This document shows positions 1 through 45,568 of a stretch of 45,568 nucleotides of DNA, piece by piece. A program made the position numbers and the translations under genes. The stretch lies in the IMG/VR virus record IMGVR_UViG_3300031418_000024; one strand, given 5' to 3'. Within the stretch, counting starts at the first letter, position 1. Every line of letters starts with the position of its first letter. This stretch comes from a virus. The notes under the pieces were generated by a model. That model made no database searches. It had not been told where the DNA came from and saw only the letters and a list, made by a program, of their open reading frames with translations.

Positions 1-127
1 CTGATCGAGGCTCCGGAAATCATCAACTGGCGCGTAGTGGACGGCGTCACGACCCTGGTCGTGTTCAAGATCCACGATCAGCTGGCCGGTTCAGTGGATG
101 ACTTCGGCGATCTGCCGGTGACGAAGT
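1..127. repeat. Window-terminal duplication: 1-127 is identical to 45442-45568 (circular or permuted assembly overlap; unit genome 45,441 bp)
   Basis: Direct comparison of both window ends; portal reading frame stays in phase across the junction. Confidence 0.95.
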
Positions 128-1077
128 GGATCGAGCTGCGCATGGTCAATGGCGTAGCCCATGCACGCGTCTGGGTGGAGAACCTCAACCAGGATGAAAC
201 CGTCTATGCTCGCGGGCTGAGTGCCACTCAACTGACGCCGCTCGTTGCCAATGGTGTGTCACTCAACCGCCTGCCGTTCTTCTGGGCCGGTGCGAAGGAT
301 AACGACGCGACTGTTGACCAGGCTCCGCTGGCAGATATTGCTGCGCTGAATATCAAGCACTACTGCGCAGAGGCTGACGTTGCAGAGATTGCCCATGTCG
401 TGTGCCAGCCTACCCTGGTGCTGACCGGCCTGACGAAGACATGGGCAGATGACCACCTGAAGGAAGGGGTGCAGCTGGGCGCGACCACCGGCATTAAGCT
501 GGGCATCAACGGCACCACGCCGATGGCGGCTAACATCCTCCAGGCAGAGGAGCGCAACGCTTCAACCCTGCTGTGTGAGCGTCGTGAGCTGCAGATGGCG
601 AAGATGGGCGCGGCGCTGGTTGAGCGTGGCACGGCACCGAAGACCGCCACCGAAGCGGAGTATGACGCCAAAACGGATAACTCGATCCTGTCCCTGTGTG
701 TGGGCAACATGGAGCACTCGCTCAATGCCGCGCTGGAGCTTGCCGGTCAGTTTGCCGGTGGCGAGGCTACCGTTGAAATCAATAAGCGCTACACCGACCT
801 GACGATTGACAGCCAGGCTCTGGTCGCCATGATGAGCGGCGTTCAGAACGGAACAATCCGCCTGATCGACTTCATCAAATACCTGCAGGGCGCTGGCGTG
901 GTTGACGGTACTGAGAAGCCGGAAGACATTGAGACGGAGCTGCGCAATCAGGAGCCTCTGCCTAACATGATGGCGCTGGTTCAGGCCGGAATGCAGAAGG
1001 ATAACTCCGTGGATAAGGATGGGATAAGCGTGGATAAGGATGCGAACTCCGTGGATAAAGAGGAAAACGATGAATAA
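1..1077 (+). CDS. Portal protein, C-terminal part (continues from 44971-45568 across the circular junction; about 515 aa in total)
   Basis: Frame 1 is open from base 1 to the stop at 1075-1077 and in phase with the frame starting at GTG 44971. Lies directly after terL and before a gp7/Mu F-like gene. Confidence 0.8.
   Translation: MIEAPEIINWRVVDGVTTLVVFKIHDQLAGSVDDFGDLPVTKWIELRMVNGVAHARVWVENLNQDETVYARGLSATQLTPLVANGVSLNRLPFFWAGAKDNDATVDQAPLADIAALNIKHYCAEADVAEIAHVVCQPTLVLTGLTKTWADDHLKEGVQLGATTGIKLGINGTTPMAANILQAEERNASTLLCERRELQMAKMGAALVERGTAPKTATEAEYDAKTDNSILSLCVGNMEHSLNAALELAGQFAGGEATVEINKRYTDLTIDSQALVAMMSGVQNGTIRLIDFIKYLQGAGVVDGTEKPEDIETELRNQEPLPNMMALVQAGMQKDNSVDKDGISVDKDANSVDKEENDE
1000..1062 (+). 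repeat. Three in-frame 21-bp tandem repeats at the portal 3' end (DNSVDKD / GISVDKD / ANSVDKE)
   Basis: gataactccgtggataaggat / gggataagcgtggataaggat / gcgaactccgtggataaagag read directly. Confidence 0.9.
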
Positions 1078-2176
1078 GACCGTTAACCAACGGTTGGCAG
1101 ATGAGGCGGTCAAGCGCCGCCTCTACGTCCACCGATTCGCCAACAAGCTTGCCCAGGATGCCCGCTCCCGCATCCTGAAGGCACGACTGGCCCTTGCCAT
1201 GAATGTCCAGCAGGCTCTGGAGATTGGCCCACCCAGTCCGGCAGCGTTCAACCAGACACACCTGGTGAAGATGATCCGCAGCATGACTGATCAGGTTATG
1301 GATCTGTACGAAGCCGTGACCAGTGATGCGCAGAAGAGCCTGGCGGCATACACGGCCGTTGAGGTAGCGGCGCAAAACAGCATGTTCACCAGCCTAATAC
1401 CGGAAGCCATTCAGCAGTTCTTCCCGGTGACTAAGCTGACCACGTCACAGGTGGTGTCAGCTGCGCTGGAGCGTCCATTCCAGGGTGCTCTGCTGAAGAA
1501 CTGGGCAGAGAAGCAGGCTCAGTCAGCCATGGGGGCCATTGCCAGCCAGATCCAGACCGGTTACACGCTGGGCGAGTCACACGACCAGATCGTGAAGCGC
1601 GTCACCGGGACGAAGGATGACCCTGGCCTGCTCAATCGCCTGGCTAACGATGCGGGAAACGTCGTAAAGACGGCTGTAGGACATTATCAGGCCACGGCGA
1701 CAGAGCTGATGGGTGAGGCCAACAAAGACATCCTGAAGGCTCAGGAGTGGCTCTCAACGCTCGACAGCCACACATCCACCCTGTGCCAGGTGCGCGACAA
1801 GAAGCTATACACGCTGGACAAGAACCCGAAGCCCATCAAACACGCGATCCCATGGGGTGCCGGACCGGGCAAACTTCACTTCTGCTGTCGCTCCACCCGC
1901 ACCTTCGTGACGAAGTCATGGCAGGAGCTGGGGATTGATTCGGGGGAGATGGATGCAGGAACCAGGGCAAGCATGAATGGACAGGTCGCCGCTGACATGT
2001 CATTCACGCAATGGGTCGCTCGTCAGGAACCACATGTCGTTTACGATTTGTACGGCCCACAAAGGGGTCAGTTGATCCTGGATGGCAAGCTGAAACCGGA
2101 TGACATGTTCAACGACAAAGGGGAGTTTTTGACCCTCGATCAGCTGGCTCAAAAGGGAATGATAAAGGCATCATAA
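1070..2176 (+). CDS. Head morphogenesis / minor head protein (SPP1 gp7 - Mu F-like)
   Basis: ATG 1070 preceded by aggaaaa and overlapping the portal stop. C-terminal LHFCCRSTR-type motif and position after portal are typical of the family. Confidence 0.75.
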   Translation: MNKTVNQRLADEAVKRRLYVHRFANKLAQDARSRILKARLALAMNVQQALEIGPPSPAAFNQTHLVKMIRSMTDQVMDLYEAVTSDAQKSLAAYTAVEVAAQNSMFTSLIPEAIQQFFPVTKLTTSQVVSAALERPFQGALLKNWAEKQAQSAMGAIASQIQTGYTLGESHDQIVKRVTGTKDDPGLLNRLANDAGNVVKTAVGHYQATATELMGEANKDILKAQEWLSTLDSHTSTLCQVRDKKLYTLDKNPKPIKHAIPWGAGPGKLHFCCRSTRTFVTKSWQELGIDSGEMDAGTRASMNGQVAADMSFTQWVARQEPHVVYDLYGPQRGQLILDGKLKPDDMFNDKGEFLTLDQLAQKGMIKAS

Positions 2177-2293
2177 AAGTGGATTATCGGGAAATAATCC
2201 ACGATGTTTAAAAACCCAGTCTCCATGCGGCTTAGGGATGGATTATTGGTGTATATATCCCTATAGGGATATACACCAAATAATCCATCCCAG
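2173..2293. repeat. Structured 121-bp element, copy A (24-bp palindrome 2179-2202 plus 57-bp quasi-palindrome 2235-2291); inverted copy at 41535-41655
   Basis: The reverse complement aligns with 41535-41655 at 107/121 positions. Both palindromes are conserved and the linkers have diverged. Confidence 0.9.
2179..2202 (-). terminator. Candidate intrinsic terminator of the HNH transcript (GTGGATTAT-N6-ATAATCCAC hairpin followed by TTTTAT on the minus strand)
   Basis: 9-bp stem, 6-nt loop, U-tract on the minus strand; the stem is AT-rich. Confidence 0.4.
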
Positions 2294-2323
2294 CCAGGAG
2301 CAGCATGAGAGGCAAAATCCACA

Positions 2324-2722
2324 TCACCTGACAGAGGCAAGCGGCGACAAATCCAGCTCAAGATTCATGGGCTGAATTTTCCCCGACAGGATGTCAAATC
2401 CCCTGCGCTCAAGTTCAGCCATCGCCATGGCTTTCACGGATGATTTAACCATCCTCATCCCGGCGATTGCCGCCAGTGAATGCCAGTCGTTGAATGTGTC
2501 AGTTTCAAGCGCCAGCAGTATGTGAGCCTTCACGTGGTCATTACGGTTTAGCCACACCAGATTTGACCTGCTATTCCCCTCCTCGTCTTTACGCTTGCCT
2601 GGGTACATCCAGATGGGCCTGATGTGGTGCTTATCAAACCCAACGCGCTTGACCCATGGCGCATACACTGACGGCCTGCCGTGTTTTATTAACTTCTCCA
2701 GAATGAACTCAGCGTAAGACAT
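2324..2722 (-). CDS. HNH endonuclease (free-standing, homing-endonuclease-like), antisense to the morphogenesis genes
   Basis: Motifs DKHHIRPIWMYP ... NLVWLNRNDHVKAH (HNH core); RBS gaggg before the ATG; visibly AT-richer than neighbours. Confidence 0.8.
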   Translation of the reverse strand: MSYAEFILEKLIKHGRPSVYAPWVKRVGFDKHHIRPIWMYPGKRKDEEGNSRSNLVWLNRNDHVKAHILLALETDTFNDWHSLAAIAGMRMVKSSVKAMAMAELERRGFDILSGKIQPMNLELDLSPLASVR

Positions 2723-2795
2723 GCATTAACCCTCGTTAATATGATTGAGGTATCATAATATGCTGATCGAGCGGTTCCGTCAACGCCGCCAGTGA

Positions 2796-2824
2796 TTGAC
2801 TGCGATTAAATCGCGAGCTATTCT
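2796..2824 (+). promoter_or_regulatory. Sigma70-like promoter TTGACT-17-TATTCT upstream of scaffold and capsid genes
   Basis: Hexamers and 17-nt spacer read directly; the spacer contains the small palindrome GCGATtaaATCGC. Confidence 0.45.
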
Positions 2825-2876
2825 TCACGCGTTGCTGAGGATGGTCCGAGGCAACCGGAAACCCTGGGGGAAGCCG

Positions 2877-3545
2877 ATGAAACTGTCACAAGCCGAATAC
2901 GATGCACTGCCCGAAATGCTGAAAGCCATGTTCGTCAAAGAAGGCGACGGCTACGTTAAAAACTTCTCAACCGCTGAAGAAGTCGCTGGCCTGAAAGACT
3001 CGAACGAGAAACTGATCGCCGAAAAGAAAGCGGCCCGTGAGAAAGAAACAGCAGCAGAAAAGGCAGCGCGTGAGGCCGCCGAAGCGCTGGCTCGCAAAAA
3101 CGGTGACGTAGAGTCACTGGAGAAGTCCTGGACTGAGAAGCACAACAAGCTGGCCGCTGAGTTCGAAGAGTATAAAAAAACATCTGGTGCGACCATTCAC
3201 GGTCTGACAGTTGGCGCGAAAGTCGCGGAACTGGGTGCAAATATCTTCCAGAAGAACGCCCATTTGGGTGAGCATATCCTCCGTTCACGCCTGGGGCTGA
3301 ACGACAAAAACGAGATCGTGGTGCTGGGTGCCGATGGCAAACCTTCCGCCCTGACCGTTGAGGAGCTGGAAAAAGAAATCCGCTCTGACGAGCGTTATGC
3401 GCCAATCGTGGCAGCGCCGATCTCCAAAGGCACGCCAGCAGGTAAGCGCAACGAATCACAGCAGATCGAGCCGCCAAAGGCCGGTAAGCTTGATAATCTT
3501 GACATTGCACGACAGGCAATTCAGGATATGCCGCAAGTAGACTGA
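2877..3545 (+). CDS. Scaffolding protein
   Basis: ATG 2877 after gggggaag; Ala/Glu/Lys-rich coiled-coil sequence; sits immediately upstream of the major capsid gene. Confidence 0.65.
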   Translation: MKLSQAEYDALPEMLKAMFVKEGDGYVKNFSTAEEVAGLKDSNEKLIAEKKAAREKETAAEKAAREAAEALARKNGDVESLEKSWTEKHNKLAAEFEEYKKTSGATIHGLTVGAKVAELGANIFQKNAHLGEHILRSRLGLNDKNEIVVLGADGKPSALTVEELEKEIRSDERYAPIVAAPISKGTPAGKRNESQQIEPPKAGKLDNLDIARQAIQDMPQVD

Positions 3546-3552
3546 ATTAAGC

Positions 3553-3584
3553 GCGGAGCGGCTTAGCTCCCGCTCTGTGTTTTA
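3553..3584 (+). terminator. Weak hairpin with U-rich tail between scaffold and capsid genes (possible attenuator)
   Basis: GCGGAGC ... GCTCCCGC stem with one bulge, followed by tctgtgtttt. Confidence 0.3.
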
Positions 3585-3605
3585 ATTAATCGAGGGTTGA
3601 AAAAT

Positions 3606-4736
3606 ATGTCCCGAATTGTGTTTGATGCGCAAATCTCCACCGCTGCAACCAAAGTGCTGGAAGCAAACCTGAACGTGTTCAACACGGCATCCCGCGGCGC
3701 TATCGTTGCCGGTGCTGGTGACTTCCTTGGTGACTACCTTGAGCGCGTCATGTGGGCAGCCCAGCAGATGGTCAGCCGTCGTAACGCATACGGCTCTGGC
3801 AAGGTGTCAGCGACCGAGCTGCAGCAGATCCTTGAACGTGCCGTGAAAGTGGACCAGCGTGTTGGGCCGTTGAAAGTGACCGGCGCAATCATGGACCGCC
3901 TGGGCAAGAACAACCAGGAAGCGGCGGCAGTGATGGGCACCCAAGTAGCTCAGCAGCTGATCCAGGACCAGATTGACGTGGTAGTTGGTACTCTGCTGGC
4001 GGCTACGCCTGCTGAACTGACCTACGACTTCTCGTCCATCGCTACCGGCATTCCGAACCTGAAGCAGATTGCGAAATCCCTGCGTCTGATGGGTGATGCC
4101 TACCAGCGTATCGTGGTCCAGATCATGTCTGGTGCCAGCTACAACGACATGATCGTTGAGGGCAACATGGGGAACATGGAAAAACTGTTCACCATTGACA
4201 ACCTGATGATCATGCAGTCGCCGCTGGGTCAGACGTTCCTGGTGACCGATGCCATGGGCCTCGACACCATCGAAGGCACTGGCGCAGATGCGAAGTCAAA
4301 ACAGCGCGTGCTGTCTCTGCAGGCCGGTGCTGCCGTGGTGCAGACTAACCCGATGGTCATGCGTACTCAGGACATTCTGGGTGAAGAGAACCTCGCTACC
4401 CTGATCCAGGGTGAGACTCACTTCAACCTGGGCCTGAAAGGCTACGCCTATGTCGGCAAGTCGAATGCGCTGGGTCTGGGTGAGAAAGCAACCTCTCCGA
4501 CCCCGGCTACTGAGCAGACCGACAACACCACCGCCATCACCGCCGATCCTGGCACAGCTGGCACCTCTACATCTGCCGGTTCAGCGTCTCCGGTTAACGC
4601 TACCCTGTTCGCTAAAACGAGCTGGAAAGTGGCAGACCCGCGCTGGAAACCAACCGCAGGCAAACCACTGACTGGTGGCACCCTGGACGCTGCGAAAGGT
4701 CTGGCCGGTGTAGTGGCAGTCTTCGGCGACAAATAA
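3606..4736 (+). CDS. Major capsid protein
   Basis: 376 aa, follows the scaffold gene and is followed by a strong terminator; composition typical of siphovirus capsid proteins. The HK97-type fold is assumed from gene context, not shown by sequence. Carries a low-complexity Thr/Ser/Ala/Pro-rich C-terminal segment. Confidence 0.75.
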   Translation: MSRIVFDAQISTAATKVLEANLNVFNTASRGAIVAGAGDFLGDYLERVMWAAQQMVSRRNAYGSGKVSATELQQILERAVKVDQRVGPLKVTGAIMDRLGKNNQEAAAVMGTQVAQQLIQDQIDVVVGTLLAATPAELTYDFSSIATGIPNLKQIAKSLRLMGDAYQRIVVQIMSGASYNDMIVEGNMGNMEKLFTIDNLMIMQSPLGQTFLVTDAMGLDTIEGTGADAKSKQRVLSLQAGAAVVQTNPMVMRTQDILGEENLATLIQGETHFNLGLKGYAYVGKSNALGLGEKATSPTPATEQTDNTTAITADPGTAGTSTSAGSASPVNATLFAKTSWKVADPRWKPTAGKPLTGGTLDAAKGLAGVVAVFGDK

Positions 4737-4754
4737 GCGCTGATCTGAACGAAA

Positions 4755-4782
4755 AGGCTCGCTACGGCGGGCCTTTTTTTTG
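4755..4782 (+). terminator. Rho-independent terminator after the major capsid gene
   Basis: GGCTCGC-tacg-GCGGGCC stem followed by T8. Confidence 0.8.
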
Positions 4783-4822
4783 GCGTATACTCTGAGCAGA
4801 TAATCAACATGAGGAACCGACG

Positions 4823-5269
4823 ATGATCGGAACTGTACAAGGGCTTATTGACTACGCAGCAGCGCGCGGCGTCACGGTGGATGAATTGCTGGCACCGGTC
4901 TGGCTGACGCGGGCGAGTGACTACCTGTCCAGAATGTGCTGGATCGGCAAGCCGGTTGACCCGTTGCAGGATGGACCATGGCCGCGCAAATGGTTTGATG
5001 AGGATGGCATTGAGCTTTCCGGCACACCTCCAGAGGTCACTACCGCCTCATATCGGCTGGCTATGGCTGTCGGTGACGGCGTTGACCTTGAACCCATCAC
5101 ATCGGGTAAGCAGATCACCAAAGCGGCTATCAGTGGCGCTGTGAGCGTTGAATACGACATCAACTCAATCGGAGCTGGGCCAGACTTCCCGTGGTGGGAT
5201 TCACTGGTGGGTGGATGGCTGAAGTGCGAAGAGAGCGGCGGCATTAACTTTGACGTGTTCAGGGGGTAA
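4823..5269 (+). CDS. Head-associated protein (possible head-tail connector)
   Basis: RBS gaggaa; position between capsid and connector genes; function inferred from position only. Confidence 0.45.
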   Translation: MIGTVQGLIDYAAARGVTVDELLAPVWLTRASDYLSRMCWIGKPVDPLQDGPWPRKWFDEDGIELSGTPPEVTTASYRLAMAVGDGVDLEPITSGKQITKAAISGAVSVEYDINSIGAGPDFPWWDSLVGGWLKCEESGGINFDVFRG

Positions 5270-5271
5270 CC

Positions 5272-5628
5272 ATGGGCTTCTATGACGACATGAAGAAAGT
5301 GGCGGATGAGCTGCTGGGCCCGAAAAGTGAGTTCAGTCGCCCGGTCACAGTGACTCGCCCCACTCGCGTTGAGCGCGTCAATGGCGTGGAGACGACCATA
5401 CCGGCGACAACCTTCACCATCAACGGCGTACTGACCCAGTACAGCGTCATGGAGCGTCAGGACAGCCGCATCCTGGCCGGTGACCAGCGGTTCACCTGCA
5501 CGGCAGCAAACCGGCTGATGATTGGCGACATGCTGAGCATTGACGGCGTGAGTTATCGCGTTGTCGATCCCGGACCTGTTCAGCCTGCCGGTATCCGCCT
5601 GGCGTATAAATTACAGGTTCGTGCGTAA
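5272..5628 (+). CDS. Head closure / head-tail joining protein (candidate)
   Basis: 118 aa, tightly packed in the connector cluster; small beta-rich protein typical of this slot. Confidence 0.45.
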   Translation: MGFYDDMKKVADELLGPKSEFSRPVTVTRPTRVERVNGVETTIPATTFTINGVLTQYSVMERQDSRILAGDQRFTCTAANRLMIGDMLSIDGVSYRVVDPGPVQPAGIRLAYKLQVRA

Positions 5629-6293
5629 TGGCTATCAATGACGAGTTCATCAGCAAGGTATCTGCCTGGTGCGGCAAGTCTGAGCAGGACTTGCAGGCTA
5701 TCGTCAGAGTCGCTGTGTTTAAAATGCTGGGCCAGATCGTCAACATGTCGCCAGTCGGCAACCCTGAACTGTGGGCAGTGAACCGCAGGCAGACGCAGAG
5801 ACGCAAAAGGCAGGCACAGGCAACAGCAGCGGCGTACCGTAGCGACGCGTATAGCTATCAGATGAAGAACGGCACCAGGAAGTTGAGGAAAGGCCTGAGA
5901 AAGCGCCTGGCGCTGTCTGAGGCTAAATACAACAACAACCATGGGCCGGTTCGCAATCTCAGGAAGACGCGCCGCGCAGGTGGCGAGATATATCGCCCTA
6001 AAGGGTATCGCGGAGGCCGGTTCCGTGCTAACTGGCAGGTCGGTGTGGGCCCACGGCCAACCGGCTGGAAGAATGACATCATCGGACCTGCTGAGGTCAT
6101 CGCAAAGGGTGAGGCCATTCTGCAGGGGTTTGACGGCACCCAGCAAACCATCTGGATCACCAACTGCGTTCCGTATGCGGTGCGCCTTGAGTACGGTCAT
6201 TCCAAACAGGCGCCGCAGGGCATGGTCAGGCTGACTGCTCAGCGTTTCAGCACCTTTGTGTCATCAGCATCAAGAGAGGTAAGAGGCAAGTGA
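5628..6293 (+). CDS. HK97 gp10-like neck / tail-completion protein with a long basic insertion
   Basis: GYRGGRFRANWQV and YAVRLEYGHS...GMV motifs resemble the HK97 gp10 family; an Arg/Lys-rich segment of roughly 70 aa lies in the middle. Confidence 0.5.
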   Translation: MAINDEFISKVSAWCGKSEQDLQAIVRVAVFKMLGQIVNMSPVGNPELWAVNRRQTQRRKRQAQATAAAYRSDAYSYQMKNGTRKLRKGLRKRLALSEAKYNNNHGPVRNLRKTRRAGGEIYRPKGYRGGRFRANWQVGVGPRPTGWKNDIIGPAEVIAKGEAILQGFDGTQQTIWITNCVPYAVRLEYGHSKQAPQGMVRLTAQRFSTFVSSASREVRGK

Positions 6294-6697
6294 GCAACGT
6301 ACTTATTCAGCAGGCTATGGAAGCTGCGCTAAACGATTTCGCCGCCTCTGGTGGCTACCCGGTGGCATGGGAGAACACAAAGTTTCAGCCTGACCCTGAC
6401 GTGGTCTACCTGGTGCCGTACTTCATGCCGAATGTGACGGACTCAATCGACCTTCAGCAGAAGACTCGCATCTATCAGGGAATCTTTCAGGTGATGGTCG
6501 TCTGGCCTGCCGGGATGGGTACCATAGGCGCTAAAGCAGTGGCTGAGGCTATCGCTGAAGCATTCCCGAACGGATGGGAGACGCTGGCTGGATCTGTCCG
6601 TGTGTACACAGACCGACCAGCGCAGGTCAGTGCTGGACTTTCTGACGATGTGTCTTACAATGTCCCAGTTTCCATTTATTACCGCACCGATATTTAA
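6290..6697 (+). CDS. Tail terminator-like protein
   Basis: GTG start in a GTGA overlap with the previous stop; last gene before the major tail protein. Confidence 0.45.
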   Translation: MSNVLIQQAMEAALNDFAASGGYPVAWENTKFQPDPDVVYLVPYFMPNVTDSIDLQQKTRIYQGIFQVMVVWPAGMGTIGAKAVAEAIAEAFPNGWETLAGSVRVYTDRPAQVSAGLSDDVSYNVPVSIYYRTDI

Positions 6698-6721
6698 CGG
6701 GCAACGCCCAGAGGGATTTAT

Positions 6722-7435
6722 ATGTCAAATTACCAATTGCCGAACGGCTCAAGCGTTCAGCTCTCAACCGCGCTGGGTGATGCCAAAGATGTTACTGGCG
6801 CGTCAAACGCGGCTGAGTGCGTCTTCACCATTGACAACGCAGCAGGCGCAAGCGCGCTGGCTAAGGGTGACCGTTTCATCCTGACAGGCTCGCCGTGGAT
6901 CCGCCTGTCAAACGCGGTGCTGGTCGTCAAGGCCGCCACTGCAACGTCAGTTACCGCGCTCGCGCTGGACACCACCGACGCGACCAAATACCCGGCAGGC
7001 GCATTCTCTGCGACTGTGAAGGGTGAGCTGCGCAAGATCACCAACTGGGTGGACTTCCCATACATCACCAACGTTGCGCAGGCAGGCGGCGACCAGCAGA
7101 CCACCTCATTCCAGCCCCTCCAGGTTGATGAGGCGATCCAGCTGAACACCTTCAAAAACGCCCGTTCAGTGACTTACACCCTGACGCATGACATGGATGA
7201 CCCGGTCCGACCGATCCTGGTGGATGGCGATGCTACCCAGGAAATCCATGCGATCCAGTTCATCAACCCTAAAGCCCGCGCAGGCAAGGGTGAAATCCGT
7301 CTGTATGCCGCTAAGATTTCGTTCAACGAAGTCCCAAGCGCAGAAGTTAACAACGTTGAAACCGTGCAGGCCGTTGTCTCCATGGCTTCCACGATGCGCT
7401 TCTATCAGAAAGACGTGGTCGATGCCCTGGCATGA
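6722..7435 (+). CDS. Major tail (tube) protein
   Basis: 237 aa, followed by a strong terminator and directly upstream of the chaperone and tape-measure genes. Confidence 0.7.
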   Translation: MSNYQLPNGSSVQLSTALGDAKDVTGASNAAECVFTIDNAAGASALAKGDRFILTGSPWIRLSNAVLVVKAATATSVTALALDTTDATKYPAGAFSATVKGELRKITNWVDFPYITNVAQAGGDQQTTSFQPLQVDEAIQLNTFKNARSVTYTLTHDMDDPVRPILVDGDATQEIHAIQFINPKARAGKGEIRLYAAKISFNEVPSAEVNNVETVQAVVSMASTMRFYQKDVVDALA

Positions 7436-7487
7436 TCGAACGGCGGCGGCCATATAGTCACCGCCCCGACAACGCGCTAAACTAAGA

Positions 7488-7511
7488 CCCGGCAATCCTG
7501 CCGGGTTTTTT
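7488..7511 (+). terminator. Rho-independent terminator after the major tail gene
   Basis: CCCGGCA-atcc-TGCCGGG followed by T6. Confidence 0.8.
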
Positions 7512-7525
7512 ATGGACGATACACA

Positions 7526-7897
7526 ATGGCATTCACAATCAAAGCAAAACCTACATTCAAACACACTGTACAGATTCCGGTTCCGTGGGACTCATCCCCA
7601 GAGGCGGGTAAGCTGACGCTGACCTTCAACCATCAGAAACTGGATGTCATGAAAGACACCCACCGAAAAATGATTGATGAGATCAGCTCTGCTGTTTCCG
7701 ATGGACGCGATGTCATGGAACCACAGGTTGATTACATCATGTCCATCTGCAGCGACTGGGCGCTGAAAGACGAGTTCAGCCGCGACAACGTCCTGGAGAT
7801 GTTGCAGAACTACGCGAAAGCGTTCGATGCGATTGCTACGGCATATCTGAGCGTCATGATGAATGGCAAGACCGAAGAGGAACGCGTAAAAAACTAA
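7526..7897 (+). CDS. Tail assembly chaperone (lambda gpG analogue)
   Basis: Position before the tape measure; ends on a slippery heptamer. Confidence 0.7.
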   Translation: MAFTIKAKPTFKHTVQIPVPWDSSPEAGKLTLTFNHQKLDVMKDTHRKMIDEISSAVSDGRDVMEPQVDYIMSICSDWALKDEFSRDNVLEMLQNYAKAFDAIATAYLSVMMNGKTEEERVKN

Positions 7898-8208
7898 CAG
7901 AGGCGGCAGGGGCTTATTATATGGCCCCTCCCCCGCCAGCCATCTGGGAGTTTTTGGGCATATCCTCAGCAGAGGAATATGAGCAGGGCATAGAGGTCTG
8001 GGAAGATAACTGGCCCATCTTTATCGTCTTCACTAAGATGTCAACACAGTGGAGGTGTGGTCCTGGCGGCCCTGTCGGGCTTGATTACAACGTCGCAAAG
8101 TGGCTGTTTGAATTACACGACATTCAGGATCAGCGGCAGGCGCTCTCTGACTTAAGGATGATGGAGGCGGCGGCACTGAAAGAGATAGCCAGTCAAAATG
8201 AGGATTAA
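7526..8208 (+). CDS. Tail assembly chaperone -1 frameshift fusion (gpGT analogue; slip at 7888-7894)
   Basis: No stop codon in frame 1 between 7894 and 8206. The downstream part could alternatively start on its own at ATG 7921. Confidence 0.55.
7888..7894 (+). promoter_or_regulatory. Programmed -1 ribosomal frameshift site A_AAA_AAC
   Basis: The heptamer is in the correct X_XXY_YYZ phase, one codon before the zero-frame stop. The -1 frame is open from 7894 into ORF 7921-8208. Confidence 0.65.
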
Positions 8209-8213
8209 CAGCC

Positions 8214-10802
8214 ATGGCTGAAGATGTAGCAAACCTATCGCTAAAGGTTGACACACAGGAGGTACAGGAAGCCAGTAGCGCGCTGGGCTTCTTCAAAGAC
8301 AAGGCCATCGGCGGCGCAAAGGCCGCTACTGAGTTCAGCCAGTCAGCTGGATCGATGTCTGACCGTATCAAAGACACTGTCGCCTCACTGGAGAGGCAGG
8401 AAGCCAGCATGGGCAAGCTGGGCAACACCATCGGCCAGCAGGGCAACCAGTACCGGAACCTTACCATCAGCCAGGGCCAGTACACAAACGCCGTGCGCAT
8501 GCTGCCCGCGCAGATGTCCGATATCGCTACCCAGCTCCAGATGGGCACGTCTCCATTCACTATCCTTGTCCAGCAGGGCGGACAGATTAAAGACTCATTT
8601 GGCGGTGTGCAGAACACCCTGAAAGCCTTTGCCGCCACCCTGTCGCCAGCCATCATCGGCGCAACCGCACTGGGTGTCGCACTGGCCGGTATCGGTTATA
8701 GCGCATACTCAGTCAGCGAGCGATTTGATGCGGTTAACAAGGCCATCATTGAGACGGGCGGCGTAGGATTTAAGAGCGCGGCAGATCTTGAGGCGGCAGC
8801 GCAGCGCATCTCAACTGCAACCGGCGACTCGATCCACTCTGTAACCGACCTGCTCGTCAAAATGCAGGAGTCAGGGAAGTACACGACAGAGACGATTAAC
8901 CAGAGCGCTGAGGCAATTTCAAAGTGGCAAGAGGCTTTCGGCGACTCTGACAAGCTCCAGAAGGGTCTGGAGAAGATGACCACTGACCCGGTCAAGGGTC
9001 TGCAGCAGCTTAACGAAACTTTCCACTTCGTCACCCCAACCGTTATGGCACACGTCGCCGCCCTGCAGAAGGCTGGCAAGGATTCCGAGGCCTGGGGCGT
9101 GGCAATGGATGCTGCGATGGGAATGGTCAACACCAGGACTGAGCAGATGAAGGGCCAGGTGGGTGAGATGGAGGCGGCCTGGAAGACGCTTAAAACCGTT
9201 TCAATTGAGGTTGCTGACGGCCTGGGCAAGGCGCTTATCGGCATGGGCGATCAGGTTGTTGCCGGGTTTAACCTCCTGCTGCAGTCGGTAAAAGGCATCC
9301 TGCTGGATATTGACAGGCTGGCGCGCGAGGCTGTTAACGGCACCATCGACCAGATCCGCAAACTCCCCGGCATGTCTGAAGCATTCAGTGATGCCTACAC
9401 CCAGAACCAGGATCTGATTAAGAAGGGCGACCAGCAGATCATCGCTAACCGCAAAGAGATTCTGCGACTGCAGCAGGTGCTGAATAAAACAGCTGAACAG
9501 CAATACGACGACACACACAAGGGCGTTACCGGCACGGGCGGCACCACGGCGGAAGAGGATCGCCAGACGAAGAAAATTGCCGACCAGATGAATAAGAAGA
9601 CGAAGGCCGCTAAAGCATTCCAGGAGGACGCGGGCCAGAAACTTCTCGATCAGCTGAACATGCAGACTGACCAGCTTAAGCAGCAGGAGTACATCTACAA
9701 AAACCATCTGACCGATGGCAAAGCGATGACTCAGGAGCAGCAGAAGTACGTAGCACTGCTGGCACAGATTAACGTGCTGGAGCAGCGGCAGCAGAGCGGG
9801 CAACGTCTGACCAATGAGCAGAAGCAGGTGCTGGCGGTCAAAGAGCAGGCGCTGGCGATTGCCAAACGCAATGCGGATGAATCAGCCCAGCTGGACATCC
9901 TTAAGAAACAGTCAGAACAGCACCGCCAGATCAATGACGCCATTACGGAGATGATCGAGAAGCGCAAGATCGTTACTGACACCCAGGGCGAGTCAACCCG
10001 TGAGCAGGAGCGCGCACTTGAGCTGGCGCAGGCTGAGAACAAGCTGCGCCGCTCCGGTGCCAGTGAGGGTGACATCAAGCGCTACACGGATGAGGTCACC
10101 AAAGGATTCCAGCAGCAGGACGCGGCCAGAGATGACTGGTTCAATGGCCTGTCAACCGGCTGGAAGGATGCGGCAGAGACAGCGGCGGATGTGAATAAGC
10201 AGATGGCCCAGTTTGGGCAGTCAACCTTTACCGGGCTGACTGATACCCTGACCAACTTCTTCATGACTGGCAAAGATGGCTGGAAGGATTTCGCGAACAA
10301 CGCCATCCAGCAGATCATGCGCATCCTGACTAACTCCGCACTCTCTGACCTGACGAAGGCGTTTTCCAGCATGGGTGGAGCGTCCGGCATCATGGGAAGT
10401 ATCGGGAGCTTTTTCGCCAAAGGCGATGCGCTTTATGGCCCCGGCATTAAGGCGCTGTCGGGTGGCGTCTATGACCAGCCCACCCCGTTCACCTTCGCAG
10501 GGCGCACGGCGTTTGCAAAAGGTGGCGTACTGGGTGAGGCTGGCCCGGAGGCGGTTATGCCACTGACGCGTGGCGCTGATGGCAAGCTGGGCGTTAAGGC
10601 AACCAGTGGCAACGGATTTGGCAGCATCATCGTCAGCACGGATGCGACGGTGACCACACAGGGCGGCGGCGATGGCAATCAGAGTGGCGCGCAGCAGCTG
10701 GGATCGATGCTGTCAAAACAGATCGCAGACCAGACGCAATCAATCCTTCAACGCGCCATTGAACCAGGAGGCTTGATCTACCGCTTCACCAAAGGTGGTT
10801 GA
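8214..10802 (+). CDS. Tape measure protein
   Basis: 862 aa, coiled-coil-rich with hydrophobic segments; canonical position. Confidence 0.9.
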   Translation: MAEDVANLSLKVDTQEVQEASSALGFFKDKAIGGAKAATEFSQSAGSMSDRIKDTVASLERQEASMGKLGNTIGQQGNQYRNLTISQGQYTNAVRMLPAQMSDIATQLQMGTSPFTILVQQGGQIKDSFGGVQNTLKAFAATLSPAIIGATALGVALAGIGYSAYSVSERFDAVNKAIIETGGVGFKSAADLEAAAQRISTATGDSIHSVTDLLVKMQESGKYTTETINQSAEAISKWQEAFGDSDKLQKGLEKMTTDPVKGLQQLNETFHFVTPTVMAHVAALQKAGKDSEAWGVAMDAAMGMVNTRTEQMKGQVGEMEAAWKTLKTVSIEVADGLGKALIGMGDQVVAGFNLLLQSVKGILLDIDRLAREAVNGTIDQIRKLPGMSEAFSDAYTQNQDLIKKGDQQIIANRKEILRLQQVLNKTAEQQYDDTHKGVTGTGGTTAEEDRQTKKIADQMNKKTKAAKAFQEDAGQKLLDQLNMQTDQLKQQEYIYKNHLTDGKAMTQEQQKYVALLAQINVLEQRQQSGQRLTNEQKQVLAVKEQALAIAKRNADESAQLDILKKQSEQHRQINDAITEMIEKRKIVTDTQGESTREQERALELAQAENKLRRSGASEGDIKRYTDEVTKGFQQQDAARDDWFNGLSTGWKDAAETAADVNKQMAQFGQSTFTGLTDTLTNFFMTGKDGWKDFANNAIQQIMRILTNSALSDLTKAFSSMGGASGIMGSIGSFFAKGDALYGPGIKALSGGVYDQPTPFTFAGRTAFAKGGVLGEAGPEAVMPLTRGADGKLGVKATSGNGFGSIIVSTDATVTTQGGGDGNQSGAQQLGSMLSKQIADQTQSILQRAIEPGGLIYRFTKGG

Positions 10803-10825
10803 TAATTACCCCGTCATGCTAAACT

Positions 10826-10853
10826 GCCCTCACATAAACGTGAGGGCTTTTTT
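10826..10853 (+). terminator. Rho-independent terminator after the tape measure gene; its 3' arm contains the Shine-Dalgarno of the next gene
   Basis: GCCCTCAC-ataaac-GTGAGGGC followed by T6, then ATG at 10854. Confidence 0.75.
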
Positions 10854-11216
10854 ATGGCTGAAGAATACCGCTGGCAGCTCCAGATCCAAAGTGGGGCGCA
10901 GACCAATACAAACGCTCGCGTGGCGACTAACCAGTTTGGCAATGGCTATGAGCAGGTGCAGGAAGATGGTATTAACTCTGCTATGCGCACTGTTGAGCTG
11001 GAGCACATCGGGCAGATCAATGACAAGGTGAATAACCCGAAGGATGTGGAAGCATTCCTCCGCCGCCACTACGTCAAGGCTTTCATCTTCACGCCTGCAC
11101 ACGGTGAAAAGGGATTGTTCCGCGTTAAGGCTGATTCCGTGAAGTACTCGCCGAAAGGACGTCTGGTAGGCATCGTCACCTGTACGCTCACTGAGGCTGT
11201 CGGGGTGCTCGCATGA
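10854..11216 (+). CDS. Minor tail protein (lambda gpM-like)
   Basis: 120 aa, first gene of an M-L-K-I-J-like series. Confidence 0.7.
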   Translation: MAEEYRWQLQIQSGAQTNTNARVATNQFGNGYEQVQEDGINSAMRTVELEHIGQINDKVNNPKDVEAFLRRHYVKAFIFTPAHGEKGLFRVKADSVKYSPKGRLVGIVTCTLTEAVGVLA

Positions 11217-11959
11217 TCCTGATTAATGAGCTGAGCAAACTCTCACCTTCCGGACGCGTGCGCCTGGTGACGGTGGACGCCTCAGAGTTTGGTGGTGGCA
11301 TTCACCGATTTCATTATCACGCTATCCCATACACTGAGGCAGAGATTAACCTGGCCTATAACGGTGATGGCACCTACGACGATGACAAGCTGAAACCGAA
11401 GGGCATCACCTTTGATGGGCAGCTCTATGACTTCTGGCCCTACGCCATTGAGGACATGGAACTAAGCTCAGAGCAGGCCGCCAGGCCAAAGCTGTCGCTG
11501 TCGAACGTCGGTAGCTATATCTCCGCTCTGTGCCTTCAGTTTGAGGATTTACTGAAGGCCCGTGTCACCATTACCACACTGACCGCCAACTTCCTGGACG
11601 ACGGTCCGGATGCAGATCCCGACCAGTGCCAGAACGAAGAGTTTTTCATTGACCTCAAATCATACGAGGATGATGAAATGATTCAGTTCGAACTGAGCAA
11701 CCCGGCTGACCTGAACGGCGCAATGGTCCCGCGTCGCCAGCTGCTTACCATCTGCACGTGGGCAATGGATGGACTTTACCGCAGCGGAGACGGCTGCACG
11801 TACAACGGTAACCGGTACTTTGACGAGCGCGGCAATCCGGTAAGCGACCCAGCACTTGATCGATGTGGCGGGTGCCTGTCCGACTGTAAATTACGCTTTG
11901 GGGAAAACAATGCGCTGGATTTTGGCGGATTCCCTGCAGCCCAACTGATCCAGCAATAG
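11213..11959 (+). CDS. Minor tail protein L-like
   Basis: 248 aa; C-terminal Cys cluster CGGCLSDCKLRF as in lambda gpL-type proteins. Confidence 0.75.
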   Translation: MILINELSKLSPSGRVRLVTVDASEFGGGIHRFHYHAIPYTEAEINLAYNGDGTYDDDKLKPKGITFDGQLYDFWPYAIEDMELSSEQAARPKLSLSNVGSYISALCLQFEDLLKARVTITTLTANFLDDGPDADPDQCQNEEFFIDLKSYEDDEMIQFELSNPADLNGAMVPRRQLLTICTWAMDGLYRSGDGCTYNGNRYFDERGNPVSDPALDRCGGCLSDCKLRFGENNALDFGGFPAAQLIQQ

Positions 11960-11968
11960 GACATAATT

Positions 11969-12703
11969 ATGCGAGCCACAAAGAGCACGCTGGCGCAGTT
12001 TACCGCGCTTGCGCAGGAAAAGTACCCGCAGGAGGCTTGCGGGCTGGTGATTGCCGTAGGTCGCAAACAGGTTTTCATTCCATGCGATAACGTGCACGAA
12101 GACCCGGAAAACCATTTCACCATCACGTCACAACAGTGGGCAGCGGCGGAAGACCAGGGCGACGTCATCATGGTGCTGCATAGCCACCCAGGCGACGGAT
12201 GCAGGCCGGTGCCGTGTGACCTTGACCGACAGCAGTGCTCGCTGTCAGGCGTGACCTGGGGGATTCTGGCGCTACCTTCCGGAGAGTATGACGAGACAGA
12301 GCCAGAGAATGGTTCTCTGCTGGGTCGCCCGTTCATTCTGGGTAGCTGGGACTGCTACGGCCTGATCATCGACTGGCACCGCCTGCAGGGCGTTGAGCTG
12401 AAGGATCGCCGCGTTACTTACCCGTGGTGGGAAAGCCAGTATCCAGATAACCTCTATTCTGATTTCTGGGAGGAGGATGGCTTCATTGAGTGCGATCCCG
12501 TTCCGGGTGCGATGGTCATCATGCAGATCAGCGCGGACAAGTGGAACCACGCCGGGATTATCACCGAAGACGGCCAGCTGCTGCACCACCTTTACGGCCA
12601 GCCATCATGCATTACGCCCTATCAGCGCGGTTACTTCCGGGACCGGACTGTGATGGTTGTCAGGCACAAAGACTTACCAAAGGAGATCAAGCCATGGCGA
12701 TGA
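11969..12703 (+). CDS. Tail assembly protein K-like (JAB/MPN plus NlpC/P60 domains)
   Basis: HSHPGDGCRPVPCDLD (JAMM-like) and WDCYGLI (NlpC/P60 Cys) motifs. Confidence 0.8.
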   Translation: MRATKSTLAQFTALAQEKYPQEACGLVIAVGRKQVFIPCDNVHEDPENHFTITSQQWAAAEDQGDVIMVLHSHPGDGCRPVPCDLDRQQCSLSGVTWGILALPSGEYDETEPENGSLLGRPFILGSWDCYGLIIDWHRLQGVELKDRRVTYPWWESQYPDNLYSDFWEEDGFIECDPVPGAMVIMQISADKWNHAGIITEDGQLLHHLYGQPSCITPYQRGYFRDRTVMVVRHKDLPKEIKPWR

Positions 12704-13293
12704 GAAAGACGGTCCGCCTGTATGGGGCGCTGGGCGCTCGTTTCGGACGCGTTCACCAGCTGCACGTACAAACACCTGCCGAAGCTGTTAAGGCGCTCTG
12801 TGTGACGCTGGATGGCTTTGAGCGCTACCTGATGTCAGCGCGGGAGAATGGCATGGTGTTCACAGTGTTCAAAGGGAAGCACAGTGTGGGGGAAGAAACA
12901 CTCTCACACGGCAGCGGCGACTTTGATATCCGCATCGCTCCGATCATGACCGGCTCAAAAAAGGCGGGTATGTTCCAGACCATCCTGGGAGCTGTGCTGG
13001 TCGTTGCTGGTCTGGCTATTTCGTACTTCTCTGGCGGTACGGCTGCTGCTGTCGGGATGGGCATGGCGAAGTTCGGCGCAATGATGATGATCGGGGGTGC
13101 ATTCCAGATGTTATCACCGCAGCCAAAAGGGCTTAAAATGCGTCAAGACCCGGACAACGCTCCCAGCTATGCATTTGGGTCCGCCGTCAACACAACCGCC
13201 CTGGGTAACCCTGTCGGAATCCTGTGGGGTCGCAGGGAGATCGGTGGATCAATCCTTTCAGCTGGCATCATCGCTAACGAGATCAGGACATAA
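12694..13293 (+). CDS. Tail assembly protein I-like
   Basis: ATG 12694 lies 8 nt after aaggag; hydrophobic Gly-rich C-terminal half; sits between K and J. Confidence 0.65.
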   Translation: MAMRKTVRLYGALGARFGRVHQLHVQTPAEAVKALCVTLDGFERYLMSARENGMVFTVFKGKHSVGEETLSHGSGDFDIRIAPIMTGSKKAGMFQTILGAVLVVAGLAISYFSGGTAAAVGMGMAKFGAMMMIGGAFQMLSPQPKGLKMRQDPDNAPSYAFGSAVNTTALGNPVGILWGRREIGGSILSAGIIANEIRT

Positions 13294-16200
13294 TGGAAAA
13301 TAAAGCACTGGCTGTTACCGGCAGCAAAGGCGGTGGCGGAAGCCCCAGCACACCAAAAGAAGCAGCCGATAGCCTGCACTCAGTTTCAACTATCAGGATC
13401 CTGCTGGGCCTGGGTGAGGGGGAGTTTGATATCAGCGAGGTGTCACCAAAGACAATCATGCTGAATAACACACCGCTGCAGAACCCGGACGGATCTTGGA
13501 ACTATCCCGACGTGCGCTGGGAGGTCCGTGCGGGCACTCAGACCCAGGAGCCTATCGCAGGCTTCCCTGCTGTTGAGTCGGAGACTGAAGTGGGGACCAG
13601 TCTGCGCTATGGCACGCCGTGGGTACAGTCATTCAATAACCTTTCGATCAATGCTGTCAGCGTGCGCATCGGCTTCCCTTCGCTCTTCAGTCAGGACGCG
13701 AAGACCGGCGACGTGGAAGGCGCGACGGTGCGCTATCACATAGACGTGCAGGCGGACGGCGGAGCTTTCCAGACCGTGGGTAATTTTGAACTCACCGGGA
13801 AGACCGTTACCGGGGACTATGAGCGTTCGCATCGCATCGATCTGCCGAAGGCGACCACCGGCTGGCAGGTTCGCGTGGTCCGTGATACTCCGGACAGCAC
13901 GTCAAGCCGTCTGGGCAACGACACCACGATGAAAGCCTACGTCCAGATCGTGGATGCTAAGCTGCGCTACCCTCACACGGCTCTGCTTTATGTTGAGTTC
14001 GACGCTAAGCAGTTCCAGAACATCCCGAAAATCTCCGTCCTGACGCGCGGGCGCATTATCCGCGTGCCGAACAACTATGACCCGGTGTCCCGCACATATA
14101 ACTCAACCTGGGATGGCGGATTCAAGTGGGCGTGGACTAATAACCCGGCGTGGATTTTTTACGACCTGTGCGCCGAACCACGTTTCGGAATCGGTAAGCG
14201 TATGCAGCGCAGCGGGATCCCGATGGTCGATAAGTGGGAGCTGTACCGAATCGGGCAGCGCTGTGACCAGATGGTCCCGGACGGACGCGGCGGCAATGGG
14301 ACAGAGCCTCGCTTTACCCTTGATGTCTACATCGCCAGCCGTGCAGAAGCGTGGCAGGTGGTGAACGATCTCGCCGCTGTCTTTGCCGGTATGATGTGGT
14401 GGGGTGGTGGCCAGCTGAATGTTCAGTCAGACATGCCAGGCGACATCGCGCACATCATCACGCGTGCCAGCGTCATCGGTGGCAAGATCATCTATAACAG
14501 CGGAAGCCAGCGCAACCGCTTCTCGACCTTTGTCGTGAACTACTGCGACCCGAACAACCATTATCAGGACCGACCGGCAGCGGGCCAGATTATCGACCTG
14601 GTTAAGCGCTATGGGGCCAACCAGCTGGAAATGACGGCCATTGGCTGCACACGTGAGACAGAGGCGCAGAGACGCGGACAATGGGCGCTGTACACCAACA
14701 GCTTTGACCGCACCGCATCATGGAAGGTGGGGATCGAGGGTCTGGCTTATCGACCTGGTCAGATTGTCGCGCTGGCAGATGAGAGACTGGCTGGACGCGT
14801 GATGGGTGGTCGTGTTGGCGAAGGTGCTACCCGACAGAACATCACCACGGACTGCAAGACCGATGCAGCAGCCGGTGACACATTCATCGTGCGGACGAAG
14901 AGCGGCAACATTGAGAAGCAGGCGATCACCAAAGTTACACAGGATGCGGTGGGCAACAGCGTACTATTCCTGGGTGTACCGCTGAGCAGCGACGTTGAAC
15001 CTGATTCAGTGTTCGTGATTGATTCCGGCCAGCTGGCGCTGCAAATGTACCGCGTGACGTCCGTACGCTATAACCCGGAGGACAACAACTTTGATTGTGC
15101 TGGCGTGGTTTACATGGCTTCAAAATACGACGTGATCGACCGTGGAGCAAGACTGGATGAGCGACCAATCAGCCTGATCGATACCGGGACTATCGCCGCT
15201 CCGAAGAACATCAGAATCACCTCCTATGAATCCCTGATTCAGTCGCAACGCCTCACAACAATGCGAGTTGACTGGGATGCAGTTCTGGGAGAGAAGACGG
15301 CAGCAGGCACCATCGGCGGAGCAGTGGCGTATGAGGCGCAGTGGCGCAGGAATAGCAACGACTGGATCAACATCCCACGCACCGGACTGACGTCGTTTGA
15401 AGTCCCCGGCATCTATGAAGGTGACTATTACGTCCGCGTGCGCGCCATTAATGCCGGTGATGCTTCGAGCATCTGGGCTGATGCCGTTATGGTTCACCTG
15501 TCAGGACGTCAGGGGGACGTACCAGCGCCGATTGGCCTGGCCGCCGCTCCGTTGCTTTATGGGATTGCGTGGTCATGGGGCTTTGGTCCTGACTCTGATG
15601 ACACCCTGCTGACTGAACTGTCATATCGGGTGCCTGGTGATGCAACAGAGCGCCACCTGACCAATGAGTCATACCCATCAACCAACTATCAGCAGATGGG
15701 TATCACTCCGGGTCAGCGCGTCTTTGTTCGCGGACGCTGCCAGGATCGAATGGGCAACCTGTCACCATGGACTGACTGGGTAGAAGGCCAGTCAAACGCT
15801 GACGCTGATGACTACCTGGCGGGCATCGCAAGCGGATTCCTGACCGACAAAGACGGCCAGCAGCTTACTGAACAGCTGCAGGGCAACTTTGAGATGCAGA
15901 TGCAGACCCTGCTCAACCAGGGTTACATCATTGATGAGCAGATGGCGCAATACGGAAACGTAAAGGCAGCCGTTGCCCAGATGACGAAGGTTCAGGCAGA
16001 CGCCACCCGAGCATTCGCTGAGTTCCAGACCGTGGTCACTGCGCAACTGGGTGAGCAGTACGCCACGATCCAGCAGAAGATGACATCTATCTTCGATGCA
16101 GAGACGGGCGGCGAGGCAATGTATAGCCTGAAGGCTGGCGTGAACTACAACGGCCAGTACTATGACGCAGGACTGGTTGTCAGCGTGGTTGCTGATGGGG

Positions 16201-16568
16201 CGGGTTACCGTTCTCGCATCGGTATGAATGCGGACCAGTTCGTCCTGCTTAGTGGTCAGGGTGATGTAACATACTCGCCATTCTCCGTGATCGATGGTGT
16301 CGTGTTCATCAATACAGCACTCATCGGAAAAGCTACAATAGACGGCGCGCAGATTAAAGACGCCACCATTGACAGCGCCCACATCAAAGACTCCATACAG
16401 TCTGATACGTGGACAAACTCAGGCGGCGCATACGGCTGGCGCATCAGCAAAACGCAGGGTTTCCAGTTCATCGGACAGACGTCACGTAACGTCAGGCTTG
16501 ATGACACTGGTTTGGGTATCTATGACGCCGCTGGTGTCGAGCGATTTAAGGCGGGTTATCTTGGTTGA
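13293..16568 (+). CDS. Tail tip / host specificity protein J-like
   Basis: 1091 aa; the N-terminus GSKGGGGSPSTPKEAADSLHS...RILLGLGEGE is typical of J-family proteins. Confidence 0.9.
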   Translation: MENKALAVTGSKGGGGSPSTPKEAADSLHSVSTIRILLGLGEGEFDISEVSPKTIMLNNTPLQNPDGSWNYPDVRWEVRAGTQTQEPIAGFPAVESETEVGTSLRYGTPWVQSFNNLSINAVSVRIGFPSLFSQDAKTGDVEGATVRYHIDVQADGGAFQTVGNFELTGKTVTGDYERSHRIDLPKATTGWQVRVVRDTPDSTSSRLGNDTTMKAYVQIVDAKLRYPHTALLYVEFDAKQFQNIPKISVLTRGRIIRVPNNYDPVSRTYNSTWDGGFKWAWTNNPAWIFYDLCAEPRFGIGKRMQRSGIPMVDKWELYRIGQRCDQMVPDGRGGNGTEPRFTLDVYIASRAEAWQVVNDLAAVFAGMMWWGGGQLNVQSDMPGDIAHIITRASVIGGKIIYNSGSQRNRFSTFVVNYCDPNNHYQDRPAAGQIIDLVKRYGANQLEMTAIGCTRETEAQRRGQWALYTNSFDRTASWKVGIEGLAYRPGQIVALADERLAGRVMGGRVGEGATRQNITTDCKTDAAAGDTFIVRTKSGNIEKQAITKVTQDAVGNSVLFLGVPLSSDVEPDSVFVIDSGQLALQMYRVTSVRYNPEDNNFDCAGVVYMASKYDVIDRGARLDERPISLIDTGTIAAPKNIRITSYESLIQSQRLTTMRVDWDAVLGEKTAAGTIGGAVAYEAQWRRNSNDWINIPRTGLTSFEVPGIYEGDYYVRVRAINAGDASSIWADAVMVHLSGRQGDVPAPIGLAAAPLLYGIAWSWGFGPDSDDTLLTELSYRVPGDATERHLTNESYPSTNYQQMGITPGQRVFVRGRCQDRMGNLSPWTDWVEGQSNADADDYLAGIASGFLTDKDGQQLTEQLQGNFEMQMQTLLNQGYIIDEQMAQYGNVKAAVAQMTKVQADATRAFAEFQTVVTAQLGEQYATIQQKMTSIFDAETGGEAMYSLKAGVNYNGQYYDAGLVVSVVADGAGYRSRIGMNADQFVLLSGQGDVTYSPFSVIDGVVFINTALIGKATIDGAQIKDATIDSAHIKDSIQSDTWTNSGGAYGWRISKTQGFQFIGQTSRNVRLDDTGLGIYDAAGVERFKAGYLG

Positions 16569-17655
16569 TTATTATGGAGCGCGCATTACCCCCGATGATG
16601 GGGGTAGGCCGCTTATTCTGGATGCTTTCACCAGATTCCTATCCAATCTGGCAACTGGCGTTTCCCTGAAGGGGAACGTCACAACTAACCAGGTAAAAGC
16701 CCCGACTGCCGGGGCTATGCCACTCATCATCCCGCGCAAGCTGGTTACCATTTATCCTGGTGAGTCAACGCCCAACATGTATTGGATCGAATCAATCGGG
16801 CTTAATGCTAATGGTGTGCTAACCCATGTACCGAAAGGTGGGAGTAACCTTCCGGTTGACCGACAGCCAGCTGAAGTTGGTAACGTGGACGTGTTCTCAG
16901 TAGACGGCGGCGGATCTCCTCGGGGGTCATATGGGGTAAGGATAACCAGCGGGTCGAACTTCATGGAGATTAACGACACCTCATACCTGGGCTTCGTTAC
17001 CTATCGCACTACCGTTAACATCAATGGCGCTTGGGACATCCCACCGGCAATTGTTGCGCGCGGTCCGTATGTTGTCTATGCGCGATGGGATAATACAACC
17101 ACGCCGCTGTTCCTTAACCGTGACAATAACAGGATCGAGTGTTACACGGCATTCAGCAACACAGCCGGGTCATCAATTGGTGGCACGGTTAACAACGTGA
17201 AGATTGTCATCATCTCCTGTGCTTTCGTTCCTGACCTCCCATCATCTGGATGGGGTATGGTCATCCGTAATGCTCAAAATGTGGTGACGTTCTCCAGCAA
17301 ATACCCCCCGGTCATCTGGCGAGGTGGATATTTCAATTTCCAGTTTTATCGCAACTTCGACACCAGCGGCGGGGAAGTGTTGCAATGGACCGGTGTTACG
17401 GCACCTCCGGGCATAAACATAAGTCAGCCCATGATCCCGCTATGCAGTATCGGCGTTCAGCGCGGAGACTACAGCCGATCCGGTGGCTCCTGGACCTATC
17501 GTCCTGTGCTGTACTCAGGTTTCAAGATGACCGGCAATCAAGTATCATCAGCCAGGGCTAAATCAGCCGGGACTGACGCTCCAATTACTCTCTATGTCAA
17601 AGCGATGCAGGTGGCATGCTCTATCCCATGCATTGACGCGGCAGACTACTTTTAA
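16561..17655 (+). CDS. Tail-associated protein of unknown function (start uncertain: TTG 16561, or ATG 16522 or 16501 overlapping J)
   Basis: Long open frame. No ATG lies downstream of the J stop until far inside the frame. aaggcggg sits 5 nt before the TTG. Confidence 0.5.
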   Translation: MVDYYGARITPDDGGRPLILDAFTRFLSNLATGVSLKGNVTTNQVKAPTAGAMPLIIPRKLVTIYPGESTPNMYWIESIGLNANGVLTHVPKGGSNLPVDRQPAEVGNVDVFSVDGGGSPRGSYGVRITSGSNFMEINDTSYLGFVTYRTTVNINGAWDIPPAIVARGPYVVYARWDNTTTPLFLNRDNNRIECYTAFSNTAGSSIGGTVNNVKIVIISCAFVPDLPSSGWGMVIRNAQNVVTFSSKYPPVIWRGGYFNFQFYRNFDTSGGEVLQWTGVTAPPGINISQPMIPLCSIGVQRGDYSRSGGSWTYRPVLYSGFKMTGNQVSSARAKSAGTDAPITLYVKAMQVACSIPCIDAADYF

Positions 17656-17665
17656 AGGATAAGTC

Positions 17666-19774
17666 ATGACAGCAGGAACCATTGCACTAACGAATGGCAG
17701 CAAGATCGTTACCGGCACCGGGACGGCGTTCACTACAGACACCGCGGCGGCAGACTTCATCATCGTCAACGTTGGTGGGACTGTATATTCACTGGCTGTG
17801 GATTCAGTGACGGATGACACTCACCTGAAACTGGTGCTTGATTTTGATGGACCAACCCAGAGCGGTGTCGCGTGGACTAACGTCCCGTATGGCGCGCAGA
17901 TGCGACTGACGCAGCAAATGGGTAATGACATGTCGCGCCTGATGCGCTTCTACCTGACAGACAAAAGCAACTGGCAGAAAATCCTGACCGGCCCCGGTGA
18001 AGTGACCATCAAGTTTCCGGACGGATCGGAAGAGACTGGACTCTCATGGCCAGCGCTGCAGCAGGCCGTGGGCGACGCCTTACAGGTCCGTGGGGAGATC
18101 GCCGCAGGCGTTGACCTGAATACCCTTGGGCCTGACTCTAAAGGAATCTGGATCCAGCCTGTGGACGTCAATGCAGCAACCGCGATGCATTATCCGGAAG
18201 CCAGCAAGGGCGGAACGCTTGAGGTTCTCCCCCATCGCCAGGGCGTCATCCAGCGATACACGACTCAGGCGATGACCACCTATTCCCGCACGCCATCAGC
18301 GCAATGGAATGGAACGGACGGACCATGGTCACCATGGGCGGTCACAGCCAGAGCTACCGGCAACACGATCAGCGCCAATGATGTCACTTACAAAGGAACC
18401 GCCACCGGTTCAGTGGAGGAGAGCGCAGCAGAAAACCTGGGTCGCACGGTTTATATCGAATCGTTCGGCGCTAAGGGTGACGGCGTAACCGATGACACTG
18501 CAGCCATTCAGGCAGCGCTTAACGACAAAGCCGCGGTGGTGACCTGTTCATCAAAGGTTAAAAAGCACTTCCGCATCACCGGTTCTCTGTTTATGACAAC
18601 CGACCAGCAAAAGCTATCGCTGAACATGTCTGAGCTGGTTATGGACAACGCGGCGGGCGATAAGTCGCACATTGTCATGGGTACGGGTAACCCGCAGATC
18701 AACTACCCGGTAGTTGAGCGCGTAACCTTCATCTCTAAGCAGATTATGAGCGTCTTCTGCGTCCAGGTGAATAACGTCGGTGGTCCAGTGGTACAGGACT
18801 GTCTGGCATACGGCGATGCAAAACTATGGGGCCTGGTTGGCATCAATCGCTGCGTGGTCGCCTACATCCGCCGCAACACTGCAGATGGCTACATTGACAC
18901 GGCAGTCCGTGCAGTTGGGACAGGGCTTGACTCCAACAGGGCTGTAGACGTCGCTATCTATGATAACCGCTTTGTCGGTGGTCGTCGTGCTATGAGCTAT
19001 GGTGACTTCTGCGAGGGTGGATTCATCCGTCGCAATATTTGCTACAACCAGAGCGACTACCAGCTGGCTCTTGAACCTTCATCAGCAGCAAACGCCCTGC
19101 TGTCATTCAAGATCCAGGATAATGACTTTGATACTGGTGATGGCATTTATGCTCAGTTCGTGAAGAACATCCAGATCAACGGTAACTGGTTTGCAGCTCA
19201 CAGAACGAAACCAATGATCCGCCTTGAGAAGACTGACAGTGTGATTGTTCAGGGTAACCAGGCTTATGCCGGAGATACCTGGATGCTGGATAACGGCGTC
19301 AACACCGCGGTGCTGGGAAACCTTTCTGTGGGTGGTAAGTTCGCTCTCGTTTATGGTGCTGATGCCACACTCAACTCAGCTATTGGTAACCACTTCACCG
19401 GATGCAGTGAGTACGCGATCAACACCAATTCCCACACCAAAGATCTGCTGATCCGTGATAACCGACTTCAGGGCGCGAAGGGCGGCATCGCCACCACCGG
19501 AACGTCACCAGATCACAAGTATTATGGCAACCTGGGCGACACGGCAGTAGGTCAGGGCCAGGAGGTGACAATGAGCGCATCGCCTTACAATTATAAAGTT
19601 GGTCCGCGTCCTGAAATTCTGGGATTCAAGGGCGGAACAATCCAGAGCATCTATGTCAATGGCGTGCCTATGGCCACATCGTCTAACGTTGTTCTGGGGC
19701 CACTGCCTCCTGGCGCTGCTGTTTATGTCACCTACACTGGTGGCACTCCGGGCCTGGGCGTTCTTCGCGTATAG
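17666..19774 (+). CDS. Tail fibre / tailspike with pectate-lyase-type beta-helix (putative capsule depolymerase)
   Basis: FGAKGDGVTDDTAAIQAAL motif followed by repetitive beta-helix-like sequence; conserved fibre-anchor-like N-terminus. Confidence 0.7.
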   Translation: MTAGTIALTNGSKIVTGTGTAFTTDTAAADFIIVNVGGTVYSLAVDSVTDDTHLKLVLDFDGPTQSGVAWTNVPYGAQMRLTQQMGNDMSRLMRFYLTDKSNWQKILTGPGEVTIKFPDGSEETGLSWPALQQAVGDALQVRGEIAAGVDLNTLGPDSKGIWIQPVDVNAATAMHYPEASKGGTLEVLPHRQGVIQRYTTQAMTTYSRTPSAQWNGTDGPWSPWAVTARATGNTISANDVTYKGTATGSVEESAAENLGRTVYIESFGAKGDGVTDDTAAIQAALNDKAAVVTCSSKVKKHFRITGSLFMTTDQQKLSLNMSELVMDNAAGDKSHIVMGTGNPQINYPVVERVTFISKQIMSVFCVQVNNVGGPVVQDCLAYGDAKLWGLVGINRCVVAYIRRNTADGYIDTAVRAVGTGLDSNRAVDVAIYDNRFVGGRRAMSYGDFCEGGFIRRNICYNQSDYQLALEPSSAANALLSFKIQDNDFDTGDGIYAQFVKNIQINGNWFAAHRTKPMIRLEKTDSVIVQGNQAYAGDTWMLDNGVNTAVLGNLSVGGKFALVYGADATLNSAIGNHFTGCSEYAINTNSHTKDLLIRDNRLQGAKGGIATTGTSPDHKYYGNLGDTAVGQGQEVTMSASPYNYKVGPRPEILGFKGGTIQSIYVNGVPMATSSNVVLGPLPPGAAVYVTYTGGTPGLGVLRV

Positions 19775-19785
19775 CAGGGGAAGAC

Positions 19786-20508
19786 ATGAAAAAGACAATC
19801 ACTCGATCACCATTTACGGGGGCGCCCTTCGGGGCGTTTGGTGAGGCGGCTAAGCCGCTTCCCCCAGCTCCGGCATTCACCACACAGCCGGGGACGAATG
19901 CCACCACCGGAACGGCCAACGGCCAGACCCACACTGATGTGTTGTTCCAGCCTGGCGGAGTGATGACCATCCAGGGTGCGGCTGCATCTGGTGTGGAGAG
20001 CTGGCAGTGGCAAAAACAGAGCGGCGACGGTTCGTGGCAGAACATCTCAGGGAGAACCGGCGCGACCATCACCATCAACAGTGCACCAGAGACGGCTACT
20101 GGCGTCTATCGCGTGCTGGCGCGTAATGCAGGGGGCGAGACGCCATCTGAACCGGTGACGGTCACAGCAGCCTTCCTGTACCTCCAGCCGCTGGCTGCTG
20201 GTACTGACCCAACTCTGACGCAGTCGGCTGATCGGTTGGCTTACAGCGGGACGGATACGGTGAGCGCCACAGTGACAGCGAAGTTTATCGCCCTAATCCG
20301 CTCTTTCGCTGCGCCAACCGCGAATTACATGGCGGTCACAGGCGGCCTCAGCGCCACCACAAGCGACGCAACCAATTATCCGGTAACAACGTATGCCTCT
20401 GGCTCTACAGCGCGACAGGTTGAGGTAGGCACGAAATCAGCCGGTACTGCTACTGTTGCGGTCAAGTTGGCTGCATTACAATCAACCTTAACTCTCACAG
20501 TCTCATAG
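19786..20508 (+). CDS. Ig-like domain protein (two Ig/BIG2-like modules)
   Basis: WQWQKQSGDGSWQNISG...GVYRVLARNAGGE (I-set-like) and a C-terminal ...GTATVAVKLAALQSTLTLTVS (BIG2-like). Confidence 0.5.
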   Translation: MKKTITRSPFTGAPFGAFGEAAKPLPPAPAFTTQPGTNATTGTANGQTHTDVLFQPGGVMTIQGAAASGVESWQWQKQSGDGSWQNISGRTGATITINSAPETATGVYRVLARNAGGETPSEPVTVTAAFLYLQPLAAGTDPTLTQSADRLAYSGTDTVSATVTAKFIALIRSFAAPTANYMAVTGGLSATTSDATNYPVTTYASGSTARQVEVGTKSAGTATVAVKLAALQSTLTLTVS

Positions 20509-20516
20509 GATGACCC

Positions 20517-20750
20517 ATGACAACCAAAGCTATTAAGGTAAGCACAACATTCCAGGCAATCGGCGACGGCACAAAGTCGGTACTGATCGAGGCGCAGGGT
20601 GGTGACTTCGGATGGACTGATGCATCAGCCCCGGATGCGACTACGCCGGTGCATAATCTTCGCAGTGGTGAATCAATTCTTTTGCCAGCGGGGATTAACG
20701 TTCAGGTGATGGGCGGTGGTGGAAGTTGCGTTTATACCATCTATCCATAA
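20517..20750 (+). CDS. Hypothetical protein (77 aa)
   Basis: ORF with RBS aggatg; last gene of the rightward late operon. Confidence 0.5.
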   Translation: MTTKAIKVSTTFQAIGDGTKSVLIEAQGGDFGWTDASAPDATTPVHNLRSGESILLPAGINVQVMGGGGSCVYTIYP

Positions 20751-20753
20751 AAA

Positions 20754-20773
20754 ATGGCCCCGATTGGGGCCAT
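20754..20773. terminator. Bidirectional terminator between convergent operons
   Basis: ATGGCCCC-gatt-GGGGCCAT; an A-run upstream gives a T-run on the minus strand, and a T-rich tail lies downstream. Confidence 0.7.
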
Positions 20774-20777
20774 TCTC

Positions 20778-21116
20778 TTATTTGCTTTCGGCAATCAGTA
20801 TCGCAATTGCCTGCTCGCGCGTGATGTAAAGCTCATCCTCACTGCACGCGCTGGTATTAAGCCAGCGTCCGTCACTGTCCTGGATAGCCCCTGGCAGCTC
20901 CTCCATATCATCAGCGTCACCTCTCGCGCTGATTAGCATATGCCACGGAAGGTGCAGAGCCTTACCCAGTTTCATTAGCGTCTCAATCTGTGGGATCTCC
21001 ACACCACCTTCCCATTTGCTGATCTGGGACTGAGCCACACTGGCACGCTGAGCCAGTTCGGTCTGCGAGTAACCGCGCAGGCGGCGGAATGATTTTAAAC
21101 GGCAAGTCAGGTTCAT
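20778..21116 (-). CDS. XRE-family helix-turn-helix DNA-binding protein
   Basis: LRGYSQTELAQRASVAQSQISKWEGG is a classic Cro/CI-type HTH. Confidence 0.7.
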   Translation of the reverse strand: MNLTCRLKSFRRLRGYSQTELAQRASVAQSQISKWEGGVEIPQIETLMKLGKALHLPWHMLISARGDADDMEELPGAIQDSDGRWLNTSACSEDELYITREQAIAILIAESK

Positions 21117-21163
21117 CTTTGGTTCCTCAAGGCCGGATGTCCGGCCCGTTAAAAGTTGTCAGA

Positions 21164-21643
21164 TCAGAATGGAATATCGTCATCAAAATCTAATGGCGGC
21201 TCATTGGTTGCTGCTGGCGCTGGTCTCGATTGTGGTGCCGGTCGCTGCTGCTGAGGTTGTGGAGTCTGCCCACCATTTCCGCCGCCCTGTCCTTCAGACT
21301 TTCCACCCAGCATCTGCAGCACCGCTGATGGACCCTGGAGAACGATTTCAGTGGTGTAACGCTTCTCTCCTTCCTTCTCCCATTCGCGGGTGGTCAGCTT
21401 GCCCTGCACCAGTAACTGTTGACCCTTTTTGCAGTACTCGCCAGCAATCTCTGCCAGCTTTCCCCATACCACGATCCGATGCCACTCGCTTTTCTCTTTC
21501 TTCTCGCCGGTGTTCTTGTCACGCCAGGTCTCTTTGGTCGCCAGAGACAGGTTACACACCGCGTTGCCGTTAGGGAGAAAACGAACCTCTGGATCCTTGC
21601 CCAGACGGCCGCACAAAGTTACCTGGTTAAAATCATTTGCCAT
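21164..21643 (-). CDS. ssb: Single-stranded DNA-binding protein
   Basis: OB-fold N-terminus, Gly/Gln/Pro-rich linker and acidic tail DFDDDIPF. Confidence 0.9.
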
Positions 21644-21646
21644 GGT

Positions 21647-22333
21647 TTAAAAGTCCGATTGATCGCCAGCGGCAGGAGCTGCTGGAGTGTTGTTGTCAGT
21701 TGTCGCTGCAGCTTGCACGGTGACAGTTTTTTCACCCTTCAAGGCGTTTGCGGGAGCGGCGGGGTTAAAATTCCTCGATTCTTTAATCGTCAGCGCGGCA
21801 CCGACATCGCGGACCTGATCGGCCAGCGCTTTCTTCATTGCTGGGTTTTTGCTGACTTCTGACCATATGGCTTTCAGTTTCTCTGTAGACTCGCAACGGT
21901 CGATCATGGTCATGTATTCTTCAACGGTGCGCTCTGCGCCGCGCTGACCATCGTCATCAGCCGCATTGAGGTCGAATATTGCCAGTTTCGCATAACGACG
22001 ACCATAGCTGATTGCTGAGCCAGCACCCTGTGGATCGGCCTTGCCCAGTGGAATCTGGATAACGTCGCTCATACTCTGACCGCTTGGAACGTGAATCAGC
22101 GTCACTGAAATCAGCATCACATCCTTTGCCTGGCCCGCTTCATGAGTCGGGTTGCAGATCATCAACAGGTTGTTCGTTGACATCGCAGGCCCCATCGCGT
22201 CGTTCACGGCGCTAAGGTCAGCATAGTTGGTTTTAAATCCATCATTTCGGCGGTTCTTCTGAGGCTTAACCATCGTGCTACGTGCTTTCACGAAGGCTTC
22301 TAAAAGCTGGTCGCATGGGTCGGAGAACTTCAT
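21647..22333 (-). CDS. erf: Erf-family single-strand annealing protein
   Basis: FKTNYADLSAV ... GSAISYGRRYAKLAIFDLNAADDDG matches the ERF signature. Confidence 0.75.
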   Translation of the reverse strand: MKFSDPCDQLLEAFVKARSTMVKPQKNRRNDGFKTNYADLSAVNDAMGPAMSTNNLLMICNPTHEAGQAKDVMLISVTLIHVPSGQSMSDVIQIPLGKADPQGAGSAISYGRRYAKLAIFDLNAADDDGQRGAERTVEEYMTMIDRCESTEKLKAIWSEVSKNPAMKKALADQVRDVGAALTIKESRNFNPAAPANALKGEKTVTVQAAATTDNNTPAAPAAGDQSDF

Positions 22334-23367
22334 TTTTTCATTACCTCTTTGATCAGGTGTTCGTACTGACGTTCAACGTAATATGGTGGGTCGAGATCGA
22401 CTGACTCGCCATTGTTATAGGTGGGCCAGATGTCAGCCTCTTTCGCTGCCTTGTACATGCTCAGCGCCTGCTTAAGCTGGGCGGTGCCGATGATGCGGGT
22501 TTTTTCAGTAAGCGCAAACTTCACCGCCTGGAATGGTGCAGCGGTTTCCTGTGCCAGCAACACAACCTCTGATGGCGGGCGGTCATAGGCTTTGCTGAAC
22601 ACGTGATACTGGAGCGCCATCTTGATGTGGTAGCCCAGGTCAAACGAGCGGCGGGCGAAGCGTTCCGGCTCTGCGTTCTCACAGGTTTTATAATCCCAAA
22701 GGCCAGCTATGTCCGTGACGCGGTCAATGCGGATTTTAACCGGCACGCCCATAAGCATGGTGAAGATGGAGATCTCACTTGCGCCGCCTTCGATAACCTC
22801 ATTGAACTGTGGGTTCTCCAGCAGCACGTGACGCATCCGGGTGATTTTGTCGAAGTCCTCAGCCTTAATCAGCTCGCGCTCGCCTGCTTCTTCTTTTGCG
22901 GCCTTCTCCACTTCATGCCAGAAAATGGGCATCTTCTCGTTCTCGTCGATTGCGACGGCATCGCGGATCATGGCGATAAGCTCGAACGGGTCTGACTTTG
23001 AACGACCAGCCAGGCCGCGATCTTTCATCCATGACTGAAGACCGGCAACTGAGGTGATAATCAGCTTTTTATCTTCGTAGTCATTGACGGATGGAGCGCG
23101 AACATAGGAAGAGTCAAATACTGACTTCTCCAGCATGTTGGTATGGGCGTTAGTACCGAACTGCATCGCCTTTGACTTTTTGTCCTCTGGCTCTGGGTCA
23201 GCGAAGCGCCAGCCTGCCAGCGACTTGTGGAGCATCGCGGTAATGGATGAGCCGCTGATGTGCGACGTGTTCGCGTGGTATTCTTCGTTGGTCAGTTCTG
23301 TTGACTGAAATACGATTGACTCGCCGTCTGAAGCGGCCTGCTCTAATCGTGTCTGGATATCTGACAT
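22330..23367 (-). CDS. PD-(D/E)XK exonuclease (RecE/exonuclease VIII-like partner of Erf)
   Basis: IRIDRV...LWDYKTC nuclease motif; ATGA overlap with erf. Confidence 0.65.
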   Translation of the reverse strand: MSDIQTRLEQAASDGESIVFQSTELTNEEYHANTSHISGSSITAMLHKSLAGWRFADPEPEDKKSKAMQFGTNAHTNMLEKSVFDSSYVRAPSVNDYEDKKLIITSVAGLQSWMKDRGLAGRSKSDPFELIAMIRDAVAIDENEKMPIFWHEVEKAAKEEAGERELIKAEDFDKITRMRHVLLENPQFNEVIEGGASEISIFTMLMGVPVKIRIDRVTDIAGLWDYKTCENAEPERFARRSFDLGYHIKMALQYHVFSKAYDRPPSEVVLLAQETAAPFQAVKFALTEKTRIIGTAQLKQALSMYKAAKEADIWPTYNNGESVDLDPPYYVERQYEHLIKEVMKK

Positions 23368-23403
23368 CTGGTTATCTCCGTTGCTAATGTGGCGCTGATA
23401 ATA

Positions 23404-23883
23404 TTACGTGCGCATACTAGATGTAAAGTAATAATTTGCAGCCTGGAACAATGACTCCACGCCATAGGCTACCGCGGTAAAGGCTCCGCGCCCTCGGGCC
23501 AGTTGTAGTGTATCCTTCTGGCGCTGGCTCACCGGGCTGGCCAGCGTCTTGGTGGCGCGCTTCAGCTCAATCAGGGCAAATGGGTGAAGCGGCGTCGGAT
23601 GGAGCACGACCCAGTCAGACATCCCCGGCCAGATCCCCATCGCCAGCTTTTTCTCCCGGTCCTGCACGCTGCCCTCAGTCTCGTTCGGGACGTGGAAGGC
23701 GATAACGTCCGGATAGACGTAGGGCCACTTGCTGGCTACTGCCTTCTGTAGGTCATCTTCCAAGCGGACATCCTTCGGATCGCGCCAGTAAAACTCCAGC
23801 GCAAATCCCAGGTCGGTTATGGTTCCTGTTGCCGGTGGCTCATGCCAGAACTTGACCGGCTTTTTGGCTTTGTACTTCCGCAT
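23404..23883 (-). CDS. VRR-NUC domain nuclease
   Basis: HVPNE ... AMGIWPGMSDWVVL ... ALIELKRATK...SPVSQRQKD pattern. Confidence 0.7.
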   Translation of the reverse strand: MRKYKAKKPVKFWHEPPATGTITDLGFALEFYWRDPKDVRLEDDLQKAVASKWPYVYPDVIAFHVPNETEGSVQDREKKLAMGIWPGMSDWVVLHPTPLHPFALIELKRATKTLASPVSQRQKDTLQLARGRGAFTAVAYGVESLFQAANYYFTSSMRT

Positions 23884-25835
23884 TAAAATAACTCCACGCT
23901 GAACACTTTGCGGCTGATGGCATCACGCTTGCCGTTATCGATCCGGCGATGGGTGACGCGGTCAGGCTTCTGGAAATAATGGGCCAGGGCCATAATCTGC
24001 CCGATGTTTTTCGCTCTGAGTACTTCCTTCCGCAGGTTAGGCACCATGATGTGCTTATTGACTGCGCCGTCTTTCCACGCCGCCTTGCTGCCCACCCCAT
24101 TATCCAGCGGCCAGAATACCTCACTGGCTTTGAACTGCTCCTCACTGCCCGGATCCTGAAGCGTGTACTGGAACACAATGCCCTCGCCGTTTGATGTCGG
24201 GTTTACCCGGAAGTTAATCACGTTGCAGTAGTCGTCATTCGTGTATGCCTTGCCGGACAGTTTTTTGTTCGGGTCGATGAGTGTGTTATTGCAGAGACGG
24301 CAGAAGCGCGCCGCAATATCATTCTCAGCCCCGCAGCCCTCAGACAGGACGACGTTAGGCAAGTGTGGGTGAACCAGGTCAACACATTTCCGGGACTTCC
24401 AGAAGTGCTCACAGCGGCCGTCAAGCGAGTCAGCGTCTTCATTCATGCAGCGGCGTGCGAACTTGCCGTTCTCAGCGCTACACTTCGGGCATTCCTTAAC
24501 GGCACCATTGCGAACGGCTGTTTCGTGGCTGTACTGCTCCAGGAACTCGCTGAAGTACAGATCGGACAAATCCTCCATAGTCCCGGCGAAGTCGTAGACC
24601 ATGCAGTCCTCTTTGCTCATCCCCAGTTCCTCGCGGTGGTACGCTTTAAGCTGGCGCATTCCACGCCCTACCAGCTGAGTTAGCAGGGTTAGCGATCCGA
24701 TACGGCGCAGGATGACGATGGTGTCCCATGGTGGAATGTTAACGCCGGTAGTCAGGCAGCCCACCTGGAAGATGAATTTACACTCATTCTCATAGGCAGC
24801 TTTCAGGATGCGTTTGCGCTCAGCCTTCGTCGTCTCCTGCGTGACGATGCCATAGCTGACACCTTCGGGGAGAGCGGCGGCGGCCTCCTGGCAGTGCTTC
24901 AATCCTGCGCACGTGACGAGCACGCAGTTGCGATGCTTCGTTACCTTGACCATCATGTCCATAATGCGCTGGGTCATGCTGCCAGATGCCAGTATGGCCT
25001 CCTGCATCGCCACCAGGTCAGCACTACCGAAATCACCATCACCTTCGTTGCCATCACTATGGAACTGATCGAGGTCATAGCCCAGCCCCTCAGCGGAGCC
25101 GAAGTAGGTCGGAACCACTGACCCAAACTTGACCAGGTATGGGCTGTCGATGTCCACGATCTTCTCGCGCCAGAATCCTGGGCTTTTGAGGTCGTTGTTG
25201 ATGATCGCCTCAGTACCACGATAATCGGTGCCGGTGTAGCCGATGATAATCAGCTCCCGACCATACATCTCCCGGCAGCGTCGTTGCAGCTCGCGGATGA
25301 TGATGGTTGCAGATGAGCGACCCTCCTCTATCATCTGACTCATATCCTCATCAGCCTGCTCACTGTTTACCACGTCAGTGACGTTCACCTGATGGCATTC
25401 ATCGATCAGCAGCACGCGCGGCACGAAGTTAATCAGCTTGCCATCCAGGGCGTTGACCACGGTTCCCTCGCTACCGGCGATAACAGGATAATGAGACGAG
25501 CGGCGGCCCAGTGATGCACTGAACACGGAGTTAGGCACACCGAAGTTCCGCACCTCGTCATGGTCCTGCTCAATAATCTCACCCTGGCGCGACATAATGA
25601 GGACCGACCATTTCAGCTGGCGGGCCCGCTTACAGACCATCGCGATCATGACCGTCTTACCGGCAGATACCGCTGCTTTAACCACGACGGGGTATTTATA
25701 ATCGCGGATGCTTTCGGCTGTGATCCGGTATGTCATCCACTGATAAGAGAAGGGAGGAAACGGGCATTCGCCCAGCATTGCCTCCAGTTTCGGAATGTTG
25801 GTTTTCTCAATCTCTGCGTCGATATTAAATTTCAT
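23883..25835 (-). CDS. DEAH-box superfamily 2 helicase with C-terminal zinc ribbons
   Basis: Walker A AVSAGKT, LIDECHQ, later helicase motifs, and CPKC...CxxC clusters. Confidence 0.85.
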   Translation of the reverse strand: MKFNIDAEIEKTNIPKLEAMLGECPFPPFSYQWMTYRITAESIRDYKYPVVVKAAVSAGKTVMIAMVCKRARQLKWSVLIMSRQGEIIEQDHDEVRNFGVPNSVFSASLGRRSSHYPVIAGSEGTVVNALDGKLINFVPRVLLIDECHQVNVTDVVNSEQADEDMSQMIEEGRSSATIIIRELQRRCREMYGRELIIIGYTGTDYRGTEAIINNDLKSPGFWREKIVDIDSPYLVKFGSVVPTYFGSAEGLGYDLDQFHSDGNEGDGDFGSADLVAMQEAILASGSMTQRIMDMMVKVTKHRNCVLVTCAGLKHCQEAAAALPEGVSYGIVTQETTKAERKRILKAAYENECKFIFQVGCLTTGVNIPPWDTIVILRRIGSLTLLTQLVGRGMRQLKAYHREELGMSKEDCMVYDFAGTMEDLSDLYFSEFLEQYSHETAVRNGAVKECPKCSAENGKFARRCMNEDADSLDGRCEHFWKSRKCVDLVHPHLPNVVLSEGCGAENDIAARFCRLCNNTLIDPNKKLSGKAYTNDDYCNVINFRVNPTSNGEGIVFQYTLQDPGSEEQFKASEVFWPLDNGVGSKAAWKDGAVNKHIMVPNLRKEVLRAKNIGQIMALAHYFQKPDRVTHRRIDNGKRDAISRKVFSVELF

Positions 25836-25904
25836 TTGCCTATTGCCTCATCTGTGAAGGCGTGTATTATTACCCACACATCATACACAACGCAAGGCTA
25901 AATT

Positions 25905-26549
25905 ATGAAACAGAAAGAAGATGAGCAGACCATTGAAGCGTTCAGCAATGGCCTCATCGCATCGCACTACACCCCCCTGCTGCCTCCGACGTCAGAGGTT
26001 ATCAGCGGTAATCGCTGGATGGGCAGCAAGACTCCTGACCGGATCCGCGACCTCTGGTCTACGCCGCTCTGGCTGTTCCGCTACCTTGACCAGCGTTATG
26101 GCCCGTTCAACATTGATGGCGCAGCCAGTGCCAATAATGCGAAGTGTGCGCGCTACTTCAGTCTGGGTGGCGAGGATGCGTTTTTCGCGAAGGTGGTTAA
26201 GGGAGATAAGATTTTTGTTAACTGCCCATACTCGCACGTTCAGCCATGGGTGACATTAGCTAAGAAGTGGCTGGCTGCTGGTGCTGAAGTGACAATGGTC
26301 CTTCCTCATGATGTGTCAACGCAGTGGGCTGCAGATGGAATTATCAGCGCAGCTGAAATCATTCACATCATCGGTTCTGTTTCTGGTGATAAATGGCGAA
26401 CTGGCCGTGTGGGTTTCGTTAATGCAGATTCCGGGAAGGAAGTTGGTGGAAATAATAAACCAACATTGATTCTCCACTTTAAGCCTAAATCGAAGTGCAG
26501 CAAAACGCTGTACATCTCACGGCCAATGATGGAGAAAGCGGCAGTATGA
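25905..26549 (+). CDS. dam: Phage Dam-type DNA N6-adenine methyltransferase
   Basis: FVNCPYS catalytic-loop variant of (D/N)PPY; size and context as in T1-type Dam genes. Confidence 0.7.
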   Translation: MKQKEDEQTIEAFSNGLIASHYTPLLPPTSEVISGNRWMGSKTPDRIRDLWSTPLWLFRYLDQRYGPFNIDGAASANNAKCARYFSLGGEDAFFAKVVKGDKIFVNCPYSHVQPWVTLAKKWLAAGAEVTMVLPHDVSTQWAADGIISAAEIIHIIGSVSGDKWRTGRVGFVNADSGKEVGGNNKPTLILHFKPKSKCSKTLYISRPMMEKAAV

Positions 26550-26662
26550 TTCCGCGTGGGAGCATGTTCTGGGCAATGCTGTGCTATGGGTTCCTGGCGA
26601 CAGCGGCGAATGATATTAACGGAGGTGATGGCCAGCGCGCTGTCACTCGCAGGTGGTGCTGA
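26546..26662 (+). CDS. Possible 38-aa hydrophobic peptide (below the ORF-track cutoff)
   Basis: ATGA overlap with the dam stop and TGATG overlap with the next start fills an otherwise empty 112-bp gap. Confidence 0.25.
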   Translation: MIPRGSMFWAMLCYGFLATAANDINGGDGQRAVTRRWC

Positions 26663-26883
26663 TGAAAGAGATCGAAGTAAGTGCAATCATGGAGCGTGAT
26701 ATTTTCTACGCACCTTTGGCTATAACCCCATGCGGGGTTGTTTATGTATGGCGTGGCGAATGGATAAGACTGAATCCAAAGATAGGATCAGATCTCGATC
26801 ATTGGACTAACCGCGCTTATGACGGGAGAGACCGCCGCATCTATCGTGGCATCTTCACAATCAAGGTGGCAGCCCATGGCTAG
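26662..26883 (+). CDS. Hypothetical protein (73 aa)
   Basis: ATG 26662 after aggtgg. Confidence 0.5.
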   Translation: MKEIEVSAIMERDIFYAPLAITPCGVVYVWRGEWIRLNPKIGSDLDHWTNRAYDGRDRRIYRGIFTIKVAAHG

Positions 26884-27148
26884 ATTATCCCAGGAAGATC
26901 AGGCCCGCGAATACCTCGACCTGCTGGTGTCCATGGAGCTTTGCGTAAAGCTGGCCCGCAAGCATGGTGAGAAGGTTAACACCAGTCTGCGCAACTGCTG
27001 CACAGCTCTGATGCAACGCATCCGCGATCACCAGAATTACCTGATCGTGCAGGGCGTCCGTAAACAACCATTCCCAGCTGGTGCCGTTGACATGATGCGC
27101 CGCCAGCTTGATCAATTCCTTACCGATGAAGGTGGCAAAGATGAGTGA
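26876..27148 (+). CDS. Hypothetical protein (90 aa)
   Basis: ATG 26876 overlaps the previous stop by 8 nt. Confidence 0.5.
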   Translation: MARLSQEDQAREYLDLLVSMELCVKLARKHGEKVNTSLRNCCTALMQRIRDHQNYLIVQGVRKQPFPAGAVDMMRRQLDQFLTDEGGKDE

Positions 27149-27467
27149 AATCAGCGAAGCTGCGAAAAAAATGGTCCGTCATTATGTTGGCGTGGAAAAT
27201 CCTCAGATAAGCGTTTTTGGTGACGTTTGGCATATTGAGGGTGACCGGGATAATGCTGAGGAATTGGCTCAGCACATTTTGGATCTGCAGCATAAATATG
27301 ATGCGCTGGCCGCACTGACTGCGCAGCCCATTAAACTGGCTAAGGATTTAAAGCTGAGTGAAAAGGCGCACCAGTCTCACATCGATTATGCCGAAGGGTA
27401 TAACGACAGGGCGGAAATGGATCGCGCAGCCATCCGTGCAGCCGGTTATCAGGTGGAGGGTGAATGA
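27141..27467 (+). CDS. Hypothetical protein (108 aa)
   Basis: ATG 27141 after aaggtgg; overlaps the previous stop. Confidence 0.5.
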   Translation: MSEISEAAKKMVRHYVGVENPQISVFGDVWHIEGDRDNAEELAQHILDLQHKYDALAALTAQPIKLAKDLKLSEKAHQSHIDYAEGYNDRAEMDRAAIRAAGYQVEGE

Positions 27468-27673
27468 TGCAGTGGGTGCTGATCATGGTCGTACTCTGGG
27501 GCAATGCCCCGGCAGTTAATACGCAGGTATTTTACTCAAAGGAAACCTGCGATCTGGCCGCCGCCGCTTTCGAGGACATGAAATCCTTCAGCACTGGCGG
27601 TTCATACAAGGCGAAGTGTGTACAACGCAGCGTTGACCAATACGGCGCTATTCACCTGGATAAACAGCCATGA
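27464..27673 (+). CDS. Small protein with N-terminal signal or transmembrane segment (69 aa)
   Basis: MMQWVLIMVVLWGNAPA hydrophobic N-terminus; ATGA overlap. Confidence 0.5.
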   Translation: MMQWVLIMVVLWGNAPAVNTQVFYSKETCDLAAAAFEDMKSFSTGGSYKAKCVQRSVDQYGAIHLDKQP

Positions 27674-27960
27674 ATACGCGCCAGGAAGTGTGGACCATCG
27701 CTCAGCAAACTGGCATGGATGAGTTCATATCCAAAGTCTCATCAGTGTTCGGGAAGGGTGCGGAGGTTGCGATAGAGACGGGCGGCGTAGTCTATGAGAC
27801 CCGCGACGGATTGATGGACTCGGGCCAGGATCGTGTAGTGCCAGGGACTGGAGCTACAGAGCGCAGGCTGAAGCCTAACCGGGAGCTAAACGAGGTACTG
27901 AAAGAGTGCCGGGAGTTCTCAAAGAACCCTAAACGCAGGACGTTACACAGAGGGAAATAA
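27670..27960 (+). CDS. Hypothetical protein (96 aa)
   Basis: ATGA overlap upstream; its stop shares one nucleotide with the next ATG. Confidence 0.5.
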   Translation: MNTRQEVWTIAQQTGMDEFISKVSSVFGKGAEVAIETGGVVYETRDGLMDSGQDRVVPGTGATERRLKPNRELNEVLKECREFSKNPKRRTLHRGK

Positions 27961-28745
27961 TGATTAGACATTTTCATGGCTCCCCCATTTGGGGAGCTAA
28001 AGGGGAAGTAGCCAAAATCGCACATCGCGATGGTGGTGCTTTTATCTCCTACGCCAGGACGGATCAGATAACGCTGGTTTATCAGATTGCCGATCAAATA
28101 GGCCTGGACAATGGAGCGTTCTCAGCATGGAAGCGAGGGGCCATTCTTGATTGGAATTTATTTTACCGCTGGCTTGATAAGTACTATGAAAATGAGAAAA
28201 CCCTTTTCTTTGTCATACCTGACATCATAGAAGGCAGCGAGATTGACAACGACAGGCTGATCCGTTCCGTACCTGAAGCATTCAGGGATAAGGCAGCGCC
28301 TACATGGCACCTTCATGAATCAATAGATCGCCTGATCAATCTTTGTGCCGATTGGCCTCGCGTATGTTTCGGATCTTCTGGCGAGTATGCTGTTGTCAGA
28401 TCTCCAGCCTGGCATCGCAGAATGAAAGAGGCATTCACGGCAATTTATAATTCACCGCACCGGCCAATGATTCATGGGTTAAGGATGCTGGATAATAGAG
28501 TTCTGGGGCAGTGGCCGCTTACAACAGCGGACAGCACCAACCTGGCAAGTAATGTGCCTAAACTCGAAGTAAAATATCCAGATATTACCGCCCAGCTCCG
28601 GGGAATAGGTTGCAATGACGACGAGGTGAAGATGGGTAGATGCGCGATTCTGAGGGCTGCAATCGAAAAATCGAATCCTCCAACCTATGACCAGTGGGCC
28701 AGCATGAACGGACTTTACCCTTGCGAGTACTGGAGTAAAAACTAA
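27960..28745 (+). CDS. dpdA: DpdA-like (tRNA-guanine-transglycosylase superfamily) DNA guanine transglycosylase candidate
   Basis: Ordered motifs LDNGAFSAW, VCFGSSG, IHGLRML and TTADSTNLA resemble phage DpdA/TGT signatures as I recall them; needs HMM confirmation. Confidence 0.5.
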   Translation: MIRHFHGSPIWGAKGEVAKIAHRDGGAFISYARTDQITLVYQIADQIGLDNGAFSAWKRGAILDWNLFYRWLDKYYENEKTLFFVIPDIIEGSEIDNDRLIRSVPEAFRDKAAPTWHLHESIDRLINLCADWPRVCFGSSGEYAVVRSPAWHRRMKEAFTAIYNSPHRPMIHGLRMLDNRVLGQWPLTTADSTNLASNVPKLEVKYPDITAQLRGIGCNDDEVKMGRCAILRAAIEKSNPPTYDQWASMNGLYPCEYWSKN

Positions 28746-28765
28746 GCCTCTTCGGAGGCTTTTTT
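28745..28765 (+). terminator. Rho-independent terminator after the dpdA-like gene
   Basis: AGCCTC-ttcg-GAGGCT followed by T5. Confidence 0.75.
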
Positions 28766-28786
28766 AATATCCGTCGAAAATAACCC

Positions 28787-28815
28787 TTGCCATAGTATTA
28801 CGCCTGCATTATATT
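28787..28815 (+). promoter_or_regulatory. Early-promoter family member TTGCCA-17-TATATT (drives the lipoprotein gene)
   Basis: About 40 nt nearly identical to the promoter at 38716-38744 (CCCTTGCnAnAnTATTACGCnnGnATTATATT). Confidence 0.55.
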
Positions 28816-28858
28816 CCTTTCATCGGCTGAATATGCCAATCACTAAAAGGAATCCATC

Positions 28859-29164
28859 ATGAAACTGTTAATCATCGCCGCCGCTCTCTCTGCCCTCCTC
28901 ACCGGTTGCGCTTCCATCGGCGACCACGTTGGCGGCCCTGACCGCTGCATGGTGATGGCTGGTGACGTGTGCGCCCAGCGTGTTGAGAATGGCATGGTCG
29001 TTGCCGGTTCTACCGTTGACATCTACAACGACGGCACAATCCTGGCAGACGTACCGGTCCGCAAATCAGCGATGCGCCACATGGGTGACTCTGTGGCATA
29101 CAATGGCGGCGGCACCATCATCGGCAGTCGTCACAACCCAGCCGTTAAACCTAAACTGAACTGA
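28859..29164 (+). CDS. Lipoprotein (candidate superinfection-exclusion factor)
   Basis: Signal peptide with lipobox LLTGC; own promoter directly after a terminator. Confidence 0.65.
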   Translation: MKLLIIAAALSALLTGCASIGDHVGGPDRCMVMAGDVCAQRVENGMVVAGSTVDIYNDGTILADVPVRKSAMRHMGDSVAYNGGGTIIGSRHNPAVKPKLN

Positions 29165-29171
29165 GGCGAGC

Positions 29172-29759
29172 ATGGCACACGATAACAATCGCCGGATGAA
29201 GTGGACCGTCCAGGCTGATATGCGCGCAGAGGAACTTGCTGGAAAGGTGACGCCGGAAGAGATCGCCAAAGAGTTAGGGTGCACGGTCACCGCTCTGGAA
29301 ACGCGCGCCAGCAAGGTCGGGATTTCACTCCGCATGAGTGGCGCTTCAATCTGGCGCGAGACGCCGGAGGAGAATAAAGCCGTGGTCGAAATGTACCAGG
29401 CCAAAGTCCCCCGCAAGGTCATTGCTAAAAAGTTCGGGGTGAACGAGAACCAGATCGGACGCATCGCCTATAACGCAGGAGTTTGTGACCGGCGCGGCCA
29501 TTGGTCAGAGCAGGAATCCGCAGACGTTGCCTGGTGGTATGGGCATATCCCATCGGCGAAGCTGGGCGCGGTCATGGGGAAGAGCGACGCGGCGATCACC
29601 TCTGAGATGCATAGAATCAGATACGGGCTGTTTGGCCGCAAGAGTCGCGAGTGGTATCAGAAACACATGACCAGCCGCTATACCGCGGAGGATTTTGGCC
29701 TTGAATCAAGGTTTGTAAATCACCGGAAGTTGGTGCGGAAGTTATTGCAGAAGATATGA
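29172..29759 (+). CDS. DNA-binding protein candidate with three Myb/SANT-like HTH repeats
   Basis: Three segments of about 50 aa of the type W-x-x-E...IAKELG...; pattern recognition only. Confidence 0.4.
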   Translation: MAHDNNRRMKWTVQADMRAEELAGKVTPEEIAKELGCTVTALETRASKVGISLRMSGASIWRETPEENKAVVEMYQAKVPRKVIAKKFGVNENQIGRIAYNAGVCDRRGHWSEQESADVAWWYGHIPSAKLGAVMGKSDAAITSEMHRIRYGLFGRKSREWYQKHMTSRYTAEDFGLESRFVNHRKLVRKLLQKI

Positions 29760-29803
29760 TGTAGTAATAATATAATCGTCACACTAAAAATGAGGCTATC
29801 ATT

Positions 29804-30052
29804 ATGAACGATAAGATAGAAAAAGCACCACCGACGCTAACGGCGGCACTGTCTCCGTTCCACGTATCGCACAGCCTGATTATCAGTCAGCTTAGCGAAC
29901 TGGGCGCGTGGGAGCGCCTGCGCCCTGAATACATCAGTTCAGGCCAGTTGCGCCTGGCACTGCAGGACGCAGAGAAGTTACTGGCCGATGTTCAGCGTTT
30001 GCATGGCTACCTTTTCGAAATGGTTCAGGATCCGAAATACTGGGGGAAGTGA
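29804..30052 (+). CDS. Hypothetical protein (82 aa)
   Basis: ORF with RBS tgagg. Confidence 0.5.
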   Translation: MNDKIEKAPPTLTAALSPFHVSHSLIISQLSELGAWERLRPEYISSGQLRLALQDAEKLLADVQRLHGYLFEMVQDPKYWGK

Positions 30053-30966
30053 TGGATAATTTAAAACTATGCAAATGGTTGTCTGATGAATTCGGAATTA
30101 CCGACCAGCAATATGACGCTTATATTCACAGCTTTAATAAAGACGTTATGTCTGGCAGCCCCGTCCAGGATAATTGCTGGCAGCAGCGCGCAGAAGCAGC
30201 AGAGGCGAAGCTGGCAGGGCTGGAGAAGCAGCAGCCGTATGGTTACGTTGTGATAACGGGTACGGGTGCTAAAAAATTCTCTACTCGCCACCCGAGACTG
30301 CGAGTAACCAATGAGCCGCCTGTTGCCGTATTCACCCGCGCCCCGCCCGCCGCTGACCTGGCTGAAATTGTTCCTGAAGATTTAAATGGGAAGAGCATGA
30401 GCTATATTGCTGATAAATTTCAGGTGTCAATTTCAGAGGCGCAATTTATTCTTGTCGGTTTTAATGCCTGCCGAACGACTATCCTGCGCAAAATTGAGGA
30501 GGTGAAGCTGGATTACTTCGGATCGCTAGTGTCAAAGGCTCGCATTTCTGCAGATAAAGCGATGGTTAAATTTCCTCAGCCTAACTATGTGCTGCTGAAG
30601 GTTGCGGAAGAGGCGGGAGAGGTTGTGCAGGCTGGCGTCCATTACGCAGAGGGCCGGATGAAGTGGGAGAAACTGGAGGGTGAGGTTGTTCAGTTGCTGG
30701 CTATGCTCATCCGCCTGGTTACTGAGGGCGATCAGGTTAACGGCATAGCACCTCCGGAAAGCTGCCGGAATTTTATCCCCGCGCCCGCCGCTGAACTGGC
30801 TGACTTGGTGCCGGATGAAATAACCCACGCAGATGCACCTGAGCTACAGGAAATAGCATCAAGCGCACGCGCCATCGGCATAAAGGGCGCCTATGCCGGA
30901 TTTGCTGTTGGTGCAAACTGGATGCGTGCCGCCATCCTGCGCAAAATTGAGGAGGCGAAAAAGTGA
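30052..30966 (+). CDS. MazG-like nucleotide pyrophosphohydrolase domain protein flanked by two copies of an internal repeat module
   Basis: KVAEEAGEVVQ...EKLEGEVVQLLAMLIRL (MazG-type EExxE helices). Repeated AADLAEIVPED...ILRKIEEVK and AAELADLVPDE...ILRKIEEAKK. Confidence 0.5.
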   Translation: MDNLKLCKWLSDEFGITDQQYDAYIHSFNKDVMSGSPVQDNCWQQRAEAAEAKLAGLEKQQPYGYVVITGTGAKKFSTRHPRLRVTNEPPVAVFTRAPPAADLAEIVPEDLNGKSMSYIADKFQVSISEAQFILVGFNACRTTILRKIEEVKLDYFGSLVSKARISADKAMVKFPQPNYVLLKVAEEAGEVVQAGVHYAEGRMKWEKLEGEVVQLLAMLIRLVTEGDQVNGIAPPESCRNFIPAPAAELADLVPDEITHADAPELQEIASSARAIGIKGAYAGFAVGANWMRAAILRKIEEAKK

Positions 30967-31235
30967 CCCCGGCACACATGGGCGTAGATATCGCTGTCGG
31001 GGCTGAGGTGATGATTGCAGCTGGCGTCTTTGCCGGTCACTACGGCCTTGTGTATGAATATGACGGCATCATCGCAAAGATGCAGGTCACAACAAAAACA
31101 GGAATGAAAGTTTCAACACGGTCTCACAAAGGCCGCCTTATGATTCTTTCGATGAATGACATCGATCGGCAATTAACCTTAGGCAACTGGCAGGAACTGC
31201 AGGTTGTCGAACATTACAGGAAATCTAAAAAATGA
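30963..31235 (+). CDS. Hypothetical protein (start GTG 30963 or ATG 30978)
   Basis: ORF; GTGA overlap with the previous stop. Confidence 0.45.
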   Translation: MTPAHMGVDIAVGAEVMIAAGVFAGHYGLVYEYDGIIAKMQVTTKTGMKVSTRSHKGRLMILSMNDIDRQLTLGNWQELQVVEHYRKSKK

Positions 31236-31873
31236 CACATATGAATGCAGGTATTCGCGAAGCAATGATCGAGAAAGCCCTGGTTACTTCAGGTATCAAT
31301 GAGCGCCGCCTGGTGCTGACTCAGGACCGCGCAAACTTCGCTGAGAAAGTGCGCCAGGTTCTGCTGGGTCTGGGTGACGTGACTGACGCCATCCTGGATG
31401 AAAGAAAGGCTCTGATTGAAAAGTGGAATAACCACGAATACAACATTCAGTACATTAATCTTTATGGCAGTTCTAAGCAGTCACACCTTGATGTAAACCT
31501 TAACGGCATGGCAGTTGATCTTTGCTTCAACGGCGCGAGCGCCCGCAATGGTGACACGCCCCTGGGAAAGTCTGCAGAATTTAAACGCTGGGTATCATAC
31601 AGCCGCAAGAACATCGCAGATGCTGCTCTGGCTGATGAGTTTATGTCGCTTGAGAAACGAGCTGAAGATCTTAAGGGAGAGGAGCAGACGCTACGGGCGA
31701 CACTGACAGCGGCGACGAAGCGATTCAGAACCATTGAGAAAATGAAAGAGGAATGGCCTGCATCTGCTGAGCTGCTTCCTGATGACTTGCCAGTCGTCCA
31801 GACCGGCACCGGTGTAGCACTGGCGGTTGATGACCTTAACGCCATTTGCGGCATCCCGAAAGATAAGGCATAA
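31232..31873 (+). CDS. Hypothetical protein (213 aa)
   Basis: ATGA overlap upstream; followed by a strong terminator. Confidence 0.5.
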   Translation: MTHMNAGIREAMIEKALVTSGINERRLVLTQDRANFAEKVRQVLLGLGDVTDAILDERKALIEKWNNHEYNIQYINLYGSSKQSHLDVNLNGMAVDLCFNGASARNGDTPLGKSAEFKRWVSYSRKNIADAALADEFMSLEKRAEDLKGEEQTLRATLTAATKRFRTIEKMKEEWPASAELLPDDLPVVQTGTGVALAVDDLNAICGIPKDKA

Positions 31874-31909
31874 TCATCCCCGGTTAATTCCATTGCTGAT
31901 CTGTATTTG

Positions 31910-31939
31910 GCCCCACGCTATATGTGGGGCTTTTTTTTT
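31910..31939 (+). terminator. Rho-independent terminator ending the accessory operon
   Basis: GCCCCAC-gctatat-GTGGGGC followed by T9. Confidence 0.85.
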
Positions 31940-31982
31940 GCTATCGTTCGCTGTGACGAAAACTTAATCAGGAAACACAGCA

Positions 31983-32300
31983 ATGCAACACAACGACCTT
32001 CCCCCTGAGATCTCCAGTTGGATCGCGAGAATACCCGTAGCACTCGCGGGCGCGGCTGGGGCTTTCGTTGTCGTAGTATCTAAAGCCGAACGCAAGACTG
32101 GCGCGGCCTCTCTCTCATTTATCATGTGCGGATTACTCGTCGCTGTATTCTGCGCCCCAGCTCTATGTGACGTGGTTGGCATCAAGTCCGACTCCATGAT
32201 CAGCCTGATCAGCTTTGCCACCGGGACCGGATGGTCCTCTGTTGTGACTAAAGTTCAGAATTGGCTGACTGGCGTTAGGATGCCAGGTGGTTCAGAATGA
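31983..32300 (+). CDS. Putative holin
   Basis: 105 aa with 2-3 transmembrane segments; first gene of the lysis cassette. Confidence 0.55.
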   Translation: MQHNDLPPEISSWIARIPVALAGAAGAFVVVVSKAERKTGAASLSFIMCGLLVAVFCAPALCDVVGIKSDSMISLISFATGTGWSSVVTKVQNWLTGVRMPGGSE

Positions 32301-32641
32301 TACAGTCCATTCACAATCACTTCACCATGCAAGGGGCTTGTTTAGATATGAGCGGAGATCCTAGCTTTTGGGCTACCGGGTGGGGCTTTATCGTCCTGCT
32401 CATTATCTTTGCGAGCTGCCAGGTTACCATCTGGCATCGTCGCATCGGCGACAGCATATCAGAGCGCATCTATTGCTGGGTGATGTCCATCACCTGCGTA
32501 ATGGCCTGGGCGCACATCATTGAGGATACCTACCCGCATTACCAGATGAAGATCATGCTGACAGCGACGGCGCTATGGTTATTCTGGCGATGCATCAGGA
32601 AGGTGTTCACCCCACGGGCCAGGAGCATCAATAATGGTTAA
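32297..32641 (+). CDS. Membrane protein in the lysis cassette (second holin or antiholin candidate)
   Basis: 114 aa, about 3 transmembrane segments, ATGA overlap with the holin gene. Confidence 0.45.
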   Translation: MIQSIHNHFTMQGACLDMSGDPSFWATGWGFIVLLIIFASCQVTIWHRRIGDSISERIYCWVMSITCVMAWAHIIEDTYPHYQMKIMLTATALWLFWRCIRKVFTPRARSINNG

Positions 32642-33182
32642 CATCCCCCTGTGGGCTAAGTTGCTGGCGATTGCGCTGGCACTGGCCGCCGCCGCCTGGT
32701 TAAACGACAGATACGTCGTATCCCCGGCCGTAGCGAAGAATGACAAGGCCTGGTCTGATAAGTGGCATGACCGGGATAACGCAGACAATAAGGCAAAGCA
32801 AAATTATGACGCAGAGCAGAGAGCAAAAGAGCGGGACGCGCAGGCCGCACTTGACCGGATCCAGTCTGAACATGATGCAGAGATTGCGCTGGCTGAAAGT
32901 CGGGCTACTGCTTCTCGTCGTGAGTCTGCTGGGCTGCGCAAAGGAATCAGTGACGCCATCGCCCAGCTACAGCAACAACGCGGCGAAGGTTCCGGCACTC
33001 AACCCGTCATCTCTGCAGGGGCCAGTTCCGGCGTTCTGCTCTCCCAGCTGTTTGGAGAGCTTGACGATGCAGCGACAAACTATGCAGCAGAGGCTGACCG
33101 CGCAAGGCGGGCAGGGCTGAACTGTGAACGGTCATATAACGAAGTAAGGAAGGTAATAAATGACGAAGCAATTAGACGATAA
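32634..33182 (+). CDS. Rz: i-spanin (Rz-like)
   Basis: N-terminal transmembrane segment, coiled-coil periplasmic domain, and an embedded +1-frame lipoprotein gene. Confidence 0.7.
   Translation: MVNIPLWAKLLAIALALAAAAWLNDRYVVSPAVAKNDKAWSDKWHDRDNADNKAKQNYDAEQRAKERDAQAALDRIQSEHDAEIALAESRATASRRESAGLRKGISDAIAQLQQQRGEGSGTQPVISAGASSGVLLSQLFGELDDAATNYAAEADRARRAGLNCERSYNEVRKVINDEAIRR
32872..33120 (+). CDS. Rz1: o-spanin (Rz1-like lipoprotein) fully embedded in Rz
   Basis: MMQRLRWLKVGLLLLVVSLLGC lipobox followed by a Pro-rich mature region; +1 frame inside Rz. Confidence 0.65.
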   Translation: MMQRLRWLKVGLLLLVVSLLGCAKESVTPSPSYSNNAAKVPALNPSSLQGPVPAFCSPSCLESLTMQRQTMQQRLTAQGGQG

Positions 33183-33675
33183 CGGCGTTCAGTTCACCGG
33201 CGCGTGGGAGAAGTTCAGCCCGGTGCCGTACTACGCAACAGAGGCTGAGCGTAAGCGCGGGATCCAGACCATCGGTAAGGGTCACGTGATCAAGGCTGGG
33301 GAGCGCTTCACCTCGATCAGTGAGCGCCAGGCTGACGTCCTGCTGCGCCAGGATATGTCAGAGGCAATTAACCGTGTGAATGCCGTTGCTCACCTGTCGC
33401 TGAATCAGGCGCAGTTTAACGCGATGTGCGACCTGGTGTTTAACGTCGGGCCAAACTGCATCCGTGCCGGCACAGGAACAGGTGAGGCGCTGCGCGCTGG
33501 CGACATCGCCACGTTGCGTAAAAAGCTCCCGCAGTTCCGCAACCAGACCCAGCCTGATGGAAGCCTGAAGCCGGAGCTGGGTATCTACCGTCGTGCTGTT
33601 GGTCGCCTGGCGTTGTTTGACGGCAAGCCGTGGCAGGAAGCCGAAGCCATCGGCCGCGCGGTGAAGTCGCTATGA
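33160..33675 (+). CDS. Endolysin (GH24-type lysozyme candidate)
   Basis: RBS aggaagg; 171 aa; resembles phage lysozyme in size and in an N-terminal acidic residue (E17 in WEKFS, a candidate catalytic Glu; alignment not done); sits in the lysis cassette. Confidence 0.7.
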   Translation: MTKQLDDNGVQFTGAWEKFSPVPYYATEAERKRGIQTIGKGHVIKAGERFTSISERQADVLLRQDMSEAINRVNAVAHLSLNQAQFNAMCDLVFNVGPNCIRAGTGTGEALRAGDIATLRKKLPQFRNQTQPDGSLKPELGIYRRAVGRLALFDGKPWQEAEAIGRAVKSL

Positions 33676-33902
33676 GTGACCAGCCTTTGAGCGCCAGGAA
33701 GGTTCAGGTCAAGTTTAAGCGGATGCCACGCGCTGAGCGACTCTGTATGACGCAGGAGGAGCTGGCGCGCTATCGTGAGCTGTCGAGTGCAGGGAATAAG
33801 CAGGGCGGCGTCATCCTGCCTACGCAGGACCGGAAGATGATCGATGATGGTGTGAAGACGTTTGACTGGAGCCATACGCATTATCAGCGAGGTATGAAAT
33901 AA
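33672..33902 (+). CDS. Hypothetical protein (76 aa)
   Basis: ATG 33672 in an ATGA overlap with the endolysin stop. Confidence 0.45.
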   Translation: MSDQPLSARKVQVKFKRMPRAERLCMTQEELARYRELSSAGNKQGGVILPTQDRKMIDDGVKTFDWSHTHYQRGMK

Positions 33903-33936
33903 CGCTCTGTGCGCCATTCTGAGAGCACCAATAAAA

Positions 33937-33968
33937 AAGGCACCTAACTCTGGGTGCCTTTATCTTTT
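33937..33968. terminator. Bidirectional terminator between the lysis cassette and the leftward early block
   Basis: AAGGCACC-taactctg-GGTGCCTT with an A-run upstream and a T-rich tail downstream. Confidence 0.75.
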
Positions 33969-33994
33969 GTGTTAAACCTGGTGCGGATGGCTGC

Positions 33995-34630
33995 CTATTT
34001 AGCTGGTCGCCATGCTACGACATCGTTGGTGTTACGCTGTGATGGATTCCACGGCCAGTAAATGTCACCACGACGCACGCTGTTTAGCTGTATTCCCTGC
34101 CGTGTTTTTATGTCAAATAAAACAGCCATGCTGATAGGGCCATCTGAGTGCTTGCCGTCCCAATTTTTCCACCCATCATCCTGCTGCGCCTGATAGGCCG
34201 CCACTGCTGTCTCAGTTGGCACAGTGCCAGCGCTTTCATGGCTCAAAAATTTACCACCCAGATCCACGTGACCGAATCGAACACCACCCAGAGACTGAAG
34301 CTGAGCGCGGTCAATGTTTTCCTGGTTATCTTTCTCAGCATCTTCCTGGCGCTTCACCTCTGCAGCATAGTCGCATTCAGCCAGCAGGCTGGCATAACTC
34401 ACCAGGTCGATCAGGGTATCTTCACAACCGGGCGCTGCTTCATTGCGTGCCAGCTTAAGCGCCAGCAGCATGGCCCAGATATCACGCTCCTTCAGATTGC
34501 GGCCAGTGATGGCGTTAAAGATGCGCGCAATGTGTGCAGCGGTGCGCTCACCCTGCTCACCATAGTTATGGTCAGCGGCGCGCTGCGCCTGGGTTTCGGT
34601 TGCCTCGTTCAGGAAATGAGTTGCTTTCAT
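33995..34630 (-). CDS. Two-domain protein of unknown function (all-alpha N-terminal domain; C-terminal DUF551-like tail)
   Basis: RBS agagga. N-terminus ...YGEQGERTAAHIARIFNAI...KLARN...DTLIDLVSYASL; C-terminus ...IYWPWN...DVVAWRPAK. Family names are from memory. Confidence 0.4.
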   Translation of the reverse strand: MKATHFLNEATETQAQRAADHNYGEQGERTAAHIARIFNAITGRNLKERDIWAMLLALKLARNEAAPGCEDTLIDLVSYASLLAECDYAAEVKRQEDAEKDNQENIDRAQLQSLGGVRFGHVDLGGKFLSHESAGTVPTETAVAAYQAQQDDGWKNWDGKHSDGPISMAVLFDIKTRQGIQLNSVRRGDIYWPWNPSQRNTNDVVAWRPAK

Positions 34631-34639
34631 GCTGTCCTC

Positions 34640-34870
34640 TTATTCGGTAATGGTTAAATCAATGCCGCCGCGCTTGCAACGCAGGCTGACCTTAATGCCC
34701 AGGCTTGCCGCGACATATCGCAGCTTATCCAGCCAGTATTTACGGCTTTCGTCTGAATATGACAGGTAGCCAGACTCAATCAGGGGGATAAAGGCCGTGG
34801 TTCCGACTTCGTTATTCTGCTTCAGGAACTCCCGCAGCTCCTCGCAGGCTTCTTCTTTAAGCTTTCGCAT
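34640..34870 (-). CDS. Hypothetical protein (76 aa)
   Basis: ORF overlapping the upstream gene by 14 nt. Confidence 0.45.
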   Translation of the reverse strand: MRKLKEEACEELREFLKQNNEVGTTAFIPLIESGYLSYSDESRKYWLDKLRYVAASLGIKVSLRCKRGGIDLTITE

Positions 34871-35078
34871 CGACGTGTTCCTTCAGGTCAGCCAGCGCGG
34901 TGTGGACGTCTTCGCGGATGAACTCGCAGAAGCCATTTGCAAAAACGCCGGTGACGAATACCTGGCCGCGTAGTGGTCCGATAGGAACCTGGCCGATGTT
35001 AACGCGGGTTCCGTTGGTGAATGCCCAGGCGGTAAGGCTACCCAGGCAGGGGCGCGCTGATTTATTAGTTGAGCACAT
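34857..35078 (-). CDS. Hypothetical protein (73 aa; start trimmed to ATG 35078)
   Basis: The longer ORF would overlap the upstream gene by 116 nt; ATG 35078 gives a 14-nt overlap. Confidence 0.4.
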   Translation of the reverse strand: MCSTNKSARPCLGSLTAWAFTNGTRVNIGQVPIGPLRGQVFVTGVFANGFCEFIREDVHTALADLKEHVDAKA

Positions 35079-35469
35079 GGCTGATTTTCCACTGGGTAAG
35101 TTGGTTGAAGAATGCATTATCATCTGCCGGAATGAAGCAGTGACCATACTGTTTTTCCTGCATCGCTTTCGCTTCGGCACTATGGCCGGTGCCGATCAGG
35201 ATAGAGTCAACACGCTCACCGAACTCACCACACAAGGCAATAGCGCCCATGTGAACCATGATCGGGTCGTGCTCTTTATTCACGTAAGCCCCGGCCAGCA
35301 AAGCGTCAATACTGCTGGAGCTAAGCGCTGAGGTGATCTCGCTGAAAATGACCTCATTGCAGTCAACGAAAATCACGTTTTTATCCGTGGTAGCCTGTTC
35401 CTGATGAATCAGTTCGATCAGGTCTAACAGGTTCCCGATAACCAGTTTGCTTTCGTTAAATTGCGGCAT
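35065..35469 (-). CDS. Hypothetical protein (134 aa)
   Basis: ATG at 35469 preceded by agagg. Confidence 0.5.
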   Translation of the reverse strand: MPQFNESKLVIGNLLDLIELIHQEQATTDKNVIFVDCNEVIFSEITSALSSSSIDALLAGAYVNKEHDPIMVHMGAIALCGEFGERVDSILIGTGHSAEAKAMQEKQYGHCFIPADDNAFFNQLTQWKISHVLN

Positions 35470-35477
35470 AAATACCT

Positions 35478-35864
35478 CTATTTGTTTTCGCAACCGGCCA
35501 TGAATACGGCAGCGGCGCGGGTGACATCAACGACACCCAGCACCTGCTGGGCGACCTGCATTTTGTTATGAGCCAGGATGATGTGCTTATCGGCGTCATC
35601 CAGCTTAACGAACTTTGAAGCGGTACAGACGTCGCGGCCCATGTCGTAATAGGTGCCGAATACATCAGAGTAAGCGGAAACCAGACCGGAAGCAGCGGCT
35701 GCCGTTTCCGGGTTGTTCAGGTTAGCGCCAGATTTAGTCAGGACAGACACGACCTCAGCACCGGATGCATCAGCAACGACAGACTCGCGGGATGCGTGAG
35801 CGTCAACGATGGACGAAGCGGCGATGATGAGAGTAATTGCCAGGATGCCGGTGATGCGTTTCAT
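35478..35864 (-). CDS. Secreted (periplasmic) protein of unknown function
   Basis: Signal peptide MKRITGILAITLIIAASSIVDAHA; own conserved promoter. Confidence 0.6.
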   Translation of the reverse strand: MKRITGILAITLIIAASSIVDAHASRESVVADASGAEVVSVLTKSGANLNNPETAAAASGLVSAYSDVFGTYYDMGRDVCTASKFVKLDDADKHIILAHNKMQVAQQVLGVVDVTRAAAVFMAGCENK

Positions 35865-35908
35865 TGTCTGTCCTCATTAGGTGGGCGGCCATTCCGCCCT
35901 TGAGATGA

Positions 35909-35937
35909 ATATTACGACAGCATAATATTATGGGCAA
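35909..35937 (-). promoter_or_regulatory. Early-promoter family member TTGCCC-17-TAATAT (minus strand); a mirror TTGAGA-17-TAATAT lies on the plus strand at 35900-35928
   Basis: About 70 nt homologous to the promoter at 37443-37471, including an upstream A/T block; hexamers read on both strands. Confidence 0.55.
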
Positions 35938-36036
35938 GCTATTTCTTAACTTTCCGTCGAATATTTTTAGGTGGCTTAGGTCGGGGCGGCCCGCAGGCCA
36001 CCGCACGCAGCTCCTTAAGCCAGTCCGGCACCGGGT

Positions 36037-36438
36037 TTACTGGCTGACGATCACACATGATTTTGCCGTCCGTAATGAGTACCGGCTGACGAGATACCAC
36101 GCCAGGTCATAGGTGATGCGCCCGTGCTTCTTCTTGCTCCATGACATCAGCATCTGAGCGCGGATCCCGAGCTGGGTCAGGCGAAGCAGCCAGGCAAAAG
36201 CAAGGGTCGCCGCTGACGTGCCAATGATGAGCATAGCCCAGGCGAATAGCATGGATGCATGGTCCGGCATGAAGCTGGCATCTTCGGACGCGATGTCGTA
36301 CAGGATAAATATCACTGTCATGGCGGGCCATACCACCAGGAACCACGGTGAGCCGATGAATAGAGGGTCGCGGGAACGGGTGAATGCGTAGTACAGGACA
36401 GCGGCGGCGAGGATTACCAGATAGACTGAGTTAGGCAT
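36037..36438 (-). CDS. Integral membrane protein (about 4 transmembrane segments)
   Basis: Start moved to ATG 36438 (GGAG 9 nt upstream); hydrophobic segments throughout. Confidence 0.55.
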   Translation of the reverse strand: MPNSVYLVILAAAVLYYAFTRSRDPLFIGSPWFLVVWPAMTVIFILYDIASEDASFMPDHASMLFAWAMLIIGTSAATLAFAWLLRLTQLGIRAQMLMSWSKKKHGRITYDLAWYLVSRYSLRTAKSCVIVSQ

Positions 36439-36494
36439 ATTTTGTTGCTCCATTTCATTTTGCTAAGGCCCGCCGTAGCGGGCGGTTGATGTTA

Positions 36495-37397
36495 TTACCA
36501 GCCCACTGACACGCCAGCGTTATAGCCGGTGCCGTGCTGAGTATCGGTGCCTACTGCAGCCTTGACCACCACGGTCTGGCTAACGCGTGCGCTGAATCCT
36601 ACCGCCAGCGCCTGCTCACCCTCATATCCACCGGTTGCAGCGCCAAGAGCAAAGGTCTGGCTCTCCAGCACCTGTGGGATTCCTGCAGCAGCCAGGGCTG
36701 TTGATGTGCCCGCATTCGCCTTCTTGTGGTTCTCATCGATCTGTTTACCCAGGCTGGCGAACTTGCCGTTATTTCGGGCATTCATATCGCTGATCGCCTT
36801 ATCGGTGCTGTCTGCCCGCGAGGCCATGCTCTGATTGACTTTAGCCTGATCTGCTTTCCCGCTCTGGATGCGTGAATCAAGGTCCGCCGCTGTCTCTTTC
36901 AGCGCTGCATCCTGCCGAACCTGGTCAGCGCTGAACGTGTCGTTACCCACCTTTCCGGCCAGCTTTGACTCAGTGTCAGCGTGGAGCTGGGCAACCAGCC
37001 GATCCTGCGAGCGATCAGTGATGGCCTGGTCCGCCTTATTGGCGCGCACTTCACCCTCCAGCGCCTTACCGGCTGATTCAGTGTATTTGGTCTGGATCTC
37101 GTTCCACTGCGTCTGTTCTTCCTTCCAGGCTCGGTTGCGTTCGGCGTCCAGCGCTGCAGACTGCTTCTGGATGTCAGCGGTGTTCTTCTGGATCACGCTG
37201 GTCTGTTCACGGTTGACGTTGTCAATGCGCAGGATGTCGGAGCCGATTCCGGAGATCTGGCCGGACTGCTGCATGATGGCGGTTTCAACACTGCCACCAT
37301 TCGACAGGCCCACCAGTTTTGCCGGGATGACAGTTGCGTGCGCACTGATGCATGACATGGCGACAGCAGCGGCGAGAATTGAGAGTGTGCGTTTCAT
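36495..37397 (-). CDS. Trimeric-autotransporter-like outer-membrane protein (signal peptide, coiled-coil stalk, YadA-type C-terminal anchor)
   Basis: Signal peptide ...CISAHA, a long Ala/Gln/Asp/Lys-rich stalk, and C-terminus ANAGTSTALAAAGIPQ...ALGAATGGYEGEQALAVGFSARVS...GYNAGVSVGW. Confidence 0.65.
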   Translation of the reverse strand: MKRTLSILAAAVAMSCISAHATVIPAKLVGLSNGGSVETAIMQQSGQISGIGSDILRIDNVNREQTSVIQKNTADIQKQSAALDAERNRAWKEEQTQWNEIQTKYTESAGKALEGEVRANKADQAITDRSQDRLVAQLHADTESKLAGKVGNDTFSADQVRQDAALKETAADLDSRIQSGKADQAKVNQSMASRADSTDKAISDMNARNNGKFASLGKQIDENHKKANAGTSTALAAAGIPQVLESQTFALGAATGGYEGEQALAVGFSARVSQTVVVKAAVGTDTQHGTGYNAGVSVGW

Positions 37398-37442
37398 GGT
37401 TAATTCCTGTTGGTTGATGCCCGCCTCCGGGCTGGTGAGGTG

Positions 37443-37471
37443 ATACTACGCATTCATAATATTATGCGCAA
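37443..37471 (-). promoter_or_regulatory. Early-promoter family member TTGCGC-17-TAGTAT (minus strand) driving the autotransporter-like gene
   Basis: TTGCSCATAATATTATG-N4-CGTARTAT is shared with 35909-35937; a GC hairpin lies in the 5' UTR. Confidence 0.55.
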
Positions 37472-37483
37472 GTAATATTTACA

Positions 37484-37717
37484 TCATCGGTTGAATATTT
37501 TTATCGGGCTGTCCGTTGGCACCGATGGCCGGAACATCCGCAGCTCTGCATCAGTCAGCCAGAGCTGAATCACCGTAGCGCTGACTACCTTCCACGTCTC
37601 GACAGTGCAGCGCCTGCCGTAATATTCGATCAGGTCGCCACTGGTCAGTAAAACTGCTGGAATATCTCTTCCGACTGACATAGGGTTAACCCCGCATTGT
37701 GTAGCCATGGACGGCAC
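37484..37717 (-). CDS. Hypothetical protein (77 aa, GTG start)
   Basis: aaggag 7 nt upstream of GTG 37717. Confidence 0.45.
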   Translation of the reverse strand: MPSMATQCGVNPMSVGRDIPAVLLTSGDLIEYYGRRCTVETWKVVSATVIQLWLTDAELRMFRPSVPTDSPIKIFNR

Positions 37718-37720
37718 CCC

Positions 37721-38104
37721 CTACTCTCCTTCCCTCATCATGAGGAAGACAGACATAGCGGCTCGCAGTGCGCCACGACTGGATGAATCAACGCCGCTAT
37801 TCGAACGGTAGATTTTAAACCCACCATCAAACTTATCATCATAAACAAGCGAGCTTGCATCCCACCTGATTATGGCGTTGCTTAGCGAAATCTTGTTTTC
37901 GATAATAATCGGCCCGGCATCAGCCCATGAGTTGCATGGGTCGAACTCTTTCCAGCCAAGACATAGAGCACCAAATTCACCTACCGGCTCACCATACTCA
38001 TGGATGAATGTCAGCCCTCTGGCTTTGGTATAATCACCAAACTTCTGAGTTGACTCCGCAATCATGCCGTTAATCTCGAAATCGCTCATTTCTGCGTAAT
38101 TCAT
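37721..38104 (-). CDS. NinX/DUF2591-like protein
   Basis: MNYAEMSDFEINGMIAE ... DPCNSWADAGPIIIENKISL resembles the NinX-type family as I recall it. Confidence 0.5.
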   Translation of the reverse strand: MNYAEMSDFEINGMIAESTQKFGDYTKARGLTFIHEYGEPVGEFGALCLGWKEFDPCNSWADAGPIIIENKISLSNAIIRWDASSLVYDDKFDGGFKIYRSNSGVDSSSRGALRAAMSVFLMMREGE

Positions 38105-38274
38105 TTCATCAGCCCCGACTCTTTTAGCGATGCAATTTTGTCCTCGCGCTTCATCACAGCCTCTTTCACCGTGCCAGCGTACCCTGCGTAATACTTCCGG
38201 CCATTGGCATGTACATATGCCTCATAGCCACCGGTTGACCGCTTATGGTGGATGCCTTTCGGTAGGCCAATCAT
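38101..38274 (-). CDS. 57-aa AP2-like DNA-binding protein candidate (absent from the ORF track)
   Basis: MIGLPKGIHHKRSTGGYEAYVHANGRKYYAGYAGTVKEAVMKRED...; ATGA overlaps at both ends couple it to its neighbours. Confidence 0.45.
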   Translation of the reverse strand: MIGLPKGIHHKRSTGGYEAYVHANGRKYYAGYAGTVKEAVMKREDKIASLKESGLMK

Positions 38275-38570
38275 TCGCTACCCTCCAGACGGTCAAGGCG
38301 TTCAATCTCAGCAACCAGAAGAGCGGCGGCGCGGACCAAATCCTGACGTGGTGACTTTGGTTTGAACCACTCCTTATCCCACGGCCAGAATCCTGGTAGT
38401 TCCTTCATATTTTCACCAGTAAGCTGTGTAACAACGGATGATACTGCATAGCTGGCCCCGGCCACTGCGATCTGGCCGGCAAGGTAGTGGTCATCACGCT
38501 CTGGGGTCCATTCTTCGACCTCAACCTGGCGCTGGCGCTCTGCCTTAACATCATCAAGTGCTTTACTCAT
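38271..38570 (-). CDS. Hypothetical protein (99 aa; start at ATG 38570)
   Basis: RBS caggaaag; the longer ORF extends into the promoter region. Confidence 0.5.
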   Translation of the reverse strand: MSKALDDVKAERQRQVEVEEWTPERDDHYLAGQIAVAGASYAVSSVVTQLTGENMKELPGFWPWDKEWFKPKSPRQDLVRAAALLVAEIERLDRLEGSE

Positions 38571-38611
38571 AGTTTCACTTTCCTGTATTGTGTTGCGTTG
38601 TCGAAGCGTCG

Positions 38612-38620
38612 AATATATCA
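38612..38620 (-). promoter_or_regulatory. Candidate leftward early promoter, extended -10 TGaTATATT, flanked by three TTCGAC repeats
   Basis: Read on the minus strand in the divergent control region; the -35 element is poor. Confidence 0.35.
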
Positions 38621-38715
38621 CAAGTTTCGTCGAATAAAAGCATGGCAAATAAAAATCATCCGATGAGCCACCGTCACATTCCCCGCAAGCCCTGCTATCT
38701 CTGACCTGATTACCC

Positions 38716-38744
38716 TTGCAAATATATTACGCACGTATTATATT
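38716..38744 (+). promoter_or_regulatory. Early-promoter family member TTGCAA-17-TATATT driving the primase/helicase gene
   Basis: Near-identical to 28787-28815. Confidence 0.55.
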
Positions 38745-38803
38745 GCCACCCATCAGGCGTCGAATCCTTATTGCCTTATTCCAGATGTGAGGAATGTTAA
38801 ATA

Positions 38804-41515
38804 ATGTCCAGCAACAAAATTCACGAATTTGCATTACCGAACGGCACACCAGCAGCCCCGCTGACCTGGGCGCATGGCCGCAAGGCGTTCAGTAATAAAT
38901 ATCAGAAACTGGTTCCGCAGCCTGAGTACCTTCCGCGCGATCACATGGAAGCCAGGGAACTGGCCCAGCTCGCAAAATGGCTGCCTTCGAACATATCTAT
39001 CCCGGCAGGCACGGACAAAGATCAGCGCGACCAGCTGAAGGCTGCGATCCCGCTCTGGTTCCCTGGCGGACTGAAGAAGAAAGGCGCAGATGGTGGTGAT
39101 AGCTGTCGCCGCCGCGCTGTGAATATGGCCCCCACAAAGCTGGTTGTATTCGACCTGGACGAGTGCAGCCCTGAAGCCTACAACGTCCTGACAATGGCCG
39201 TGCTGAACGGTTACAGCGCCATCAGCTACACCACGCCCAGCGACACACCAGAGGCCCGACGTGTCCGCCTGGTGATCGAGCTGGACCGTCATGTCCTGTC
39301 CGGGAAGGATGGCAAGGGGCTGGCCTCATCCCTGGTGATGCAGGAGCTGATGGAGTCGTGCAACGCCGAACCGGTGGCAGAAGAGCGCGGCGTATGGTTG
39401 CTGGCCGGGAAACGCGTGGCGTTCGACATGTCCGTTCACGACGCGGAGCAGTACCTGATCAGGCCGCACAAAGAATCTGAGGTGAATCTCTACCATGGTG
39501 ACCCTGTCAACCTGGACAGACTCGCCACCACCCAGTGGCAGCCAGAGGTGGCGGCGTGGGGAATCACCGGCAAGAAAGACAGCAGCGAGAAGGATGCCCG
39601 AGAGTACAGCCCGGAAGAGTGGGACAAGCTGGCGTCAGGAGCCAAAGATCTGGTAAGCCTGGCCGGTGAACGCGGCTGGGTGCAGGTCAATGACTCAACC
39701 ATCAACATCATCTGTCCGAACTGCAACGCGCACAGCAACCCGAACGAACCGGCAACCGGTGGCACAGTGATCAAGCTCCCGTCCGGCAGCAACCCGGAAC
39801 CGCGCTTCGTGTGCTCGCACAGTCACTGTCGCGATCTGAGCCGGAACCAGGCGCTGGCTTTCATCCTGATGCGCGCCCCCGGCGAGTGCGTGCCGGAGAT
39901 CAACAAAGTCCTGAGTGCTGACGAGATCCAGTCTATCGCCACCGGCATCACGCGGGAGCAGGCTGAGTACGCCAGCAACGGGATGGACTACCTGCGCGAA
40001 TGGCAGCGCCAGGGCGGCGTCAATGGTGAACTGACCATCCGCCAGATTAAGGACCGCAGGAAGTCGCTGGAGATGGACGACGACTACCTGAAATCGTTGC
40101 TCTCAGATGCGGCTGAATTCACCTATGACGGTCCGTCATTCGATGAGTATGGCGACGAGATCGAGCCAGAGATGACACCGGATGAAATGGAGCAAAAGCC
40201 GGATGATTATCACGATGAGCCAGAGGGTGAAGATGATACACCGCGTTTAACGGGCCTCAGCGCCATCGTGGCGGCCTCAAAGGCTAACGTTGAGCCTCCG
40301 GCATGGGTTATTGACCAGCTCGTCCCTACGCGCTCTGTAGGCTTTATTTACGGGGCATCCGGAACGAAGAAAACATTTGTCGCTCTGCACGCTGCTCTCT
40401 GCGTTGCTCAGGGCGTCCATTTCCTGGGCCTGGGTGTTCGTCCGGGTCACGTGTTTTACTTCAGCCCGGAAGACTTCGACGGCGTTGCAGAGCGTTATGC
40501 CGGATGGCGCGAGAAGTACAACAGCGGCAAGGTGCTCGAATCGTTCCACCTGACCCACCACCGCCTGCCCCTGGAGGACCACGACAAGATGCGCACACTG
40601 GCAGCAGGCTGGGTGCACAGCAACCCTGATGACCAGATAGGCCTGATCATCGTTGACACCCTGTCCAGTAACAACGCAGGCGCTAAGTCCGAGATGAACG
40701 AGAACGACAACAACCAGATGGCAAAGGTCATGGCAGGCGGCGAACTCCTGGCCCGTGCACTCAACTGCGCAGTGGTCATCCTGCACCACACCGGCAAGCC
40801 GAACCCGAACGATAAGTTCGAAAAGACCAGCATTCCCGATCCACGGGGAGCTTCAGCGCTGAAGAACAACGCCGGGTTCGCAATCTACATGAAGGCCGTC
40901 GCCCGCAGTCATGACGTCTCGCTTCACGTGAAGAAAGCGAAGGGTGTAGCAGCATTGCCGCCGCGCAGGCTTAAAACCGAATCAGTCCGCTTACCCGAGC
41001 GTATCGTTGAGGCCAAACGCAAAGCGGTGCAGGATCTGGTGCCGGTCCCGGAATCTGTCTCATCGAACCCGAACGCCTGGCAGCGCAGCGACAGCGCATT
41101 TACCCTGGCAATCATCAACGAGGTCTACCCGATGGAGACCGCCACCGCAGCAGAGCCAGAGGAAAGCCCCACCATGCAGCTGGCGAAATTCATCACCGGC
41201 CTGCTCTCCACCCACGGCAAGGATGGCCGGATGCTGAAGTCCGAGCTGCGCAACATGGCGAAGGAAACACGGCCGGAGGTATTCACCGACAAGAGCACCA
41301 AAGACAACGGCGGCAAGCGTGACCGGTCCGGCACCAACAACTTCAACAACGCCTATTCGACGGCATTGCGTGAGGCGCTGATTTCGGAAGGAGCTGGTGA
41401 CCTGGTCATCATCGGCGCAGCAGCCGCAAGACTGAAACCAATACGGGAAGAAAAGCCCCTGCCAACGGACTGGCATTTCACCGACGAGAACCAGGGTGAC
41501 GAGGAGGATTTTTAA
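38804..41515 (+). CDS. DNA primase/helicase (N-terminal primase-polymerase-like region, zinc-binding segment, C-terminal RecA-fold RepA/DnaB-like ATPase)
   Basis: CPNC...CSHSHC zinc motif; Walker A GASGTKKT; DTLSS and HHTGK helicase-type motifs; 903 aa. Confidence 0.8.
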   Translation: MSSNKIHEFALPNGTPAAPLTWAHGRKAFSNKYQKLVPQPEYLPRDHMEARELAQLAKWLPSNISIPAGTDKDQRDQLKAAIPLWFPGGLKKKGADGGDSCRRRAVNMAPTKLVVFDLDECSPEAYNVLTMAVLNGYSAISYTTPSDTPEARRVRLVIELDRHVLSGKDGKGLASSLVMQELMESCNAEPVAEERGVWLLAGKRVAFDMSVHDAEQYLIRPHKESEVNLYHGDPVNLDRLATTQWQPEVAAWGITGKKDSSEKDAREYSPEEWDKLASGAKDLVSLAGERGWVQVNDSTINIICPNCNAHSNPNEPATGGTVIKLPSGSNPEPRFVCSHSHCRDLSRNQALAFILMRAPGECVPEINKVLSADEIQSIATGITREQAEYASNGMDYLREWQRQGGVNGELTIRQIKDRRKSLEMDDDYLKSLLSDAAEFTYDGPSFDEYGDEIEPEMTPDEMEQKPDDYHDEPEGEDDTPRLTGLSAIVAASKANVEPPAWVIDQLVPTRSVGFIYGASGTKKTFVALHAALCVAQGVHFLGLGVRPGHVFYFSPEDFDGVAERYAGWREKYNSGKVLESFHLTHHRLPLEDHDKMRTLAAGWVHSNPDDQIGLIIVDTLSSNNAGAKSEMNENDNNQMAKVMAGGELLARALNCAVVILHHTGKPNPNDKFEKTSIPDPRGASALKNNAGFAIYMKAVARSHDVSLHVKKAKGVAALPPRRLKTESVRLPERIVEAKRKAVQDLVPVPESVSSNPNAWQRSDSAFTLAIINEVYPMETATAAEPEESPTMQLAKFITGLLSTHGKDGRMLKSELRNMAKETRPEVFTDKSTKDNGGKRDRSGTNNFNNAYSTALREALISEGAGDLVIIGAAAARLKPIREEKPLPTDWHFTDENQGDEEDF

Positions 41516-41534
41516 CTCTCAATCAGACCACTTA

Positions 41535-41655
41535 CTGGGATGGATTATTTGTTGTATATCCCTATAGGGATATATACAACAATAATCCATCCCTAAGTAC
41601 TGTGGTTACTGGGTTTTTACAACTTGTGGATTATTTCCCGATAATCCATTTTTAT
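41535..41655. repeat. Structured 121-bp element, copy B (57-bp quasi-palindrome 41537-41593 plus 24-bp palindrome 41626-41649), inverted relative to 2173-2293
   Basis: 107/121 identity with the reverse complement of copy A; the T41552:A41579 stem pair replaces G:C of copy A. Confidence 0.9.
41626..41655 (+). terminator. Candidate intrinsic terminator of the primase operon (GTGGATTAT-N6-ATAATCCAT followed by TTTTTAT)
   Basis: Hairpin plus U-tract on the plus strand, downstream of the stop at 41515. Confidence 0.45.
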
Positions 41656-41658
41656 AAC

Positions 41659-41688
41659 TTGCGCATCATGACCTTTCGGGGCCATAAT
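41659..41688 (+). promoter_or_regulatory. Sigma70-like promoter TTGCGC-18-CATAAT upstream of the packaging-module genes
   Basis: Hexamers read directly; CGTCGAA follows the -10 immediately. Confidence 0.4.
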
Positions 41689-41716
41689 CGTCGAACAATT
41701 ACAGCAGGAGTTAACC

Positions 41717-41911
41717 ATGGAAATACTCGTTTTAGTCATTAGCGATAACGGCACGAAAAACATCACCGAACTCGAAGTCGGGAAGGATGTCACCATCCAG
41801 GAGGACCACCTGGGCGTCGATATCAGCTGGGCAGATCGCAGTGAGCACTTCACCGGCAAGATGGTGCAGGTCTACACGCGGCACGCAACGATTGTCGTCT
41901 GGCGCAGATGA
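41717..41911 (+). CDS. Hypothetical protein (64 aa)
   Basis: Strong RBS aggag. Confidence 0.5.
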   Translation: MEILVLVISDNGTKNITELEVGKDVTIQEDHLGVDISWADRSEHFTGKMVQVYTRHATIVVWRR

Positions 41912-42018
41912 TTGAGGGAGAGAGGGGGGGTATATCATCGAATCTTTCCCCACTCCCCAAAGTCTTGATAGCCTGAAATAGTCAATAATCCCTATCTCAA
42001 ATGTGAGGAATTAACCAA

Positions 42019-42675
42019 ATGAGCAACCACCAAACCCATCTGGACGCCGCTAAGCAAGTCTGTCTCACCGCTCTGCATCACCTCGAACACGGCTGCGTCG
42101 TCGCTGTTAAGCAGCATTCTGGCTCTGTGGTCGATGAGCCTGGCGAGGCTGCGCGCATCATCCTGACGCTGGAGCTTGAGGCGCTGGATCTGCCTGCGAC
42201 CAATAACGACCACCAGAATGAAGGGACCGATATCCCACCAATCTATCTTGAGGGTTACCTTCTTGAGATGGCTAAACGCCGCGTTATGGATGATGTCATG
42301 GGGGCAAACCCGATATTTATGGGCGGGCGACCTATGCCCGAAGAGGCATTTGCCAGAAGAGATGATCTCGGTAAGAATTTCGGACCTAAGCCCATCACTG
42401 AGGACTGGTTCAAGAATGGGGGCAGGGCTGGCAGGCTGGCAACGGGAGAGGATAGCGGCGGGGAATCATTGCACGTCGTTAAGGATTCAGAAGGAGAGGG
42501 GGGGATGGTTATGGGTCCGCTTGAGTTTGGGGTGGTGAAGGTTCCTGCCCTCACCCGCGAAACTCTGACTACCATCGTCTACAGCGCTGGTTTGGGGCTG
42601 TTAACCAGTAAGCTGGACGCGATGATTGATAAAATCATGGAAGCTCAGCACAATGCACGTTGGGGTGATGAATGA
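42019..42675 (+). CDS. Hypothetical protein (218 aa)
   Basis: RBS gagga; no recognisable motif. Confidence 0.5.
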   Translation: MSNHQTHLDAAKQVCLTALHHLEHGCVVAVKQHSGSVVDEPGEAARIILTLELEALDLPATNNDHQNEGTDIPPIYLEGYLLEMAKRRVMDDVMGANPIFMGGRPMPEEAFARRDDLGKNFGPKPITEDWFKNGGRAGRLATGEDSGGESLHVVKDSEGEGGMVMGPLEFGVVKVPALTRETLTTIVYSAGLGLLTSKLDAMIDKIMEAQHNARWGDE

Positions 42676-42911
42676 TTATCGCCGCATACGCCTTCCTGTA
42701 CCTGCTAATCGGCTTCCTGGTGGCGTGCTTGGTTATGAGAGGAGAAGATGAGGATAAATCTGTATGGTTTATAGTGATCTGGTTGCTTTGGCCCTTGCAT
42801 ATTGCTGCCAGCGCCCTTGCTTTCACAATCAGAAAAATTAACCAATTCGCCGCCTTCGTCCTTCGCAACCTTAACCAATTCGCCGCCTTCATCCTTCGCA
42901 AATTGCGTTAA
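42672..42911 (+). CDS. Small membrane protein with a tandemly repeated C-terminus
   Basis: Two transmembrane segments; INQFAAFVLRN / LNQFAAFILRK encoded by a 33-bp tandem repeat. Confidence 0.5.
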   Translation: MIIAAYAFLYLLIGFLVACLVMRGEDEDKSVWFIVIWLLWPLHIAASALAFTIRKINQFAAFVLRNLNQFAAFILRKLR

Positions 42912-42919
42912 CCAATCGC
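42838..42919 (+). repeat. 33-bp tandem repeat (two full copies plus a partial third, each starting TTAACCAAT) 85-165 bp upstream of terS
   Basis: ttaaccaattcgccgccttcRtccttcgcaa at 42838 and 42871; ttaaccaatcgc at 42908. Confidence 0.85.
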
Positions 42920-43002
42920 ACGCTATACACTTGCCGGGTCGTCCCAGGGGGATGGCCTGGCAGATCGGATGGTCCGACGCCAGCAGAGCAGAGGACTGAA
43001 TC

Positions 43003-43569
43003 ATGGCACCACGTAAGAAGCCCGCAGCAGACAAGCCCGTTGACACCCGCCCGAAGTATGACCCCGATCAGGTCTCTTTCACCGTTGGCCGTAATGGCTA
43101 CAAGATTGGCCGCCCGACGAAGTATGACCCCGCATTCATCGAACTCATGTATGACTACTATGACGTTGACGTTCAGGATCTGGTCATGCAGGGTCGCGCT
43201 GATAATGGCCGTCCGTATGCCGCCTATAAGGTCGGCTCCATGCCCAGCACCCGAGGCTTCGCCCGCTCCATCGGCACCTGGCATGATGTGGTGATCGACT
43301 GGACGAAGCAGCACGACGAGTTCAAGGTTGCCTATGCCCGCTGCATGAATCACCTGGAGTTCCTGAAGGGTGAAATCGCGCGCGCCGTGGACCGTCCTAC
43401 CGGCTTCATCTTCGACCTCAAATGCAACCATGGCTGGCGTGATAACGACCAGGCCACCCCTGTCGCAGTGAGCAGCGGAACAAAGGTCGTGATGGAGTTC
43501 GTAGCTGACAAGCCTCCTGTGGATGAGCAGACGAATGTGCAAGGTGGAGAGGGCAGCGGCGATGAGTGA
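43003..43569 (+). CDS. terS: Terminase small subunit
   Basis: Basic N-terminus, GRPTKYDP HTH-like segment; immediately upstream of and overlapping terL. Confidence 0.65.
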   Translation: MAPRKKPAADKPVDTRPKYDPDQVSFTVGRNGYKIGRPTKYDPAFIELMYDYYDVDVQDLVMQGRADNGRPYAAYKVGSMPSTRGFARSIGTWHDVVIDWTKQHDEFKVAYARCMNHLEFLKGEIARAVDRPTGFIFDLKCNHGWRDNDQATPVAVSSGTKVVMEFVADKPPVDEQTNVQGGEGSGDE

Positions 43570-44959
43570 GGTCATGGAAATCCGCAAACAGATGCCGTTA
43601 CTTCCCCACCAGATGGAGCTGATGATGGACACCACCACCCAGATCCTGGGCATGTGCTCAGGGTTCGGTGGTGGTAAGTCATTCTCCGCCGCCCGTAAGG
43701 CTGTCCAGCTGCTGCTGCTCAACCCTGGCTGTGATGGCATCGTGACGGAGCCAACCTACCCGCTGCTGACCCAGATCATGGTTCCAGAGCTTAAGACGGC
43801 TCTGGAGGCGTTCGAGGTGCCTTACCGCTACAACAAGGTGGAGAATATCTTCTACTGCGTCGTGGAGGACCAGCCTACCCGTATCATCTGCGCGTCAATG
43901 GAGAACTACTCGCGCCTGATTGGTATCAACGCCGCCTGGATCGTATCCGACGAGTTCGACACCACGAAGCATGAGGTCGCTATTGAGGCGTTCCGCAAGC
44001 TGATCGGGCGTATCCGTCGCGGCAAGGTGCGCCAGTTCGTCATCGTGTCAACGCCGGAAGGCTACCGGGCCATGTACCAGATCTTTGTGCTGGAGAACAA
44101 CCCGCGCGATCCGAAGTACAAGGCAGGCCAGAAGCGCCTCATCAAGGCCCGCACCTATGACAACCACCATCTCCCGGCTGACTACATCGAACGAATGGAG
44201 TCACTCTATCCTGGTGCGCACATCAAAGCCTACCTGAACGGCGAGTTCACCAACCTCACCCAGGGTTCCATTTATCATGAGTTCAGCCGCGAGCTGAATA
44301 AGTGCGACACAGTGGTGCGCCCAGGCGAAGACCTGCACATCGGCCAGGACTTCAACGTCGGTAAACAGGCGTCGTGTGTGTGCGTGAAGCGTATTGTGAT
44401 GATGCCGGTTGCGGGCACGGCGTACTGGGACGAGCTAAGCAATTCAGTGCAGTGCGAGATGGAACCGGTGGAGCAGCTGCACGTAGTTGATGAGTTCTTT
44501 GGTCAGCTGGACACGAAGGCGACGATCAAGGCCATTCAGGATAAGTATCAGCCAGAGGGCAGCCAGGCGGGGGATGATAATTACCACACCATCCACATCT
44601 ACCCCGATGCATCAGGCCGCAACCGCAAGACGAACAACGCCAGCACCTCAGACATCGCTATGCTGGAGGAGGCTGGATTCTACGTCCATGCGGGTGCATC
44701 AAACCCGGCTGTGCAGGACCGCATCTTGTCCATGAATAGCCTGATCAACAATGCGCGCAATCTCCGCCGCCTACTTGTTAACCCTACCTGCGAGACTGTC
44801 ACCAACTGTCTGGAGCGCCAGGTATACAACGAGAAGACCGGAGAGCCTGAAAAGGGCAAGCACGACCACATGAATGACGCTCTGGGCTACGTGGTTAATA
44901 CCCTGTATCCTGTGCTCAAACCGATGCATGATGACGTTGATTTTGACATTTACGGATAA
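43562..44959 (+). CDS. terL: Terminase large subunit
   Basis: Walker A SGFGGGKS, Walker B VSDEFD, C-terminal nuclease-like DxxD/HDHMNDA motifs; ATG 43562 overlaps the terS stop. Confidence 0.9.
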   Translation: MSEVMEIRKQMPLLPHQMELMMDTTTQILGMCSGFGGGKSFSAARKAVQLLLLNPGCDGIVTEPTYPLLTQIMVPELKTALEAFEVPYRYNKVENIFYCVVEDQPTRIICASMENYSRLIGINAAWIVSDEFDTTKHEVAIEAFRKLIGRIRRGKVRQFVIVSTPEGYRAMYQIFVLENNPRDPKYKAGQKRLIKARTYDNHHLPADYIERMESLYPGAHIKAYLNGEFTNLTQGSIYHEFSRELNKCDTVVRPGEDLHIGQDFNVGKQASCVCVKRIVMMPVAGTAYWDELSNSVQCEMEPVEQLHVVDEFFGQLDTKATIKAIQDKYQPEGSQAGDDNYHTIHIYPDASGRNRKTNNASTSDIAMLEEAGFYVHAGASNPAVQDRILSMNSLINNARNLRRLLVNPTCETVTNCLERQVYNEKTGEPEKGKHDHMNDALGYVVNTLYPVLKPMHDDVDFDIYG

Positions 44960-44970
44960 GGGGCAGACCA

Positions 44971-45568
44971 GTGAACGAACGTTTGAACGTTGATACCCGC
45001 CATCCGTCCTATGACACCTATGCGCCCGAATGGGCGCTTATTCGTGACTGTGTGGACGGAGAGCGCGCGATTAAAGCCAGGGGTGAGCTTTACCTCCCAT
45101 TCCCTGGCGTGAACCCGAAAGACACACACAAGGCCGCTAAGCGCTATAAGAACTACAAGCACCGCGCCGCCTTCCTGAATGCCACCGGCCGCACGCTTGA
45201 CGCGCTGCTGGGTGTCGCGTTCGCGAAGCCGATTGCCGTTGCCGTCTCTGGCGCGCTCAGTCTGCTGGAGAACGACACGGACGGATCAGGGCAGTCACTG
45301 GCCCAGCTCTGCCGTAACTCGCTCACTCAGGTGCTGACGCGCGGGCGTATGGGCTATTGGGTGGACTACGAGACGCCAATGATGGAGGAGGACGGAACCC
45401 AGACAGCAGAGCAGGCGGCGGCCAACCGTGCGCGCGTGCGCCTGATCGAGGCTCCGGAAATCATCAACTGGCGCGTAGTGGACGGCGTCACGACCCTGGT
45501 CGTGTTCAAGATCCACGATCAGCTGGCCGGTTCAGTGGATGACTTCGGCGATCTGCCGGTGACGAAGT
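44971..45568 (+). CDS. Portal protein, N-terminal part (GTG start; runs off the window end and continues at base 1)
   Basis: aagggg RBS before GTG 44971; no stop in frame 1 to the window end; in phase with 1-1077. Confidence 0.8.
   Translation, partial: MNERLNVDTRHPSYDTYAPEWALIRDCVDGERAIKARGELYLPFPGVNPKDTHKAAKRYKNYKHRAAFLNATGRTLDALLGVAFAKPIAVAVSGALSLLENDTDGSGQSLAQLCRNSLTQVLTRGRMGYWVDYETPMMEEDGTQTAEQAAANRARVRLIEAPEIINWRVVDGVTTLVVFKIHDQLAGSVDDFGDLPVTK
45442..45568. repeat. Second copy of the window-terminal duplication (identical to 1-127)
   Basis: Exact identity on direct comparison. Confidence 0.95.

Follow-up and report, generated by a model that had tools for sequence, protein, structure and literature searches.

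What is the function of the long palindromic element that fills the gap between two convergent genes near the start of this viral DNA, and why does it recur once, inverted, towards the other end? The window, by which we mean the whole 45,568-nt stretch analyzed here, is a complete genome ~96% identical to that of Pantoea phage MED16, whose termini are not defined. Its phage is a MED16-like unclassified siphovirus, a description that replaces the "T1-like" label of an earlier, sequence-only reading. Because the ends of the window repeat 127 nt, the two copies of the element, A and B, lie only ~6 kb apart on the circular map, where they bracket small ORFs and the TerS, TerL, portal, and head-morphogenesis genes. 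The genome has a GC content of 55% and a GC skew that tracks gene orientation.

Anatomy of the two copies

Copy A occupies positions 2173-2293 on the minus strand and fills the gap between the stop codon of the head-morphogenesis gene on its left (2176) and that of a minus-strand HNH gene on its right (2324), while copy B lies on the plus strand at 41535-41655. The two are inverted relative to each other, 88% identical over 121 nt, and form the longest inverted pair in the window. Each is composed of a 57-nt quasi-palindrome and a 24-nt palindrome, with a 32-nt spacer in copy A, and both follow the same polarity: a gene, the big hairpin, the small hairpin, and a U-run. In copy A, the big quasi-palindrome is found at 2235-2291 (minus strand) and, with its flanking pairs, spans ~2226-2302 (29-30 bp, -42.7 kcal/mol); the small palindrome, GTGGATTAT-cgggaa-ATAATCCAC, is located at 2179-2202, also on the minus strand, on which TTTTAT comes next and a terminator-like score is obtained. 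In copy B, the big quasi-palindrome (41537-41593, plus strand) has GGGATGGATTATT arms, an AT-rich inner stem, and a CCCTATAGGG apex, and its stem with flanking pairs (41524-41611, 37 bp, -45.5 kcal/mol) begins 9 nt past the stop codon of the primase/helicase gene at 41515. A spacer motif, ACTGGGTTTTTA (41608-41619, plus strand), is the same in both copies, and its GGGTTT core is present in the relative L256 too, at an equal distance (28 nt) from CGATAAT. The small palindrome of copy B, GTGGATTAT-TTCCCG-ATAATCCAT (41626-41649, plus strand), is followed by TTTTTAT and flanked by a -35-like TTTACA (41616) and a -10-like GATAAT (41645).

The core of the big stem is 26 bp long with bulges of 1 nt and 2 nt, extended by flanking pairs to about 29-37 bp; its geometry is that of RNase III sites (at least ~20 bp of double-stranded RNA with internal loops). 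It is the longest and most stable simple hairpin of the genome, and RNA folding of all four strands gave z-scores of -7.6 to -8.5, with none of 200 shuffles folding as well. The element is AT-rich, at 34-39% GC versus 55% for the genome. The sequence-only reading had placed the element, both palindromes, the 32-nt spacer, and the inverted second copy correctly, and its account of the bulged stem, of the neighboring genes, and of a stem far exceeding what a terminator needs also holds.

That reading had further proposed that no coding feature explains the element, and comparison with L256 bears this out. A 70-codon ORF crosses copy A (2149-2361, minus strand) and is annotated as gp05 in MED16; neither this ORF nor gp05, gp69, and gp70, the MED16 "genes" annotated over the copies, has a counterpart in L256, and substitutions in the element are stem-compensatory, not codon-like. 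The comparison indicates that the element is non-coding and the ORF not a gene, with a consequence for annotation: gp05, gp69, and gp70 of MED16 are probably artefacts of the palindromes.

The two palindromes share a half-site, TGGATTAT, present in every half-site of both palindromes in both copies. All eight genomic sites of this motif fall inside the two copies, where 0.93 would be expected in 45.6 kb, and a count of eight was matched by none of 100 shuffles. The 24-nt palindrome pattern, allowing up to three mismatches, likewise occurs at these two places only (0.00 expected). In L256, the counterpart of TGGATTAT is TAATTA, which occurs nine times and is confined to the elements of that genome. 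Within one genome, the palindromes of copies A and B are 97-100% identical versus ~66% for the spacer. Motif distribution and identity together indicate that the element is read by sequence as well as by structure.

Covariation, ancestry, and the primase/helicase gene

L256 (73% TerL identity) carries a homologous pair of elements at the matching two positions, and its proteins have diverged to 55% (primase/helicase), 44% (TerS), and 73% (TerL) identity with those of the window. Across lineages, 10 of the 25 big-stem pairs have changed on both sides yet still pair; 93% of cells are paired, a value that 0 of 500 shuffles reached, and slid controls gave only two to four pairs changed on both sides. 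The same pattern is seen between copies: the 57-nt palindromes of A and B differ by two changes only, which are mutually pairing partners (a compensated difference found in each of the three close strains), and different bases maintain two basal pairs. Judged from this covariation, stem pairing is under selection. The sequence-only reading had named loss of the dyad symmetry in related phages as an outcome that would count against it; the symmetry is kept, both in the covarying stems and in the hairpins of more relatives described below.

The equivalent of copy A in L256, at 10385-10516, has neither an HNH gene nor a remnant of one beside it, which indicates that the element is independent of the HNH gene. 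Since L256 keeps both copies all the same, we reject an HNH homing cassette and a mere HNH terminator as explanations. Copy B has its homologue at the same place in L256. A second copy was not found in Smarc2 or Lumpael, and the bracketing pair is absent in relatives of ~50-56% TerL identity (L191-L200, L263, and L264), two of which (L263 and L264) have repeats present but a comparable hairpin absent. By this distribution, B marks the ancestral site, and A arose later through an inverted duplication confined to the MED16/L256 clade. The orientation of the bracketed block is the same in all genomes seen.

The gene that precedes copy B (38804-41515, plus strand) encodes a 903-aa primase/helicase. 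Its N-terminus matches phage primase families only, and residues 488-667 form a RepA/DnaB-like AAA_25 helicase domain, for which RepA (1g8y) was the only, and weak, match among solved structures. The C-terminal 134 aa had no PDB match, a single-sequence AlphaFold model (mean pLDDT 43) was unusable for the C-terminus, no DNA-binding domain could be demonstrated in the protein, and no clear specificity domain emerged from identity profiles of the window against L256. We regard the primase/helicase as the candidate trans-acting partner of the element. A long hairpin of the copy B type directly follows this gene in Serratia phages, Murrayvirus, and Sortsnevirus, regardless of the downstream content. 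In the window, L256, Smarc2, Susuwatari, Lumpael, sortsyn, and IME279, a long quasi-palindrome with an apex of a C-run, a TATA-like stretch, and a G-run starts no more than ~100 nt from the primase/helicase stop. One of these phages, Lumpael, is a podovirus whose virion module differs, and its hairpin is separated from the packaging genes by 5.5 kb of small ORFs.

A covariance model built from the MED16-type and L256 copies only was run on 98.6 kb with filters off. All nine of its matches fell in primase/helicase-adjacent hairpins, in five phages, with none elsewhere in the whole Smarc2 genome, and the helicase-sense strand scored higher in four of the five. The E-values are marginal (0.02-9, with rough calibration), default filters returned zero matches, and a 30-bp hairpin model may match any hairpin of similar size. 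Differences between the Smarc2 and Susuwatari hairpins are also compensated. Short repeats peculiar to each lineage lie within the hairpin or next to it: Serratia phages carry three to four direct repeats of CAGGGATG beside it, IME279 has 10 GGTAAC where 0.98 are expected, and Smarc2 has three CAGGGAT inside 40 bp, with a genome-wide count at chance level. The hairpins that follow the primase/helicase gene in these several phage groups are a set not previously described. Rfam 15 holds no family for the element at gathering thresholds, and a permissive scan returned only generic microRNA-precursor models (17-23 bits versus gathering scores of 40-142). No other copy was found in other genomes, plasmid-like contexts, or metagenomes across phage collections, IMG/VR, JGI metagenomes, and GTDB genomes.

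A replication-origin reading and its rivals

The reading that we favor, to which we give a probability of about 0.45, is that the element is an origin-type stem-loop with initiator half-sites, a cis site of the replication-origin type; we infer that it acts in DNA, with the primase/helicase as binder and replication initiation as the process. Copy B would be the local form of a long DNA stem-loop that accompanies this primase/helicase family and is always placed directly 3' of the gene. A phage protein, for which the neighboring primase/helicase is the most plausible candidate, would bind the half-sites of its own lineage, here TGGATTAT, which occupy the small palindrome and the outer arms of the big one. 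The inner palindrome, AT-rich and readily extruded, would yield a hairpin or cruciform and unwound DNA, on which the helicase could assemble and priming could start. Copy A, 6 kb away, would present an equivalent platform for the other strand and could serve as an additional or auxiliary start site.

The origin reading draws on the link between a long hairpin and the primase/helicase gene throughout the series from the window to IME279, on selected pairing, on lineage-private half-sites, on the AT-richness of the element, and on the precedent of the plasmid pRN1. Short motifs clustered and private to a replicon, as iterons are, recur here (TGGATTAT eight times, TAATTA nine times, and GGTAAC). 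As for an AT-rich unwinding region, the element is at 34-39% GC, but the homologous Serratia hairpins are not unwinding elements because they are GC-rich (65-69%). Other observations weigh against an origin. It is not obvious why a phage would need two origins 6 kb apart, the repeats of L263 and L264 come without a comparable hairpin, the Lumpael hairpin does not stand out from others in that genome when hairpins are laxly defined, the covariance-model E-values are marginal, and the primase/helicase has no demonstrable DNA-binding domain.

Part of the contrary evidence hints at RNA instead. Copy B stands at the end of an operon, where an RNA hairpin would be expected, and a U-run comes after its small hairpin; copy A stands where the head-morphogenesis gene ends, a natural site for a transcript end, and L264 has a canonical terminator near that same boundary. 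The element could act at transcript 3' ends, with the long hairpin as an RNase III-type site or 3' stabilizer and the small hairpin plus U-run as an intrinsic terminator. Copy B would part the primase/helicase transcript from the packaging operon, while copy A would close the packaging block and, in this phage, also stop minus-strand transcription of HNH. Consistent with this, both copies come after a gene with the same polarity, the small hairpin of copy A (unlike that of copy B) passes a terminator scan on the minus strand, and in four of four copies G.U pairs make the small hairpin slightly more stable on its sense strand, the single A/B change in the small stem being G-C to G.U. A stem of more than 20 bp with conserved bulges resembles RNase III substrates such as the T7 sites, three lineages have promoter-like sites downstream of copy B, and an attenuator-like alternative 2:3 pairing could explain the common motif.

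We nevertheless judge such an RNA element rather unlikely. Host enzymes that read structure would not hold A, B, and both palindromes to one lineage motif with the spacer left at 66%. The big hairpin has no U-run and is equally stable on either strand, and the phage uses ordinary GC-rich terminators elsewhere in its genome. The small hairpins of L256 reach only -5 to -6 kcal/mol; its copy A lacks a U-run and has neither a minus-strand gene nor a promoter-like site upstream. Direct repeats beside the homologous hairpins are of a DNA type and cannot form RNA stems, and the hairpin keeps its place behind the helicase gene even with the packaging operon at a distance of 5.5 kb.

A motif private to the lineage and found only in the elements would also suit paired operators of a lineage-specific regulator. 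The TGGATTAT inverted repeats, at A and also at B, where they overlap a promoter of the packaging operon, would be the target of a dimeric phage protein that might loop the 6-kb block, as in lambda OL/OR, and so time packaging-gene expression. The small palindrome (8-N6-8) has classic operator geometry and sits between -35-like and -10-like hexamers in both copies, the mirror-image copies bracket a gene block, and the small ORFs adjoining copy B are wholly different, and unrelated, between the window and L256. The -35-like hexamer, however, is not kept in L256, the promoter-like site of copy A would fire antisense into the head-morphogenesis gene, and no DNA-binding fold was detected in the neighboring ORFs. 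Operators also leave unexplained the compensatory changes that keep the inner 24-nt stem perfectly paired and the single-copy long hairpin after the helicase gene of distant phages, and we consider them doubtful.

Least probable, and very much so, is a selfish or neutral palindrome, a recombination site, or the end of a mobile element, whether kept uniform by gene conversion, left by an HNH homing cassette, or serving as the terminal inverted repeats of a mobile packaging module: an identical extra T in both MED16 copies hints at recent conversion, the HNH gene by copy A is a local divergence hotspot, and inverted repeats do bracket a discrete block, but L256 has both copies without an HNH gene or remnant, conversion would homogenize the spacer too (yet it stands at 66%, and the compensated A/B difference occurs in each of the three close strains), the MED16 annotation lists no recombinase, transposase, or protelomerase, no copy occurs in another genome, plasmid-like context, or metagenome, block orientation is constant, and pairing is intact despite divergence to 55-73% protein identity.

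A few narrower candidates were rejected or set aside. Long-range A:B pairing (an rRNA-type stalk or mRNA panhandle) fails because the A/B differences are compensated within each copy and break A:B complementarity. A mobile element or host REP-like repeat is rejected on pattern scans of IMG/VR, JGI metagenomes, and GTDB, which gave only chance matches and an unrelated marine satellite of CCATGGATWATCC units. A pac site is rejected on the indirect ground that the depositors of Smarc2 placed its pac at nt 1, with the homologous hairpin 1.26 kb upstream. No enzyme is annotated that would take the element as a protelomerase or invertase target, and the ~33 dADG per MED16 genome are above the capacity of these sites as DpdA 7-deazaguanine targets. 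As for DnaA boxes, ATAATCCAC matches at 7/9 by eye, but the L256 motif is unrelated.

Among the three functions that the sequence-only reading had offered, a cruciform or a site for a dimeric protein fits best, while an RNase III or retroregulation site explains less, since a host enzyme that recognizes structure alone would account neither for the lineage motif nor for the repeated motifs beside homologous hairpins of other phages. The link to the primase/helicase gene, the independence from HNH, and the order of descent (copy B ancestral, copy A a later duplicate) did not figure in that reading.

Known systems and possible consequences for phage origins

The experimental precedent closest to the origin reading is the archaeal plasmid pRN1, in which replication requires in cis a stem-loop of ~100 nt directly 3' of the primase-helicase gene, which is also sufficient for it; an intact stem is needed, structure but not sequence is conserved, and the authors pointed to comparable stem-loops that they predicted downstream of phage replication genes, for instance in BIP-1 (PMC4234260). 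Both systems have a stem-loop (about 60-100 nt) right after a primase-helicase gene, with structure kept and sequence not. Stem integrity was established in pRN1 by compensatory rescue, whereas here it is deduced from natural covariation, and the proteins are of different types: prim-pol, SF3 helicase, and winged helix in pRN1 versus RepA/DnaB-like AAA_25 here. Also unlike pRN1, our element includes a small second palindrome built on the half-site of the big one, and this clade has the element in two inverted copies.

The oriV of RSF1010 contains two hairpin initiation signals, ssiA and ssiB, on opposite strands, used by the plasmid primase after unwinding by RepA. Such an arrangement would explain a functional inverted orientation, and RepA is the (weak) helicase-domain match in our phage (1g8y); ssiA and ssiB, however, lie close together in one origin by RepC-bound iterons, whereas the copies here are 6 kb apart and have no sequence similarity to them. 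HSV oriS and oriL and the SV40 core origin are palindromic and bound by origin-binding helicases. They resemble our element in having inverted sites around an AT-rich center, hairpin-prone unwound forms, more than one origin copy, and, for oriS, a location in inverted repeats, but these are eukaryotic viruses with unrelated proteins, and the analogy is one of design only.

Among RNA-level systems, the T7-type RNase III hairpins and the lambda sib retroregulator are long, imperfect, intergenic hairpins at gene 3' ends. They share with our element internal loops, several similar copies per genome, and not being intrinsic terminators; the T7 sites, however, are all co-oriented, stand at many gene boundaries, and require neither a lineage motif in two palindromes nor adjacency to one gene family. 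Lambda nutL/nutR and HK022 putL/putR occur as two opposite copies per genome with lineage-specific hairpins, but they are much smaller and lie just past early promoters, whereas copy B follows a 2.7-kb gene and copy A of L256 has no upstream promoter. The PeSL cassettes of T4-like phages are composite terminator/promoter units repeated in intergenic regions (PMC4122927, PMC2839356). A stem-loop with a promoter-like sequence and lineage-specific stem sequences is common to both, but PeSLs have short stems and many co-oriented copies that flank and help shuffle variable genes, in contrast to two inverted copies with 30-bp stems at fixed positions.

Taking the RSF1010 comparison further, the two inverted copies might form a bipartite, strand-specific initiation system, with one hairpin per strand read by the RepA-like primase-helicase via the lineage motif and leading-strand starts in opposite directions, 6 kb apart, bracketing the packaging genes: a phage counterpart of ssiA/ssiB with its halves pulled apart. 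More generally, long stem-loops 3' of this gene family would be unrecognized origins in enterobacterial phages of the Murrayvirus, Sortsnevirus, Smarc2-like, and MED16-like groups. We offer this extended proposal as a speculation that is unlikely to hold.

To our knowledge, a replication origin is known for only a minority of the lytic siphoviruses and podoviruses that infect enterobacteria. If the origin reading is true, the origin of at least four phage groups could be located simply by looking just past the primase-helicase gene for a long hairpin with private half-sites, and TGGATTAT, TAATTA, GTTAC, and CAGGGAT would be available as natural specificity variants. The inverted duplication specific to this clade would serve as a natural test of the role of the second copy.

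Two inverted copies of a structured element

The window spans a complete phage genome with ~96% identity to Pantoea phage vB_PagS_MED16 (MK095605), the only element-bearing record in the phage collection. The 127 nt at its ends are identical (1-127 = 45442-45568), most likely because the assembly of a circular or circularly permuted genome overlaps itself; MED16 was reported without defined termini (MED16 paper). All coordinates of the sequence-only reading are correct: in copy A (2173-2293, - strand), the small palindrome (2179-2202) is followed by a 32-nt spacer and the 57-nt quasi-palindrome (2235-2291), and a second copy, B, lies inverted at 41535-41655, as claimed, with 88% identity across 121 nt. 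Read in the sense orientation, both copies follow the order upstream gene, big hairpin, spacer, small hairpin, and T-run, the upstream gene being a 903-aa primase/helicase for B (38804-41515, + strand) and HNH for A (- strand). On the circular map, ~6 kb separates the copies, and between them lie three small ORFs, TerS, TerL, the portal gene, and the head-morphogenesis gene. The genome's eight TGGATTAT sites all fall within A and B (0.93 expected), RNA folds of all four strands have z-scores near -8, and the big stem ranks first in length and stability among simple hairpins of the window genome.

A and B have nearly identical palindromes, while the spacer is only ~66% identical, ACTGGGTTTTTA excepted. 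Only two substitutions separate the copies inside the 57-nt palindrome, and these are mutual pairing partners (G-C versus U-A); at the stem base, two further pairs are preserved by different bases. Because these differences are compensated inside each copy, selection acts on pairing within each copy and not on A:B complementarity, and this pattern, with its diverged spacer, means that whole-unit gene conversion cannot fully explain the likeness of A and B. In MED16, an identical extra T is present in each copy (~4727 and ~44803), giving GGGATTGG for the GGGATGG of the window and L257, a near-identical phage; the T either arose through a recent concerted change or is an effect of assembly across a repeated palindrome.

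Other repeats were seen in the window. The leftward early region holds a second repeated element, non-coding in appearance (35891-35976 and 37443-37510), in which a 68-nt direct repeat (71% identical) overlaps a 42-nt inverted repeat built on CATAATATTATG. At 42838-42901, a 31-nt unit occurs twice in tandem at 33-nt spacing (TTAACCAATTCGCCGCCTTCGTCCTTCGCAA, 97% identical) within a membrane-protein-like ORF (79 codons) located between copy B and terS.

Relatives with the pair and the HNH gene

DNA pattern scans for the element in IMG/VR, JGI metagenomes, and GTDB genomes gave no real match, and the metagenome pattern matches were dominated by an unrelated tandem satellite from Arctic marine samples (loci L202-L253), whose ~11-nt units (CCATGGATWATCC) contain the same TGGATTAT/ATAATCCA words as the element. 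Relatives were instead recovered via protein searches. Logan assemblies yielded near-identical phages (L257-L261) in which the elements stay unchanged and the HNH gene is a local divergence hotspot. The hotspot spans the HNH gene and a promoter-like region (2378-2775); over 12.4 kb compared with L257, 83 of the 141 mismatches fall at 2378-2711 and none in its flanks, including element A, and the HNH proteins are 82% identical. The pattern resembles that of a free-standing homing endonuclease undergoing allele replacement or rapid evolution, and the gene has its own promoter-like site, TTGACG-17-TATTAT, at 2783-2755 on the - strand.

Contig L256 is a true intermediate (73% identity to the window in TerL and 55% in the primase/helicase). 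At both of the window's positions it carries a copy, the two forming an inverted pair (70 nt, 83% complementary) that can be aligned to the window element end to end and keeps the GGGTTT and CGATAAT landmarks; its stems and half-site differ, the latter being TAATTA, with all nine occurrences in 17.6 kb inside the elements. Neither an HNH gene nor a remnant was found in L256, and every HNH-linked explanation of the pair is therefore ruled out. At the window's HNH position, L256 has ~380 bp without a called gene (10510-10890), where GATTTGAGGGGG, which resembles GGGTTTGAAGGGGG from the spacer of its copy B, occurs twice with an ATG after each copy and may mark small ORFs.

Covariation in the big stem is strong: 10 of the 25 pairs show both-sided changes and 93% of cells are paired, values reached by 0 of 500 shuffles, and slid partners give 2-4 such pairs. 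ORF 2149-2361 (- strand), across copy A, had been dismissed as a palindrome artefact, probably rightly, since it has no L256 counterpart and the substitutions are stem-compensatory. On the same grounds, the other small ORFs annotated as 'hypothetical protein' over the copies are probably artefacts: 41602-41742 (+ strand) in the window and gp05 (4588-4764), gp69 (44758-44859), and gp70 (44865-45011) in MED16. The element has no Rfam match, and the MED16 paper makes no mention of palindromes, promoters, or inverted repeats.

Hairpins after primase/helicase genes in other phages

Serratia phages Smarc2 and Susuwatari share the window's genome layout and carry a ~70-nt quasi-palindrome 3' of the helicase gene, with compensated differences between the two phages, adjoined by direct CAGGGATG repeats and a strong promoter-like site. 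Neither has a copy at position A, and copy B is, by this comparison, the ancestral one, going with the primase/helicase gene. Lumpael and sortsyn (Murrayvirus) and Klebsiella phage IME279 (Sortsnevirus), whose helicase domains share only ~35% identity with the window's, likewise carry a 34-36-bp quasi-palindrome at the stop codon or just past it, with the window's apex form (CCCCCCCTTATAGGGGGGG in Lumpael, ATATACCCCCTAAAGGGGGTATAT in IME279). The arm motifs, GTTAC/GTAAC or GTTAAC, recur close by in both orientations, and GGTAAC is found 10 times in the IME279 locus (0.98 expected). Three GGTAAC copies cluster just 5' of the IME279 helicase gene (1034-1073 of L269), which is thus flanked on both sides by the motif of its downstream hairpin. 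Lumpael is a podovirus whose virion module is P22-like, and its hairpin lies 5.5 kb from the packaging genes, across a stretch of small ORFs; the hairpin therefore goes with the replication gene and not with the packaging block. By a lax hairpin definition, it is unexceptional within its own genome.

A covariance model built from MED16-type and L256 hairpins only, run unfiltered on 98.6 kb, placed all nine of its hits on the post-helicase hairpins of five phages, scoring better on the helicase-sense strand in four of the five; its E-values are marginal (0.02-9), and it may match any hairpin of similar size. No comparable hairpin was found after the helicase gene in loci L263 and L264, where repeats are present.

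Possible roles of the element

Two constraints coexist: pairing is kept where sequence varies freely, in the inner stem and stem base, and a lineage-private short motif is constant across all half-sites, in each palindrome and each copy. Together they point to a dedicated phage factor recognizing sequence within a hairpin, cruciform, or dyad, rather than to structure-only host enzymes; among the options first proposed, they fit a cruciform or dimeric-protein site best and an RNase III-type one less well. The best-supported reading is a replication-origin-type site (probability roughly 0.45), because the hairpin constantly adjoins the primase/helicase gene, relatives have iteron-like repeats, some of them direct and unable to form stems, and plasmid pRN1 gives experimental precedent. 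There, a stem-loop likewise just 3' of the primase-helicase gene is the cis element that replication requires, and its stem must be intact (PMC4234260). The pRN1 protein is of the prim-pol and SF3 type, whereas the present one combines a primase with a RepA/DnaB-like helicase, so what is compared is the way the element works, without implying that the two belong to one family. Copy A would then be a second platform on the opposite strand.

A serious rival, if a somewhat doubtful one, is an RNA 3'-end, RNase III, or terminator element: each copy lies at the end of a gene, a U-run follows the small hairpin of B and, on the minus strand, that of A, and G.U pairs make the small stems slightly better on the sense strand. 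It leaves unaccounted for, however, the private motif, the weak small stems of L256, and the copy A of L256, which has neither a U-run nor a gene on the minus strand. An operator pair with looping is less probable; the 8-N6-8 small palindrome does sit between promoter-like hexamers, but neither the covarying inner stem nor the single-copy hairpins of other phages would be explained. Selfish, mobile, or recombination readings are very unlikely. At position B, an origin role and a transcript-end role could coexist.

Stem-loop origins beside primase-helicase genes are an already known kind of element; what is new is a family of such hairpins in enterobacterial phages, a half-site common to two palindromes, and an inverted duplication in one clade.

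Follow-up and report, generated by a model that had tools for sequence, protein, structure and literature searches.

Two inverted copies of an AT-rich, structured element stand on either side of the packaging genes of the phage genome analysed here, and the question raised by this locus is what such a pair does: whether it marks the ends of transcripts, binds a regulator, recombines, or takes part in DNA replication. The window, i.e. the whole stretch of 45,568 nt that was analysed, is a circular phage assembly of 45,441 bp, because positions 1-127 are repeated exactly at 45442-45568, and it is approximately 95% identical to Pantoea phage vB_PagS_MED16, a phage of Pantoea agglomerans; E. coli K-12 is the host of several relatives. 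In a repeat search of the window, the longest inverted repeat was formed by 2173-2293 (copy A) and 41535-41655 (copy B), 121 nt in length and 88% complementary. Since the assembly is circular, the two copies bracket a segment of about 6 kb that contains small ORFs, terS, terL, the portal gene and a gp7-like gene, as the initial annotation had described. The element is present twice in the window and twice in MED16; the MED16 record carries three small ORFs annotated across the palindromes, and the element is not mentioned in the MED16 paper. The most likely reading, to which we give about an even chance on the basis of sequence comparison, is that the two copies are paired, co-evolving DNA palindromes of the origin type with a terminator- or promoter-like appendage.

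Structure of the two copies and their neighbouring genes

A recount of the alignment between the inverted copies gave 107 matches in 121 positions, in agreement with the figure reported initially, and the longest identical runs are 26, 23, 18 and 17 nt. The 14 differences are also spread as had been described, with two in the long stem, seven and four in the two linkers and one past the short hairpin. Both the homology and the hairpin reach beyond these 121 nt, so that copy B extends over approximately 41509-41680 and its hairpin over 41526-41607. The element is an AT-rich island with 36-41% GC, and 36% at the hairpin of copy B, compared to 55% genome-wide.

The long palindrome of copy B (41526-41607, no strand assigned) consists of outer stems, in which 41526-41536 pair with 41594-41607, and an inner palindrome of 57 nt (41537-41593) with the apex ATATCCCTATAGGGATAT at 41556-41573. 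It is followed on the + strand by the conserved block TGGGTTTTTA (41610-41619), by the short palindrome TGGATTATTTCCCGATAATCCA (41627-41648, no strand assigned) and by a T-tract immediately next to it (41649-41653). Copy A is arranged in the inverted orientation, with the long palindrome at 2221-2302 (no strand assigned; inner palindrome 2235-2291, apex 2255-2272) and, on the - strand and within 2179-2217, the block GGGTTTTT at 2217-2210 and the short palindrome GTGGATTATTTCCCGATAATCCAC at 2202-2179, whose T-tract overlaps the stop codon (2174-2176) of the head-morphogenesis gene.

The hairpin of copy B begins approximately 10-11 nt past the stop codon (41515) of a primase-helicase gene (38804-41515, + strand) encoding a protein of 903 aa, which is the candidate trans-acting partner of the element. 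The N-terminal half of this protein matches PHROG primase and helicase-primase families, and residues 488-667 form an AAA_25 (PF13481) helicase domain (E = 6e-31). We assigned the helicase as RepA-like because of the AAA_25 domain and because RSF1010 RepA (1g8y, E = 0.008) was the sole PDB sequence match; in MED16, gp68 is annotated as primase/replicative helicase. The C-terminal 234-244 aa gave no Pfam, PHROG, PDB-profile or homologue match, and no DNA-binding domain was identified there. An AlphaFold prediction of the whole protein from a 3-sequence alignment reached a pLDDT of 33 and was unusable.

Copy A occupies the interval between the gp7-like gene and the scaffold gene. On one side it abuts the 3' end of the gp7-like head-morphogenesis gene (1040-2176, + strand, named after the annotation of MED16 gp04), and on the other side lies a convergent HNH/homing-endonuclease-like gene (2324-2722, - strand; PHROG homing endonuclease and HNH families, E ~6e-6). 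The orientation claimed initially holds for both copies: the primase transcript would enter copy B and the HNH transcript copy A, with the short hairpin and T-tract on that strand in each case. The 5' two thirds of the HNH gene make up a divergent patch between otherwise identical genomes, and the gene is missing from the syntenic relatives Smarc2 and L265. Judged by this sequence comparison, the HNH gene is a moron with a recently swapped 5' part, located outside the conserved pair.

Both copies fold stably on both strands, with z-scores of -6.8 to about -9.0 relative to shuffles. As DNA, copy B reaches -26.2 kcal/mol (+ strand, z = -8.4) and -26.4 kcal/mol (- strand, z = -8.9), and copy A reaches -27.2 kcal/mol (- strand, z = -8.3) and -25.6 kcal/mol (+ strand, z = -9.0); the RNA folds of the copies have z-scores of about -7. 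The substitutions that had been noted as compensatory, T41552:A41579 in copy B versus G:C in copy A, do pair in the predicted stem. In each copy the first linker pairs with the left flank (GACCAC/GTGGTT and TACT/AGTA in copy B, CTCC/GGAG and TGGCT/AGCCG in copy A) and the hairpin grows to approximately 37 bp. The cognate outer flanks of copy B add -11.7 kcal/mol compared with -4.7 +/- 2.4 kcal/mol for shuffled flanks (p ~0.01) and those of copy A add -12.3 kcal/mol, whereas flanks exchanged between A and B add only -3.0 and -5.3 kcal/mol. Because cognate flanks pair well and swapped ones poorly, most of the linker differences are compensatory. The compensatory pairs and the preference for cognate flanks support the initial proposal that selection acts on the dyad or structure over the primary sequence.

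Short repeats are embedded in this structure. Each copy contains four TGGATTAT half-sites arranged as two inverted pairs, one of them located in the outer arms of the long palindrome and the other in the short palindrome, and GGGAT is also found four times per copy. The half-site TGGATTATT has 18 matches versus 7 expected, clustered in both elements, and every exact match is located there. The TGGATTAT sites in the elements are inverted with respect to each other, in contrast to the direct repeats of SPP1-type iterons.

A diverged pair in L265 and palindromes behind RepA-like helicase genes

Neither the short palindrome nor the 24-mer apex had an exact match in 185,579 bacterial and archaeal genomes; an exact scan of IMG/VR with the short palindrome and a plasmid search for the element also gave no match. 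In blastn searches with both regions, the only GenBank phage containing the element itself was MED16. The possibility of a host-derived repeat, raised at the outset, is contradicted by this absence from bacterial genomes and plasmids. A gapped pattern, TGGATTATT-N25-45-AATAATCCA, yielded at least 119 matches in IMG/VR and was rejected, because all of them had arisen by chance and their interiors were not palindromic. An apex identical to the 24-mer of the window is also present in unrelated marine phage contigs, which have a RepA-like primase-helicase 2.4 kb away, whereas L265, far closer to the window than the marine contigs, has a different apex. We take the identity as convergence in a constrained, low-complexity palindrome; it is still unexplained.

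Three further assemblies (L254, L256 and L259) were uninformative because their elements and flanks are 100% identical to those of the window. The relative L265 is syntenic with the window, its primase-helicase homologue (P0004) is 55% identical, and it carries its own diverged element as two inverted copies at the same two positions, one after the primase-helicase gene (3595-3682) and the other after the head-morphogenesis gene (10417-10505), with inverted arms of 70 nt (83%). This conservation of the inverted two-copy layout supports the suggestion that the copies are functionally paired around the packaging module. No HNH ORF or remnant was found in L265, so the pair is conserved and independent of the HNH gene. 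The layout common to the window and L265 is a long palindrome, then GGGTTT, then the short palindrome and, in the B copies, TTTTATAAC..GCATCAT. Four motifs are invariant in all four copies of the two genomes, i.e. ATTATTT, the CTATA apex, GGGTTT and CGATAAT. In copy A of L265 the short palindrome and T-tract are degenerate while the long palindrome is kept, and the long palindrome is therefore the conserved part at that site.

Copies A and B are 88.6% identical within the window and 75.6% identical within L265, and orthologous copies are only 46-51% identical between the two genomes, with flanking genes at 65-74%. Within-genome copies are thus far closer than orthologues, which indicates concerted evolution. 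Despite 46-51% identity, the elements of both genomes form long hairpins (z = -4.4 to about -9), and the two L265 copies also differ from each other by a compensatory pair, T:A in copy B and G:C in copy A. The half-site common to the short palindrome and the outer arms of the long palindrome is TGGATTAT in the window and TAATTA(G/T) in L265. The half-sites changed together, as would be expected of binding sites that track a co-evolving protein. RNAalifold, applied to a MAFFT alignment of the four hairpins, recovered only five apex pairs, because column covariation is lost where bulges and shifts in register separate the hairpins of the window from those of L265.

A stem-loop 3' of the helicase gene, as in the window, is found not only in L265. 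Five phages with helicases 34-43% identical (Lumpael, sortregn, IME279, Smarc2 and IME_EC2) carry a long palindrome right after the helicase gene, with a centre composed of a pyrimidine run, T(T)ATA and a purine run; GGTAAC, GTTAAC and CAGGGAT repeats occur in and around these palindromes, with extra iterons nearby. The apex orientation is reversed in IME279. L157, an AT-rich metagenomic contig, encodes a primase ORF and an AAA_25 helicase ORF, and directly past the helicase stop codon it has a palindrome with an 18-mer centre identical to that of the window, followed by approximately seven iterons. The helicase-downstream palindrome is absent in eiAU, Alakazam and PSKM. Smarc2 and Lumpael each carry a single copy, and hence some phages of this kind do without the second one. 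By eye, a promoter-like TTTACA...TATAGT site with a small palindrome in its spacer was also seen downstream of the Smarc2 palindrome.

A family survey was carried out on 76 IMG/VR loci with AAA_25 helicases 25-35% identical to that of the window, a hairpin being defined by a C-T(A/T)TA-G apex and at least 7 stem pairs. Eleven such hairpins were found in the 23.5 kb downstream of helicase stop codons versus none in the other 352 kb (both strands). In the 76 loci the commonest 4-nt loops downstream of helicase stops were TTTA (11) and TATA (6), which was not so elsewhere. Only about 20-30% of IMG/VR helicase loci have a downstream palindrome. The arms are unrelated between loci and often consist of tandem pentamers (GTAAC, GCAAC, GACAT and others) mirrored in the opposite arm, and no T-tract was seen behind any of the 11 hairpins. 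The outer arms, which had played no part in selecting the hairpins, were compared as cognate and chimeric pairs in 15 family members: cognate arms gave -33.7 kcal/mol versus -20.3 for chimeras, and were the more stable in 14 of the 15 (p = 6e-5). A family-wide test of outer pairs without gaps failed (0.305 observed vs 0.271 in the control) because of bulges and register shifts. G-U wobble pairs numbered 35 on one strand and 36 on the other, which argues for a DNA-level dyad and not a structure in one-strand RNA.

Transcription signals and competing readings

Intrinsic terminators were sought as a G+C-rich stem of about 5-14 bp with a T/U-tract immediately after it on the transcribed strand. 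On the - strand of copy A the terminator scan picked out the short hairpin as terminator-like (10 pairs, 3 of them G-C, tail TTTTATGATG) and did not report the near-identical short hairpin of copy B. The long hairpin does not have this form, being AT-rich and located 6-10 nt away from the T-run. Promoter-like sites of the sigma-70 kind overlap the short palindrome in both copies: TTTACA-18-GATAAT in copy B (41616-41645, score 10/12) and TTTAAA-18-GATAAT on the - strand in copy A. In addition, the short palindrome with its T-tract may terminate the primase and HNH transcripts, or else it may be an operator over the TTTACA/GATAAT promoter.

These signals admit a boundary at the RNA level, an account that we consider unlikely for the element as a whole. 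The long hairpin would then be a site for RNase III or for transcript stability, with the short hairpin and its U-tract as the terminator of the primase operon in copy B and of an antisense HNH transcript in copy A, through which late transcription passes in the opposite direction. Stable hairpins at operon ends are shared with intrinsic terminators and RNase III sites, and the combination of a long hairpin with a terminator-like short hairpin at an operon end fits as well; each copy is oriented with the incoming transcript, the terminator-like design detected on the - strand in copy A recurs on the + strand in copy B, transcription of the long stem of 27-37 bp would yield a substrate for RNase III, and the RNA folds (z about -7) are stable. 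The R sites of phage T7, which are phage RNase III sites, also act as palindromic triggers of Lamassu (PMC11707656). Unlike terminators and RNase III sites, however, the long hairpin is AT-rich, lacks an adjacent T-tract and carries recurring half-sites, and its counterparts in the family survey have iteron-like arms and no T-tract. Wobble pairs are about equally frequent on the two strands. Copy A of L265 retains the long palindrome at a place where there is neither an HNH transcript nor any upstream convergent gene to be ended and the short hairpin is degenerate. Nor would a plain terminator give a reason for 76-89% identity between copies while orthologues drift to about 50%. A search of the whole window against Rfam 15 gave no match at the gathering score, and the sub-threshold hits were generic miRNA-precursor-like hairpins only. 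Of the initially proposed transcriptional insulator or processing site, the short hairpin with its T-tract stands as terminator-like, but insulation or processing is not supported as the main function of the long hairpin.

The further suggestion that these are operator sites bound by a phage protein comes close to the data, because the half-sites recur and co-vary between phages. In the full form of this proposal, which we regard as quite unlikely, a phage repressor or activator would bind TGGATTAT (two inverted pairs per copy) and control the TTTACA-18-GATAAT promoter, thus timing the packaging operon, with antisense RNA made from copy A; homologues of MED16 gp26 and gp41 are among the predicted DNA-binding proteins of the phage. 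The overlap of the promoter-like sites with the short palindrome in both copies, the invariance of CGATAAT in all four copies of the window and L265 and the conservation of TTTACA suit a promoter, concerted evolution is typical of operator-repressor pairs too, and the Smarc2 site with its spacer palindrome (by eye) is of the same kind. On the other hand, transcription from a promoter in copy A would run antisense through the genes for head morphogenesis, portal and terminase, in L265 both the spacing and the -35 element are poor (by eye), and the half-site is absent from the other promoter regions of the genome. A dimeric regulator needs no hairpin palindrome of 57-82 nt with compensatory changes, and the family-wide link of the palindrome to helicase genes is left unexplained.

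Inversion or exchange of the 6-kb packaging module between the inverted copies, or a MITE-like or HNH-associated mobile element, is highly improbable: stretches of identity as long as 26 nt, the recombinase and exonuclease genes of the phage and the recent exchange of the HNH moron beside copy A could favour it, but the orientation is the same in five independent assemblies (the window, L254, L256, L259 and L265) and in MED16, no invertase or transposase is annotated in MED16, only two copies are present per genome, the element was found neither in other phages or plasmids nor in the 185,579 genomes of bacteria and archaea, and L265 has kept the pair without the HNH gene. The hallmarks of inversion systems and mobile elements, i.e. 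a cognate recombinase, many copies or target duplications, and alternative orientations, were not seen for the element, and the module-boundary recombination proposed initially gained no support.

Two other candidates were rejected. The 57-nt palindrome was considered as a protelomerase target, but no protelomerase is annotated in MED16 and the two copies are internal. The sequence CTATAGGGA was considered as a T7-type promoter; there is no phage-type RNA polymerase, and the specificity region is mismatched (by eye).

The origin-type reading and comparison with known systems

An origin-type palindrome fits better than a terminator or insulator because an AT-rich hairpin palindrome, lineage-specific repeats, adjacency to the primase-helicase gene and concerted evolution are found together. 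We think that the element is a composite of an origin-type palindrome and a small transcription signal, in which case the readings are compatible with one another.

The roles that we infer for the element (binding, melting, priming and fork arrest) could be connected as follows. The half-sites TGGATTAT and GGGAT in the long palindrome would be recognised by the RepA-like primase-helicase or a partner protein, and upon melting or supercoiling the long palindrome would be extruded as a hairpin or cruciform. At the extruded site the hexameric helicase would be loaded and the primase would start synthesis, perhaps at GGGTTT just 3' of the hairpin. Copy B, right after the primase-helicase gene, would be the primary origin, and the inverted copy A in the gp7-like/scaffold interval would be a second binding site. 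The latter may act as a second origin for priming of the other strand; alternatively, with protein bound to it, it may be a barrier to forks and so aid the switch from theta replication to concatemer synthesis, as proposed for SPP1 oriR.

The closest parallel in position is the origin of the archaeal plasmid pRN1, a 100-nt stem-loop directly 3' of the primase-helicase gene and near a terminator-like hairpin, where stem integrity is required, a compensatory mutation rescues replication, and the structure is conserved but the sequence is not (PMC4234260). A stem-loop similar to that of pRN1 was noted in Bordetella phage BIP-1, and phage P4 was mentioned alongside the pRN1 stem-loop origin as well (PMC4234260). 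Like these, the element has its long hairpin directly 3' of the primase-helicase gene with a terminator-like hairpin adjoining, and its structure is conserved while its sequence diverges. Unlike pRN1 and BIP-1, it comes as an inverted pair with recurring half-sites, and the C-T(A/T)TA-G apex recurs across the family.

A precedent for two sites is provided by Bacillus phage SPP1, which has two related origins, one of them in or at the initiator gene; the other, oriR, together with three morons, interrupts the conserved late gene order and has been proposed to stall forks and so lead to concatemer synthesis (PMC6316719, PMC3485210). The present phage likewise has two related, AT-rich sites, one at 41.5 kb after the primase-helicase gene and the other at 2.2 kb in the late region, in a layout conserved in L265, and both phages are pac-type (headful-packaging) siphoviruses. 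We take the interruption in SPP1 to fall in the interval from gene 7 to the scaffold gene, where copy A and the HNH moron are located in the present genome. The differences are considerable: SPP1 origins are direct repeats with an AT-rich unwinding element that are bound by the dedicated protein gp38, they are not hairpin palindromes and have no sequence similarity to the element, and SPP1 has a separate loader and a DnaB-type helicase, unlike the phage studied here.

A RepA-type helicase is found in RSF1010 (IncQ), where RepA makes two hairpins, ssiA on one strand and ssiB on the other, accessible to the plasmid primase RepB', and priming begins a few nucleotides beyond the 3' side of the hairpin (PMC8567376). 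The phage shares with RSF1010 a RepA-like helicase (AAA_25) and inverted hairpin sites, one per strand, and by analogy with the RSF1010 primer start the GGGTTT block of the element, which stands 3' of the hairpin, may be where a primer begins. The ssiA and ssiB sites, unlike the element, are 40 nt long and lie side by side in one oriV beside the RepC iterons, whereas the copies described here are approximately 6 kb apart, much longer and of unrelated sequence, and they are candidate priming sites only.

In the SV40 (polyomavirus) core origin, short repeats are arranged symmetrically in a palindrome and the initiator-helicase assembles on them, and crr of phage P4 is a second cis site, kilobases away from the origin, bound by the same primase-helicase. 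SV40 and P4 employ SF3 helicases, have no sequence relation to the element and do not use a conserved hairpin apex.

A broader proposal, which we put forward tentatively and consider possible at best, is that phages with a RepA-like (AAA_25) primase-helicase share an undescribed origin design, in which a downstream palindrome has a near-universal C-T(A/T)TA-G apex and arm repeats that would provide specificity, and that the MED16/L265 clade keeps a co-evolving inverted pair bracketing the packaging genes, with copy A being SPP1-oriR-like. Origins have been mapped in very few phages beyond the classic models and are ignored by annotation pipelines. If the proposal is true, an origin-finding rule would follow for phages and metagenomic contigs, namely to look past the stop codon of an AAA_25 helicase gene for a long palindrome with a C-T(A/T)TA-G apex. 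The present genome would be a second natural two-origin phage genome like that of SPP1, from a phage of a Gram-negative host; copy A would couple the switch to concatemer synthesis with headful packaging, and the phage would offer a system to test the switch from circle-to-circle to concatemer replication. Such sites also bear on defence: SbcCD is a hairpin-sensing defence triggered by long palindromes, and cloned origins can interfere with phage growth. Lamassu is likewise among the hairpin-sensing defences that long palindromes trigger (PMC11707656).

Two minor observations concern the search for conventional origin signals in the window. GC skew was uninformative and gave no origin signal. 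The motif TGTGGATTA resembles, at 8 of 9 positions, what we take to be the DnaA box.

The palindrome apex in other contigs

The 24-mer GTATATCCCTATAGGGATATATAC, which forms the central hairpin tip of the long palindrome in the window, is found in identical form, including the asymmetric extra AT, in marine contigs (L014, 352-369; L007, 11191-11208; L165, 4947-4964; and approximately 25 others). In these contigs it is the centre of a long palindrome different from that of the window, with compensatory changes between contigs, and in L165 a RepA-like primase-helicase is encoded 2.4 kb from the palindrome. The common apex is probably the result of convergence. In the AT-rich metagenomic contig L157 (2745-2940), the stop codon of a helicase gene with the RepA-like AAA_25 domain is directly followed by a palindrome whose central 18-mer is identical to that of the window. 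Approximately seven AAAGTGTTGT(C)A iterons come next, and this order of elements resembles a textbook replication origin.

Genes overlying or adjoining the palindromes

In the record of Pantoea phage vB_PagS_MED16 (approximately 95% identical to the window), three hypothetical genes, i.e., gp69 (44758-44859), gp70 (44865-45011), and gp05 (4588-4764), are annotated over the palindromes of copy B and copy A and are probably not real genes. Next to copy A, the 5' two thirds of the HNH gene (window 2400-2750) is only 70-82% identical to the closely related contig L254, and the surrounding DNA, copy A included, is 99-100% identical. The HNH moron has undergone recent replacement. It is wholly absent from two syntenic phages, Smarc2 and contig L265; in the latter, the approximately 360 nt between the counterpart of copy A and the scaffold gene (10530-10890) lack a convincing ORF and do not resemble the HNH gene.

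Primase-helicase motifs

Inspection by eye of the N-terminal half of the primase-helicase (window 38804-41515) revealed VVFDLDE at residues 114-120 and CPNC...CSHSHC at residues 304-342, which look like the DxD motif of archaeo-eukaryotic primases together with a zinc finger. Its C terminus is formed by an acidic tail, PTDWHFTDENQGDEEDF, that is conserved in Lumpael, IME279, and L265 and is reminiscent of the C-terminal tails of T7 gp4 and SSB.

Genome length and additional repeats

An exact direct repeat of 127 nt is present at both termini of the window (1-127 = 45442-45568). This repeat represents the overlapping ends of a circularly assembled genome, the true length of which is therefore 45,441 bp. 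A second repeated non-coding element is located on the minus strand of the early region (35891-35976 and 37443-37510), composed of a 68-nt direct repeat (71%) and 42-nt inverted arms; both of these contain the palindrome CATAATATTATG and may serve as operators or promoters. Immediately upstream of terS, a 79-aa ORF (42672-42911) carries a 33-nt tandem repeat (42838-42901; 31/33 nt aligned, 97% identity) that may be linked to packaging-site recognition or may simply be a coding repeat. Two pairs of direct repeats spaced by approximately 440 nt (30341-30385/30779-30823 and 30481-30506/30934-30959) indicate two small paralogous genes in tandem, corresponding to MED16 gp39 and gp40.
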